DNA from: Pseudomonadales bacterium
GTDB taxonomy: Bacteria > Pseudomonadota > Gammaproteobacteria > Pseudomonadales > GM7GCV1
Length of the DNA stretch: 64,000 nt
Direction: 5' to 3'
NCBI GenBank assembly: GCA_965204215.1
Contig: CBDBDZ010000014.1
Span: forward strand, 101,252 to 165,251
Shown here: positions 1 through 64,000 of the stretch, in pieces
Layout of the letters: each line of letters opens with the position of its first letter
How positions within the stretch are numbered: position 1 is the stretch's first letter
Translations under genes and position numbers: made by a program
Notes under the pieces: generated by a model
Seen by the model: only the letters and a program-made list of their open reading frames with translations
Database searches by the model: none
What the model was told of the DNA's origin: nothing

Positions 1-185
1 ACATAGCCTTGCTCTAAAATGCGAACTTTGGCGCGAGCCTCGTCAATAGCAACAACGTCACCAATGATGCGACCTTCAATTTCTAATTCTCCTGAAAAAT
101 TTACAGTACCAATAAATTCAGTATTACGGGCAATTAATGTTGTAGCATCACCCATGGTTTTTTCTACGATGTTTTTCTTGATCAT
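1..185 (-). CDS. bactofilin-family cytoskeletal protein, N-terminal part only (gene runs off the left edge)
   Basis: Minus-strand ATG at 185-183. My translation is MIKKNIVEKTMGDATTLIARNTEFIGTVNFSGELEIEGRIIGDVVAIDEARAKVRILEQGY, which shows the short beta-helix repeat pattern of bactofilins. The listed + ORF 19..201 is its antisense shadow. Confidence 0.55.
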   Translation of the reverse strand, partial: MIKKNIVEKTMGDATTLIARNTEFIGTVNFSGELEIEGRIIGDVVAIDEARAKVRILEQGY

Positions 186-308
186 AATATCAACAATTTA
201 AAATAGACTTTAATGGATAGCATTTTTGTTAGCGAGTCGAACATAATAACACACCTTAACCGCTATCAAAAAAATTTTAGAACTGAAGTGTGTTAAATAG
301 CAACAGAT

Positions 309-1097
309 TTAAGTATTTTGTGGTGTACAACTGCCAGTTTGAGGGTCAATAAGTATTGAGCTCCAACGATATTTTTCAATAATTAGACCTTGAATACTAG
401 TCCCGTCTATAAAAACTTTTAATACTCTAGGGTTAAAAGTGTCAGGTAGAGCAAAATACAAATCGTTATGTTGAAAATAATAAAAGTCTAATGGTTTAAA
501 AGGGTCTTCAAAAAGGTCTTTATGTTCAATGGTTACTTTTTTGTTATTATCATAACCCTCAATGGCGATAGACATCTTGCCGATAAAGCGCTCTTTACTT
601 AATGTATATTGGACCACAGAGCTTTTTAAAATAAAAAAGTTTTCATTTGGAACTTCAATATTTTTGTCTGTGTCGGTATATATTTGCGCGCGCTCCACAA
701 CAATACTTCTCGCCCCTGTTCCTGTGGCAATCACTTCGCGGTAGCGGTTGATACTTTCGCTTAACCCTTCATAATTTTTTCGCCACTCCAGTATATCCAA
801 ACGCAAAGATTCGATGGTTTCTTTTGAAATATCTAACTGGGTTTGAGCTTGATTAAGCTGGTTAGTCGTTTTGCGCAAATCTTCGTCCAGGGATTCGGAT
901 AAATCAAATAATTGCTGTTGTTCGGCCAATTGTTTACCTTTATTGATATTACCAACGACTTCGCCGATAAAAAAACTGATGGTTGGAAAAATGATTAACA
1001 GTAGTGCAACGCATATTCTAATCAGTGTTCGGTGTAGCGGGATATAGCGTTGAACTTCTGCTGATTCGGTTTTTGAAAAAAATTGTTTGATATCCAT
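309..1097 (-). CDS. hypothetical membrane-anchored coiled-coil protein
   Basis: 262-aa ORF. It has an N-terminal hydrophobic segment (RICVALLLIIFPTISFFIG) followed by a Q/E/L-rich coiled coil. I could not assign a family with certainty. Confidence 0.7.
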   Translation of the reverse strand: MDIKQFFSKTESAEVQRYIPLHRTLIRICVALLLIIFPTISFFIGEVVGNINKGKQLAEQQQLFDLSESLDEDLRKTTNQLNQAQTQLDISKETIESLRLDILEWRKNYEGLSESINRYREVIATGTGARSIVVERAQIYTDTDKNIEVPNENFFILKSSVVQYTLSKERFIGKMSIAIEGYDNNKKVTIEHKDLFEDPFKPLDFYYFQHNDLYFALPDTFNPRVLKVFIDGTSIQGLIIEKYRWSSILIDPQTGSCTPQNT

Positions 1098-1103
1098 AAC
1101 CGT

Positions 1104-2147
1104 TTAAGGAATGAGAGCGGGCTGATTTAACCCCTGTGTTTCAACGCGGCTGTACATAATGTTCATGCACTGTATAGCTTGTCCTGCAGCACCTTTACAC
1201 AAATTATCTTCTGCGGTAAATACTGTTAATAAATCGGGGCGGGAACAAAATACAGAAATTAAGCATTGATTAGTGCCGCGAACAAATCGGGTTTGTGGTA
1301 GCTCTCCTTGCGGAAGTACAGTTACAAAAGGTTCATTGCTGTAATGTGCTTCATATAATGCCTGTATTTCTGCAGTTGTACAGGGTTTGCTAAGTTTTAC
1401 ATATAGCGTACTGAGTATGCCGCGAATATTGGGAAGCAGATGGGGGGTAAAGGTTAAAGAGACGTTCAGATTAGCAATATCAGATAACACTTCTTCAATT
1501 TCAGGTTTATGGCGGTGGTTATCAATACCATAGGGTTTAAAGTTTTCTGACATTTCCGCCAGTAAATTATTGACCGAAGCGCTTCTGCCTGCGCCACTTA
1601 TACCCGATGTACAGTTGGCGATAAGAGTGGAAACATCGGCGTGCTGGGTAGATAAAATCGGCAGTAAACCAAGAATGACAGAAGTTGGATAACAACCGGG
1701 ACAAGCGACTAACCGTGCATTTTGAATGGTTTGTCGATTTAATTCAGGCAAACCATAAACAGATTGCCCAATTAATTCAGGAGCTTTGTGCAATTGTTGA
1801 TAATATTGTTCCCAGACCGATTGATTTTTGAGCCGAAAATCTGCCGATAAATCAATAATTTTAATGTGGTCATAGCGCCAAATGATTGAAACGTAATTTT
1901 GAGCTACGCCATGAGGTGTAGCAAAAAATACACAATCAACGTGATTGAAGTCTATTTGTTCAAATTCACAAAAATTCAAGTGGTAATAATTGCGAAGCTG
2001 GGGATGAACACTGCCAAGCGGCTTACCTGCTTCGGTTCTGGAGCTGACATAGCACAACTCGACAGAGCTTTGTAGTGCCAATAACCGCAACAGTTCAGCG
2101 CCTGTATAACCTGTGCTGCCAATAACGGCCACTTTTATATTATTCAC
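1104..2147 (-). CDS. argC: N-acetyl-gamma-glutamyl-phosphate reductase
   Basis: 347 aa with a GTG start. It has the Rossmann motif VAVIGSTGYTGAELLRLL and the active-site region VACPGCYPTS. Confidence 0.9.
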   Translation of the reverse strand: MNNIKVAVIGSTGYTGAELLRLLALQSSVELCYVSSRTEAGKPLGSVHPQLRNYYHLNFCEFEQIDFNHVDCVFFATPHGVAQNYVSIIWRYDHIKIIDLSADFRLKNQSVWEQYYQQLHKAPELIGQSVYGLPELNRQTIQNARLVACPGCYPTSVILGLLPILSTQHADVSTLIANCTSGISGAGRSASVNNLLAEMSENFKPYGIDNHRHKPEIEEVLSDIANLNVSLTFTPHLLPNIRGILSTLYVKLSKPCTTAEIQALYEAHYSNEPFVTVLPQGELPQTRFVRGTNQCLISVFCSRPDLLTVFTAEDNLCKGAAGQAIQCMNIMYSRVETQGLNQPALIP

Positions 2148-3658
2148 GAGTTGGATTTTACCATAGCAACAGCGCGAAACATGGCGCTGGCTTTGTTAAT
2201 GGTTTCCTGCCATTCACTGGCAGGGTCGGAATCAGCCACTACGCCGCCGCCGGCTTGAACAAAAAGTCGTTTGTCTTTAAGCAGGGCAGTGCGAATGGCA
2301 ATTGCCATATCCATTTCATTGGTTCCGTTTTGTGACCAGCCAATATAGCCGACAGTCCCTGCATAAAAAGCCCGTTTTTCTTGCTCAAATTCATCAATAA
2401 TTTCCATGGCCCTGACCTTGGGTGCTCCGCTTAAAGTTCCAGCAGGATGGGTAGCGCGAATTACATCAATGGCAGAGATTTGGGGAAGAAGTTGACCTTC
2501 AACATTAGAGGCAATATGCATAACATGTGAATAATATTCAACATTCATTTGATCGGTTACCACTACTGAGCCCGTCTGAGAAATTTTACCAATATCGTTG
2601 CGTCCTAAATCTATTAACATTAAGTGCTCGGCAATTTCTTTGGCATCGGCAAGTAATTCCTGTTCCAATAATTTATCTTGCTCTGCATCGCAACCGCGTT
2701 TTCGAGTACCCGCAAGAGGTCTGACGGTAACGGTTGAATCTTTAATGCGCGCTAAAATTTCAGGGGAAGAGCCAATGATGTTAAATTCACCGCAATTGAG
2801 TAAATACATATAGGGCGAAGGGTTTAAAAAACGCAGAGCCCTGTATAAATCAAGAGCTGACTCCTTGTACTCAATACTCAAACGCTGTGAAGGTACAACT
2901 TGCATAACATCGCCAGCGTGAATGTAGTCTTTTATTGTTTCCACCATGCGCATGTAGGCTTCGCGCCCGGTATTGGAGGTAAAATCTTGGTTGATACTTT
3001 GTGTGGTTTGATATTCTGTGTTTAAATGTAAATCGTTTAACTGGCAAATGCTGGTTTTCAGCTGTTGTTGTAAGCTTTGTAACCGTGTTACCCCTGCATT
3101 GTAGGAGGCTTCCCTGGCATCGGCATCAATATGGGTAATTAACAGCAAGGTGCCGGAAACGGTGTCAAAAATTACTAATTCATCGGCACGCATTAACAAA
3201 ATGTCGGGGATATGGAGGTTGTCAGTTGTTTGAGTTTTTAACAACCGGGGTTCGACATAGCGCACCGTATCATAGCCGAAGTAACCAACAAACCCACCAT
3301 AAAATCGTGGGAGGTTGTTTTGCTGTGGTACTTTAATTTGTTTGATAACATTGTCAATATAGTCTAAAGGGTCGGAAATATCGCCATTGCAGATGGTGTT
3401 CGAACCAGCTGTATGCTCTATATGGAACTGGTGGACTTTAATTATTTCACGACATTGTAAGCCGATAATGGAATAGCGTCCCCAACGCTCGCCACCTTCT
3501 ATAGATTCAAATAAAAAACTAAAAGAGTCATTCGAAAGCTTATAGTAGGCACTGAGTGGTGTTTCTGTATCTGCCAGTACTTCAACGGATAGCGGCACTT
3601 TATCGTAGTTGGCGCATAACTGCTGATATTCAGAAAAACTGATAGGGGTTACAGGCAT
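2144..3658 (-). CDS. trpE: anthranilate synthase component I
   Basis: 504 aa with TrpE hallmarks: LFESIEGGERWGRYSIIG, MQVVPSQRLS, LMLIDLGRNDIGK and HPAGTLSGAPKVRAMEII. Its stop overlaps the argC start by 4 nt. Confidence 0.92.
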   Translation of the reverse strand: MPVTPISFSEYQQLCANYDKVPLSVEVLADTETPLSAYYKLSNDSFSFLFESIEGGERWGRYSIIGLQCREIIKVHQFHIEHTAGSNTICNGDISDPLDYIDNVIKQIKVPQQNNLPRFYGGFVGYFGYDTVRYVEPRLLKTQTTDNLHIPDILLMRADELVIFDTVSGTLLLITHIDADAREASYNAGVTRLQSLQQQLKTSICQLNDLHLNTEYQTTQSINQDFTSNTGREAYMRMVETIKDYIHAGDVMQVVPSQRLSIEYKESALDLYRALRFLNPSPYMYLLNCGEFNIIGSSPEILARIKDSTVTVRPLAGTRKRGCDAEQDKLLEQELLADAKEIAEHLMLIDLGRNDIGKISQTGSVVVTDQMNVEYYSHVMHIASNVEGQLLPQISAIDVIRATHPAGTLSGAPKVRAMEIIDEFEQEKRAFYAGTVGYIGWSQNGTNEMDMAIAIRTALLKDKRLFVQAGGGVVADSDPASEWQETINKASAMFRAVAMVKSNS

Positions 3659-3662
3659 TGCT

Positions 3663-4049
3663 TTAATTCAAGTGCATAGTGCCGTCAACTTCAAATTGAG
3701 CGCCTTTGGGAAGTCCTTTAACTTCAACTGCAACTCTGGCTGGCATTGGGTCGTTAAAGTATTCCGACATAATGCTGTTGACCAACGCAAAATGACTTAA
3801 ATCTAGCATGAAAATAGTCAATTTGACAAAGTTGCTGGAAGTACCGCCAGCCGCTTTACAAATGGCAATGAGGTTTTTAAAGGCTTGATGAATTTGTAGT
3901 TCGATATCATCGCTTACCAATTCCATGGTGGCGGGGTCGAGCGGTATTTGTCCTGAAATATAAACCGTAGAGCCGTTGTTGGGAACCTGTACAGCTTGTG
4001 AGTAAGAGCCAATTGCAGCAGGTGCTGATGATGTGTGGATAATATTCAT
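3663..4049 (-). CDS. RidA/YjgF family reactive-intermediate deaminase
   Basis: 128 aa with the YjgF/UK114 pattern (APAAIGSYSQAV ... PARVAVEVKGLPKGAQFEV). Confidence 0.85.
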   Translation of the reverse strand: MNIIHTSSAPAAIGSYSQAVQVPNNGSTVYISGQIPLDPATMELVSDDIELQIHQAFKNLIAICKAAGGTSSNFVKLTIFMLDLSHFALVNSIMSEYFNDPMPARVAVEVKGLPKGAQFEVDGTMHLN

Positions 4050-4083
4050 AATTTGAATTGATTATTAAAAGTAATTTTCAAGA

Positions 4084-6219
4084 TTAATCGCGTCTGCGTT
4101 TAACATTGTGAACAAATTTGAACACACGAATTTTTTTCATAACGCGAGCTAAATGAACACGATTTTGTACTAATAATGATAGTTTAATCAATGCAATATC
4201 ATTACCGCGCTCAATTAAGTTGATATTTTCTACACCAGCATTGTTTTCGGCTGTTTTATTGGCGAGTAGACCCATAACACCGCGAAACGCTTCAACCTCT
4301 ACGGTAATTTCTGTTTTAAATTCACTATTTATGCCAGCAGCCCAGGAAACAGGCAAACAAACTTCGGGGTTGTCGATATCTTGCCTGATATTTTTGCATT
4401 TATGGCGGTGAATTACCATTCCACGCCCGGAGGTAAAATGGCTATAGATAGGGTCACCGGGAATGGGGTTGCAACAAATAGCGTAATTTAGCAGTTGCCA
4501 GTTGGTATCATCAATAACGAGAGGAATATGTTTTTTTTGGGTGAGCTCTGCCATTGCCTGCTTACCTAAAATCAAACTGGCTATAGCAAAAGCCGGGGTT
4601 TTGCCAAGACCAATTTGTTGCAGTAATACATCCAGGTTTTTGTGCCTGGTTTCAGTTAATATGTGATTAATCTGGTTGGGTGACAATTGATCTATAGCGG
4701 TGTTATCTTCAACCAACAGCTGATTCAGCATCTGCTGTCCTAATTTAATCGCATCTTTTGAATGTTGATGTTTCAGATAATTTAATATTGTACTTCGCGC
4801 TTTGGAAGAAACAGCATAATCAAGCCATGCCAGACTGGGTTTGCCGCGTTTGTCGGTAATAATTTCCACGACTTGACCGTTTTCTAAAGGTTCGGAAAGA
4901 GGGGCAAGGCGTTCATTCAACCTGCAGCCTACACAACTATTGCCGACATCGGTGTGAATACTGTAGGCAAAATCAAGTGCTGTAGCGCGTTGCGGTAATG
5001 CTACAATGTCGCCTGTGGGGGTAAATACATAGACATCGCTTGGAAATAAATCGTTTTTTACATGTTCGACAAATTCAATCGCATTGCTCGAATTTTGCTG
5101 CATTTCCAAAAGGTCGGTAATCCACTGGCTGGCGCGAACAGGAATAGAGGCAAAAGAACTTTTACCTTTTTTGTATTCGGAGTGAGCGGCAATACCGTGG
5201 TCGGCAATGGCATCCATTTCAAAGGTGCGAATTTGAATTTCTACAGGTACTACTTTGTCGCTATGTGTTCCCATTACAATGGTGTGTAATGATTGGTATC
5301 CATTAACTTTGGGGACGGCGATGTAGTCTTTAAAAGCCCCTAGTAAAGGCTTGAAGATACTGTGCACAATACCTAATACACGGTAGCATTCATCAACGGT
5401 TTTCACAATAATTCGAAAGGCAAAAACGTCTTTCATATCTTTAAAAGACACTTTGCGATTGCGAATTTTTCGATAGATGCTGTATAAATGTTTTTCTCGC
5501 CCGATAACAATTACTTCAACCAATTCTTTTGAAATTCGGCGCTCGATAATATCTTGTATTTCTACTACCAGATCATTGCGGTTGCCTCGAATGCTTTCCA
5601 GGCTTTCCCGCAATTTGTGGCTGCGCAGTGGGTACAAATTACTAAAGCCTAAATCTTCTAATTCGATGCGCATGGCATTAATGCCAAGTCGTTGTGCAAT
5701 GGGGGCGTAAATTTCTAGGGTTTCTCGGGAAATGCGCTGTCTTTTTTCTTTGGGCATAACTCCTAAGGTACGCATGTTATGAATGCGGTCAGCTAATTTA
5801 ATCAGTATGACTCGCAGATCCCTGGACATGGCTAGTGCCATTTTTTGAAAATTAGCAGCTTGTTGCTCTTCGCGGCTTTGGCTGGAAAACTCCATTTGAT
5901 TGAGTTTACTGACGCCATCGACTAAACAGGCGACAGTCATACCAAATTTTCTGCTGATTTGCTCTTTGCTGACATTGCAATCTTCAATAACATCATGCAA
6001 CATTGCTGCACATAATGTGTAGTGGTCCATGTGGTAGTCTGCTAATATATTGGCGACAGCTACTGGGTGGGAGACATAAGGACCGCCGCTGCGGCGAGTT
6101 TGACCGAGATGAGCTTTGTCAGCAAAATTAAAAGCAGCAACAACCTTCTTAATTTGTGAAGGTTCTAAATAAGAGCTTAGTCGGCCACTGAGCTGATCGA
6201 CGGCCTGAAGGAGTGACAT
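4084..6219 (-). CDS. spoT: bifunctional (p)ppGpp synthetase/hydrolase
   Basis: 711 aa. It has an HD hydrolase region (HPVAVANIL ... MLHDVIEDC), a RelA/SpoT synthetase core, and TGS and ACT-like tails. It lies directly downstream of rpoZ, as in the conserved operon. Confidence 0.9.
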   Translation of the reverse strand: MSLLQAVDQLSGRLSSYLEPSQIKKVVAAFNFADKAHLGQTRRSGGPYVSHPVAVANILADYHMDHYTLCAAMLHDVIEDCNVSKEQISRKFGMTVACLVDGVSKLNQMEFSSQSREEQQAANFQKMALAMSRDLRVILIKLADRIHNMRTLGVMPKEKRQRISRETLEIYAPIAQRLGINAMRIELEDLGFSNLYPLRSHKLRESLESIRGNRNDLVVEIQDIIERRISKELVEVIVIGREKHLYSIYRKIRNRKVSFKDMKDVFAFRIIVKTVDECYRVLGIVHSIFKPLLGAFKDYIAVPKVNGYQSLHTIVMGTHSDKVVPVEIQIRTFEMDAIADHGIAAHSEYKKGKSSFASIPVRASQWITDLLEMQQNSSNAIEFVEHVKNDLFPSDVYVFTPTGDIVALPQRATALDFAYSIHTDVGNSCVGCRLNERLAPLSEPLENGQVVEIITDKRGKPSLAWLDYAVSSKARSTILNYLKHQHSKDAIKLGQQMLNQLLVEDNTAIDQLSPNQINHILTETRHKNLDVLLQQIGLGKTPAFAIASLILGKQAMAELTQKKHIPLVIDDTNWQLLNYAICCNPIPGDPIYSHFTSGRGMVIHRHKCKNIRQDIDNPEVCLPVSWAAGINSEFKTEITVEVEAFRGVMGLLANKTAENNAGVENINLIERGNDIALIKLSLLVQNRVHLARVMKKIRVFKFVHNVKRRRD

Positions 6220-6228
6220 GATGCCAAA

Positions 6229-6489
6229 TTATTCGTCGCCTTCTTCCTGATAGACAATAGGCGTTTCCTTGAAGAATGGCGCATCGGGTTCTTCTTCCAA
6301 AATACTTGCGTTGATTAAACCGTTTTCAATTTCGCGCAAGGCAATAACAGTTGGCTTATCGTTGCTGGCGTCAATCATTGGCTCTTTGTTTTGAATCATT
6401 AATTGGCGTGCGCGCTTACTGCTTACCATTATCAATTCAAAACGATTGGATACTTTGTCTAAACAGTCTTCAACAGTTACTCGTGCCAT
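6229..6489 (-). CDS. rpoZ: DNA-directed RNA polymerase subunit omega
   Basis: 86 aa. [30 protein letters not shown] is the canonical omega N-terminus. Confidence 0.92.
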
Positions 6490-6649
6490 GGGAATAGGGT
6501 CAAATTTAAAGGGGTCAGTATTCTAACCAAAAACCCTGATGTTGTGAACTTAAATTGTTCAAATAGATGGAGAATGTACTTAAAATTATTGAACCTGGGT
6601 TATACATTAAACCCAAATTATGCATTAGAAATCTATTACACACAATAAT

Positions 6650-6718
6650 GACTTCAAAAACAGGCGCTTGCTCAAAAAATAATACTCATTATGGCTCTGT
6701 TATGCTTTTGCTTACTTT
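6650..6718 (+). repeat. 69-nt dispersed repeat, copy A (partner at 38755-38823)
   Basis: My ungapped hand alignment gives 54/69 identical positions to 38755-38823, in the same orientation. Both copies are intergenic. Confidence 0.7.
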
Positions 6719-6816
6719 ACCTTGTGCGAGTGTCAGCTCGGTCGCGAACCATTGAAATACGCAGGAGCGATATTTTATTGCCAGGTTAATATTGACATTT
6801 TTGCCTTGTATTTTCA

Positions 6817-7332
6817 TTACTTGTGACGTTGTGCAAAGCTCTCGAGTAGTACTTCCTTGGCATTATTTATCTGTGCCGACAGGTGATCGTTTCCACCGCG
6901 GTCAGGGTGTAATTTCTGCATTAACTTGCGGTGCGCATCAATAATTTCTTGTTTGGTAGCTCCAGGTTGCAGCCCTAAAGTTTTGTAAGCTTCAGAGGTT
7001 GTCATTTTCGGGGAGTGCGGTCGATTTTGCTTTTTGGAAAAAGCAGATCTACCAATATTCAAAAATTGTGCGACAATGGGAAAGTATCTGACGGCAACAA
7101 AAAACAAGCGTTTAAGTGCCAATAGTACAAAACCAATAACAGGTCCTAACCAGTGCAATTTGCCAGTTAATGCTAAAATAACCAAGAGAGCGAGAAAACC
7201 ACCGATGATGAGTTTGTTGATAAAAGGTCGCAATGCTCCTTGTTCTTTGGCTTTTGCCCATAAGCGGGAGATAATCACGAGGGCGATTAATATCGCAATA
7301 ATGAGAATAAACATGGCAGCATTGTAACTCAT
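6817..7332 (-). CDS. membrane protein with C-terminal DnaJ (J) domain
   Basis: I trimmed ORF 6817..7389 to the ATG at 7332 (MSYNAAMF...). It has hydrophobic N-terminal segments and a C-terminal J domain with the HPD motif (KLHPDRGGN). Confidence 0.7.
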   Translation of the reverse strand: MSYNAAMFILIIAILIALVIISRLWAKAKEQGALRPFINKLIIGGFLALLVILALTGKLHWLGPVIGFVLLALKRLFFVAVRYFPIVAQFLNIGRSAFSKKQNRPHSPKMTTSEAYKTLGLQPGATKQEIIDAHRKLMQKLHPDRGGNDHLSAQINNAKEVLLESFAQRHK

Positions 7333-8401
7333 GCAAATGTCAAAGTTTAGCAGTAAATTGCTGAAATGGTGGGATAAATATGGTCGCAAAGATATGCCGT
7401 GGCAACAAAATCCAACAGCATATAAAATTTGGGTGTCGGAAGTGATGTTACAGCAAACTCAGGTTGCGACAGTCATTCCGTATTTTCAGCGCTTTATGCA
7501 GCGCTTTCCTACAATAAAGCAACTGGCACAAAGTCATTTAGATGAGGTATTATTTTTGTGGACAGGGCTGGGATATTACAACAGAGCTAAAAATTTGCAT
7601 AAAACCGCTCGAATAGTGGTAGAAGTTTATCATTCGCAATTGCCTGCGGATATTCAGTTACTTGAAAAGCTTCCAGGTATTGGTTCTTCAACCGCTGGAG
7701 CTATTGCCGCTCAAGCCTATCACCAAAGGGCAGCAATATTAGACGGCAATGTTAAACGGGTGCTAAGCCGCGTCTATTGTGTGGAGGGCCAGGTTGGCGA
7801 TAGCAGGGTACAAAAACAATTGTGGAAGTATGCTAAACAATTAACGCCAGTTGAGCGAGTGCGAGATTATACACAAGCTATTATGGATTTAGGTGCAACG
7901 CTTTGTGGCAGAGGGTTGCCACAATGTGAGCAATGTCCTGTAAAATCACTGTGTAGAGCGTACCAACGTGGGTTGCAAAGTCAGTTTCCACAGCCGAAGC
8001 CCAAAAAACACTACCCAATAAGATATAGTGGTATGTTAATTGTCCGTTTTAGTAATAAAATACTATTGCGTAAAAACCCGCCTACAGGAATATGGAGTAA
8101 CTTATATAGCTTTCAACAGTTGCAATTAACAAAGCCAAAAATTTTTAGACAAGAGGTGAAAAAAGAACTGGCAAATATGGGAATTATGGATGTAAACCAT
8201 ATTGAAATACAGTCAGCAATGAGCCACAAATTTAGCCATTTTCAGTTAAATTACTTTCCTGTCATTATTGATATTGATAAAAAACCACAGCGAATTGAAG
8301 ACGATACATTAACCCTATGGTATGATTTAATGACTCCTCAAGCAGTTGGGTTGCCGCAACCAGTAGCAAATTTACTCAAGAAGTGTCAAGCTTTAACCTG
8401 A
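7331..8401 (+). CDS. mutY: A/G-specific adenine DNA glycosylase
   Basis: 356 aa. It has the HhH motif LPGIGSSTAGAI, an Fe-S cluster loop CGRGLPQCEQCPVKSLC (C-x6-C-x2-C-x5-C), and a NUDIX-like C-terminal domain. Confidence 0.9.
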   Translation: MQMSKFSSKLLKWWDKYGRKDMPWQQNPTAYKIWVSEVMLQQTQVATVIPYFQRFMQRFPTIKQLAQSHLDEVLFLWTGLGYYNRAKNLHKTARIVVEVYHSQLPADIQLLEKLPGIGSSTAGAIAAQAYHQRAAILDGNVKRVLSRVYCVEGQVGDSRVQKQLWKYAKQLTPVERVRDYTQAIMDLGATLCGRGLPQCEQCPVKSLCRAYQRGLQSQFPQPKPKKHYPIRYSGMLIVRFSNKILLRKNPPTGIWSNLYSFQQLQLTKPKIFRQEVKKELANMGIMDVNHIEIQSAMSHKFSHFQLNYFPVIIDIDKKPQRIEDDTLTLWYDLMTPQAVGLPQPVANLLKKCQALT

Positions 8402-8418
8402 CTCCTTTAACCCAGATT

Positions 8419-9738
8419 ATGCAAGCAATATTTAAAAGCTACGAAGAACATTTTAGAGCGTTAACAAACAGGCAAGAAGCTTTATTTGACCGCTATCAAT
8501 TTGATAGCATGATAATTTCCAGTGGACTGGCACAGTTACAATTTAGTGATGACATGGAGCATCCTTTTAAAGTTAATCCTTATTTTAAAGTATGGATACC
8601 ACTTGCAGAAAATCCTAACTGTTACTTGTTACTGCAGCGTGGACTAACCCCCAAATTGCTATATTATAAGCCCGTTGATTACTGGTCGTATTGGCCAAAT
8701 TTACCAAGTGAAAACTGGATAAACTATTTTGATTGTGTAAATATCGAAAGCGTTCAAGAAGTAAGTAAACATTTACCAACAAATAGTTCGCAGACAGTCT
8801 TTATTGGTGAACAACATACATTAGAGCCAAATTGGGGAATTGCGCAAATTAACCCACCGCAGATAATAGCTTACCTGGATTTTTACCGGGGTTGTAAAAG
8901 TGAGTACGAACAACTCTGTATAAAAGAAGCCAATCGCATTGGTGCTAGAGGGCATCAATACGCAAAACAAGCATTTTTGGAGGGAGCCAGCGAATTAGAA
9001 GTACATTATGCTTTCTTAAGAGGTTGCATAACATCTGAGCATCAATTACCTTATGACACTATTGTGGGTTTTGATCGACATGCTGCGGTTTTACATTATC
9101 ACCAAAAGGACAGTGAAAATAGAAATGCAAAAAGTATGCTGATTGATGCAGGAGCGCCGTACCGTGGATACGCTTCAGATATTACACGCACTTATAGCTT
9201 TGATGTTGAATTTACTCAATTGATAGAAATTTTTGATAAATTACAATTAGCCATTATTGATAACATTAAAATAGGTAAATGTTATGGTGAATTACACCAT
9301 CAGGCTCATCAAAAAATCTGCCAGTTTATGGTGGATTATGAATTTGTATCCTGTTCCCTGGAGCAATGCCTTGATTTCAAATTGTCAAAATGGTTTTTTC
9401 CGCATGGATTAGGGCATTTTTTAGGAGTACAAGTACATGATAAAGGCGGCTTTCTAGCAAATGATTTGGGCGATATACTCCCCAAATTAGCTGATTACCC
9501 TGCACTGCGTTTAAATAGAGTGATTGAAGCCAATCAAGTATTTACCATTGAACCAGGGTTTTATTTTATAGACTCGCTGTTAACAGAATTAAAACAAAGT
9601 CTTTATACCCGTCATATTAACTGGAAAGCAGTGGATTATTTTAAAGCCTTTGGAGGCATTCGTATTGAAGATAATGTATTAGTGACTTCAACGGGGACGG
9701 AAAATTTTACGCGAGATGCTTTAACAGCTGATTGTTAG
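8419..9738 (+). CDS. pepQ: Xaa-Pro dipeptidase (prolidase, M24B)
   Basis: The ORF opens at GTG 8383, but ATG 8419 (MQAIFKSYEEHF) lies just past the mutY stop. Supporting motifs are HPFKVNPYFKVWIPL, DAGAPYRGYASDITRT, HGLGHFLG, EPGFYF and RIEDNV. Confidence 0.85.
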   Translation: MQAIFKSYEEHFRALTNRQEALFDRYQFDSMIISSGLAQLQFSDDMEHPFKVNPYFKVWIPLAENPNCYLLLQRGLTPKLLYYKPVDYWSYWPNLPSENWINYFDCVNIESVQEVSKHLPTNSSQTVFIGEQHTLEPNWGIAQINPPQIIAYLDFYRGCKSEYEQLCIKEANRIGARGHQYAKQAFLEGASELEVHYAFLRGCITSEHQLPYDTIVGFDRHAAVLHYHQKDSENRNAKSMLIDAGAPYRGYASDITRTYSFDVEFTQLIEIFDKLQLAIIDNIKIGKCYGELHHQAHQKICQFMVDYEFVSCSLEQCLDFKLSKWFFPHGLGHFLGVQVHDKGGFLANDLGDILPKLADYPALRLNRVIEANQVFTIEPGFYFIDSLLTELKQSLYTRHINWKAVDYFKAFGGIRIEDNVLVTSTGTENFTRDALTADC

Positions 9739-10813
9739 CATTAATATTTAACCACTCAATTTCTGTCACTTCCTTTCGCAGTTTATATTGGTTGCGAAGC
9801 CGTTTAAAATCAGCTGCATTGCCACAATTTTGTTTCATTTGACAGCTTAGACGGTCAGGGTTGAAATGCTGTAGAAACGCTTGCTCAAATGACAGTGCTT
9901 CTACATCAATGACATGTTTTTCAACGTAAAAAACCGATGTTTTCTTTTTAGGAAAATTAAAAAAGTCAATAATTTTATCAACGACTTGCTGTGTAGCTGC
10001 TAATTTTCCAAGCATGGAATAACCGGCTATATGTGGTGTAGCAATTTCGACAAGGTTTAACAGCTTTAAGTTGATGTGGGGCTCATTTTCCCATACATCC
10101 AGTACAACATTAAATTCCGGGTTTTGTCGTTTAAAGTTTAAAAGAGCTATATTATCAATAACCATACCTCTTGAAGTATTGATAATGCACTGCGTATGAG
10201 TTAGTGATTCCAAAATTTTTTTATTGATTAAATGACGAGTGGCGTGCTTACCGCTATGAGTTAAAGGGACATGTAAGCTAATAATATCGCATTGTATTAC
10301 CTCGTTAAATGTTACCCAATTAACGTTTGATTGACCTTGTTTAAAAGGGTCATAACAAAAACATTGAATACCTAATTTAGATAATAATTTATAAAGACGA
10401 TAGCCAGTATTGCCACAACCGATAATGCCAAGTTTTAATTGCTTGAGTTGATTCATGGAATATTGATTAAATAAAGCAGCGAGTACATATTCAACCACTG
10501 CTTGCGCATTGCAGCCAGGGGCATTGGCAAAACCTATATTATTTTTTCTCAAATAAAGAGTATCAATATGATCAAAGCCAATGGTTGCACTGGCGATAAA
10601 CTTAACCTTACTGTCCTGCAACAGCTTTTGATTAATTGGCGTTTCGGTGCGAACAACTAACACATCAGCATCTTGAATGGTTTGAGGAGAAATATCGGCA
10701 GAATGTAAAAAGGTCACTTTGCCCAAAGCTTCAATTGCACGGAAATTGGCTACTTTGTTGTCTGCAACGATATTTAAACCCGGATTATGCATTAGAATTT
10801 GGGTTAAACCCAT
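9707..10813 (-). CDS. pdxB: erythronate-4-phosphate dehydrogenase
   Basis: 368-aa ORF with a D-2-hydroxyacid dehydrogenase fold (GIIGCGNTGYRL) and a PdxB-type C-terminal extension. An alternative ATG at 10792 shares the leader AAATTCTAATG with dtd. The gene overlaps pepQ convergently by 32 nt. Confidence 0.85.
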   Translation of the reverse strand: MGLTQILMHNPGLNIVADNKVANFRAIEALGKVTFLHSADISPQTIQDADVLVVRTETPINQKLLQDSKVKFIASATIGFDHIDTLYLRKNNIGFANAPGCNAQAVVEYVLAALFNQYSMNQLKQLKLGIIGCGNTGYRLYKLLSKLGIQCFCYDPFKQGQSNVNWVTFNEVIQCDIISLHVPLTHSGKHATRHLINKKILESLTHTQCIINTSRGMVIDNIALLNFKRQNPEFNVVLDVWENEPHINLKLLNLVEIATPHIAGYSMLGKLAATQQVVDKIIDFFNFPKKKTSVFYVEKHVIDVEALSFEQAFLQHFNPDRLSCQMKQNCGNAADFKRLRNQYKLRKEVTEIEWLNINANNQLLKHLA

Positions 10814-10822
10814 TTGATATGT

Positions 10823-11257
10823 TTAAGTTTCCAGCATAAAAGTCACAGGGCCATCATTAACCAGTTCAATTTGCATATTCGCTGCAAATATTCCTGCTTT
10901 GGTAGTTACTTGTTTCGCACAATATTCAATGAACTCATTGTATAGCGACTCTGCCAACTGTGGGCTTGCCGCCTTGCTGAAGCCTGGTCGAAGCCCCTTT
11001 GTTGTCGATGCCGCTAAAGTAAACTGAGATACAATCAATAATTCACCAGTTGTAGTCTTAAGGCTTAAATTCATCTTGCCATCCTGGTCGCTAAATATTC
11101 GATAATTGAGCATTTTTTCAGCAGCTTTTGTTACGGTTTCGCTGGTATCTTTTTGTTCAACACCTAAAAGCAGTAACAGTCCTTGATTAATGCTACTTTC
11201 AATTTTATTGTTGACAGTCACTGATGCATGACTTACTCTTTGTATCAGGCATTTCAT
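10823..11257 (-). CDS. dtd: D-aminoacyl-tRNA deacylase
   Basis: 144 aa: MKCLIQRVSHASVTV ..., with SQFTL and GLRPGF motifs. Confidence 0.9.
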   Translation of the reverse strand: MKCLIQRVSHASVTVNNKIESSINQGLLLLLGVEQKDTSETVTKAAEKMLNYRIFSDQDGKMNLSLKTTTGELLIVSQFTLAASTTKGLRPGFSKAASPQLAESLYNEFIEYCAKQVTTKAGIFAANMQIELVNDGPVTFMLET

Positions 11258-11304
11258 TAGAATTTTGCTCTCATATAATGGGTATTGGCATTATAATATA
11301 ACCC

Positions 11305-11913
11305 ATGATTAAATATGCAATTGATGACAGACCGCGTTGTAAGTGGTCTTTTAGCAGTAAAAAATACCGAGAACTTTATGTTAATTATCACGACACTGAA
11401 TGGGGTGTGCCCTGTTTTACTGATGCTGTATTGTTCGAAAAATTGATTTTAGAAAGCAATCAAGCAGGATTGTCATGGATTACTATATTGGTTAAGCGTG
11501 AAAATTTTCGCAGAGCATACAATAATTTTGACCCGCATATTATTGCCGACTATACTGATGCTGACGTAGCAAGATTGATGCAAGATGAAGGTATTGTAAG
11601 AAATCGCGCAAAAATTAATGCGGCTATTAGCAATAGCCGTATTTTCCTGGATATTCAAAATCAACACGGTAATTTTAGTAATTACTTATGGCAATTTGTG
11701 GATGGTGAACCTGTCGTCAATCAATTGCAAGAGGATGAACCAGCACCAGTATCTTCAGCGCTGTCTGATACTATTAGTAAAGATCTTAAAAAACGTGGTT
11801 GCAAATTTACAGGAACGGTGATGGTGTACAGTTATTTGCAATCGCTAGGGATTATTAACGATCATTGGGAAGGTTGTTATCGATTTGAGGAATGCCAAAA
11901 GTTGCGCCGCTAA
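11305..11913 (+). CDS. tag: DNA-3-methyladenine glycosylase I
   Basis: 202 aa with RCKW ... YHDTEWGVP, the Tag family signature. Confidence 0.9.
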   Translation: MIKYAIDDRPRCKWSFSSKKYRELYVNYHDTEWGVPCFTDAVLFEKLILESNQAGLSWITILVKRENFRRAYNNFDPHIIADYTDADVARLMQDEGIVRNRAKINAAISNSRIFLDIQNQHGNFSNYLWQFVDGEPVVNQLQEDEPAPVSSALSDTISKDLKKRGCKFTGTVMVYSYLQSLGIINDHWEGCYRFEECQKLRR

Positions 11914-11918
11914 AATTT

Positions 11919-12977
11919 ATGATAATCATCCGTTATTTCTTTTCCAGCGTTTTCAATTGGTGCTTGCTACTATTTTTTATGCTGTCTTGTTTGCTGTTCA
12001 TAGGTCAGGTATTGGAGCAGTCTGATAATTTAAATAATAATTTCAGGTTTGTAGATTTGGTCTGGTACAGTATACAGTTATTACCGAGCGAATTAATTGA
12101 ATTGTCTGCAGTGATTATTAGTATAGGAACCATGATAGCTTTGGCATTGATGGCGCACCATAGTGAAGTTAATGTGCTTAGATGTTCAGGTCAGTCGATT
12201 TTTTTATTGCTACACAAGGCTATGCTACCTGCGTTGGTTTTCTTGTTATTGATTTGGGGAATTGGAGAGCTTAATATCGCCAAATTGGAGCAAAATGCTA
12301 AAGCGCAGAAGTCTTTATTGTTGTCAAATAATGATGATGGCAGAATTGATGAATCTGAAATTTGGTTTAAACATGATAATAATTACTATCACTTGTCCAA
12401 TTTATTTTCATCAGGGGTTGCCAGGAAAATTACGCGTTGGCAACCTTCCGAAGCCCATAACCAAATTGTCAGAATTCAAACTATCGCTTCTATGACCTAT
12501 GAAAGCTATAATCCAGAAAATGAATATTGGTTGCAAGATAAAGTCAAAGTAACAAACTTTGATACACAGCAAATAGCTACTGAACAATTTGAATTTAAAA
12601 TCTCAAAAGATCTGCCATCGGTTACTACGTTAAATAGCCTATCGCAAGACATAACCAAACTTCCTTTTAGCCAATTAGTGGCGCTATATAAACAATCCCG
12701 CGCCCATGAATTAGCGTTTTGGGGCAAGTTACTACAACCATTTAATTTTTACAGTTTGATGTTACTGTCTTGCCTCTTTATTTTTATTTCGGGTCGACAA
12801 CGCGACACAGGCAGCAAAATTTTAATGGGGTCTTGTTGTGCAGTTGGCGGTTATATGTTGCAAACACTTATGCCTTCTGTCAGTATCGTGTTCAATTTAA
12901 CGCCACTTTATACTTTGCTGTTTCCCATTATTCTAATTTTTGGCGCAGCGGCTTTTTTTATCTATAAAATTAAATAG
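11919..12977 (+). CDS. LptF/LptG (YjgP/YjgQ) family LPS-export permease
   Basis: ATG 11919 lies right after the tag stop. The protein has multiple TM segments flanking a central soluble region. It neighbours pepA, as lptFG commonly does. Confidence 0.7.
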   Translation: MIIIRYFFSSVFNWCLLLFFMLSCLLFIGQVLEQSDNLNNNFRFVDLVWYSIQLLPSELIELSAVIISIGTMIALALMAHHSEVNVLRCSGQSIFLLLHKAMLPALVFLLLIWGIGELNIAKLEQNAKAQKSLLLSNNDDGRIDESEIWFKHDNNYYHLSNLFSSGVARKITRWQPSEAHNQIVRIQTIASMTYESYNPENEYWLQDKVKVTNFDTQQIATEQFEFKISKDLPSVTTLNSLSQDITKLPFSQLVALYKQSRAHELAFWGKLLQPFNFYSLMLLSCLFIFISGRQRDTGSKILMGSCCAVGGYMLQTLMPSVSIVFNLTPLYTLLFPIILIFGAAAFFIYKIK

Positions 12978-12983
12978 CACCTA

Positions 12984-14513
12984 ATGAAAACAGCAACCAT
13001 TTCTTCTACCGTTGAACCCATTCAAAATATAAAAACTGACTGTTTGGTATTATTAATTAATCCCATGGCGGATTTAAGCGCGGTAGTAAGCCAAATCAAT
13101 GATCTGTGTGAAAATGCCGTTCAACAATTAATTGAAGATGGTGATTTAGGTGATGCAATGGGCAACCATAGTTTCATATCAAGACCCGAAAACATGGCAT
13201 GTAAGCGTATCATGCTGTTTAATATGGGAGCTGAAGCCTCTAAAACACAAGCCAGCAATAGAAAAGTGAAAAAAATGCTAAGCAAACTGGCTGCACGCTG
13301 TGTAAATGCCAGAGCCAGTTCTGTTTGTATAGCATTAGATGACTATAGTCAGAATTTTGAAAACAAGACATTAACAAACTATTGGATAGTTAATCAATTA
13401 GTGTTAGCTATTCATGACCATCAATACAAATTTGATTATTACAAAACAAATCAAAGAGACAGCAGCACATTGGTAACAGATATTGAATTATTTGCTGCAA
13501 CTAACCAGGTAGATGATTACAATAGAGCCATTTTGCATGGGAATGCTATTGGCAGCGGTTGTACCATGACCAAAGACTTGGGCAATCAACCACCGAATAT
13601 TTGTCATCCTGCCTATCTAAAACAATGTGCGGAACAACTAGCGAAAGAAAGTATGAGTTGTGCAGCGCCATTAACGGTAAATTGGCTTGATACTCAAGCA
13701 ATGCAAAATTTAGGTATGGACTCACTACTATCGGTGGCCAAGGGTTCTGATCAACCGCCCTATTTAATAACTTTGGAATACAAAGGTGGCAAAGCGGGAG
13801 ATGTTCCAGTAGCATTAGTGGGGAAAGGTGTTACCTTTGATACAGGTGGTATTTCATTAAAACCAGGTCTTGGGATGGATGAAATGAAATATGATATGTG
13901 TGGAGCGGCAACAGTATTAGGGGTAATGAAAGCTGTGTATCAATTACAACTACCGATGAATATTGTTGCCGTAGTTGCTGCTGTAGAAAATATGCCTAGT
14001 GGGTGCGCATCGAGACCTGGTGATATTGTGACCAGTATGTCAGGTAAGACGATAGAAATTTTAAATACGGATGCTGAGGGCAGGCTTATATTATGCGATG
14101 CCCTTACTTATACTCAAACCACTTACAAACCTGAAACCATTATCGATATTGCCACTTTGACAGGCGCATGTGTTATTGCACTTGGCAATCATGCGTCGGG
14201 CATGTATAGTAATAATCAGATGTTGGCAGATAAGCTGTTAAATGCAGGAGAACAAATAGAAGATAGAGCCTGGCAAATGCCACTTTGGCCAGAATATACT
14301 GCTCAGCTAAAAAGTCCTTTTGCAGACTTGGCTAATATTGGGGGTAAAACGGCGGGCAGTGTAACTGCAGCTTGCTTTTTAGCAGAATTTTGTAAAGAAT
14401 GTGATTGGGCGCACTTGGATATTGCAGGAACAGCCTGGAAAAGCGGCAGTCAAAAAGGTGCTACTGCTAGACCTGTACCTCTGTTATGCCAGTTTTTACT
14501 GGATTATTGTTAA
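12984..14513 (+). CDS. pepA: leucyl aminopeptidase (M17)
   Basis: 509 aa with VGKGVTFDTGGISLKP and NTDAEGRLILCDAL. Confidence 0.92.
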   Translation: MKTATISSTVEPIQNIKTDCLVLLINPMADLSAVVSQINDLCENAVQQLIEDGDLGDAMGNHSFISRPENMACKRIMLFNMGAEASKTQASNRKVKKMLSKLAARCVNARASSVCIALDDYSQNFENKTLTNYWIVNQLVLAIHDHQYKFDYYKTNQRDSSTLVTDIELFAATNQVDDYNRAILHGNAIGSGCTMTKDLGNQPPNICHPAYLKQCAEQLAKESMSCAAPLTVNWLDTQAMQNLGMDSLLSVAKGSDQPPYLITLEYKGGKAGDVPVALVGKGVTFDTGGISLKPGLGMDEMKYDMCGAATVLGVMKAVYQLQLPMNIVAVVAAVENMPSGCASRPGDIVTSMSGKTIEILNTDAEGRLILCDALTYTQTTYKPETIIDIATLTGACVIALGNHASGMYSNNQMLADKLLNAGEQIEDRAWQMPLWPEYTAQLKSPFADLANIGGKTAGSVTAACFLAEFCKECDWAHLDIAGTAWKSGSQKGATARPVPLLCQFLLDYC

Positions 14514-14515
14514 TA

Positions 14516-15091
14516 CTATAATCCATTAAATTGGTTTGAATCGCCAAGGGGTGCGGAAGCACCACTATTTTCCTCAATTTTTTGTTGTGATAAACGTTCT
14601 TCATTAGTCGATTCTATACGATACCGCCTGGAGAGGCGCTTGTGTTTTCGTTGTTGAATAGTATCGCCAGTCAAGCCATACAATTTGCCAAGACGGTTAT
14701 GAAACCGTGCTAAAATTTTTTTGATATCTTCTTCAACAATTACATTACAAATATTAATAGATTCTATATAATATCGCTTGGCTAAATCAAGCTTCCCGTT
14801 TTCAATTAATATAGTTCCGTAGTTATTATAGAAATAGGCAATGTGGGCATCTGCACCATCAAGTAATTCAGGACGTTGCTCTAAAACGTAATCAGCTAAT
14901 TGTTTACTTATTCTGAATTCTTTATTGCTGAATAGTTCGACGAGTTTTATATTAATACGCAGTAAGTCCTCATCCTTATATTGTTCAAATTTTCCAGAAT
15001 TAGTACTTTGGGCAAAAACATTCGTTATAATGATAGTTAATACTGTCACAAATACACATTTTACACATTTAAATTTCTTGTTTATCGACAT
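14516..15091 (-). CDS. hypothetical secreted protein, TPR-like helical repeats
   Basis: 191 aa. It has an N-terminal signal-like segment (VFVTVLTIIITNVFA) and helical-repeat-like content (YFYNNYGTILIENGKLDLAKRYY). Confidence 0.55.
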   Translation of the reverse strand: MSINKKFKCVKCVFVTVLTIIITNVFAQSTNSGKFEQYKDEDLLRINIKLVELFSNKEFRISKQLADYVLEQRPELLDGADAHIAYFYNNYGTILIENGKLDLAKRYYIESINICNVIVEEDIKKILARFHNRLGKLYGLTGDTIQQRKHKRLSRRYRIESTNEERLSQQKIEENSGASAPLGDSNQFNGL

Positions 15092-15221
15092 AATTACTTG
15101 CGCGGAGTTTATTCAATAGATTATTGACCATGTCAGTATAACATTGAAATAAATAAGATAATTAATATTATGACAAAAAACTTTATTTTCCCACTATTTT
15201 TTTATATTTGAGAGATACATT

Positions 15222-16406
15222 ATGACGAAAGAAGCAGTAATTGTCAGTGCCGCTCGCACCCCAATCGGTAGAGCTTACAAAGGGGCTTTTAATGATTTGC
15301 AATCACCCTCTTTATGCTCTCACGCTATTCAAGCAGCAGTAGGACGCGCTGGTGTTGACAAAGCCGAAATTGACGATTGCATTATAGGTGCAGCCATCGC
15401 TCAAGGTACTCAAAGTATGAATTTAGGACGCATTGCAGCCATTGCATCAGGTCTTCCTCCAACGGTTAGTGGTATGACAATAGACAGGCAGTGTTCATCG
15501 GGTTTAATGAGCATTGCAACAGGGGCAAAGCAAATTGTTCACGATGGTATGTCTACCGTTCTGGCTGGTGGTTGTGAGTCTATTAGCCTGGTTCAAACCC
15601 AACACTACAATGGTCATAAATTAGCAGACCCTCAAGCTATTGCCAATTCTCCCAATATTTATATGGCGATGTTAGACACTGCTGAAGTCGTCGCCAAGCG
15701 CTACAATATCAGCCGTGAAGCACAAGATGAATATGCATTGCAGTCGCAAAAGCGTGTAGCAGTTGCTCAAGAAAATGGGTTGTACAATGATGAAGTTGTT
15801 CCAGTAACGGCTGAAAAATTAGTTACCAACAAGGAGACTGGCGAAACCAGTACCGAAACAGTTACTTTGACTAAAGACGAAGGCAATCGCCCTGCTACTA
15901 CCTTGGAAGGTCTGAGTAGTTTAGGAGCCGTGCGCGATGGAGGTTCAATTACTGCGGGTAATGCGTCGCAACTTTCAGATGGAGCAGCAGCTGTGGTATT
16001 AATGGATGGCAAACAAGCTGAACAGCGAAATTTAGAACCACTTGGTGCATACCGCGGTATGGCGGTAACGGGGTGTGCTCCCGATGAAATGGGTATTGGC
16101 CCTGTTTTTGCAGTACCCGAATTGCTTAAGCGCAATGGTTTAACCATGGATGATATCGGCCTTTGGGAACTAAATGAAGCCTTTGCTGTGCAAGTCATTT
16201 ATTGTCGAGACAGGCTGGGTATTGATAATAATAAGCTTAATGTTAATGGAGGAGCAATTTCTATTGGCCACCCCTATGGTATGAGTGGTGCAAGAATGAC
16301 CATGCACGCACTGATGGAGGGTCGTCGCCAAGGTGTCAAATATGTTGTTGTTACCATGTGTGTTGGTGGAGGCATGGGAGCTGCCGGATTATTTGAAGTC
16401 TATTAA
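15222..16406 (+). CDS. acetyl-CoA C-acyltransferase (thiolase)
   Basis: 394 aa with thiolase sites [31 protein letters not shown] and CVGGGMG. Confidence 0.9.
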
Positions 16407-16457
16407 GCGTTAAAGTACGAATTTTTTGCATAGTGTTCTTCCTGTAAAGTAAGCATT

Positions 16458-18011
16458 ATGGGAAAAAACATTTTGGTTATCATGGCGGATCAACTCACTG
16501 CGTTTGGGTTGAATTGCTATGGTACAAATTATGCTATTACGCCTAACCTGGATAAATTAGCGGCTACTGGCTTATTATTCAAAAATGCTTATTCATCAAG
16601 TCCTTTGTGTACGCCGGCACGCTATGCATTTATGACAGGGCAACATGTTTCGGCTATAAGTGGTTACGATAATGCTTCTTACCTGCCTAGTACCGTACCA
16701 ACCTTTGCACATTATTTAAGACAGATGGGTTATTTAACAGCGCTAGCCGGGAAAATGCATTTTGTCGGTTCGGATCAACTTCATGGTTTTGAAGAGCGCT
16801 ACACTACAGACGTCTATCCTGCAGACTTTGGTTGGGTTCCCGACTGGAAAAACCCGGATAAACGCATAGACTTGTGGTACCACAATATGTCGTCAATCAA
16901 GCAGGCAGGTATAGCAAGTATCACCAACCAGCTTGCCTATGATGATGAAGTGGGAGCGGTCAGTATGCGGGCTTTATACAATTACGCACGCTCAATGCAG
17001 GATAAGCCTTTTTGCCTGGTGTCCAGTTTTATACACCCTCACGACCCTTATGCCGCAAGACAAAAATACTGGGATATGTATACAAATGTTGACATTCCAT
17101 TACCGAGTTGTGCAAGGCCAAACCCTAAGGATAATGACCCGCATAATTTACGCCTTGAAAAGGTCATTGCCCTTGGTGCAGTGGACGTTTCAGAGCAAGA
17201 AATTATCAATGCGCGACGCGCATATTTTGCCAATGTAACCTATGTTGATGAATGGGTTGGTCGATTAATTGACACTTTAGAAGAAACGGGACAACGCGAT
17301 AATACAACCATTATTTTTACTAGCGACCATGGCGATATGCTTGGCGAATATGGTCTTTGGTACAAAATGAGTTTCCGCGAGTGGTCATCGCGTATTCCGT
17401 TAATAGTTAACGATAGAGATTTAAGCGTTGGTGAGGTTAATTTTCCTGTCAGTCAGCTTGATATACTACCAACACTAGTAGATATTGCGGTAAGTAGTTC
17501 TGATAAGCAAACAGCGCCAGAGGTTATTGACCCATTAAGTGGACACAGCTTGATTGATATTGCAAATAATAATGCAAAATATGATTCCAGAGTTGTTGCA
17601 GCTGAATATTTAGGCGAGGGTTTAAGCGAACCAATGTTAATGCTGAGAGATAAACGGTATAAATACATTCAATGCAAGGGTGACCCGGATCAGTTGTTTG
17701 ATTTGTACAATGACCTTAGCGAAATAACCAATTTAGCCAGTAATACAGACTATAGTGAGTGCACACTAGCGTTTAAAAAATTAGCTGGTGAACACTGGAA
17801 TGCCGATGAGTTAAAACAAAAAGTGTTAGTTGATCAACGCCGTCGCAGGTTGGTGTCCTCTGCACTGCATCATGGAAATTATCATAGCTGGGATTGGAAC
17901 CCTATTCGTGATGCTTCGCAAGAATATACACGCTCGCATTTAGAGCTTTCGGCATTTGACTTTGAGTCGCGTTTTCCAAGGCCACCTGAATTTAAACCTC
18001 GCTGGAAATAA
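16458..18011 (+). CDS. betC: choline-sulfatase
   Basis: 517 aa. It has the sulfatase formylglycine motif SSPLCTPARYAFMTG, and HGFEERYTTDVYPADFGWVPDW resembles BetC. Confidence 0.8.
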   Translation: MGKNILVIMADQLTAFGLNCYGTNYAITPNLDKLAATGLLFKNAYSSSPLCTPARYAFMTGQHVSAISGYDNASYLPSTVPTFAHYLRQMGYLTALAGKMHFVGSDQLHGFEERYTTDVYPADFGWVPDWKNPDKRIDLWYHNMSSIKQAGIASITNQLAYDDEVGAVSMRALYNYARSMQDKPFCLVSSFIHPHDPYAARQKYWDMYTNVDIPLPSCARPNPKDNDPHNLRLEKVIALGAVDVSEQEIINARRAYFANVTYVDEWVGRLIDTLEETGQRDNTTIIFTSDHGDMLGEYGLWYKMSFREWSSRIPLIVNDRDLSVGEVNFPVSQLDILPTLVDIAVSSSDKQTAPEVIDPLSGHSLIDIANNNAKYDSRVVAAEYLGEGLSEPMLMLRDKRYKYIQCKGDPDQLFDLYNDLSEITNLASNTDYSECTLAFKKLAGEHWNADELKQKVLVDQRRRRLVSSALHHGNYHSWDWNPIRDASQEYTRSHLELSAFDFESRFPRPPEFKPRWK

Positions 18012-18014
18012 TTC

Positions 18015-19148
18015 ATGAATTACACAGAAAGTTGCGCAGTTATAAGTGGTACAGGGTTATGGATTCCTGAAAATGTTGTAACTAATGAAGAATTGGTGGA
18101 ATCTTATAATAAGTGGGCAACAAAATACAATGCAGATAATGCCAGAGCAATTGTCTCTGGTGAGCTTGAAGAAAAACCACTGTCAAGTGCAAGCTTTATT
18201 GCTAAAGCATCGGGTATTAAAAGCCGTTATGCCTACCGCAAAGAAGGCATTTTAGATATCGAGCGTATGCGTCCTTACATTCCAGCAAGAGGTGATGATG
18301 AAACTTCTGTACAGGCAGAAATGGCTATTAACGCTGCGAGAAAAGCACTGGATAATGCGGGTAAGAAGCCGGCAGATATTGATGCAGTTATTGTCTCATG
18401 CGCCTATACTCAGCGCTCCTACCCTGCTATAGCTATTGAAGTTCAAGATGCTTTGGGCATCAAAGGTTTTGGTTTTGATATGTTAGTTGCCTGCTCGGCA
18501 GCAACTTTTGCGTTACATCGTGCCTATGAAATGGTTGTTGCAGGAACAGCTAATGCTGTATTGGTTATCGACCCTGAGTTGACATCGCCGCAGGTCAATT
18601 ATTGCGATAGAGACAGCCATTTTATTTTTGGTGATGTTTCAATTGCCACTGTAGTAGAGCGCAGCGATACATCCAATAGTGCCCATTGTTACAAAATTTT
18701 GGGCATCAAAGCCCAGACGGTTTATTCTAATAATATTCGCTCCAATTTCGGTTATACCAGTAGAACCAGCGATACAGACCCCTACGCTGCTGATGCTTTG
18801 TTCTCTCAAAATGGGCAAAAAGTGTTTAAAGAAGTGTGTCCAATGGCTGCAAAACACATTAGTGATCATTTACAGCAATATGATTTAGATGCAAACGATC
18901 TGACGCGGTGGTGGCTGCATCAAGCCAATATCAATATGAATACGCTCATTAGTAAACGCTTATTGGGGCGTGATGCAACCGAAAAAGAAGCTCCTATAGT
19001 GCTTGACCGTTTTGCTAATACAGCATCTGCTGGGTCAATTATTGCGTTTAACCTTTATAATCAAGATTTGGTTGCAGGCGATATAGGTGTGATTTGTTCT
19101 TTTGGGGCGGGTTACTCTATTGGCTCGTTGGTGATAGAGAAGGTTTAA
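18015..19148 (+). CDS. long-form beta-ketoacyl-ACP synthase III (FabH-like)
   Basis: 377 aa. The Cys-His-Asn triad context is present (VACSAATFAL, WLHQANINMN, FANTASAGS), together with ASGIKSRY and DRDSHFIFGD blocks. Confidence 0.85.
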   Translation: MNYTESCAVISGTGLWIPENVVTNEELVESYNKWATKYNADNARAIVSGELEEKPLSSASFIAKASGIKSRYAYRKEGILDIERMRPYIPARGDDETSVQAEMAINAARKALDNAGKKPADIDAVIVSCAYTQRSYPAIAIEVQDALGIKGFGFDMLVACSAATFALHRAYEMVVAGTANAVLVIDPELTSPQVNYCDRDSHFIFGDVSIATVVERSDTSNSAHCYKILGIKAQTVYSNNIRSNFGYTSRTSDTDPYAADALFSQNGQKVFKEVCPMAAKHISDHLQQYDLDANDLTRWWLHQANINMNTLISKRLLGRDATEKEAPIVLDRFANTASAGSIIAFNLYNQDLVAGDIGVICSFGAGYSIGSLVIEKV

Positions 19149-19297
19149 CCCGGATTATTCTGGATAGCGTGGTGAATTTTCATGTCTGATTCACTCAAAC
19201 TTGCAGTATATAGCCTGAGTGACTTTGCCAACGCTTGTGCCACATATTATCGGTATTTTCATGCTGAATTAATAATAAGTGGTGGAGCCAATACAAA

Positions 19298-19319
19298 ATG
19301 CCCGACTGAAGTCGGGCAT
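19298..19319 (-). terminator. rho-independent terminator downstream of the YHS-domain gene
   Basis: A 9-bp perfect stem, ATGCCCGAC/GTCGGGCAT, with loop TGAA. On the minus strand the hairpin is followed by TTTTGTATT. Confidence 0.6.
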
Positions 19320-19341
19320 TGAGAGAAAGGGCTAAACGAGT

Positions 19342-19803
19342 TTATTCGTCTAACAGGTCTTCTAATAAATCAGGCCAAAGTTCATTGCCATCAACAATAT
19401 ACTTCTTCGTGTCTTTCTTCCATTTCTTCTGAATTCTGGCATCGTAATTTAAGTATAGCTTATCGTCAATAATGCTAAATTGTGAGGGATTAATTTTAGC
19501 AGTATCGTCGTGAGCTACGGCCCAGGCGCAGTAACCCCCGTATTGAGGTGCATATTTTTCAGGATTGGCAGCAAATAATTCCAAATTTTCTTTAGAGCTG
19601 AATAGCCAGCGCGAATCACTCCATTGGTATTCAAACTCTTCAGAGCCTTTCACTGGTGCATTTTGAGTAAAATAGGCAACGACATCGTAGCCCCCAATAA
19701 CAAAGTCTGAATTACTGAAACGACCAATTTTGGTATTGTAAGCACCAGCTGCAAAAACGCTAAAAGATAATGTAAGTAGAACGAGGGCTAGTATTTTTTT
19801 CAT
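19342..19803 (-). CDS. YHS-domain periplasmic protein
   Basis: 153 aa with a signal peptide (LTLSFSVFAAGA) and the motifs GGYDVVAY and YGGYCAWAV. Confidence 0.75.
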   Translation of the reverse strand: MKKILALVLLTLSFSVFAAGAYNTKIGRFSNSDFVIGGYDVVAYFTQNAPVKGSEEFEYQWSDSRWLFSSKENLELFAANPEKYAPQYGGYCAWAVAHDDTAKINPSQFSIIDDKLYLNYDARIQKKWKKDTKKYIVDGNELWPDLLEDLLDE

Positions 19804-19887
19804 AATAGAATCTGTTGTTTGTTGTTAAATTTAGTGTCTTAGAGTTAATAGTAATTAAATTGGTTCAATCATATTGGTACATTTTGG

Positions 19888-20856
19888 TTATTTCGCCCAT
19901 TGCCCATAGCGATTGGCTTTTGAGCGAACAGGTATAGCTTGATATGTTGATGAAGCTGCTGACTCATTACTTACACCATGAGGGACATGACCACTGGCAA
20001 CATATTCACTGGCAGATTCGCAATTACGCGATTGGTCATCAAAAAATACGTCTGCTCCATAAGACTGTAAAAACTCTGCTTTATCCAACCCCCCTAAAAA
20101 TAATGATTCGTCAATGCGAATATTCCAGCTGCGCAAGGTGCGGATTACGCGCTCGTGGCTTGGAGCAGAACGTGCGGTAACTAGTGCGGTGCGAATGGGG
20201 CAACTGTCTTGAGGTAATTGTGTTTGAATATTGTGTAGAGCTGCTAAAAAGGGTCTAAAAGGACCACCGCTTAAATTATTCCAGGCATTTGATTGTTCAT
20301 TTTGAGTAAAGTCTTGCAGACCTCGCTGCTGATAAATTCGCTCCGATTCGTCGCCAAAAATAACGGCATCACCATCAAATGCAAACCGCAATTCTGAATC
20401 ATCGGTTGCAGAGGCATTGTTATCTCGGTTAAACATGGTGGCAGCGGCAACACCTACATCCAGTGCGTGTTTGGCATCATTGCCATCCATTGATAAAAAC
20501 AATTGACTGTTAAAGGCTTTAATGTAACGCCAAGGGTCGCGCCCGCCGCAAAAAGCGGCGCGATCAATATCCAGGCTATGATGTTTTATGGAATTAAAAA
20601 CACGCAATCCACTATCGCCGCTATTGCGGGAGAGTAAAATGACTTCCACTAATTTGTTATTGTGGTCGTAAAGGTTATTGAGGTCGAGGAGTTTTCGAAC
20701 TAAATTAAAGGCCTCTCCAGGCGCTAATGGTGTGTCTTCGTGTTGTATTTGGTAACGCGCATAGGCATCAACACCATCTTGAGTATATACGCTGTGGCTT
20801 TCATCCATGTTAAACAAAGCCCTTGAAGATATTGCAATAACCAGTGGTTGATGCAT
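19888..20856 (-). CDS. putative 5'-nucleotidase family protein
   Basis: 322 aa. The N-terminus PLVIAISSRALFNMDESH and the C-terminal FFDDQ are recalled as resembling the bacterial 5'-nucleotidase family. This was not verified by a search. Confidence 0.55.
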   Translation of the reverse strand: MHQPLVIAISSRALFNMDESHSVYTQDGVDAYARYQIQHEDTPLAPGEAFNLVRKLLDLNNLYDHNNKLVEVILLSRNSGDSGLRVFNSIKHHSLDIDRAAFCGGRDPWRYIKAFNSQLFLSMDGNDAKHALDVGVAAATMFNRDNNASATDDSELRFAFDGDAVIFGDESERIYQQRGLQDFTQNEQSNAWNNLSGGPFRPFLAALHNIQTQLPQDSCPIRTALVTARSAPSHERVIRTLRSWNIRIDESLFLGGLDKAEFLQSYGADVFFDDQSRNCESASEYVASGHVPHGVSNESAASSTYQAIPVRSKANRYGQWAK

Positions 20857-20914
20857 TGTGCTAGCTCATAATGGTTAAATTCTAGGCTAACCTATGATAG
20901 CCTTTAATCTGGGT

Positions 20915-21259
20915 TTAAGCAATCCCCTTGATTGTGCCTTTAGGTAGCACAGCGTGAACTGCCTGACGTTGAAATGATAATTCTATGGCTTTGTTGTTGT
21001 CTTTGCCAGCCTTAACGCTAACGTAGTGGTCATCTAATGTAGTTATTTTGCCAAGCATGCCGCTGGTTAAAACCACTTCATCGCCAACACTAAGGCTATT
21101 AACTAACTGTTGATGCTCTTTTTGACGTTTGCGCTGCGGGCGAATGAGAAGCAGGTACATCAATAAAAATAAGCCACCAAAAATAAGTAATTGAAAAATT
21201 GGGTTAGACTCAGATGTTGCAGCCTGGGCATAGGCAGGAGTAATAAAAAAATCTAGCAT
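20915..21259 (-). CDS. yajC: preprotein translocase subunit YajC
   Basis: 114 aa with a single TM, RPQRKRQKEH and GDEVVLTSGMLGKI. Confidence 0.9.
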   Translation of the reverse strand: MLDFFITPAYAQAATSESNPIFQLLIFGGLFLLMYLLLIRPQRKRQKEHQQLVNSLSVGDEVVLTSGMLGKITTLDDHYVSVKAGKDNNKAIELSFQRQAVHAVLPKGTIKGIA

Positions 21260-21274
21260 AATGTTAATAATGTA

Positions 21275-21730
21275 TTATTTATAGTAATTGAGTAAATCGG
21301 TGTGATGTGTTTTGGTTTTGACTTTATCCATAACAGAGCTGATAACACCTTGTTCATTAATAAAAAAAGTACTGCGAACAACCCCCATATATTCTTTGCC
21401 CATAAATTTCTTTAATTGCCAAACACTGTAAGCTTTACTGGTTTCAGTTTCAGGGTCTGACAATAAATCAAAGTTCAATTGATGCTTTTCTTCAAACTTT
21501 TTAAGTTTGTTTGGCAAATCAGGGCTTACAGCAAAGACTTTAATACCTTTGGCAGCAAGGTCGTTTTTACTATCGCGAATACCGCAGGCTTGTACAGTGC
21601 AACCAGGAGTCAGAGCCTTAGGGTAAAAGTAAACAACAATGGGCTTACCGCGATAGTCACTGAGTTTTATTGATTCGCCATTCTGATTTAGTAGCTCAAA
21701 ATCAGGTGCGCTGTCGCCAACTTGTAACAT
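21275..21730 (-). CDS. bcp: thioredoxin-dependent peroxiredoxin Bcp
   Basis: I trimmed the ORF to MLQVGDSAPDFEL. The peroxidatic Cys context is FYPKALTPGCT. Confidence 0.88.
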   Translation of the reverse strand: MLQVGDSAPDFELLNQNGESIKLSDYRGKPIVVYFYPKALTPGCTVQACGIRDSKNDLAAKGIKVFAVSPDLPNKLKKFEEKHQLNFDLLSDPETETSKAYSVWQLKKFMGKEYMGVVRSTFFINEQGVISSVMDKVKTKTHHTDLLNYYK

Positions 21731-21740
21731 AAAAAAGCAA

Positions 21741-22721
21741 TTAAGGTAGTAAGTGGTTAACGGCATCACGCTCTTCCTTTAGCTCTTGTTCGGTAGCGCG
21801 CATTTTGGCAATGGAAAATTCATTGTTTTCCAAACCTTGAACAATGCTCCAATCGCCATTTTTGCAAACGCAGGGCATACCATAAATTAGACCTTTTTCT
21901 ATACCGTAGCTTCCGTCACTGTATATGCCCATGCTTACCCAATCGTTCACAGTTGTTCCCAAAGCCCAGGAACGCATGTGGTCTATAGCTGCCGATGCTG
22001 CAGAGGCCGCGGAGGAAGCGCCTCGCGCATCAATAATTGCTGCGCCGCGTTGTTGTACAGTGGGAATAAAATCAGATTTGTACCAATGGCTGTCAATACC
22101 ATCAATAACAGCGTTGCCGTTAATTGTAGTATGGTGCAAATCAGGGTATTGTGTTGATGAATGATTACCCCAAATAATCATTTTTGAAATATCGGTACTG
22201 GCTACTTGCTGTTTTGATGCCAGCTGTGAAATGGCTCGGTTGTGGTCAAGGCGAACCATGGCGGTAAACTGTCTGGGGTTGATAGAAGGTGCATTGCGTT
22301 GGGTAATCAACGCATTGGTATTGGCTGGGTTGCCCACTACTAAAACTTTTATGTTACGGCTGGCAACAGCGTCAATGGCTTTACCTTGAACTGAAAAGAT
22401 AGCAGCATTGGCTTCCAGCAAATCTTTGCGTTCCATGCCAGGGCCTCTAGGTCTTGCGCCTACCAACAGAGCATAATCGCTATCTTTAAATGCGATATCA
22501 GGATCGTCAGTTGTAATAATGTCATGTAGTAGTGGAAAGGCGCAATCTTCTAATTCCATGGCTACTCCTTGTAGTGCGTTCAACGCAGGAGTAATTTCAA
22601 GACATTGTAGAATTACTGGTTGATCATCGCCTAGCATATTACCTACGGCAATTCGAAAAAGTAAAGAGTAGCTAATTTGGCCAGCAGCACCAGTAACAGT
22701 AACACGAATGGGAGTTTTCAT
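21741..22721 (-). CDS. mdh: malate dehydrogenase (LDH-like, about 326 aa type)
   Basis: The real start is [18 protein letters not shown] at 22721, with a GAGG 9 nt upstream. The 35 extra ORF codons upstream are a translation through tRNA-His. Confidence 0.9.
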
Positions 22722-22747
22722 AAATAGTAACCTCTGTATCAATTTAA

Positions 22748-22824
22748 TGGGGTGGCTGACGGGATTTGAACCCGCGACCACTGGAATCACAATCCAGCGC
22801 TCTACCAACTGAGCTACAGCCACC
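22748..22824 (-). tRNA. tRNA-His (GTG)
   Basis: 77 nt: GGTGGCTGTAGCTCAGTTGGTAGAGC...TTGTGAT...GGTTCAAATCC...CCA. It has the extra G-1 typical of tRNA-His and an encoded CCA. Confidence 0.92.
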
Positions 22825-22838
22825 ATAGGAAGGAGTCA

Positions 22839-22915
22839 TGGCGCGCCCGCCAGGACTCGAACCTGGAACCTACGGCTTAGAAGGCCGTTGCTCTATCCAG
22901 TTGAGCTACAAGCGC
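22839..22915 (-). tRNA. tRNA-Arg (TCT)
   Basis: 77 nt: GCGCTTGTAGCTCAACTGGATAGAGC, anticodon loop CTTCTAA, T-arm CCAGGTTCGAGTCCTGG, and an encoded CCA. Confidence 0.9.
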
Positions 22916-22939
22916 AAGTCAACAACATTATTATTAAAC

Positions 22940-23016
22940 TGGTCGGGGTAGAGAGATTCGAACTCCCGACATCCTGCTCCCAAAGCAGGCGCGCTACCAG
23001 ACTGCGCTATACCCCG
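22940..23016 (-). tRNA. tRNA-Pro (TGG)
   Basis: 77 nt: CGGGGTATAGCGCAGTCTGGTAGCGC, anticodon loop TTTGGGA, and an acceptor end TACCCCGACCA. Confidence 0.9.
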
Positions 23017-23115
23017 GAAATCAAAGGGCGCATAATACTGTCACTTAAAGAATCTGTCTAGCCCCAACTTGCTGAAATAGGTATAATAACACGTCTTTAT
23101 CTCAAACAGCTCACT

Positions 23116-24240
23116 ATGAACTTTGAATCACCCATTGTGCGCCGCCGCTCTAACCAAATTATGGTCGGCAATGTTCCTGTAGGTGGCGATGCCCCTATTG
23201 CGGTACAAAGTATGACCAATACTGAAACAACCGATATTGATGCAACTGTCGCTCAAATTAATGCAATGGTTGATGTGGGGGCAGATATTGTCAGGGTGTC
23301 AACGCCCACTATAGAAGCAGCAGAAGCTTTGGCTGAAATACGCAATCAAGTAACAGTGCCATTAGTTGCCGATATCCACTTTGATTACAAAATTGCTCTG
23401 AAAGTTGCCGATTGTGGGGCAGACTGTTTACGTATTAACCCTGGCAACATAGGTAGAGAAGATAGAGTCAGGCAGGTGGTGGATAGAGCCAAAGACAAAA
23501 ATATCCCTATTCGCATTGGTGTTAATGCAGGTTCCTTAGAAAAAGATTTGCAAAAGAAATATGGCGAACCTACAGCTGAAGCCCTGGTAGAGTCAGCTAT
23601 GCGTCATATCGATATTTTGGACAAACTGGATTTTCCCAATTTTAAACTCAGCCTAAAGGCATCCGAAGTCTTTATGACCGTTGATGCATATCGACTAATT
23701 GCCAGTAAAATTGATCAACCACTGCATTTGGGTATTACCGAAGCTGGTAGCTTTCGCACAGGCACTGTTAAATCATCAGTAGGTTTAGGTTTATTATTAA
23801 TGGATGGTATAGGAGACACATTGCGCATTTCTTTGGCAGCAGACCCAGTAGAAGAAGTACGTGTAGGCTGGGATTTGCTTAAAAGCCTTAAATTGCGTAA
23901 CAAAGGTGTTAACTTAATTGCCTGCCCGAGTTGCTCCAGACAAAATTTTGACGTGATAAAAACTGTCAACGAATTGGAAATGCGCCTTGATGATATTAAA
24001 ACCCCAATTGATGTTGCAGTAATTGGCTGTTATGTCAACGGACCTGGTGAGTCAAAAGTAGTGGATGTCGGCTTAACTGGTGCTGCATATGAGCACCTTG
24101 TCTACCAGGATGGCAAGCCCAGCAAAAAAATTGCGACGGAAAATATCGTTGATGATCTGGAAGCTATGATAAGGGCAAAGGTTGCGAAAAAGGAATTAGA
24201 GAAAGCGAATATCATTGCCAGCCAAGCCGCTGGATTATAA
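23116..24240 (+). CDS. ispG: 4-hydroxy-3-methylbut-2-en-1-yl diphosphate synthase
   Basis: 374 aa with [22 protein letters not shown] and the Fe-S cysteines CPSCSR ... GCYVNGPGE. Confidence 0.92.
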
Positions 24241-24241
24241 T

Positions 24242-25552
24242 ATGAGCGATAACATTCAATCAATAAGAGGGATGAATGACTTATTGCCTGGCGATTCAGC
24301 ACGCTGGCAGTGGGTTGAGGGCAGAATTATTGATGTAATGCAGCGTTATGGTTATAAGCAGATTCGTTTTCCTATAGCGGAAAAAACAGAGTTGTTTTGT
24401 CGTTCTATTGGCGAAGTTACCGATATTGTCGAAAAGGAAATGTACACCTTTAATGACCGTAGTGGAGAGTCGATAACACTGCGCCCAGAGGGCACAGCAG
24501 GTTGCGTGCGCGCAGCAATGCAGCACAATTTACTGGAAACGCCTCAGCGTCTCTGGTATCAAGGGCCAATGTTTCGCTATGAACGCCCACAAAAGGGAAG
24601 GTCGCGGCAATTTCATCAATTTGGTGTTGAGATATTCGGCTTGGAAGGTCCTGATATTGACGCCGAATTAATTGCCATGACAGCACAGTTCTGGCATGAA
24701 TTGGGGGTCAGTGATGCATTGACGTTACAGTTGAATTCATTGGGTACAGCTACATCACGAGCGGCGCATCGTAGTGCGTTAGTTGCGTTTTTCAACAATC
24801 ATATTAACGAACTTGATGATGATAGTAAGCGCAGACTAACTGGTAATCCCCTACGTATATTGGACTCTAAAAATGTTAATACACAAGCTATTGCGTCTAA
24901 TGCACCACAATTGATAGATTATTTAAGCGATGAAGAGCTAGTACATTTTAAACAACTTCAAAAATTGTTAACGGCTCTAAATGTCAATTTTCAAATTAAT
25001 CCACGCTTGGTTCGGGGTTTAGATTATTATACCCACACAGTATTTGAGTGGGTAACCAACCAACTCGGCGCGCAAGGAACAGTGCTGGGCGGTGGTCGGT
25101 ACAATGGTTTGGTGCAGCAACTTGGGTCTAAAAAGCCTGTTGCAGGATTGGGTTTTGGTATGGGTATTGAACGGCTGGTATTGCTGGTTGAAGCCTGTAA
25201 TTCAGACGATCTAAACAATGTACCGACACTTGATGCTTATTTTATTATTGAAGATATTGCTAAAACTCAAGGCATGCAACTAGCTCAAACTCTTAGGCAA
25301 CAAACCACTATTCAACTGCAAACTCACTGCGGAGGGGGCAGTATTAAAAGTCAAATGAAAAAAGCGGATAAAAGTATGGCAAAGTTTGCGTTGATTCTTG
25401 GTCAAAATGAAGTCACTAACAGTACTGTAACGATTAAGCCACTACGTGCAGAAATGACTTCTTCTTTACCGCAGCAAATACAAATGAGCGAAGAAGAATT
25501 AATACAATTCTTTAAGGAAACCCTGATAAGTCCTGCTGGTGTAGCGAAGTAA
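24242..25552 (+). CDS. hisS: histidine--tRNA ligase
   Basis: I chose ATG 24242 (MSDNIQSIRGMNDLLP). Supporting motifs are the class II motif RYERPQKGRSRQFHQFG and GGGRYNGL. Confidence 0.9.
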   Translation: MSDNIQSIRGMNDLLPGDSARWQWVEGRIIDVMQRYGYKQIRFPIAEKTELFCRSIGEVTDIVEKEMYTFNDRSGESITLRPEGTAGCVRAAMQHNLLETPQRLWYQGPMFRYERPQKGRSRQFHQFGVEIFGLEGPDIDAELIAMTAQFWHELGVSDALTLQLNSLGTATSRAAHRSALVAFFNNHINELDDDSKRRLTGNPLRILDSKNVNTQAIASNAPQLIDYLSDEELVHFKQLQKLLTALNVNFQINPRLVRGLDYYTHTVFEWVTNQLGAQGTVLGGGRYNGLVQQLGSKKPVAGLGFGMGIERLVLLVEACNSDDLNNVPTLDAYFIIEDIAKTQGMQLAQTLRQQTTIQLQTHCGGGSIKSQMKKADKSMAKFALILGQNEVTNSTVTIKPLRAEMTSSLPQQIQMSEEELIQFFKETLISPAGVAK

Positions 25553-25588
25553 ACCGGATTAAAAAAACGATTAATTCATACTTTTACC

Positions 25589-26716
25589 ATGCTACCTGAT
25601 TTTAAATTGGAAACTTATTTTTCTAAATGGGAGTTTAGTGCGCGTTATCATCTTACTGCATCAGATGCCCAAAGTATTTCACTGCGTGACTTACTGGCAA
25701 TAGCGACCGATGAGGAACGCGAAGAATTTGAAGGTATGTGGCTGGGCTATACTGAAACCTATGGGGCTTTTGATTTGCGTGAAGTTATAGCCACCACCTA
25801 CAGCAGCCAAAGCCCTGAAAATATTTTATGTTTTGCTGGCGCAAGCGAAGCCATTTTTGCTGCCAATGCGATTATTTTAGACAAAGATAGCCATGCCATT
25901 GTGGTTACTCCCAATTATCAATCACATGAAACGCTGCCAGTCACTATTTGCGAAGCAACAGGTGTCCCGTTGGAGGCGAATGATAATTGGTCGCTGGATA
26001 TTGATAGAATTGCAGCTGCTATAAAATCCAATACCAAATTAGTGACTATCAATTTTCCGCACAACCCAACAGGGGCCATATTACCGTTAGATAGCTACCA
26101 CGCATTAATAGCACTGTGTCGTAAGTATGGTATTTATATTTTACACGATGAAATTTTTAATGGGCTAGGCCCTACAGGTGTCAAGCACCTACCCTTTGTA
26201 GCTGATTTGTATGAGCGCGGTTTATCACTCAATGTTATGTCTAAATCTTATGGCTTGCCTGGACTTAGACTTGGTTGGGTTGCCAGCCAGGATAAAGTCA
26301 TATTATCGAAAATGGAGCGTTTAAAACACTACCTATCCATTTGCAATTCAGGTCCCAGTGAGCGTTTAGCTAAAATAGCATTACGTTACCGCAAACAATT
26401 ATTGGATAGAAATTGTGCTATTGTTGATGAGAACCTGGCAAAGTGGGATGCATTTTTTGCAAACTACCCCAACCTGTTTGAATGGCAAAGACCTGATGGT
26501 TCTTGTACTGCATTTCCTAAATACCTGGGCGCTGAAGGCGTTGAAGTCTTTTGTAAATCTTTAGTTGAGGAAAGTGGTGTATTATTTTTGCCAGGTAGCA
26601 TTTACTCCTCTACACTGACACCAACTCCTACTGATCGGTTTCGCCTAAGCTTTGGTCGTGAAAATTTAGATGATGGGTTACAAGCATTACACCAACATAT
26701 CTTAAAATTTTTATGA
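25589..26716 (+). CDS. PLP-dependent aminotransferase, class I/II
   Basis: 375 aa. The SKSYGLPGLRLGW motif contains the PLP lysine, and NFPHNPTG is present. Confidence 0.8.
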   Translation: MLPDFKLETYFSKWEFSARYHLTASDAQSISLRDLLAIATDEEREEFEGMWLGYTETYGAFDLREVIATTYSSQSPENILCFAGASEAIFAANAIILDKDSHAIVVTPNYQSHETLPVTICEATGVPLEANDNWSLDIDRIAAAIKSNTKLVTINFPHNPTGAILPLDSYHALIALCRKYGIYILHDEIFNGLGPTGVKHLPFVADLYERGLSLNVMSKSYGLPGLRLGWVASQDKVILSKMERLKHYLSICNSGPSERLAKIALRYRKQLLDRNCAIVDENLAKWDAFFANYPNLFEWQRPDGSCTAFPKYLGAEGVEVFCKSLVEESGVLFLPGSIYSSTLTPTPTDRFRLSFGRENLDDGLQALHQHILKFL

Positions 26717-27987
26717 AAACTCCTGCTTATTTTTTGATTGCCCTGCTATTGGTAGCCTGCGGTAAATTCAAGCAAACTGAACCCACAGAGGCTACCGAAA
26801 GCCTTCACCAATTATGGGACGAATACTATGCAACCATTGAAGAAGTCAGGCAGGAATTTATCAGCAGCGATGTATTTGACATTGACGATGCTCACCGCGC
26901 AGGAGCTTACGATTTATTGCAATCGTTTATCGCCTCTAATACGGCGCGTACCATGCAAGCGGATATATACAATCCACACATAGGCATTATGCTTTCACCG
27001 AGTATTCGATTGGGTATTGATAATCCCGACACATTTTACCGCAATACTTTTGTTGGCAACCCTACGGGCGATTGGGTTTATCGAATTTGGGGCAATCGCG
27101 GCAATACGGCCGACTGGTTACTGGAATTATTCGATAGTGCCAATCCTAAAGGGGCGATTAGCGTTTTTGAAGATGAAGATTTAATCACGGATGGAAATGG
27201 TAATTATGAAGTGTTTTTAAGTGCTGAGAAAATGGGCGTTAACTGGATGCAGCTAAAACCAACCAATGGGCAGCTTAATCTGATTATTCGCGATAGCTAC
27301 AGCAATTGGGAAGCGGAAAAAGGCAGCACCGTTTTTATTGAACGCTTGGGCAGTGCGGGTATTCCTTCAGCTAATCCACATGAATCGCAGTTATTAACGC
27401 CACTAAAAACAGCGTTGGGCGTGCTAAAAAGACAAGGCAGATTTTGGGTCGATTTTGCTAAAAAATTACAATTGTTAGGACATAACAACTTTTCAAAATT
27501 TAAAGCTACCGAATCATTGGGTATTATTTCACAATACTATGGCGTCGGTTATTTCAGCTTAGAAGATGACGAGGCGTTGGTATTTAAACTACCGGAAGTT
27601 AATGCGGGTTATTGCGGGACACATATCAGCAATTTTTGGGCATCGGCACCCGATTGGGTCAATCGACAAGTAAGTCTGTCATGGTGCCGCAATGGTCAAG
27701 GGCAAGCCTACAAAGCCAAAGACGGCATGTATTATTTTGTCGTATCGTCGCGCGACGCAGGTATTCAAAACTGGATGGATACCGCAGGCTTAACCCAAGG
27801 GTTAGTGATATTGCGCATTCAAAGCCCCTATGAAGATATTAATTTAAAACCCCAAGGGCAACTAATTAAATTAGCCGATTTAGACCAGTATATTCCACAA
27901 GATATGCCGCGTTGGGATGCAAAGCGCAGAAAGCAACAAATCAAAATGCGTCAAAACCATGTAAGACAGCGTTATCAAACCTATTAA
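26713..27987 (+). CDS. hypothetical lipoprotein
   Basis: 424 aa with a lipobox (LLLVAC GK). Its start overlaps the aminotransferase stop (ATGA). No domain recognised. Confidence 0.7.
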   Translation: MKTPAYFLIALLLVACGKFKQTEPTEATESLHQLWDEYYATIEEVRQEFISSDVFDIDDAHRAGAYDLLQSFIASNTARTMQADIYNPHIGIMLSPSIRLGIDNPDTFYRNTFVGNPTGDWVYRIWGNRGNTADWLLELFDSANPKGAISVFEDEDLITDGNGNYEVFLSAEKMGVNWMQLKPTNGQLNLIIRDSYSNWEAEKGSTVFIERLGSAGIPSANPHESQLLTPLKTALGVLKRQGRFWVDFAKKLQLLGHNNFSKFKATESLGIISQYYGVGYFSLEDDEALVFKLPEVNAGYCGTHISNFWASAPDWVNRQVSLSWCRNGQGQAYKAKDGMYYFVVSSRDAGIQNWMDTAGLTQGLVILRIQSPYEDINLKPQGQLIKLADLDQYIPQDMPRWDAKRRKQQIKMRQNHVRQRYQTY

Positions 27988-28007
27988 CCCAGATTGAGAC
28001 TTGATGC

Positions 28008-28490
28008 CTAAGAAGATTTTTGTATCTTTGCCAACAAACTCACCATTTCTAGCGCTGTATTGGTAGCTTCAAAACCTTTGTTGCCAGCATTATCTTCGCA
28101 GCGTTCCATGGCTTGTTTAACATTATCGACTGTCAACACACCAAAAGTGATGGGTAAATGATATTGACGTTGCACTTGTCCAAGACCTGTTGTACATTCG
28201 CTGCAAACGTATTCAAAATGTGGCGTTCCACCGCGAATGACACAACCCAAGGCAATAATGGCGGCATAGTTGCCAGTAGCCGCCAGGGTTTGGGCGGCTA
28301 TGGGTAGCTCCATTGCGCCTGGTACTTTAATAAGTGTAATGCAATTTTCATTTATATTAGATTGCTTAAAGGCTTTTAGTGCACCACTGACCAGGTTGTC
28401 GGTAACAAAGCTATTCCATTTGGTAGTGAGAACGGCAAATTGCTTTGTATTACCGCTGATAGCTTCGGCTTGAGATTCGATTATTTTCAT
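28008..28490 (-). CDS. ribH: 6,7-dimethyl-8-ribityllumazine synthase
   Basis: 160 aa with VPGAMELP and GCVIRGGTPHFEYV. Confidence 0.9.
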   Translation of the reverse strand: MKIIESQAEAISGNTKQFAVLTTKWNSFVTDNLVSGALKAFKQSNINENCITLIKVPGAMELPIAAQTLAATGNYAAIIALGCVIRGGTPHFEYVCSECTTGLGQVQRQYHLPITFGVLTVDNVKQAMERCEDNAGNKGFEATNTALEMVSLLAKIQKSS

Positions 28491-28584
28491 ATAAGAATTT
28501 TTGGAGCTAATAGTAGTGTACCTAATGAAATGTTACGTTAAAGCACGGACACCTGACTGCTCGCCATTATAGCTTTAAAATTGA

Positions 28585-29331
28585 TTACAGAGAAGGTAAA
28601 CTAAGTTTTGCCATACGTCCACCGTCCACTGCCCATACTTGCCCAGTAACAAAATTCGATTCATCAGACAATAACCAACAAGTTAAGTTGGCAATATCCT
28701 CAGGTGTGCCTGTTCGGCCAAGAGGATGAATGGTTTTAAGATTTTGTTTGAACGCTGCAGGATTGGGCATGGACTCAATAAAATCATTGTTTAAATCGGT
28801 ATCAATCCAACCTGGAGCAATAGCATTGCAACGAATGTTGTCAATGCCGTGGTCAATAGCAACGGCGCGCGTGAGTGCGTGCAGCCCACCTTTACTGGCG
28901 CAGTAAGCACTGTGTAAAGGGTTTGCGCCCAGCCCTTCAATGCTGCCGATATTCACAATACTACCACTGGTTTGGATTAAGTAAGGCAATGCGTATTTTA
29001 TTAATAGAAAGGGTGCAGTGAGGTTAATACTTAAATTAAGATTCCAGTCTTCCAGGCTAGTGTCTTGAATGGAGCGTTCAAACATCATGCCAGCGTTATT
29101 AACAAGGCCATCGAGTTGACCAAATGTATCATAGGTGCTTTTAATCAGCCTTTGACAGGCTTCGGGCTTGGATAAATCGGTTTGAATAAAATGGCCTGAA
29201 TCGGATTCAGAACGCTGCCCTACAACTACCTGTGCACCGCGTTGAATTAGCGTTTGAGTAATGGCAGCGCCAATACCGCTACTGCCGCCGCTAACGATAA
29301 AAACTTTATTAGTAAACGGCTTTGCCACCAT
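28585..29331 (-). CDS. SDR-family oxidoreductase
   Basis: 248 aa with SGGSSGIGAAI (TGxxxGxG-like), NNAG, and YCASK as the catalytic Y-x3-K. Confidence 0.85.
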   Translation of the reverse strand: MVAKPFTNKVFIVSGGSSGIGAAITQTLIQRGAQVVVGQRSESDSGHFIQTDLSKPEACQRLIKSTYDTFGQLDGLVNNAGMMFERSIQDTSLEDWNLNLSINLTAPFLLIKYALPYLIQTSGSIVNIGSIEGLGANPLHSAYCASKGGLHALTRAVAIDHGIDNIRCNAIAPGWIDTDLNNDFIESMPNPAAFKQNLKTIHPLGRTGTPEDIANLTCWLLSDESNFVTGQVWAVDGGRMAKLSLPSL

Positions 29332-30028
29332 TTACCTCCAGGGTTGTACCTGTGATATAACGCGATTCGTTTGAGGCTAAAAAAGCTACAACATCGGCAA
29401 TGTCTTCAGCTTCGGCAATACGTCCAAGAGGAACCGTTTCACCCAGTTTGGCAACTGCGGTTTCGGGATTGAAACCACGTCTTTCAAAACCGCTGCGAAG
29501 CATAGCGGTGTTAACTTCATTAGGGCAAACTGCATTGGCTCGTATGCCTTGATGTGCATGGTCGCGGCCTAAACACTGTGTCAATGCAGCAACGGCAGCT
29601 TTTGATGTGCAATAAGCAATATGGTCAGGCCCAGGGTATAATCCCCAACATGAGGCGATATTGACAATCACTCCACCGCCTTGCTCACTCATAATAGCAA
29701 CCGCGGAGCGGCATATTCGAAATACTGCATTGACGTTAACTTGCATGGACAATTGCCAGTCATTGTCGCTGGTCTGTTGTATGTTGCCGCGGCAAATAAT
29801 GCCTGCGTTATTGATAACAATATCTAAACCACCTGCTAAGTCAAATGCTTCTTCAACGAGCCGGTTACAAAAAGTATTGTCAGTTAAATCGCCAGTGATA
29901 TTGTGGTGGGCATTGTCAACAGGCTTAATATCGCAAGCAATAATAGTCGCTCCCTGTTGCAAAAATTTATTGACAATGGCGGTTCCAATGCCTCCTGCTG
30001 CACCAGTGATAAGAATTCTAGCTGACAT
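29309..30028 (-). CDS. SDR-family oxidoreductase
   Basis: I trimmed the ORF to MSARILITGAAGGIGTAI. It has NNAG and YCTSK. It overlaps both neighbours, which suggests translational coupling. Confidence 0.85.
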   Translation of the reverse strand: MSARILITGAAGGIGTAIVNKFLQQGATIIACDIKPVDNAHHNITGDLTDNTFCNRLVEEAFDLAGGLDIVINNAGIICRGNIQQTSDNDWQLSMQVNVNAVFRICRSAVAIMSEQGGGVIVNIASCWGLYPGPDHIAYCTSKAAVAALTQCLGRDHAHQGIRANAVCPNEVNTAMLRSGFERRGFNPETAVAKLGETVPLGRIAEAEDIADVVAFLASNESRYITGTTLEVNGGKAVY

Positions 30029-31565
30029 TGGCAGGAACCTCTTGCTCGCGTTTGGCAATGTATTCCAGCAATGCTTGATTGATGACAGGGTCAAGCTCTG
30101 GCTGTTGATATTGACTAAGCAACTTGCGCGCATAATTTTGAGCGCGCTCGGTAATTTCTATTGAGCCTTCGGATTCCCACTGTTCAATCGAATTATTATC
30201 AAACAGCCTGGGCATAAAATATGCGCTTTGGAAATGATCCTGAGTAAATTGGTGGGCAAGGTAGTGTCCTCCAGGACCAATATCACTAACAGTGGCAACG
30301 GCTTCATCAAAGTTATCCCATTGCACGCCTTGAGCCATTCGATACGCCATAGCGCATTGTTCGGCATCAACCACAAATTTGGACATGCAACAGTGCATAC
30401 CGCCTTCATTCCAGCCAGCCGAGTGCCAAATATAGTTGGCGCCACTCATCATTACGGCCATTAGGGTAGTAGCACTTTCATAGCCAGCTTGGGCATCAAA
30501 GGTTTTAGCCCCGCCCAAGGTGTTTGAAGTGCGCCATGGTACTTTGTAGAAGCGGGCCAATTGACCAATCATAAAATTCATTAACGATATTTCTGGCGTT
30601 CCTGCCATGGGCGCTCCTGATGCCATGGATACGGTACTCAAATAATGTCCGTAAATGGCAGGTGTTCCTTTACGAATTAATTGGGTATACGCCAGTGCCG
30701 ACAAGGCCTCAGCATTAAGTTGTGCCACCGTTGCAGCTACATCGGCTGGGGTGTTAGCGCCGCCCAGGACAAAGGGAGAGCAAAGTACGGGCTGGTTATA
30801 TTTGCCAAATTCGCGCATTGCACCCAACATAGATTCATCCCATACTAATGGTGAATTGCCATTACAGTTTGCGGTAACAACAGGATGGGTATGCAAATGG
30901 TCTTCACCGAATAAAATTTTACACATATCTATAACATCGCTGGCATTTTCGCCAGTAGTAGACATGCCCATAAATGTTTTATCGGAATATGCCATTGAGG
31001 AATAAGTAATCCATAAGTGACGATGCCCTACGGGTTTATCCATAGGTTCACAAATCACATGGGCACTGGAATGCAGAGCAGGGCTCATATGCGCCAACTT
31101 GTGAAAGGTTGCTAAATCCTCAACGGAACCCCATTTGCGCTCACCCTCTAAATTGCGGATAAAAGGTGCGCCAGTCATGGGCACAAAAATGGAACTGTTT
31201 TTGCCAATGGTGACATTTTTTTTGGGGTCGCGAGCATGGTAGGTAATGGTTTCGGGGATGCTGCTGATTAATTCCATTACCAGATTCCGGTCAATACGAA
31301 CACGGTAACCGTCACTTTCAGGACCTATTGACGCACCAGCTTCACGCCATTGCTCCAAAGCAATATCATCGCGAAAATCGACTCCTACATCTTCCAGTAT
31401 TTTTAATGAGGCATTGTGAATTTTTAAAATTTGTTCCTCATTTAAGGCCTCAACGCAGGGAAGTCCCCGCTCTAAATGCGGCAACATGGGTTCAATCGCA
31501 TTGGTGCGTAAATTGCGTCGGGCATTGCGACCACCGCGACGTTCTTTTCCCACAGCATCAGTCAT
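30018..31565 (-). CDS. MttB-superfamily (trimethylamine methyltransferase-like) protein, non-pyrrolysine type
   Basis: 515-aa ORF with no in-frame stop. The N-terminal GRNARR ... LNEEQILKIHNASLKILEDVGVDF pattern is typical of MttB-family proteins. Confidence 0.75.
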   Translation of the reverse strand: MTDAVGKERRGGRNARRNLRTNAIEPMLPHLERGLPCVEALNEEQILKIHNASLKILEDVGVDFRDDIALEQWREAGASIGPESDGYRVRIDRNLVMELISSIPETITYHARDPKKNVTIGKNSSIFVPMTGAPFIRNLEGERKWGSVEDLATFHKLAHMSPALHSSAHVICEPMDKPVGHRHLWITYSSMAYSDKTFMGMSTTGENASDVIDMCKILFGEDHLHTHPVVTANCNGNSPLVWDESMLGAMREFGKYNQPVLCSPFVLGGANTPADVAATVAQLNAEALSALAYTQLIRKGTPAIYGHYLSTVSMASGAPMAGTPEISLMNFMIGQLARFYKVPWRTSNTLGGAKTFDAQAGYESATTLMAVMMSGANYIWHSAGWNEGGMHCCMSKFVVDAEQCAMAYRMAQGVQWDNFDEAVATVSDIGPGGHYLAHQFTQDHFQSAYFMPRLFDNNSIEQWESEGSIEITERAQNYARKLLSQYQQPELDPVINQALLEYIAKREQEVPANVS

Positions 31566-31589
31566 AATTTGGGTTTAATCTGGGTCAAT

Positions 31590-32930
31590 TTATAAATCAG
31601 AACCTGCTTGCCTATGAATCCATTTCAAGTAAGCATTGGCACCAACAGTCATTAATGGTTTAGGAGGTAGTCGATTGGGCTTAGGTTCAGCTCGTAGCAA
31701 GTTCACTAACGGATTGCTTTGTCCTGTTGCAAAATCGGCAATTAACATACCACCTAATGTACCTTTACTTAGCCCTAACCCGTTATGGCAGCAGGCGGCA
31801 TAAAGGTTGGGTTGTAATTGCTCAAAAATAGGAACAGAATTTAGGGAAAGGCAAAGGTGTCCCCCCCAGCGGTACTGCATGGCTACATCGTTTAACATAG
31901 GGAAACGTTGTTGAAAAGACTTATCGTGGCGCCTGCCTAAATGTTCAATTTGCTTTGCTGTGGTTTCTTTATTCGCGTTGTAGGTAAAGGTATTGCGAAT
32001 GATGATACGCGAACTGTTGTTATAGTTAATTTTTCTAACCGTTGTACCCATTGGGTGAGCGGGAATAAGGCCCCATTCATCATGTCCGCCTAAGCGTTTA
32101 ACCTGCTCGGATGTTAATTCCTCAGTCATACTTGAAAAGGTGTAAATTGGTATAGTGCGATTGTTATAAAACCCGAAAGATTCCAGATGACCGTTTACGG
32201 TTAAAATAATTTTTCCAGCAGCAATTACACCTTGTGGGGTTTGAATACGGTAGCCAGAGTTGTCGATTTCAATTTGTAGTGCGGGACAATTTTCAAAAAT
32301 ACTGATCAGGTGATGTTGTTGCAGGCCAGCTACTATATCCAGTATATAACGTGCAGGTTGTAATACTGCACAATTGGGTGTGTAAATTCCTGAACTAAAA
32401 TATTGTGAACCTGTAAGCTCACGCATTTGCGAGGCGGACAGGGCTTGAAACGACTCATCTAACTGATTTAAATGACGGCAGAAAGTGTTCAGAGCCTTTT
32501 GCCCGGTACCATCGGTTGCGCCGTGGTACTTGCCACAGAGTTTGAAGCTATCGCCTAAGTTATAGTCAGTTGCCATTTGCCGGGCAAAATCAATAGCGCT
32601 GCGGTTTAATAAAATTTGATTGAGGTCTTGTTGACGTCCAGCACCTGAATAATCATCACTTTGCAGTTCGTGAGGCAGGTCAATCATAAACCCTGAATTG
32701 CGACCACAGGCGCTCCACGCAATTTTTTGAGCATCAATTAAAGTTATTGATTGACCATTCGTATTTTCCATAAGCCGTCTACAGGCACTAACGCCGGCAA
32801 AGCCAGCACCAATAACTAACCAATCTGTATCATGGCGGTTTTGAAAACCACCAAAATGTGGTTTTTCACCTGCAATTTCATACCATCCACAATGTGAAAA
32901 GTCATTGGGAAATTGCGTGACGTTAAGCAT
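31590..32930 (-). CDS. FAD-dependent oxidoreductase (DAO family, PuuB/OrdL-like)
   Basis: Dinucleotide motif LVIGAGFAGVSACRRL. Its length and C-terminal region resemble gamma-glutamylputrescine-oxidase-type enzymes. I prefer ATG 32930 over the TTG at 32981. Confidence 0.8.
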   Translation of the reverse strand: MLNVTQFPNDFSHCGWYEIAGEKPHFGGFQNRHDTDWLVIGAGFAGVSACRRLMENTNGQSITLIDAQKIAWSACGRNSGFMIDLPHELQSDDYSGAGRQQDLNQILLNRSAIDFARQMATDYNLGDSFKLCGKYHGATDGTGQKALNTFCRHLNQLDESFQALSASQMRELTGSQYFSSGIYTPNCAVLQPARYILDIVAGLQQHHLISIFENCPALQIEIDNSGYRIQTPQGVIAAGKIILTVNGHLESFGFYNNRTIPIYTFSSMTEELTSEQVKRLGGHDEWGLIPAHPMGTTVRKINYNNSSRIIIRNTFTYNANKETTAKQIEHLGRRHDKSFQQRFPMLNDVAMQYRWGGHLCLSLNSVPIFEQLQPNLYAACCHNGLGLSKGTLGGMLIADFATGQSNPLVNLLRAEPKPNRLPPKPLMTVGANAYLKWIHRQAGSDL

Positions 32931-32943
32931 TGGTTGCCGGGAA

Positions 32944-34461
32944 TTAAGGTAGTGATTCGACTTGTTGGTCGGAGATATCAACCCAAATGGTTTTTAATTG
33001 GGTGTATTGGTCATGGGCATGAACAGAATTATCGCGCCCACCAAAACCTGATTGTTTATATCCGCCAAACGGTGTGCTGATATCACCTTCGCCAAAGCAG
33101 TTGACCGTAACTGTGCCAGCGCGAATAGCGCGAGCCATGCGGTGCGCTGATTTAATATTGCTAGAAAACACCGAAGCGGTTAACCCGTATTCGGTGTCAT
33201 TGGCAGCCTTAATGGCGCTGTCGCTGCTGTTAACTTCAATAACCGCCAACACCGGGCCAAAAATCTCTTCACGCGCAATTCGCATATCGGAGTTAACGCC
33301 GTCAAATATGGTGGGTTCAATAAAATACCCTGCTCCCTTGACTTCAAAGGCATTGCCTCCAGCGACCAAGTTAGCGCCCTCTTGTTTGGCTTGCTCAATG
33401 TAACCCATAATTTTATGGAAGTGTTTCTCGCTGATAATAGCTCCTAAATTATTACTTGGGTCAAGTGGATCGCCAGTGCGCCACTGCTGGGTGCGATATT
33501 GTATTTTTTCCAGCAATGCCTGCTTAATGTCGCTGTGGACAATAAGTCGAGAATTGGAAGAACAGTTTTCCCCCATATTCCAAAATACGCCATTGGTGAC
33601 ATGCTGCGCAACCACATCCAAATCATCGGCATCATCCATTACCACACAGGGGTTCTTTCCACCACATTCAAGCACAACCTCCTTCAAATTGCTCTCACCA
33701 GAATACTTTAAAAACGCTTTGCCTACAGCAGTTGAACCAGTGAAGGTAATCATATCAATATCGGGGTGTATTCCCAACGCTCTACCTACCATTGAACCAC
33801 TGCCTGTTACAACATTAAGTACCCCGTCGGGAATGCCCGCCTCGGTAGCCAGTTCGGCTAACCTTAAAGTTGCCATACTGGTTTCCTGAGCAGGCTTGAT
33901 AATTAAACTGTTGCCAGAGGCAAGAGCTGGTCCTAGTTTCCAGGCTACCATTAACAGAGGGAAATTCCAGGGGACAACCGCAGCTACAACGCCAATGGCT
34001 TCACGCACTACCATGGCTAATACATCGTCGCCAGTGGGAGCAACCTGATCGTAAATTTTGTCAATTAATTCTGCATGCCATTGAATACAATGTATGGCTT
34101 CTGGTATATCCACTGTTTCCACTTCGGCAATAGGTTTACCGCTTTCTAAACTCTCTAAAACCGCTAATTCGTGTTGATTGCGTTTAATTAACTTGCATAG
34201 CTTAATTAATATTTGTTTGCGCTCTGAAGGGTGGCATTTAGACCAAATACCCGATTCAAATGCTTCTTTGGCTTTTTCTACTGCCAGATTTACTTCATCC
34301 TGCCCGCAAACACTTATTGCTGTAAGAGTCTCGCCGGTGGCAGGGTTTATGGTATCAAAGGTTGTATCGGTGGCAATAGCCTTGCCATTAATGTAGGCAG
34401 CAGTAGGGAAAATTTGTGAGGCAGCAAGCGATTTGTATTCGTTTTCAGTAAGTACAGTCAT
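32944..34461 (-). CDS. NAD(P)-dependent aldehyde dehydrogenase (PuuC-like)
   Basis: 505 aa with VLECGGKNP, GENCSSNSR (catalytic Cys) and FGGYKQSGFGR. Confidence 0.88.
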   Translation of the reverse strand: MTVLTENEYKSLAASQIFPTAAYINGKAIATDTTFDTINPATGETLTAISVCGQDEVNLAVEKAKEAFESGIWSKCHPSERKQILIKLCKLIKRNQHELAVLESLESGKPIAEVETVDIPEAIHCIQWHAELIDKIYDQVAPTGDDVLAMVVREAIGVVAAVVPWNFPLLMVAWKLGPALASGNSLIIKPAQETSMATLRLAELATEAGIPDGVLNVVTGSGSMVGRALGIHPDIDMITFTGSTAVGKAFLKYSGESNLKEVVLECGGKNPCVVMDDADDLDVVAQHVTNGVFWNMGENCSSNSRLIVHSDIKQALLEKIQYRTQQWRTGDPLDPSNNLGAIISEKHFHKIMGYIEQAKQEGANLVAGGNAFEVKGAGYFIEPTIFDGVNSDMRIAREEIFGPVLAVIEVNSSDSAIKAANDTEYGLTASVFSSNIKSAHRMARAIRAGTVTVNCFGEGDISTPFGGYKQSGFGGRDNSVHAHDQYTQLKTIWVDISDQQVESLP

Positions 34462-34464
34462 AGT

Positions 34465-35382
34465 TTATACCAGGTCAGAAAGAGTTGTTTTAAGCGTTTT
34501 TAACACGCGTTCTACATCGCGTTTTTGTTCTTTGACCAATTCCAGCAATGGTGCGCGAACTGGACCAGTGGGTAACCCTTCCAGCTGGCAGGCATATTTA
34601 ATAGTTTGAATAAACTTGCCTCCTTGTTCAAGAATACCCATAAAAGGCATAAGCGCCGACATAATTTTTCGGCCTTTATCAAAGTCTTTCTCAATAACAC
34701 AGGCCTTGTAAAGAGCAATATGTTCTTTAGGCAGGCAGTTACCACCACCACAAACCCAACCCTTCGCACCCCATGCAAAGAATTCTAACGCCTGGTCATC
34801 CATGCCACACATTAAGTTAATTTGCGGATATTCTCTGGCAAGTAAATGCAGTTGATTAATATCGCCAGTAGACTCTTTAATGGATTGAAAATTGCGGCTT
34901 TTACCCACAATATCAAAAAATTCTTCACCCATGGTTGTACCAGTGCGGCCAGGGTAATTGTAGAGCATGACTGGTAAGTTGACGGCGCGGTCAATGGTTA
35001 AAGCGTGGTGTGCTAATTCGCGCTGCGTGGGCACGGCGTAATAAGGAGAACCCATAAGTATTGCGTCAGCATTGTGCTTTTTGGCCATAAGCCCATAGGC
35101 GATGGAATCATCTGGTCGAATAGCTCCAACCCCTACTACCAACTGGACGTTGTGGGAGTTGTCAGCGTTAAAACGGCAGATAGTTTCGGACGCTAATTTT
35201 ACCAGGAGTGAACGTTCATCACTATTTTGGACATAGTATTCACCTGTAGTACCGCCGACAACAATGCCGTGAACGCCAGATTTACATAAGTGATTGACAA
35301 CATTAATAAAGCCTGCTTCGTCAATGGCACCGTCACTGTGATAGGGGGTAATGACAGGTGGATAGATACCTTGAAATTTCAT
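34465..35382 (-). CDS. dihydrodipicolinate synthase/N-acetylneuraminate lyase family protein
   Basis: 305 aa with GGTTGEYY, YNYPGRTG, and the Schiff-base lysine context SIKESTGD. Confidence 0.85.
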   Translation of the reverse strand: MKFQGIYPPVITPYHSDGAIDEAGFINVVNHLCKSGVHGIVVGGTTGEYYVQNSDERSLLVKLASETICRFNADNSHNVQLVVGVGAIRPDDSIAYGLMAKKHNADAILMGSPYYAVPTQRELAHHALTIDRAVNLPVMLYNYPGRTGTTMGEEFFDIVGKSRNFQSIKESTGDINQLHLLAREYPQINLMCGMDDQALEFFAWGAKGWVCGGGNCLPKEHIALYKACVIEKDFDKGRKIMSALMPFMGILEQGGKFIQTIKYACQLEGLPTGPVRAPLLELVKEQKRDVERVLKTLKTTLSDLV

Positions 35383-35464
35383 CGTTAATTCTTATAAAAT
35401 ATGCCAGTTTGATTTATGTATTAGTCGAACCTGAAATGAAATAGCATAATTAGATGGAGGTTCA

Positions 35465-36910
35465 TTAGTCGGTCCAACCGGTTATCGTTTTAACTTCCAG
35501 AAAATCTTCCAGCCCCCAAACGCCACCTTCACGACCATTGCCTGATTGTTTAAACCCACCAAAGGGAGCACCTTCGCCTGCGTAGTTGCCGTTTAATTCG
35601 ACAACCCCGGAGCGCAGGCGTTTTGCCATGCGTTTGGCGCGTGCCATATCGGATGTCTCAATATAATTGGTTAAACCGTAAGGGGTGTCGTTGGCAATAG
35701 CGATGGCTTCTTCTTCGGTATCAAAGGGCATAATGGCTATAACCGGACCAAAAATTTCTTCACGGGCGATAGCCATATCATCAGAAACATCGGCAAATAC
35801 GGTGGGTTTAATGAAATAACCGCCTTGTAAAGCTTCGGGTAACTCAGGTGAACCTTCACCGCCAATAACCAATTTTGCACCTTCAATAATGCCAGAGCGG
35901 ATTAAGCCTTGTATTTTGTCAAAATGTACCTTTGAGACGACAGGACCGAGATGGTCACCTGATGCCAACGCATCGCCTAACTGGATTGATTCGGTAACGG
36001 TTTTGGCGGTTTCTACTGCCTTTTCGTAAATTGAGCGTTGCACTAACATTCTTGAAGGAGCATCGCAAGACTGACCAGAGTTATGCATTAGACGCATAAC
36101 GCCTCGCTCTACTGCATCGATATCGGCATCGGCAAAGATAATATTTGCCCCCTTGCCCCCCAATTCCAGGCTGACACGCTTGATACTGTCGGCAGCATTT
36201 TTGGTAATAGCTTTACCTGCTCTAGTTGAGCCTGTAAATGAAATCATATCAATATTAACATGTTGCGATAGTTGAGTACCAACGCCAATACCGTCTCCAT
36301 TTACGAGGTTAAAGACTCCTGCCGGGAAATTTGCTTTGTCAATCATTTCGGCAAAAAACACTGATGAAAGCGGCGCAATTTCAGACGGTTTAAGTACCAT
36401 AGTGCAACCTGCGGCAAGTGCAGGGGCGACTTTTAGCACCATTTGGTTCATTGGCCAATTCCATGGAGTGATTAAGCCGCAAACCCCGATGGGTTCAAGG
36501 CTGATATGGGTGTCTTTACAGTTTTCATTTAAGGGTCGCTCAAAGGTAAAATTGCGCGCAGTGTCGATAATATTGCTTAAATGCATAGAACCAGAGCTCA
36601 CTTGGTCGCTAAGAGACATATCAATGGGCGCGCCCATTTCTAATGACATTAACTTGCCCATGGCGTCGGCGTTTTTATTGTAAATATCCAACAGTTTTTG
36701 CATCAGAGACAAGCGGTCATCCAGATGGGTTTGACTCCATTTAACAAAAGCTTTTTTTGCAGCGGCTACTGCGGCGTTAGTATCGACTTCGCTACCTAAT
36801 GAAATTACTCCACAAGGCTTGCCAGTGGAGGGGTTGATAACATTGTGGTCGCAGGGGATAACAGGGGCAACCCATTCGCCGTCGATGTAAAATTTACGAT
36901 TATCAATCAT
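35465..36910 (-). CDS. aldehyde dehydrogenase family protein
   Basis: 481 aa with SLELGGKGANIIF, SGQSCDAPSR and PFGGFKQSGNGRE. Confidence 0.88.
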   Translation of the reverse strand: MIDNRKFYIDGEWVAPVIPCDHNVINPSTGKPCGVISLGSEVDTNAAVAAAKKAFVKWSQTHLDDRLSLMQKLLDIYNKNADAMGKLMSLEMGAPIDMSLSDQVSSGSMHLSNIIDTARNFTFERPLNENCKDTHISLEPIGVCGLITPWNWPMNQMVLKVAPALAAGCTMVLKPSEIAPLSSVFFAEMIDKANFPAGVFNLVNGDGIGVGTQLSQHVNIDMISFTGSTRAGKAITKNAADSIKRVSLELGGKGANIIFADADIDAVERGVMRLMHNSGQSCDAPSRMLVQRSIYEKAVETAKTVTESIQLGDALASGDHLGPVVSKVHFDKIQGLIRSGIIEGAKLVIGGEGSPELPEALQGGYFIKPTVFADVSDDMAIAREEIFGPVIAIMPFDTEEEAIAIANDTPYGLTNYIETSDMARAKRMAKRLRSGVVELNGNYAGEGAPFGGFKQSGNGREGGVWGLEDFLEVKTITGWTD

Positions 36911-37012
36911 TTCGCTCTTTGAAGAATTAGTCTATATTATGTGCGCCATTCTAATTAAAATTTAGCTTTTGTCTAAGCACTTAAACTATAATTTCTCAAA
37001 TTTTGAAAAAAT

Positions 37013-38329
37013 ATGACAACAAAAAACTGGTTCGCTCCTTCAACCGTTACAGCTGTAGTTATTGCCAATATGATTGGTACTGGCGTCTTTACCAGTTTAG
37101 GGTTTCAATTGGTGGGCATTCAATCAACTCCTGTGTTGTTGATATTGTGGATTTTAGGGGGTATTATTGCGTTTTGTGGCGCGCTTTGTTATGCGGAACT
37201 TGGTGCTGCACTGCCACGTTCTGGTGGTGAATATAACTTTTTATCGCAACTTATCCACCCCTGCGCTGGTTTTGTGTCTGGCTGGGTATCTACCACTATT
37301 GGTTTTGCGGCACCAACTGCTTTGGCTGCTATAACCTTTGGCAAATATTTAAGCGCGGTCTTTCCACAGTTGCCCTATATACCGTTGGCTTGTATGTTAG
37401 TGATTACTCTCACATTTGTACATTCATTGAATCGACGTAGCAGCGGTGCTATGCAAAATCTGTTTACTTTGCTAAAAATAGGATTTATTGTGGTTTTTTG
37501 TGCGATTTCTTTGTGGTTAATTCGCAAGTCAGGTAATTTACAACCGGTTGAAATTATTCCCGGTATTGATGATTTTTCCATTATGACCAGTAGCTCTTTT
37601 GCGGTATCGCTAATTTATGTCAGTTATGCTTATACAGGATGGAATGCAGCTACTTATATCAGCAGCGAACTAAAACACCCGCAACAACAGTTGCCGCGAG
37701 TGCTATTGATAGGTACAGCGGTAGTAACGCTGTTATATGTGTTATTAAATTATGTGTTCCTTCGCGTTGCGCCGATGGAGGCTATGGTTGGGAAGGTTGA
37801 GATTGGCTATGTTGCAGCAAGCTATGTATTTGGTGATTTCGGGACCGGGCTAATGGGAATTGCCATGGCATTTATGTTAATTTCCACCGTAAGTGCCATG
37901 ATTATTGCAGGGCCCAGAGTGCTGCAAATGATAGGCGAAGATTTTAATTTTTTTAAATGGTTAGCCGTTGTCAACCGCTCGAGCATTCCTTCTCGCGCCA
38001 TTATTTGCCAGTCGATTGTTACCTTGTTGTTTATCATTACAGGAACGTTTGATTCCATTTTAGTCTTTGCAGGTTTTACTTTAGGGCTCAATACTTTTGC
38101 AACAGTCATTAGCTTATTTATCTTGCGTTTAAAACAAAATAATCGTACTCAGTGTTTTCGCGTGTGGGGGTTTCCTCTGCCTCCAATTGTATATTTATTG
38201 TTAACGGGCTGGACTCTGAGCTACATTCTGATTCAACGCCCACAAGAGGCTTTGTTTGGTCTCGGTGTTATTGTAGCAGGGATTATTACCTATTTTTTAT
38301 TAAACACATCAAGAGTATTTAACCCATGA
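37013..38329 (+). CDS. APC-family amino acid/amine permease
   Basis: 438 aa with about 12 hydrophobic segments and the N-terminal GTGVFTSLG motif. It is divergent from the catabolic operon. Confidence 0.85.
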
Positions 38330-38745
38330 AATATTTACACACTATGGTGCGAGTCACCAATATTGAAGAGTCGTTAAACTTTTATTGTAATCAATTAGGT
38401 CTGGTAGAGCTAAAACGCTATGACAATCAACAAGGTCAGTTTACATTGGTTTTTCTTGCCGCACCAGGCGATGAAACTGCGCAGGTAGAGCTGACATACA
38501 ATTGGCAACCAGAAGCTTATTCTGAAGGCAGAAATTTTGGGCATTTAGCCTATGAAGTAGATGATATTTATGAAACCTGTCAAAAGCTTATGGATAAAGG
38601 GGTGACAATTAATCGACCACCGCGTGATGGCCGAATGGCATTTATTCGCTCGCCTGATAATATCTCTATTGAATTATTGCAAAAAGGCAGTGCACTGCCT
38701 ATCGTTGAGCCTTGGGTATCCATGTCTAATATTGGTTTCTGGTAG
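38326..38745 (+). CDS. gloA: lactoylglutathione lyase (glyoxalase I)
   Basis: 139 aa, VOC fold: HTMVRV ... ELTYNW ... GHLAYEV ... IELLQ. Its start overlaps the permease stop (ATGA). Confidence 0.85.
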
Positions 38746-38754
38746 CAGCTTGGT

Positions 38755-38823
38755 GATTTTAAAAACATCAGCTTGCTCGAAAAATAATGCTCACCATAGC
38801 CCTGCTATGTTTGTGCTTATTTT
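38755..38823 (+). repeat. 69-nt dispersed repeat, copy B (partner at 6650-6718)
   Basis: See copy A. This copy lies about 70 bp from the left end of IS30 copy 1. Confidence 0.7.
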
Positions 38824-38894
38824 TGATGATGGAACGCCCGAATCGAGGAAAAGAATGCGCCAAAAAACTTTGGAAAAAATGAAGTTTAACCAGA

Positions 38895-39976
38895 CGCACA
38901 TTCAACTCATAAGTGCACATTGGTTAGAAAAAATAAGTTTATCTTGAGTTAGCTCAAGAAATACCTGCCAAGGGGTTTTGTACCCCAAGCATTTACGTGG
39001 TCGATTATTAATTTTATCAACCGCATTAAATACCTCGGTAGTGGTTACTTTATCTAATGCCATGCCCTTAGGAAAATAACGTCTAAGCAACCCATTGCTT
39101 TGTTCGTTTAAGCCCCTCTCCCAACTATGATAAGGCCTAGCAAAATAGCCTTTACAATCGAGCTTTTCGGCAATGATATTATGGGCTGAGAACTCACGAC
39201 CATTATCATAGGTTATCGTGTGGACATAATCCCTAAAAGTAGCTAAAAGAGTGATAACTGCGGCGCTTGTTAGCTCTGCTGTCTTACGGGCAATTGGCAT
39301 AGCTAGATAAAGTCGACTACGCCGCTCTGCTAGTGTAACGATAGCTCCTTTATGGCCTTTACCAATAACCGTGTCCGCTTCCCAATCGCCTAATCGGCTT
39401 TTTTTATCAACAATAGAGGGGCGTTCTTCAATATCAATCCGATTGGGGATACGGCCTCTATAATCGTTCTTACCATAGCGTTTGCGGTTCTTTTTAGAGG
39501 CATGACTCAAATGCCGATAAAGATTGCCTCCCTTGGCTTTATCGGCATAAATAAAGCGATAGACACTTTCATGATGAATACTAATGCCTTGCTCCATCTT
39601 GAGAATGGCGCAAATAATCTCAGGACTCCAGTCTATCTTCAACTTCTTAATAATAAAATCTTGAATCGATTTTGTTAGCTTTATTGACTTTGTCTTCATT
39701 TGATGTCGTTGCTGAGCTTTCTCATGAGCCTGCTTAAAACGGTAACCATTCAAGCCAGTATTGCGCTTCAATTCACGACCTATCGTTGTATGGTGACGAC
39801 CCATACTTTTTGCTATCGATGAATTGCTAAATCCGCTTCGTTTCATGGTGTAAATGTGGTATCTTTCGTTGTCGGTTAATTGTATATATCGTGTGGTCAT
39901 TGCATCACCTTTAAGTTTTTCGACGAACTGCATTATACAGTTAATCGACTTTTTTAAGATGTGCACTTATTATGCG
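38895..39976 (-). mobile_element. IS30-family insertion sequence, copy 1 (1082 bp)
   Basis: I set the boundaries where identity with the second copy (62657-63741) starts and stops. The ends are CGCA...ATAAGTGCACAT on the left and ATGTGCACTTATTATGCG on the right, an imperfect inverted repeat. Confidence 0.85.
38902..39900 (-). CDS. IS30-family transposase
   Basis: 332 aa from MTTRYIQLTDNERYHIY. It has an HTH (SIAKSMGRHHTTIGRELKRN) and a DDE region (WEADTV, TYDNGREF, WERGLNEQSNG). An AAGGTGA Shine-Dalgarno lies upstream. Confidence 0.92.
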   Translation of the reverse strand: MTTRYIQLTDNERYHIYTMKRSGFSNSSIAKSMGRHHTTIGRELKRNTGLNGYRFKQAHEKAQQRHQMKTKSIKLTKSIQDFIIKKLKIDWSPEIICAILKMEQGISIHHESVYRFIYADKAKGGNLYRHLSHASKKNRKRYGKNDYRGRIPNRIDIEERPSIVDKKSRLGDWEADTVIGKGHKGAIVTLAERRSRLYLAMPIARKTAELTSAAVITLLATFRDYVHTITYDNGREFSAHNIIAEKLDCKGYFARPYHSWERGLNEQSNGLLRRYFPKGMALDKVTTTEVFNAVDKINNRPRKCLGYKTPWQVFLELTQDKLIFSNQCALMS

Positions 39977-40138
39977 AACTTAGGAGAGTTAATATATGCA
40001 ACAACAAAAACGCTCTATTTGGAATTATTCACTTGAGGGCAATGAGTTAATAAAACAACGCAGAAAAAAACTAAAAAAGTAAATATCTGCTTGAATTTTG
40101 TTTAAACTAACAGGGAATACCCACCCTAAGCCATTTCC

Positions 40139-41908
40139 ATGTTTTATATTTCTAAATTAATTGTTACAACTATTTCCTTATTGGCATTGGTGTTGTCCAG
40201 TCATGCCAATATTTTGCGTTATGACTCCATACATCATCCCACTAGCGTAAACTCAGACAGGGGGATGGTGGTAGCTCAGGAAAAAATTGCTAGCCAGGTA
40301 GGGGCAAATATTTTGGGTATGGGAGGCAATGCCATTGATGCAGCTGTAGCGACTGGTTTTGCTTTGGCTGTTACCTACCCTCAAGCGGGTAATATTGGCG
40401 GTGGCGGTTTTATGCTAATTCACTTAGCCAAAGAGAATAAAACCATTGCGCTGGATTATAGAGAAATGGCACCAGCATTGGCATATCGAGATTTATTTCT
40501 GGATGACAACGGCGATGTCGACAACCAAAAAGCGCGTTTTAGCGCACTGGCAACCGCAGTGCCTGGCTCGGTAAAAGGTTTGGTGCATGCTCAGCAACGC
40601 TACGGAAAATTAACGCTTAAGCAAGTTATGCAACCTGCTATTGACCTTGCATTAAATGGCTTTTCCATTTCACCGACGCAAGCTTTTTCGTTTCAAAGAG
40701 TGAGTAAGCGCTTAAAACAATACAAGACTTCCAGCCAATATTTCCTTAAAGGCGATGGCACTAGTTACACAGAAGGAGAACTGTTTAAGCAGCCAGTATT
40801 GGGTGAGACGCTACAGCGAGTCGCTGAAACCAATGGTGATGATTTCTATACAGGTAAAACTGCAAAGTTATTAATTGAAGAAATTGAGCGCCAGGGTGGT
40901 ATTATGACATTGGAGGATTTGAAGAATTATCGTGTGGTAGAGCGTAAACCCTTAACAGGAAATTACCGAGGCTATACTGTTGTTTCCATGCCGCCACCTT
41001 CATCTGGCGGTGTTCACATTGTGCAGATGCTCAATATACTACAGCACTGGGATTTAAAATCATTAGGCTCGAACAGTAGCGAATATTTGCATAGACTGAT
41101 TGAAGTAATGAAACTGGCCTATGTTGATCGCAGCGTCTATCTTGGAGACAGCGACTTTTTCCCAGTACCAATTGAAAAATTGACCAGTAAAGAATATGCC
41201 ACAGCATTATTTAATCGTATCAATTTAGAAAAGGCCAAACGCTCAAAAGAAATGGAACCAGGGCTTGGTCCGCTTAACGGCAAAGATTGGGACAGCAGTA
41301 CTTATCAACTGATTCGGGAAAGCAGACAAACCACCCACTTTAATGTGTTTGATAAAGAAGGTAATGTTGTTGCTAATACTTATACTCTGAATTTTAGTTA
41401 CGGCAATGGCATCGCTGTGAGTGGCGCAGGATTTTTACTTAACAACGAAATGGATGATTTTTCAGCCAAACCAGGTGCGCCTAATGGCTATGGTTTAGTA
41501 GGGGCAGAAGCCAATGCAATAGAAGCTAAAAAGCGACCGCTTTCAAGCATGTCGCCCAGCATTGTGCTTAAAGGTAAACAACCCATTTTGGCAGTAGGAG
41601 CACCAGGGGGGAGCCGTATTATTACATCAACGCTGCAAACCATTATCAATGTGATTGACTTTGAAATGAACATAGCCGAAGCTATTGCCACACCAAGGAT
41701 TCACCACCAATGGTTGCCTGATGTTGTTGCCACTGAAAAAGGATTGTCGCCAGATACTGTTGTCTTACTTCAAGATAAAGGTCATATCCTTAGACCCACG
41801 CGTTGGACCATTGGCAAAGTACAAGGTATTCATTGGAATAATGGAAGATTATCTGGTTTTAGCGACCCGCGCTGGCCAGATGGTGGTGTAGGTGTAGAAC
41901 CTGACTGA
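40139..41908 (+). CDS. ggt: gamma-glutamyltransferase
   Basis: 589 aa with a signal peptide, the autoprocessing Thr context SRQTTHFNV, and the C-terminal GFSDPR. Confidence 0.9.
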   Translation: MFYISKLIVTTISLLALVLSSHANILRYDSIHHPTSVNSDRGMVVAQEKIASQVGANILGMGGNAIDAAVATGFALAVTYPQAGNIGGGGFMLIHLAKENKTIALDYREMAPALAYRDLFLDDNGDVDNQKARFSALATAVPGSVKGLVHAQQRYGKLTLKQVMQPAIDLALNGFSISPTQAFSFQRVSKRLKQYKTSSQYFLKGDGTSYTEGELFKQPVLGETLQRVAETNGDDFYTGKTAKLLIEEIERQGGIMTLEDLKNYRVVERKPLTGNYRGYTVVSMPPPSSGGVHIVQMLNILQHWDLKSLGSNSSEYLHRLIEVMKLAYVDRSVYLGDSDFFPVPIEKLTSKEYATALFNRINLEKAKRSKEMEPGLGPLNGKDWDSSTYQLIRESRQTTHFNVFDKEGNVVANTYTLNFSYGNGIAVSGAGFLLNNEMDDFSAKPGAPNGYGLVGAEANAIEAKKRPLSSMSPSIVLKGKQPILAVGAPGGSRIITSTLQTIINVIDFEMNIAEAIATPRIHHQWLPDVVATEKGLSPDTVVLLQDKGHILRPTRWTIGKVQGIHWNNGRLSGFSDPRWPDGGVGVEPD

Positions 41909-41926
41909 AGCACGGTGGTCTGGTCA

Positions 41927-43750
41927 CTAAGAAAATATGTGATAGGCGAGTAGTGCCAGGGTGTAGGAAAGTACACCATAACCTACCAACATTTTGCTGG
42001 CTAGCCATTTTGACTGGCTCTCTTTACTGAGGATGGCGAGGGTCGATATGCATTGTAGCGCTAAAGCAAATAGTATAAGCAAGGCGATGCCAGAGCCGAT
42101 GGGAAGTCCGCTTTGTTGAATGGTTTCAACCAGTGGTAAAACAGCTTCATCAGCGCCTTCAATGCCAAATAGTGTTCCCAATGTGCCTACAAAGACTTCG
42201 CGTGCCAAAAAGGAGGTAAGCACTGCGACACCGTAGCGCCAGTCTAATCCAAGTGGTGCAAAGACAGGTTCGATATACTGCCCAGTAATACCCAGCCAGG
42301 ATTGACCTAAATCTGCGCCTTGATTGGGGAAATAACCTAGTATCCAGATAGCGACGGTCACCATTAAAATAATTTTTCCGGCTTTGGTAATAAAATGTTT
42401 TGAGCGATTGATGGCATTGCGAATTAATGGTATTGCTACAGGTAAGCGATAAGCTGGCATTTCCAGGACGAAAGGCAAATCATTTTGGTTATTGGTTTGG
42501 GTGCGTGATGCAATGCCAGTAATAATCAAAGCGCAAAAAATGCCAAAGAAATACATAGTAAACATGGCTAAGCCCTGCCAGCCGACTAATCCCCAAAGTG
42601 CGGTATTGTTGGGAATAAACGCTGCAATTAACAGGGTGTAAACAGGCAGTCTTGCAGAGCAAGGCATGAGCGGGATTGCCATATAGGTAAACAGGCGTTT
42701 GCGTGGGGAGTCTATGGAGCGCGCCGCATAAATGGCAGGTATGGCGCAGGCAACACCAGAGAGTAGAGGGATAAAACTTTTCCCCGTCAGCCCGAAAAAT
42801 CGCAAGGGCCGATGACAGATTAATGCTGCTCGGGCTAAATAGCCAGAGTCTTCCAAAAAACCGATAATGAGCGTTAAGATAAAAATTTGCGGTACAAAGA
42901 CTAAAAAGGCACCAATACCACCAAATAGCGCATCGGCTGTAAAGTCTTTTAACATGTTATTGCTAATAAAGGGCAATATCCAATTGGCTGTCTGTTCAAC
43001 GGATAATTCAACGAAATCCATAAAGGGAGCAGACCATGTAAAAACGGACTGAAATAGTAGATACATAACCACAAAAAACAATAAGCCTCCCAGCCCAGAG
43101 TGCAAGAATAAATTATCGAATTTGTGTTGCGTATTCACTAAAGTATCACCTTTGGGACCATAGCGATGAGATAGAGTATGGGCTTCGCCACGCAATATGA
43201 TGTCATCGACTTCAGCTAAATTATTAGCAGTGGAATTTTGGCCATCCCTATTTTTTAGCGTTTGAATAAGTTGATCAATACCTTTGCCAGAGCGGGCGGA
43301 TAAGGGTAATATTGGTGTGTTTAAATAATTAGCCAGACCATCAAGGTCGCATTCCAGCTGATTGTTTTCTACTATATCCATCATATTGGCTATCAAGAAA
43401 ACGGGTTTATTATGCTTTTGACATTCGCGCACGACTTGCAGGCTGAAATAGAGACTTTTCTCCATTCGAGTTACGTCAAATACGCATAGCACTGCACTTA
43501 AGAATTTATCATTCAATGATTTTTGAAACTCATTGACAGCAACTTCCTCTTCAGCAGAAATGGGGTTTAGCGAATAAGTGCCAGGGAAATCAATCAGTTC
43601 AACATTGTCTAATCCCTGGAATTTGCCACTGGCGACATCAACCGTTATGCCGGGGAAATTGGCAACTTTTTGACTAAGCCCCGTAAGTCTGTTAAATAAC
43701 AGACTTTTGCCTGAATTTGGACTACCTACTAAAAGAATGGATTGAGTCAT
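41927..43750 (-). CDS. feoB: ferrous iron transporter B
   Basis: 607 aa with an N-terminal G domain (GSPNSGKSLLFNRLTG) and a polytopic membrane domain. Confidence 0.9.
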   Translation of the reverse strand: MTQSILLVGSPNSGKSLLFNRLTGLSQKVANFPGITVDVASGKFQGLDNVELIDFPGTYSLNPISAEEEVAVNEFQKSLNDKFLSAVLCVFDVTRMEKSLYFSLQVVRECQKHNKPVFLIANMMDIVENNQLECDLDGLANYLNTPILPLSARSGKGIDQLIQTLKNRDGQNSTANNLAEVDDIILRGEAHTLSHRYGPKGDTLVNTQHKFDNLFLHSGLGGLLFFVVMYLLFQSVFTWSAPFMDFVELSVEQTANWILPFISNNMLKDFTADALFGGIGAFLVFVPQIFILTLIIGFLEDSGYLARAALICHRPLRFFGLTGKSFIPLLSGVACAIPAIYAARSIDSPRKRLFTYMAIPLMPCSARLPVYTLLIAAFIPNNTALWGLVGWQGLAMFTMYFFGIFCALIITGIASRTQTNNQNDLPFVLEMPAYRLPVAIPLIRNAINRSKHFITKAGKIILMVTVAIWILGYFPNQGADLGQSWLGITGQYIEPVFAPLGLDWRYGVAVLTSFLAREVFVGTLGTLFGIEGADEAVLPLVETIQQSGLPIGSGIALLILFALALQCISTLAILSKESQSKWLASKMLVGYGVLSYTLALLAYHIFS

Positions 43751-43762
43751 TTATGTTTAATT

Positions 43763-44008
43763 CTAAACAATCTTAATAATTAATTGGCTGGCTATGGATT
43801 CATCCAGGGCATAAACCGTGTTGCTGACACGGTAAATTTTGGGTGCCCCTAAATTTGGAGAATTGAGGCATTGCAGGCGCTCGCCAGGGTGAAAGCCCAG
43901 TTCCAGTAAACGAATTTTATAATTTTGGGGCAAATTGTCGGAAAATTTTACCAATTCACAATGAACCCCTTCTGGTAGCGTCCAGAGCGATTCGCTAGTT
44001 GATATCAT
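43763..44008 (-). CDS. feoA: FeoA family protein
   Basis: 81 aa, an SH3-like FeoA (LELGFHPGERL), lying upstream of feoB. Confidence 0.85.
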   Translation of the reverse strand: MISTSESLWTLPEGVHCELVKFSDNLPQNYKIRLLELGFHPGERLQCLNSPNLGAPKIYRVSNTVYALDESIASQLIIKIV

Positions 44009-44025
44009 GGAAATTAAGTAAAAGT

Positions 44026-44044
44026 GATAATAAGAATAATTATC
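44026..44044. promoter_or_regulatory. Fur box upstream of feoA
   Basis: GATAATAAGAATAATTATC matches the consensus GATAATGATAATCATTATC at 16 of 19 positions. It lies 18 bp upstream of the feoA start. Confidence 0.7.
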
Positions 44045-44074
44045 ATTTAAATAATTTTATAAGTCAATCGCTAT

Positions 44075-45157
44075 TTATTGCGTCAGAGTCAATAACTGAT
44101 TGGCTTGATGTTCATTTGACAGGGTTTGAAAAATTTCCGTCAAATCGCCCTGCATAATTTCCTCTAATTTGTACAATGTAAGGTTAATTCGGTGGTCAGT
44201 CATACGCCCTTGAGGATAATTATAGGTGCGAATGCGTTCAGAGCGATCACCACTACCCACCAAGCTCTTCCGAGTGTCGGCATGTTCTTGAGTTTGTTGG
44301 TCTTCTTGTCGCATGTTGAGTTTGGCTTGTAACACAGACATAGCTTTGGCTTTATTTTTGTGTTGCGAGCGTTCATCTTGACATTCCACCACAATGCCAC
44401 TGGGAATGTGGGTAATGCGAATGGCAGAATCGGTTTTATTTACATGCTGACCACCTTTGCCAGAGGCTCTGAAGGTATCAATTCGCAAGTCGGTTTTGTT
44501 GATGTCAATATCTTCTAATACGTCGGCTTCGGGTAAAATGGCAACCGTGCAGGCAGAAGTGTGAACGCGCCCTTGCGATTCTGTTTCAGGAACACGTTGT
44601 ACGCGGTGCGCGCCTGATTCAAATTTCAATTTTGAATAGACATTTTCACCACTAATGCGAGTGATAATTTCCTTATAACCGCCGTGGTCACCCTCCCGAA
44701 ATGACAGTATTTCGGTTCTCCAGCGAACATTTTCGGCATAACGGCTATACATGCGAAATAAATCTCCTGCAAAAATGGCGGCCTCGTCACCGCCAGTACC
44801 GGCTCGAATTTCCAGGAAAATATTTTTGTCATCGTTAGGGTCTTTGGGCAATAGTAGCTTTTGTAAACCCAGTTCCAAATTGGCAATTTTCTCATCGCTG
44901 GTTTCCAGTTCTTCCTTAGCCATTTCACGCAGCTCTTGATCATTGTCTTCCATCATCAGCATGGCGGTGTCGCGGTCTGCCACAGCTAACTGGTAGTTGG
45001 AGAAGGTTTTAACTAAATCTTCAAGTTCGCTGTATTCTTTCGACAGTTCACGAAAACGATTTTGGTCGCTGATAATTTCAGGGTCGCTTAGTAGTGCACC
45101 GATTTCTTCAAAGCGCTCGACCATCATTTGTAATTTTTGTAATAAAGATTCTTTCAT
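44075..45157 (-). CDS. prfA: peptide chain release factor 1
   Basis: 360 aa with the GGQ loop ([14 protein letters not shown]) and the RF1-type PxT tripeptide (PET). Confidence 0.92.
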
Positions 45158-45187
45158 TAATATTATTTTTAATTTATCAGGATGCTT

Positions 45188-46258
45188 TTACAAGCTATCA
45201 CGTATTTTTATAATGTCTTTGGAATTGGCAGGTAATGAAAATATTACGCCATCTTCACCCAGGGTATAGTCGGGGAATATGTCATCAGCACCATTTAGAA
45301 ATAGACTTTCCTGGCCAGGTACAACAATGGGTGGCACAATGTGATAGTAGAGCAGGTGACCGACATTTGCGTCTCTGGCAATTTGTGCCGCTTCTTTGGG
45401 CGATGCGTGATAGTTGAGAATATCCAAGGTGACTTGACTTATAATGTCATTACCAATGGTATTGGCGGCTTGATGCATTTGCATGACTAAATTTGGGGAC
45501 AGAGCCTCATGTACTAATAAATCAATACCTTTGGAAAAATGTTTGACATTATCTGATGCAATGGTGTCACCAGTGATAAGTAAAGTGCGACCTTTGTAAC
45601 TAAAACGATACCCCACCGCGGGCACAACAGGAGCATGGTCAACTGCTAAGGCTTCAATTGTTAAGTGATTTTCGGCTATTAATGTTTCAAGTTGCCCAAC
45701 AGCTGGAGTGGAGTATTCTTTGGCAACCATACCCCACCCACTTTGCGGAGCAACGCCATCGCCATGATGTTCGTAGCGGTAGACTTTATCCAGAGCATAG
45801 GCATTATTAAAGCCATTGACAACTTGTTGCAGACCCGTTGGGCCATATACTGGTAGTGGTGCTTTATTAGCAGCGCCAACCCAGCGAATGGTTGCCAGTT
45901 CACCGAGTCCATCAATATGGTCAGAGTGATAATGGGTTAAAAACACCGCTTCGATTTGTCCAGCTTGTAAACCCATGCGGCCTATATTGCGCAGGCCATC
46001 CGTACCTGCGTCTACCACAAACATGCGAGTGCCAGCTATAACAACAACACAAGGCCCTGAAGCTTTAGGTGCGGCTAGTGGACCACCAGCACCACAAAGC
46101 GCCAAGTGCAAACCGTCACTTAATTCGGTAATTAAGTCGCTATCCATTCGATTTATCAAAGCCTTTTCCATAAAGGTGGTTAAAATTCGATTTTTTTGGG
46201 TATAGAGTATCACCACTAGCAATAGGGAGATAATGGTGAAGATAACTTTTTTACTCAT
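45188..46258 (-). CDS. MBL-fold metallo-hydrolase with N-terminal membrane anchor
   Basis: 356 aa with the HYHSDHIDG metal-binding motif. Confidence 0.8.
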   Translation of the reverse strand: MSKKVIFTIISLLLVVILYTQKNRILTTFMEKALINRMDSDLITELSDGLHLALCGAGGPLAAPKASGPCVVVIAGTRMFVVDAGTDGLRNIGRMGLQAGQIEAVFLTHYHSDHIDGLGELATIRWVGAANKAPLPVYGPTGLQQVVNGFNNAYALDKVYRYEHHGDGVAPQSGWGMVAKEYSTPAVGQLETLIAENHLTIEALAVDHAPVVPAVGYRFSYKGRTLLITGDTIASDNVKHFSKGIDLLVHEALSPNLVMQMHQAANTIGNDIISQVTLDILNYHASPKEAAQIARDANVGHLLYYHIVPPIVVPGQESLFLNGADDIFPDYTLGEDGVIFSLPANSKDIIKIRDSL

Positions 46259-46448
46259 TGATGTTATAAGTCGTGGTGTTTGATGGAGTTTGTTGTTTTT
46301 TGCCTTCTTCTAAAAAAATTTGACCCCAAAAGTAAAGTAACCCAAAAAACGATATTAGGCTAATAACTGATATTACTGCTAAAAAAAGCAGTATAGCATT
46401 AACAAAGTTTAAATAGCGTTTGGATTTTCTAAGGCCTACGGGGTTCAT
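46251..46448 (-). CDS. small hypothetical membrane protein
   Basis: 65 aa with one long hydrophobic stretch. It overlaps both neighbours by a few nucleotides, which suggests operon coupling. Confidence 0.5.
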   Translation of the reverse strand: MNPVGLRKSKRYLNFVNAILLFLAVISVISLISFFGLLYFWGQIFLEEGKKQQTPSNTTTYNINE

Positions 46449-47455
46449 TTATTCTTTAAAGTTTTAATGGCTTCTGCCAATTGAAATACTGCCATAGCAT
46501 AGAGCTTACTGCGATTGTAGCGGGTAATCACATAAAAGTTGTGTAGACCAATCCAATATTCTGTTTCAGATTCTGCCTTTAGTGCCATTAATGTGACTTT
46601 ATCGTCTTCCGTCATAGAGGTATTAAAAACCAAAGGTTGACCTAGTTGAGTTTGCAGTTGTCTAACTGTGCGCTTTGGTTTTAATGTTGTATCGACGAAT
46701 TCAGGGGCGATGTCAGAGGGTGAAATTTTAAAGGTAACATTGCCGCCAATTTTCCAGTGGTGCTTGCTAAAGTAATTTGCCACACTCCAAATAGCATCGC
46801 TTTCATTATTCCAAATATCGGCAAATTTATCGCCATCGTAGTCTACGGAAAAATTTCTGTAACTGCTGGGAATAAATTGGCCATAACCCATAGCTCCAGC
46901 GTAAGAACCTGTCAGGCTCAGCGGTGATTGGTTTTGTTCGCGAGCGAGCAACAAGAAGTTTTCCAGTTCTTTAGCAAAAAATTTTGCACGCTGGGGGTAA
47001 TCAAAGCCCAGTGTGCTTAAAGCATCCATTACGCGGTAGCTACCTTTTATTTTCCCGTAAAAAGTTTCAACCCCAATAATGGAGACAATAATTTCGGCAG
47101 GAACACCAAATTGTTGCTCCATTTCGCTCAAGACTTTTTGATTTTTGTTCCAAAATTTCACACCACCACTGATACGATTGTCTTTTATAAAAATGTTGCG
47201 ATAACGAGCCCAAGTAAATTTTTTCTCTGCTGGTTTTGAAATGGCATCTATAATACTTTGCTTGTATTTAACCTGGCTAAACCACTTAACTAATTGCTTT
47301 TCTTCAAAGCCGTGTTGTTTAACCATATTATCGATAAAGGCTTTAACATCGCTTCGGGTAGCATAATTAATGTTTTTATTGTCGCTGGGAATGGCATGAG
47401 TGCAAATTAAAATAAACAATAATGGAGCGTAAAGAAGTTTGGTGATGAATTGCAT
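46445..47455 (-). CDS. mltB: lytic murein transglycosylase B
   Basis: 336 aa with GVETFYG and AGAMGYGQFIPSSY. Confidence 0.88.
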   Translation of the reverse strand: MQFITKLLYAPLLFILICTHAIPSDNKNINYATRSDVKAFIDNMVKQHGFEEKQLVKWFSQVKYKQSIIDAISKPAEKKFTWARYRNIFIKDNRISGGVKFWNKNQKVLSEMEQQFGVPAEIIVSIIGVETFYGKIKGSYRVMDALSTLGFDYPQRAKFFAKELENFLLLAREQNQSPLSLTGSYAGAMGYGQFIPSSYRNFSVDYDGDKFADIWNNESDAIWSVANYFSKHHWKIGGNVTFKISPSDIAPEFVDTTLKPKRTVRQLQTQLGQPLVFNTSMTEDDKVTLMALKAESETEYWIGLHNFYVITRYNRSKLYAMAVFQLAEAIKTLKNK

Positions 47456-47461
47456 AAATAT

Positions 47462-48622
47462 TTAGAGCGGTTTGTATAAATAGGGATTAGAAAATTTGGT
47501 GGATTGGTCTTGAGCTATGGCCATTAATATACCAAACCCAACCAGCAAAGTTAAAAGTGCAGTGCCTCCGTAACTCACAAGAGGCAGCGGAATGCCTACA
47601 ATGGGTAAAATACCTGCAACCATACCTGCATTGACAAAGGTATAAGTAAAAAATACCGTGATGATGCCGCTGCCTAAAATGCGATTGTATAAGCTTCTTG
47701 CATTAAAGCTTATCCATAATCCTCTGGCAACAATAAGTAAGTATAGTGAAAATAAAATTAAAATGCCTCTTAAACCGAATTCCTCTGCAATTACGGCAAT
47801 AATAAAATCGGTGTGGCTTTCAGGTAAAAAATCTAATTGCGACTGAGTACCCTGCTGCCAGCCTTTTCCAGCCCAGCCGCCAGAACCTATGGCAATTTTT
47901 GATTGAATAATATGCCAGCCTGAACCTAATCTATCAGCACTCGGATTTAGTAGCGTCAAAATGCGTTGCTGCTGATATTCATACAGTATCCAATTCCAAA
48001 TAACAGGGATGCTGATTAAAAATAACAGAATTGCCGATGCGATAATTTTCCAGCTTAAACCAGCAATAAATATAATGGTCAAGCCGCTGCTGGCAATTAA
48101 TAGCGCTGTTCCTAAATCGGGTTGTTCGAGTATTAATATTAATGGAATGAATATTAAAATTACAGCAACGCAGAGCGTTTTAAATTTGATAGGAACAGAA
48201 TATTTGGCGACATAACTGGCAACAAACAAGGGGAGTGCTAATTTCATAATTTCTGAAGGCTGAAACCTAAAGCCAATATTTAGCCAGCGCTGGGCACCCT
48301 TGCTTTCATCGCCAAAAAATAGAACTGCAAGTAATAGTCCTAAAGTGCCGATATAGGCGACCCAGCTCCATTCTTGCCAAAATAATATGGGTATATGTGC
48401 CACTACAACCATGGTTAGTAATCCTACAATAATAAACTTCAGCTGGCTCCAAAAGTAAGGATCATTAGTGCCAGATGTGCTGTAAAGCATGAGCAGCGAG
48501 ATGGATAGCAGGCATAAAATGAGTAATAAAAGCATACCATCTATACGTAGCCTCTTTACAATAACAGGGGTATCGGTCGAAATTTTGTGTGAAAATTCCT
48601 GCAAAATGTGATGATTATTCAT
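47462..48622 (-). CDS. rodA: rod shape-determining protein RodA (SEDS)
   Basis: I trimmed the ORF to ATG 48622 (MNNHHILQ), which overlaps the mrdA stop. It is a polytopic SEDS protein with ESHTDFI and the C-terminal PLPLVSYGGT. Confidence 0.88.
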   Translation of the reverse strand: MNNHHILQEFSHKISTDTPVIVKRLRIDGMLLLLILCLLSISLLMLYSTSGTNDPYFWSQLKFIIVGLLTMVVVAHIPILFWQEWSWVAYIGTLGLLLAVLFFGDESKGAQRWLNIGFRFQPSEIMKLALPLFVASYVAKYSVPIKFKTLCVAVILIFIPLILILEQPDLGTALLIASSGLTIIFIAGLSWKIIASAILLFLISIPVIWNWILYEYQQQRILTLLNPSADRLGSGWHIIQSKIAIGSGGWAGKGWQQGTQSQLDFLPESHTDFIIAVIAEEFGLRGILILFSLYLLIVARGLWISFNARSLYNRILGSGIITVFFTYTFVNAGMVAGILPIVGIPLPLVSYGGTALLTLLVGFGILMAIAQDQSTKFSNPYLYKPL

Positions 48623-50465
48623 TAATAGCTGCCTGTTGAGACATTGCTGTTCTTTGTGTTTTTGATAGCCAATGATTAATGGCAGCAACGGCAACCAAAC
48701 CTGCCGATTTGGTGCTGGTTTCACCATTTTCTACAATCACTGCAATGGCAATACTAGGATTGTCAACAGGTGCAAAGGCAATAAACCAGGCGTGGTCGCG
48801 CTGACGCTCAGTCAGTTGTTCAGAGTCATATTCTTTATCTTGTTCAATACTGACGACTTGTGCTGTACCCGTTTTAGATGCAATTTTAAATGTTGTCTTT
48901 CGGTTTAAACTGGCAGCGGTTCCTTTATAGTGGTGTACTACGTCGATCATTGATTGGTGAACTAATTGCCAATGCCTGTCCTCTATTTCTATGGTATTAC
49001 TAACGATATTGTCGATGGTTTTACCATCAATACGTTTAATCATTTTAGGCGGAATGACAACACCTTTACGAGCAATAATTGCGGTATTTTGTGCCATTTG
49101 TAGCGGGGTGACTAGCATGTCACCTTGACCGATGGAAGTGTTAACTGTTTCTCCATCAGACCACTTTTTGATTTTAGGCGTTGGCATTAAGCCCGGCTTT
49201 TCCTGAGGCATATCAATACCAGTAGGCAGGCCAATATTGAGTTGGTTGGCTGTTTTGCTTAAAGTGGTGATACCTGTCTTTAAGCCTAATTCATAGAAAA
49301 ACACATCACAAGACTGAGCGATGGACTGCCTTAAATTGACAATACCGTGGCCTGCGCGCTTCCAATCGCGGTATTTCCTACCATTACCTGGGATTTGAAT
49401 ATAGCCATTGTCTTTAATTTTAGTTTGCTCGGTAATTGTACCAGCTTGTAGTGCAGACAAGGCAAAAGTTGGTTTTATAATTGAGCCTGGTGGATATTGC
49501 CCCAGTAAGGCGCGGTTGAGCAATGGTTTATCTGGGTTGGAGAGAATGTTTTGGTAGGCTTTATGACTAATACCAGTAACAAAAGGATTGCTATCAAATG
49601 TTGGCATGCTAACCATTGCCAGGATGCCTCCTGTTTTTACACTAATCGCTACTGCTGCACCACGTCTATTTTCCATTTGCTTGTGGATGACTTGCTGTAA
49701 TTCGGCATCAAGATACAATTGAATTTCACTACCTTGTTCCGCTATTTGTCGTTCTATGGAACGCAAGACTCTTCCCGATACATTTGTCTCCACCGATTCA
49801 TAACCCAAGTGTCCAAGCAGCTCAGACTCATATTGCTTTTCAATACCAATTTTGCCAATAAGGTGAGTGCCCTCGTAGCGTTGTTTATCTAGTGTTTTTT
49901 GTTCTTGCAAGTTAATTCTGCCAACGTAGCCCAGCACATGAGACATTTGCTCTTTGAAAGGATAGTTTCGTGCCAGCGTTGCTTGTACTTCCATGCCAGG
50001 CAATCGGTATTCATTTATCGCTAAAATAGCAACTTCTTGTTCTGACAACTGAAACTTGAGTGGGACACGTTGGTAGGGCAGGCTTTTAAAGCGGTTTAAA
50101 TGTTGCCAGAACTCTTCAACTTCGTCATCAGAAATTTTAATGATTTGTCTAATGTGAGTGACGAGCTGTTTAATGTTGGTGCTGTGTTCAGGAATGATAT
50201 TTAATTCAAAACTCGGTACGTTTTGAGCTAAAACAATACCATTTCTGTCTGTAATTAAGCCTCGAAGTGGAGCAATGGAACGCCCATGTACACGGTTTTG
50301 ATCAGATAATGTGGTAAAGTTGGAGTTGAGGGTAATTTGCAAATAATAGAACCTTGCCAAGATAATACCTATTAGTAACAGTATTATTCCAGCCATAATA
50401 GTTACCCGCTTTCTAGAAATTTTTTTTTCTATGTGTCCGCTATTCAAGGAAGATTCGTTAAACAT
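48615..50465 (-). CDS. mrdA: penicillin-binding protein 2
   Basis: 616 aa. The S-x-x-K motif is in PGSIIKP and the KTG motif is in SKTGTAQ. Confidence 0.92.
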   Translation of the reverse strand: MFNESSLNSGHIEKKISRKRVTIMAGIILLLIGIILARFYYLQITLNSNFTTLSDQNRVHGRSIAPLRGLITDRNGIVLAQNVPSFELNIIPEHSTNIKQLVTHIRQIIKISDDEVEEFWQHLNRFKSLPYQRVPLKFQLSEQEVAILAINEYRLPGMEVQATLARNYPFKEQMSHVLGYVGRINLQEQKTLDKQRYEGTHLIGKIGIEKQYESELLGHLGYESVETNVSGRVLRSIERQIAEQGSEIQLYLDAELQQVIHKQMENRRGAAVAISVKTGGILAMVSMPTFDSNPFVTGISHKAYQNILSNPDKPLLNRALLGQYPPGSIIKPTFALSALQAGTITEQTKIKDNGYIQIPGNGRKYRDWKRAGHGIVNLRQSIAQSCDVFFYELGLKTGITTLSKTANQLNIGLPTGIDMPQEKPGLMPTPKIKKWSDGETVNTSIGQGDMLVTPLQMAQNTAIIARKGVVIPPKMIKRIDGKTIDNIVSNTIEIEDRHWQLVHQSMIDVVHHYKGTAASLNRKTTFKIASKTGTAQVVSIEQDKEYDSEQLTERQRDHAWFIAFAPVDNPSIAIAVIVENGETSTKSAGLVAVAAINHWLSKTQRTAMSQQAAINE

Positions 50466-50932
50466 TATTCGCGATGGTAAGGGTGACCACTGTTAATGGT
50501 ACAGGCTCTATATAATTGTTCGGTGAACACTAATTTAACGATTTGATGTGGCAGAGTTAGTGCTGATAGCGATAATAATAAATCGGCTCTTCGTTTGCAA
50601 TCGTCAGATAAACCATTAGCCCCGCCGATAATAATCTTTATTGTTTTTCCCAGGATTTGCCATTTGTCTAACAATTGCGCCAAATCAACTGAATTGATGG
50701 TTTTGCCTTTGACGTCCAAGGCTACTATCAAGTTGTCATTATTTATGGCTTTTAAAATTTTCTGACCTTCTTCCTCTATTTGTTGTTGTGTATTGTTGCG
50801 ATGACTTTTGGATATTGCAATCTCGCGTAATGATAGCTTTAAGTGTTTGGGTAAACGCCGTTGATAATCTGCGAAGCCCGAGGCGACCCAATCGGGCATT
50901 TTGTTGCCAATGGCAATGATTTCAATTTGCAC
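50465..50932 (-). CDS. rlmH: 23S rRNA (pseudouridine1915-N3)-methyltransferase
   Basis: 155 aa, SPOUT family. It sits in the conserved position between rsfS and mrdA. Confidence 0.9.
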   Translation of the reverse strand: MQIEIIAIGNKMPDWVASGFADYQRRLPKHLKLSLREIAISKSHRNNTQQQIEEEGQKILKAINNDNLIVALDVKGKTINSVDLAQLLDKWQILGKTIKIIIGGANGLSDDCKRRADLLLSLSALTLPHQIVKLVFTEQLYRACTINSGHPYHRE

Positions 50933-50947
50933 AACTTAAATATGCTA

Positions 50948-59610: not shown

Positions 59611-60384
59611 ATGTCAGAGTTTCAATCGTCTGCGGAAATTAGCCAAAGCCACGCTTATATAGACTTATCACCTCAGGCTATCAAGGAACAGCAAGCCGTT
59701 AAAAATCAATGCTGTAATGATCGCCATAATCTGGCTCAGGAAGTGGAACAGCAAAAAGTCATCAGTCTCGCTAAGTCTTTCGATAATATTTTCGGCATTG
59801 AAAACCGCGATATTGTAATTGTCGCACTCACTGAGTTTCAAAGCCAGTGTACCGAAGACATTACGGCTTATCCTGTTCAGGAAATTTTAGCATGTATCCG
59901 TGAAGACATTGATACAAAAATTCTTGAGTCTCGACAAGATACAATAAATGCACATTCCGTCAAAACCGAGAGACAGCTGGATTCGGATAATGTTCTGCTT
60001 GAAAGGGAAAATGCTGATTTTAGCCATATATTGCAAAGCAAGCTCGAAGCTATCGGCAATCAGGACATTCAAACCCTTGCTAAAATTCACACTGATATTC
60101 GCGATAAAGGGCAATTTTCGGGCAAGAATGAAAACATAATTGTCATCGACAACCTTGATGTAGCCAAAGCAATTTTAGAACGTATCGCTGACATTCAGGA
60201 GACTATGGCGGTGATCCAGACACATTTTCTCCCGACCGAACAGGCAATTATTCAAAACGCTCAAATCAATCTGGCGGGCAATTCCACCCGCGAAATCTAC
60301 GCGGCGTCTTTAGCGCGATTGAATCGGGCATTGTCGATAACCAGCGAAAAAAGGAGCTCAGGCGAATTATCGAAAAAGAGCTAA
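59611..60384 (+). CDS. hypothetical acidic helical protein
   Basis: 257 aa with no recognisable domain. It has a single plausible ATG start. Confidence 0.6.
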   Translation: MSEFQSSAEISQSHAYIDLSPQAIKEQQAVKNQCCNDRHNLAQEVEQQKVISLAKSFDNIFGIENRDIVIVALTEFQSQCTEDITAYPVQEILACIREDIDTKILESRQDTINAHSVKTERQLDSDNVLLERENADFSHILQSKLEAIGNQDIQTLAKIHTDIRDKGQFSGKNENIIVIDNLDVAKAILERIADIQETMAVIQTHFLPTEQAIIQNAQINLAGNSTREIYAASLARLNRALSITSEKRSSGELSKKS

Positions 60385-60392
60385 AGCTTGAT

Positions 60393-61076
60393 GTGGAGGC
60401 AAAGACTGGGAGCGATATACAAAAATCATTTGACGCAGGCTTTGGGCTGGATTCCAATGGTAAAAAAATCCCCTTTAGCTTCAAACACCCCGCCCAGCTA
60501 CAGAAAAACACCCAGCTTTATGAAAAACCCGATGGCACGCGGATTGTCGATTTTCAGCTACCCGATAATCGCCATTTCAAAGTCGAATTTTCCGCCAGTC
60601 TCAATGGTGAAGATGTCGGCGAGATTGTTTTTGCCGGGCAAATGATCTACGCTTGCGAAACGCTGGCACTGGCTCAGCCGATCTTTCAGCGTGGCACAAA
60701 AATTACTCAAGGCGGTACTATCGACATTCATTTTGATGATATTATCAAAGCCCGCAAAGTCGCCCAGTACCTTTTGGGCAATACCTCAGGCTACGACGGC
60801 AATATTCTGGATTCTGCCAATATTGCCCGCCTCAAAAAAGATCTTCAATGCCTACGGCGCGAAGGTGACTGGGCGACAGGTGATAACGACCCCACTCGCG
60901 CTATACGAGATTTTCAGGAACTGGGGATTGTGGATGAAGGTGGTAATATTGACTGGTACAATTTTGAGCGGGTTAGTGATTTTATTCAGCGAGAAAAGAG
61001 TAGAGGGACAGTACCAGAATTTGAATCATTGTATAAATATTTGCAAAAAATTAAGGGGTATTATCCATACTTATAG
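60393..61076 (+). CDS. hypothetical protein
   Basis: 227 aa from a GTG start with no Shine-Dalgarno. Its reading frame is open about 200 nt further upstream and reads protein-like there. It may be the 3' part of the preceding gene. Confidence 0.55.
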   Translation: MEAKTGSDIQKSFDAGFGLDSNGKKIPFSFKHPAQLQKNTQLYEKPDGTRIVDFQLPDNRHFKVEFSASLNGEDVGEIVFAGQMIYACETLALAQPIFQRGTKITQGGTIDIHFDDIIKARKVAQYLLGNTSGYDGNILDSANIARLKKDLQCLRREGDWATGDNDPTRAIRDFQELGIVDEGGNIDWYNFERVSDFIQREKSRGTVPEFESLYKYLQKIKGYYPYL

Positions 61077-62656
61077 CTGGAACATAAAAATCATCACTGT
61101 GCTGCAACACTGCTGAAATTGAAGCTACTGTTGAACCATTTATGATGACAGCTAAACTAGCGTCAGAGGAGCTACTCCCTATACGGCAAGAGCTAGACGC
61201 TGAGGTAATTTGAAGTACATGCCGTCCAGGTGTCAATCTCATAATTTGGGGTATTGAATTAAAAGTACCACTTAAAGTTCCAGCAAACACACCATCCAAT
61301 GTATATGATGCAGTACATGAACCATAGCCATCTCTTTGAAAAGTTACACTTACTCGATTATCGGGAAATGAACCTGTATTACCTAAATCAGTACATGACT
61401 GACATGCCCCAGTTTGAAAAGGAAAAGGACCTATATTTTCACCAGTGCCTCCTGAGTAGTATGCACTAGTTAATAACCTACGCAAAACTGGGCGACCATC
61501 ATTTTCATGTGGGCAAACTTGAAAGCTATATATTTTCCCAAAATTACCATTAAAATTGGATTGATATTTTGTAGGTTAATTGAGTATTGATTATTTTCTC
61601 TTGTCAATGGGACATTGCTATTAAACAATAACCTTGATGATGTATCATTTTGAAAACTAGGTAAACACCCAGAAATACGGCTAGTAACATCAGGATGATA
61701 AGCTATTTGATTTTTAGAAAATTGACTATACTTTGTATTCATTATCAGATGACCATTACAATCATCAGTTTCTAACCTCAACTGACCTAAACTTCGATTA
61801 TCAATAAATAAATTAAAATTATCATCACGTGCATTATTGTCATTAGCTACCCAAATAGCCATGTCAGAATCACTACAAACTAATGGAGGTTCAGGCGTTG
61901 GCTCTGGTTCGGGTTCTTCCTCTTCTCACCACAATCATTATCAAGTTGGTTTTTAAGGCTGGTAATATTAGAGTTTATATGATTCCACGAGACGCTTCCA
62001 TTCAGGTAGGTTTTCAAAAAATTATGATTCAAGAAATCTACAAACAGATTTTCCCTTTGGTCAGCAAGACCAAGATCGAAATTACTTGCTAATGGAGCTA
62101 CTGGTAAATATGCTCGCGCAGCAGCAATAACGGTATCTTGATGGCTAGTAGACCAACCTCCTTCACTATCAATATGACTGGCTGCAGCCCCTACCATAAC
62201 TGTTCCAATACAAGATTGTAATTCAGAATTCTGACGGATAATTTCAGAATACACTAAATTGGCAAATATAGTTCCCTGTGAATGGGCAATAATAATAGTT
62301 TTAGGTCTTGATTCATTAATTGAACTTATTATTTCGTCGACAAAATCATTAATATCTTGCTGAGCTGTACTTCTGCTAATCATACGTTGCAATGCTCTGG
62401 CATGTAACTCAGCAGCGCTGGGTACAAGATTATTTGATTTTGGATTGTACAGCTTCCAAAAATTTGACGGTATGGCATCTATTTGCTGTAAACGATAGGT
62501 TTCCGCCAAATCTTCTAAAAAGCCTTCACTCTGGTTATATAAAACTCTCACTCTACCTTGAGGTAATCCAAGCAATCGTGAAATTTCAAAGGCAGCATCC
62601 TTTGCTTCTTCATCATCAGGATTATTAACGCCATTAATGTAAAAAATATTATAATC
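61051..62656 (-). pseudogene. decayed multidomain lipase-like (alpha/beta hydrolase) gene
   Basis: Three consecutive ORFs (62575-61880, 61862-61470, 61485-61051) are linked by frame continuity. They comprise an AHSQGT nucleophile elbow, an out-of-frame EEEEPEPEPTPEPP linker, and a Cys/Gly/Ser-rich C-terminal region. The frame is open up to the IS30 end with no start codon. Confidence 0.65.
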
Positions 62657-63741
62657 CGCACATTCAACTCATAAGTGCACATTGGTTAGAAAAAATAAGT
62701 TTATCTTGAGTTAGCTCAAGAAATACCTGCCAAGGGGTTTTGTACCCCAAGCATTTACGTGGTCGATTATTAATTTTATCAACCGCATTAAATACCTCGG
62801 TAGTGGTTACTTTATCTAATGCCATGCCCTTAGGAAAATAACGTCTAAGCAACCCATTGCTTTGTTCGTTTAAGCCCCTCTCCCAACTATGATAAGGCCT
62901 AGCAAAATAGCCTTTACAATCGAGCTTTTCGGCAATGATATTATGGGCTGAGAACTCACGACCATTATCATAGGTTATCGTGTGGACATAATCCCTAAAA
63001 GTAGCTAAAAGAGTGATAACTGCGGCGCTTGTTAGCTCTGCTGTCTTACGGGCAATTGGCATAGCTAGATAAAGTCGACTACGCCGCTCTGCTAGTGTAA
63101 CGATAGCTCCTTTATGGCCTTTACCAATAACCGTGTCCGCTTCCCAATCGCCTAATCGGCTTTTTTTATCAACAATAGAGGGGCGTTCTTCAATATCAAT
63201 CCGATTGGGGATACGGCCTCTATAATCGTTCTTACCATAGCGTTTGCGGTTCTTTTTAGAGGCATGACTCAAATGCCGATAAAGATTGCCTCCCTTGGCT
63301 TTATCGGCATAAATAAAGCGATAGACACTTTCATGATGAATACTAATGCCTTGCTCCATCTTGAGAATGGCGCAAATAATCTCAGGACTCCAGTCTATCT
63401 TCAACTTCTTAATAATAAAATCTTGAATCGATTTTGTTAGCTTTATTGACTTTGTCTTCATTTGATGTCGTTGCTGAGCTTTCTGATGAGCCTGCTTAAA
63501 ACGGTAACCATTCAAGCCAGTATTGCGCTTCAATTCACGACCTATCGTTGTATGGTGACGACCCATACTTTTTGCTATCGATGAATTGCTAAATCCGCTT
63601 CGTTTCATGGTGTAAATGTGGTATCTTTCGTTGTCGGTTAATTGTATATATCGTGTGGTCATTGCATCACCTTTAAGTTTTTCGACGAACTGCTTATTAT
63701 ACAGTTAATCGACTTTTTTAAGATGTGCACTTATTATGCGT
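62657..63741 (-). mobile_element. IS30-family insertion sequence, copy 2 (1085 bp)
   Basis: It matches copy 1 except for the differences I could see: one C/G substitution (E to Q in the transposase), an A versus TTA change near 63694, and one extra A near 63721. Confidence 0.85.
62664..63662 (-). CDS. IS30-family transposase
   Basis: 332 aa. It differs from the copy 1 protein at one residue (AHQKAQ versus AHEKAQ). Confidence 0.92.
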   Translation of the reverse strand: MTTRYIQLTDNERYHIYTMKRSGFSNSSIAKSMGRHHTTIGRELKRNTGLNGYRFKQAHQKAQQRHQMKTKSIKLTKSIQDFIIKKLKIDWSPEIICAILKMEQGISIHHESVYRFIYADKAKGGNLYRHLSHASKKNRKRYGKNDYRGRIPNRIDIEERPSIVDKKSRLGDWEADTVIGKGHKGAIVTLAERRSRLYLAMPIARKTAELTSAAVITLLATFRDYVHTITYDNGREFSAHNIIAEKLDCKGYFARPYHSWERGLNEQSNGLLRRYFPKGMALDKVTTTEVFNAVDKINNRPRKCLGYKTPWQVFLELTQDKLIFSNQCALMS

Positions 63742-64000
63742 TTATATTATTGTTGTCATATTTTGGTAGAGGGGTTATAAAGCTCTAAAGAGTTTTGTAT
63801 CAGAAAATGATATTTTAGATCACTGCTGTCCCACAATTGAGTAGGCATTGTCGTTATTTCTTTAAATAATTAAAACAGTTTTTTCTGCCAAAAAAACGAT
63901 AGAATAAAACAAAGCGTATCTCTCATTAATTTGATAAAATAGAGTTGCAAAAAAACACTTTATAAATCAACAAGAGAATAGCTTTGAGTCATCATAATAC

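Follow-up and report, generated by a model that had tools for sequence, protein, structure and literature searches.

The 64,000-nucleotide stretch analysed here (the window), from the genome of a marine Pseudomonadales bacterium, contains seven closely spaced genes on the minus strand and two plus-strand genes that diverge from them (Table 1). Profile searches of the window confirmed all nine open reading frames, with the coordinates and protein families given in an earlier sequence-only reading, including the divergent permease gene and the overlapping glyoxalase-fold gene. Two start codons, those of SDR1 and DAO, were reset by alignment with an 87%-identical cassette (L010). SDR1 starts at ATG 30028 and overlaps the MttB stop by 11 nt, as it does in L010, and DAO starts at ATG 32930, with 13 nt separating it from ALDH2. 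The corrected spacings between the seven minus-strand genes are, in order, 82, 3, 13, 24, -11 and -23 nt. The intergenic region between the two divergent gene groups carries a promoter-like site (TAGACA-16-TAGAAT, 10 of 12 matches) of a kind that is not found above shuffled expectation in this region. Scans for promoters and terminators likewise yielded no more than shuffled sequence, and transcript limits are not set by them. In line with the earlier reading of the locus, neither a corrinoid protein nor a methyl-THF methyltransferase nor a regulator is encoded in the window; all matches to B12- and pterin-binding domains lie elsewhere in the genome.

Table 1. Genes and other features of the MttB locus (window positions)
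Feature	Position	Strand	Remarks
SDR2	28585-29331	-	PF13561, 201 bits; last gene of cassette
SDR1	29309-30028	-	239 aa, PF00106/PF13561; start corrected from 30133
MttB	30018-31565	-	PF06253, 669 bits; no internal stops
DAO-family FAD-dependent amine oxidoreductase (DAO)	31590-32930	-	446 aa, PF01266, 134 bits; start corrected from 32981
ALDH2 (PuuC-like)	32944-34461	-	PF00171, 566 bits
DHDPS/NAL-family class I (Schiff-base) enzyme	34465-35382	-	PF00701, 180 bits; opens conserved cassette
ALDH1, betaine/amino-aldehyde-type	35465-36910	-	PF00171, 504 bits; upstream of cassette
Divergent intergenic region, 102 nt	36911-37012		Promoter-like site, minus strand, 36948-36975
APC-family amino-acid permease	37013-38329	+	PF13520, 175 bits
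VOC/glyoxalase-fold gene	38326-38745	+	PF00903, 77 bits; 4-nt overlap with permease
IS30-type transposase, flanking region	38902-39966	-	HTH_38 and rve domains

For comparison we used 80 orthologous loci (MttB 68–75% identical); 47 of them, from Alpha- and Gammaproteobacteria, have full 10-kb flanks. Within these 47 loci, DAO is present in 45 and ALDH2 and the DHDPS-family gene in 44 each; the four core genes, MttB included, occur together in 42. GntR is likewise found in 42 of the 47, and the SDR pair in 22 (37 of all 80). The MttB gene is placed between those of ALDH2 and DAO in many loci. This gene arrangement is far beyond chance. Neighbours across the 80 loci comprise betaine transporters, GlxA-type regulators and HpbD; the transporters differ from locus to locus (ProVWX, Dpp-type, BCCT, APC), and about six loci have a class III aminotransferase beside the cassette.

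The conserved unit consists of six genes (DHDPS, ALDH2, DAO, MttB, SDR1 and SDR2), not of seven plus two, because ALDH1 accompanies MttB in only three of the 80 loci and neither an orthologue of the APC permease (within 10 kb of MttB) nor the glyoxalase-like gene is found in any. The earlier view of a seven-gene operon and a divergent pair forming one unit thus stands for the six-gene cassette but not for ALDH1, the permease and gloA. ALDH1 is also missing from L010, and a paralogue (63% identical) adjoins a BCCT transporter gene at G000:C14:859008-862101; at the locus described here, ALDH1 is possibly co-transcribed with the cassette. The APC permease could be the local importer. The glyoxalase-fold protein scores under both curated cut-offs for glyoxalase I (108.9 < 120; 89.9 < 165), which, together with its absence from the orthologous loci, leaves the suggestion that gloA coupling reflects a 2-oxoaldehyde by-product without support.

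Assignment of MttB to the non-pyrrolysine branch of its family was borne out by the PF06253 match and the uninterrupted reading frame. The protein is 38–39% identical to the MtgB-type paralogues of the same genome and 66–67% identical to Cereibacter RSP_4008, and in a tree of MttB proteins its clade is distinct (SH-aLRT 100%, long stem). The active site suits a quaternary amine that is acidic but is not glycine betaine because the carboxylate ligands of MtgB are retained (R345, H381) while its aromatic pair for glycine betaine is substituted (T131, G389). Together with the gene neighbourhood discussed below, this leads us to propose that MttB is a hydroxyproline betaine:corrinoid methyltransferase.

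Missing from the window and from most orthologous loci is a corrinoid gene, which might point to an MttB protein that needs no corrinoid partner and relies on new chemistry, either cofactor-independent or direct-to-folate. We regard this as very improbable since the genome encodes the complete set of MtgC, MtgD, RamA and DUF1638. An mtgB-mtgC-DUF1638 cluster is located 820 kb from the cassette (C14:954606-957516), and metF2 (MTHFR-like), pterin-binding mtgD and ramA lie together at C13:1088160-1092072. A search for corrin synthesis genes found neither CbiC nor CobS in the genome, and cobalamin must therefore be imported; elsewhere in the genome, a TonB receptor gene is preceded by a cobalamin riboswitch. 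A stand-alone MtgC-like corrinoid protein is also encoded in 49–50 of 50 other genomes of the MttB clade, a co-occurrence confounded by the MtgB-type paralogues that these genomes also have. In the published MtgBCD model for aerobic marine bacteria, several MttB paralogues, up to seven from pfam06253, rely on a single MtgC, and the toolkit of this genome matches that model. The lack of a corrinoid partner at the locus is thus ordinary, the partner being encoded elsewhere in the genome. Of the two options raised by the sequence-only reading, supply in trans agrees with these findings, and a corrinoid-independent enzyme is not needed given the partner operon found outside the window.

The DHDPS-family enzyme does not reach the cut-off for DapA (175 < 206), and a dapA gene exists separately in the genome. 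Its catalytic residues are intact (Lys in SIKESTG, Tyr in LYNYPGR, TTGE motif), and it is 58% identical to the enzyme of the Cereibacter hpb locus. We propose that it acts as a pyrroline-4-hydroxy-2-carboxylate deaminase. ALDH2 is 57–58% identical to the ALDHs of the Cereibacter and Rhizobium clusters and is proposed to be an α-ketoglutarate semialdehyde dehydrogenase, though by sequence it is closer to amino-aldehyde dehydrogenases of the PuuC/KauB type than to the GucD-type semialdehyde dehydrogenase model (structure matches: PDB 7UYY, 648 bits; 4LIH and KauB, about 518 bits). DAO, a proposed (N-methyl)hydroxyproline oxidase, has no solved relative at E < 1e-8. Its AF2 model (pLDDT 87.7) has L-amino-acid deaminase, DMGDH, sarcosine oxidase β and L-proline dehydrogenase as fold neighbours (TM 0.6–0.68), and these do not separate L-, D- or N-methyl substrates. 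The best family matches, to L-pipecolate oxidase and PuuB-like models, are weak; the protein shares 38–40% identity with its counterparts in the Rhizobium and Cereibacter clusters and gave no BLASTP match with the HypO-like enzyme of S. meliloti.

At family level, DHDPS resembles KdgD-type dehydratases, ALDH2 resembles PuuC and DAO resembles PuuB, which could also indicate a pathway for sugar acids (KdgD/KGSADH) or polyamines (PuuB/PuuC) in which the MttB gene would be a mere passenger. This explanation is very improbable: every score falls far short of its curated cut-off (544 bits against 850 for ALDH2 in the PuuC model), PuuA/PuuD and sugar-acid genes are absent nearby, and the MttB gene lies inside an operon whose neighbours across the 80 loci are those listed above (betaine transporters, GlxA-type regulators and HpbD). 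The PuuB and PuuC labels used earlier are hence apt as statements of family resemblance but not of identity, both proteins falling short of the curated cut-offs.

An oxidase, a DHDPS-family deaminase and an ALDH make up the established route for cis-4-hydroxy-D-proline (eLife 2014), and the hydroxyproline-type lower pathway suggested earlier for the DapA-like, ALDH and FAD enzymes is backed by orthology to two clusters. On a plasmid of C. sphaeroides 2.4.1, MttB-HpbD-SDR-SDR is followed by divergent FAD-OR-ALDH-DHDPS-GntR and then ProVWX-GlxA. This cluster is the published hpb locus, with an unassigned MttB gene as neighbour; the gene count agrees with RSP_3998 (hpbJ), RSP_3999 (hpbI) and RSP_4007 (hpbD) of Kumar et al. 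2014. C. sphaeroides MttB could be redundant, because Rieske and HpbA demethylases are also present and induced by proline betaine, or it could act on another compound. On a Rhizobium plasmid, GntR-DHDPS-ALDH-FAD-OR, whose enzymes are 56%, 57% and 38% identical to DHDPS, ALDH2 and DAO of the window, is accompanied by a betaine ABC transporter, a 4-hydroxyproline epimerase, a GlxA regulator, a StcD-like demethylase and formaldehyde detoxification genes.

HpbD, the characterized hydroxyproline-betaine 2-epimerase of the enolase family, provides a further link to the proposed substrate. Its orthologue lies within 10 kb of MttB in 18 of the 80 loci, directly downstream where the order was read. 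The linked proteins are 64–83% identical to biochemically proven rsHpbD and reach 514 bits with HpbD of P. denitrificans (4E8G) and 443 bits with that of P. bermudensis (2PMQ). The rsHpbD enzyme prefers tHyp-B (kcat/Km 4300 vs 170–390 for proline betaine). True orthologues are present in only 15 of 50 MttB-clade genomes, which makes the core cassette independent of HpbD; the genome studied here has one that is unlinked to the cassette. The absence of HpbD from 70% of the clade genomes, its ability to racemize proline betaine too, the use of proline betaine by MtpB, the only characterized proline-ring MttB, and the varied transporters beside the loci would all suit an MttB that acts on another quaternary amine (proline betaine, a betaine with a 3-hydroxy or another ring substituent, or a non-proline betaine) and is merely co-regulated with a hydroxyproline-type lower pathway. 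We nevertheless consider this unlikely, as proline betaine needs neither a DHDPS-family enzyme nor a semialdehyde dehydrogenase, yet these are most tightly linked to MttB and often flank it in one operon, and in many loci the MttB gene separates ALDH2 from DAO.

Taking into account gene content, conservation, orthology and the whole corrinoid toolkit, we propose with moderate confidence that the six genes (35382-28585) form a cassette, spread horizontally, for the catabolism of a 4-hydroxyproline-type betaine, most likely 4-hydroxyproline betaine (betonicine/turicine), with MttB acting first. The idea that the cluster serves to break down a methylated hydroxyproline-type osmolyte has thereby gained strong comparative support from HpbD linkage, the Cereibacter hpb orthology and the Rhizobium trio. 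We infer the following steps. MttB would move one N-methyl group from the quaternary amine to Co(I) of stand-alone MtgC, from which MtgD would hand it to tetrahydrofolate for oxidation by MetF2, while RamA and DUF1638 would maintain active corrinoid. DAO may then oxidize the remaining N-methyl-hydroxyproline, in a reaction whose chemistry is uncertain. Family membership and orthology to hydroxyproline clusters suggest that the DHDPS-family enzyme would dehydrate and deaminate the pyrroline-4-hydroxy-2-carboxylate-type product to α-ketoglutarate semialdehyde and that ALDH2 would oxidize the latter to α-ketoglutarate.

As written, this route is incomplete beyond N-methyl-hydroxyproline because the genome has no StcD/HpbA-type second demethylase (best match 28% identity; also missing from 21 of 50 other clade genomes) and no 4-hydroxyproline epimerase. 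The Rhizobium trio sits with such an epimerase, whereas the 80 loci have none within 10 kb. As most cassette genomes lack HpbD too, a D-specific oxidase would be left with no substrate, which speaks for an L-route similar to the mammalian hydroxyproline pathway and with the same first step. There, DAO would oxidize ring C5-N of N-methyl-trans-4-hydroxy-L-proline, ALDH2 would oxidize the amino-aldehyde formed by ring opening to (N-methyl)-4-hydroxyglutamate, and the DHDPS-family enzyme would serve as a HOGA1-like 4-hydroxy-2-oxoglutarate aldolase that releases pyruvate and glyoxylate. HOGA1 is a DHDPS-family aldolase, and the affinity of ALDH2 to PuuC and KauB, the weak L-pipecolate oxidase/PuuB-like matches and top folds of DAO (L-amino-acid deaminase, sarcosine oxidase, L-proline dehydrogenase) and the class III aminotransferase adjoining some loci are compatible with this route. 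Its likelihood appears low, however: no conserved enzyme would convert (N-methyl)-4-hydroxyglutamate to the 2-oxo acid, the DHDPS-family protein is no nearer to aldolases than to DapA-type enzymes, and the epimerase beside the Rhizobium trio is a hallmark of the D-route.

SDR1 is a classical short-chain dehydrogenase. SDR2 is paralogous to SDR1 (37% identical) and always paired with it in orthologous loci. The first and second SDRs of the Cereibacter hpb locus share 62% identity with SDR1 and 56% with SDR2, respectively, and SDR1 shares 41% identity with the last SDR of a S. meliloti hydroxyproline-type cluster. The pair forms an accessory module, found in company with the HpbD epimerase in other genomes, and probably lets a wider range of stereoisomers or hydroxylated analogues enter the pathway.

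The region comprises seven close-packed ORFs on the minus strand and a divergent pair of genes (see the table). By Pfam and NCBIfam they encode two classical SDRs, an MttB-family protein (MttB), a DAO-family FAD oxidoreductase (DAO), a PuuC-like aldehyde dehydrogenase (ALDH2), a DHDPS-family protein (DHDPS), a second ALDH (ALDH1), an APC permease and a glyoxalase-fold protein. The ORFs and families named in the sequence-only reading were thus confirmed, with two start codons shifted: alignment with the 87%-identical cassette L010 moved the starts of SDR1 and DAO to 30028 and 32930, respectively, which leaves gene spacings of 82, 3, 13, 24, −11 and −23 nt. Promoter and terminator scans of the region gave site counts not above those of shuffled sequences and were therefore not used to define an operon. 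The flanks hold ribH, an IS30 transposase gene located between the glyoxalase-like gene and ggt, and ggt itself. The G+C content of the cassette region (44–46%) is slightly above that of most of the window. An ORF situated between an aminotransferase gene and ribH has neither a Pfam match nor a homologue among 10 same-family genomes.

Coordinates of features in the window, in the window's own genome (contigs C13 and C14 of G000) and on one plasmid
Replicon	Coordinates	Strand	Feature
Window	26713-27987	+	424-aa ORF
Window	28585-36910	-	seven close-packed ORFs
Window	35382-28585	-	six-gene cassette (DHDPS, ALDH2, DAO, MttB, SDR1, SDR2)
Window	35465-36910	-	ALDH1
Window	37013-38329	+	APC permease
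Window	38326-38745	+	glyoxalase-like gene
Window	38902-39966	-	IS30-family transposase
G000:C13	519888-521435		divergent MttB paralogue
G000:C14	424722-426272		divergent MttB paralogue
G000:C13	805474-806580		HpbD orthologue
G000:C13	805474-808967		HpbD orthologue, then Ldh_2-family dehydrogenase (339 aa), M20 peptidase
G000:C14	859008-862101		locus with ALDH1 paralogue and BCCT-family transporter
G000:C14	956220-956909		stand-alone corrinoid protein (B12-binding_2 + B12-binding), 229 aa
G000:C14	956917-957516		DUF1638 protein
G000:C13	1088160-1092072		MTHFR-like (297 aa), Pterin_bind (301 aa), RACo/RamA (680 aa), consecutive
G000:C13	1231282-1231455		cobalamin riboswitch
G000:C14	1258020-1266966		cluster with sarcosine-oxidase-alpha-like (965 aa), SoxB-like DAO, Rieske oxygenase, acyl-CoA dehydrogenase and second enolase-family genes
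G000:C14	1262450-1263691		Rieske oxygenase
NZ_LR890211.1	20142-25191		DHDPS-ALDH-GntR-FAD-oxidoreductase module (L099)

Neighbourhoods were tallied for 80 loci with MttB orthologues and 10-kb flanks, 47 of them with complete flanks. Among these 47, DAO is present in 45, ALDH2 and a DHDPS-family gene in 44 each, and a GntR regulator in 42; the full set of four core genes occurs in 42 and the SDR pair in 22. ALDH1 lies near MttB in three of the 80 loci, and the APC permease, the glyoxalase-like gene, ribH and ggt are found within the 10-kb flanks of none. L010, the closest relative, has exactly the order DHDPS-ALDH2-DAO-MttB-SDR-SDR in a different genomic setting. From these tallies and this gene order we take the unit to be a six-gene cassette, with ALDH1 and the divergent permease/glyoxalase pair as local neighbours outside it. 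Conservation thus upheld six genes of the originally proposed grouping but not ALDH1, the permease or the glyoxalase-like gene. ALDH1 as the first pathway enzyme was discarded on the same count; a 63%-identical paralogue directly adjoining a BCCT-family transporter gene suggests that it is a betaine-aldehyde-type dehydrogenase duplicated beside the cassette. The unconserved glyoxalase-like gene scores below the cut-offs of two GloA models (108.9 against 120 for TIGR00068, 89.9 against 165 for NF050074) and is best called a VOC-fold protein of uncertain function, so that its interpretation as gloA, indicative of a 2-oxoaldehyde by-product, was abandoned.

Thousands of proteins are related to MttB. 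Relatives with 68–87% identity occur in Rhodobacteraceae, Stappiaceae, Kiloniellales, SAR116, Thioglobus-like bacteria, Granulosicoccaceae and other marine Proteobacteria, and the clade is also present on many plasmids. A maximum-likelihood tree unites the orthologues in one clade with 100% SH-aLRT support and a long stem, apart from Desulfitobacterium hafniense MtgB, Sinorhizobium meliloti 4YYC and the other MttB paralogues of the window's own genome; inside it, sequences from Alpha- and Gammaproteobacteria interleave. RF1 of the host, an uncultured gammaproteobacterium from the sea, is about 70–72% identical to that of Porticoccaceae, Cellvibrionaceae and Litoribacillus. Among the host's relatives the MttB gene is patchily distributed, being present in none of 10 same-family and one of 20 same-order genomes, a rarity that points to horizontal spread; these relatives' genomes share no synteny around ribH. 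A DHDPS-ALDH-GntR-FAD-oxidoreductase module adjoining an IS26 copy on an IncR plasmid of a clinical Klebsiella pneumoniae isolate (L099) encodes a DHDPS 54% identical to the window enzyme and lacks MttB, indicating that the lower-pathway trio is mobile on its own.

MttB matches the PF06253 profile with 669 bits across positions 1–500, that is, over its full length, and its 515-codon ORF is uninterrupted, with no in-frame UAG (pyrrolysine) codon. On both counts it is assigned by sequence to the non-pyrrolysine branch of the MttB superfamily. The active site of D. hafniense MtgB contacts the quaternary nitrogen through the aromatic residues Y97 and F356 and binds the carboxylate through R312 and H348; all characterised non-Pyl members share R312, whereas the aromatic pair varies (JBC 2026). 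The window protein, 39% identical to this MtgB, has T131 and G389 in place of the aromatic pair and keeps the carboxylate ligands as R345 and H381. All four residues are invariant in a clade alignment of 21 sequences, and the Cereibacter orthologue likewise has T and G at the aromatic positions and retains the Arg and His. Retention of the carboxylate ligands together with replacement of the aromatic pair is consistent with a substrate that is an acidic quaternary amine but not glycine betaine. The proposed comparison with MtgB by HMM and phylogeny yielded a separate, fully supported clade. The genome encodes five MttB paralogues. Two of these are very divergent (23–29% identical to the others), lack the carboxylate-binding Arg and His, and each have a DMGDH-like DAO+GCV_T gene as neighbour; their substrates may be methylated amines that are not acidic, or they may serve a different function.

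Profile searches of the window detected no corrinoid protein, no pterin-binding methyltransferase and no regulator. The sequence-only reading that MttB lacks a corrinoid partner therefore holds for the window but not for the genome, where an MtgB-type paralogue (66% identical to S. meliloti 4YYC), which keeps Y, R and H of the MtgB site, is directly followed by a stand-alone corrinoid protein and then by a DUF1638 protein. Judged by homology, the genome carries what is known from Ruegeria pomeroyi as the aerobic MtgBCD/MetF2/RamA/DUF1638 set. [quoted passage not shown] 2025). With the full MtgC/MtgD/MetF2/RamA/DUF1638 set encoded elsewhere in the genome, the absence of a local corrinoid partner is ordinary. 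Other clade-bearing genomes have a B12-binding_2 match in 50 of 50 cases and a stand-alone corrinoid protein of about 230–350 aa in 49–50 of 50, a count confounded by the MtgB-type paralogues in these genomes; for comparison, a published screen of more than 600 marine genomes found MtgBCD in 156, roughly one quarter (Mausz et al. 2025). The suggested search for cobalamin genes found no match for CbiC or CobS in the host genome (99.76% complete), and its sole cobalamin riboswitch precedes a TonB-dependent receptor gene, so that the pathway would rely on imported B12. The organism is probably a B12 auxotroph, yet probably runs five MttB paralogues on one corrinoid protein.

Three independent genomic contexts point to 4-hydroxyproline betaine as the likely substrate. 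First, an enolase-superfamily gene lies within 10 kb of MttB in 18 of the 80 loci, with a median gap of 66 nt for that gene cluster. The linked proteins are 64–83% identical to rsHpbD, the hydroxyproline-betaine 2-epimerase of Cereibacter sphaeroides, and score 514 bits against Paracoccus denitrificans HpbD (4E8G) and 443 bits against Pelagibaca bermudensis HpbD (2PMQ/4H2H). Biochemically, rsHpbD epimerises tHyp-B, a hydroxyproline betaine stereoisomer, with a kcat/Km of 4300 M-1 s-1, against 170–390 for proline betaine. Second, a plasmid of C. sphaeroides 2.4.1 origin carries the order MttB (67% identical)-enolase-SDR-SDR and, divergently, FAD oxidoreductase-ALDH-DHDPS-GntR followed by ProV-ProW-ProX-GlxA. 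The gene count from hpbJ (RSP_3998) and hpbI (RSP_3999) to hpbD (RSP_4007) matches this order exactly, from which we infer that the C. sphaeroides MttB is RSP_4008. Identities to the window proteins are 58% for DHDPS, 58% for ALDH2, 40% for DAO, 62% for SDR1 and 56% for SDR2. The ProX-type transporter genes of C. sphaeroides are induced by proline betaine (Kumar et al. 2014, main text). Third, a Rhizobium leguminosarum plasmid encodes GntR-DHDPS-ALDH-FAD oxidoreductase, the enzymes being 56%, 57% and 38% identical to those of the window; a betaine ABC transporter, a 4-hydroxyproline epimerase and a GlxA regulator are encoded 3' of the trio, and a StcD/HpbA-like flavoprotein, ETF and formaldehyde-detoxification genes 5' of it. 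An oxidase, a DHDPS-family dehydratase/deaminase and an ALDH constitute the established route from cis-4-hydroxy-D-proline to alpha-ketoglutarate (eLife 2014). The early suggestion of a hydroxyproline-type lower pathway thus gained by homology, the window trio resembling that adjoining hpbD in C. sphaeroides.

The host genome also encodes an HpbD orthologue, unlinked to the cassette, which matches 4E8G with 480 bits and shares 55% identity with rsHpbD. The gene is followed by those for an Ldh_2-family dehydrogenase and an M20 peptidase. Pyrroline-2-carboxylate and N-methyl-amino-acid dehydrogenases belong to the Ldh_2 family, and the locus could be a second small module related to proline betaine. 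The Rieske oxygenase gene of contig C14 is not linked to the cassette. In the cluster that holds it, a second enolase-family protein scores 291 bits, below the cut-off, on a cis-3-hydroxy-L-proline dehydratase model; this may be another methylated-amine or hydroxyproline-related locus. No ProX orthologue was found in the genome by tblastn, and the sole transporter gene adjoining the cassette is that of the APC permease.

Assignments of the individual enzymes remain at family level. DHDPS keeps the Schiff-base Lys and the Tyr/Thr motifs; it is unlikely to be DapA, with 175 bits against a TIGR00674 cut-off of 206 and a separate dapA on contig C4. Its best PDB match is an archaeal DapA (142 bits), with no characterised pyrroline-hydroxy-carboxylate deaminase or HOG aldolase prominent. 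ALDH2 is nearest to amino-aldehyde dehydrogenases (PuuC, KauB; 648 bits against 7UYY) and was rejected as PuuC itself (544 bits, cut-off 850). Similarly, DAO is unlikely to be PuuB, giving only weak matches of about 100 bits to related oxidase models, and no PuuA or PuuD is encoded near the cassette; a polyamine pathway of the Puu type and a sugar-acid pathway are both contradicted by gene context. BLASTP did not align DAO with the S. meliloti HypO-like enzyme, and no solved structure matched it at E < 1e-8. Its AF2 model is confident (pLDDT 87.7), and Foldseek finds L-amino-acid deaminase, DMGDH, sarcosine oxidase beta and L-proline dehydrogenase to be similar to much the same degree (TM 0.6–0.68, 13–16% identity), as is generic for the DAO family; these fold neighbours do not separate L-, D- and N-methyl substrates. 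The SDR pair, present in 19 of 20 loci bearing an enolase-family gene, travels with HpbD, and our guess is that it funnels stereoisomers into the pathway. A hydroxyproline-type cluster on an S. meliloti pSymA-type plasmid (CP140958.1) has three SDR genes, one between oxidase and ALDH and two after a proline-racemase-family gene. One SDR of the S. meliloti cluster is 41% identical to SDR1, and SDRs appear to recur in hydroxyproline loci.

How N-methyl-hydroxyproline would be processed after the first demethylation is less clear-cut. HpbD orthologues (at least 50% identity) occur in 15 of 50 clade genomes. No 4-hydroxyproline epimerase is encoded in the host genome or within 10 kb in the 80 loci. 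For the StcD/HpbA-type N-methylproline demethylase there is no host match at E <= 1e-120 (99.76% completeness), the best being 28% identical over 492 residues, and none was found in 21 of the 50 other clade genomes. Together with the affinities of ALDH2 and DAO, these distributions led us to consider two alternative routes. One proceeds on the L-isomer by C5–N oxidation and a subsequent aldolase reaction; it is favoured by the proximity of ALDH2 to amino-aldehyde dehydrogenases and by the missing epimerase, and it is a less likely rival to the cis-4-hydroxy-D-proline route for the trio. In the other, which we consider improbable, the four core enzymes and shared MtgC/MtgD would form a self-sufficient, O2-sparing route in which an epimerase and a second demethylase are dispensable. 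MttB would take one methyl group off hydroxyproline betaine in a B12-dependent manner, DAO would oxidise the tertiary amine N-methyl-hydroxyproline directly at the ring, and the DHDPS-family enzyme would expel methylamine instead of ammonia to give alpha-ketoglutarate semialdehyde; the tandem SDRs might act as an oxidise/re-reduce C4-epimerase that admits other stereoisomers. If true, three enzyme families would each gain a new reaction, and an osmolyte of phytoplankton and seaweeds would have a B12-dependent sink in marine clades that include Roseobacter, SAR116 and the SUP05 type.

Read as a degradation cassette for 4-hydroxyproline betaine, with MttB as first demethylase and MtgC supplied from elsewhere in the genome, the six genes appear to combine two published systems, the hpb pathway with its Rieske and flavin demethylation and aerobic MtgBCD methyl transfer. 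The hpb pathway removes methyl groups by the O2-dependent Rieske enzyme HpbB/C and then by flavoprotein HpbA (Kumar et al. 2014, main text). It shares with the window the families of the trio (40–58% identity) and of the SDR pair (56–62% to the C. sphaeroides pair), and an HpbD orthologue in the genome. By contrast, the window operon holds an MttB-family methyltransferase, the genome has no HpbA homologue, and the ProVWX transporter and the GntR and GlxA regulators of the hpb locus are missing at the window locus. In the main text of Kumar et al. 2014 (mBio) the word methyltransferase does not occur and SDRs are not mentioned; in the literature searched, we found no paper joining hydroxyproline betaine with corrinoid or MttB terms. 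With the MtgBCD glycine betaine methyltransferase/split methionine synthase system of R. pomeroyi (Mausz et al. 2025) the cassette has in common a pfam06253 enzyme, which would depend on an unlinked, shared MtgC, and MtgD (pterin-binding), MetF2, RamA and DUF1638 are all encoded in the genome. It differs in that MttB shares only 38–39% identity with the MtgB-type paralogues, falls in a clade of its own and does not have the Tyr of the aromatic pair, and in that its gene context is of the hydroxyproline type and not of the dimethylglycine/sarcosine type.

Two further systems can be set beside the cassette. MtpB (a proline betaine:corrinoid methyltransferase, compared by description), MtcB, MtyB and MthB of Eubacterium limosum belong to the same non-Pyl MttB superfamily, have the conserved Arg (R312 of MtgB) and demethylate acidic quaternary amines once. 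These are, however, systems of an anaerobic acetogen; their corrinoid and MT2 proteins supply the Wood-Ljungdahl pathway, and the N-methylproline produced by MtpB is not degraded further. The S. meliloti hyp cluster likewise has a DHDPS-family enzyme, an FAD oxidoreductase, an ALDH and extra SDRs under GntR control, but its DHDPS and ALDH are only 35–36% identical, its oxidase has no BLASTP match, and it lacks a methyltransferase and encodes an epimerase of the proline-racemase type as well as an amino-acid ABC transporter. Diverse substrates for pfam06253 paralogues have been predicted before in general terms.

Betaines of hydroxyproline and proline are widely found as osmolytes in algae, seaweeds and plants, and to our knowledge the sole bacterial route described starts with an oxygen-dependent Rieske demethylase. 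If the clade represents a hydroxyproline-betaine methyltransferase, a function would be assigned to one orphan pfam06253 paralogue of the many in aerobic marine bacteria. The idea is directly testable, as an orthologous MttB gene sits inside the already studied locus of the genetically tractable C. sphaeroides 2.4.1. If it holds, and given the presence of the clade in several bacterial groups and on many plasmids, MttB could also serve as a marker gene for this process in ocean metagenomes. If true, the methyl group would pass to tetrahydrofolate instead of being released as formaldehyde, and the turnover of another abundant nitrogenous osmolyte would be tied to the supply of vitamin B12, which the organism studied here probably has to import.
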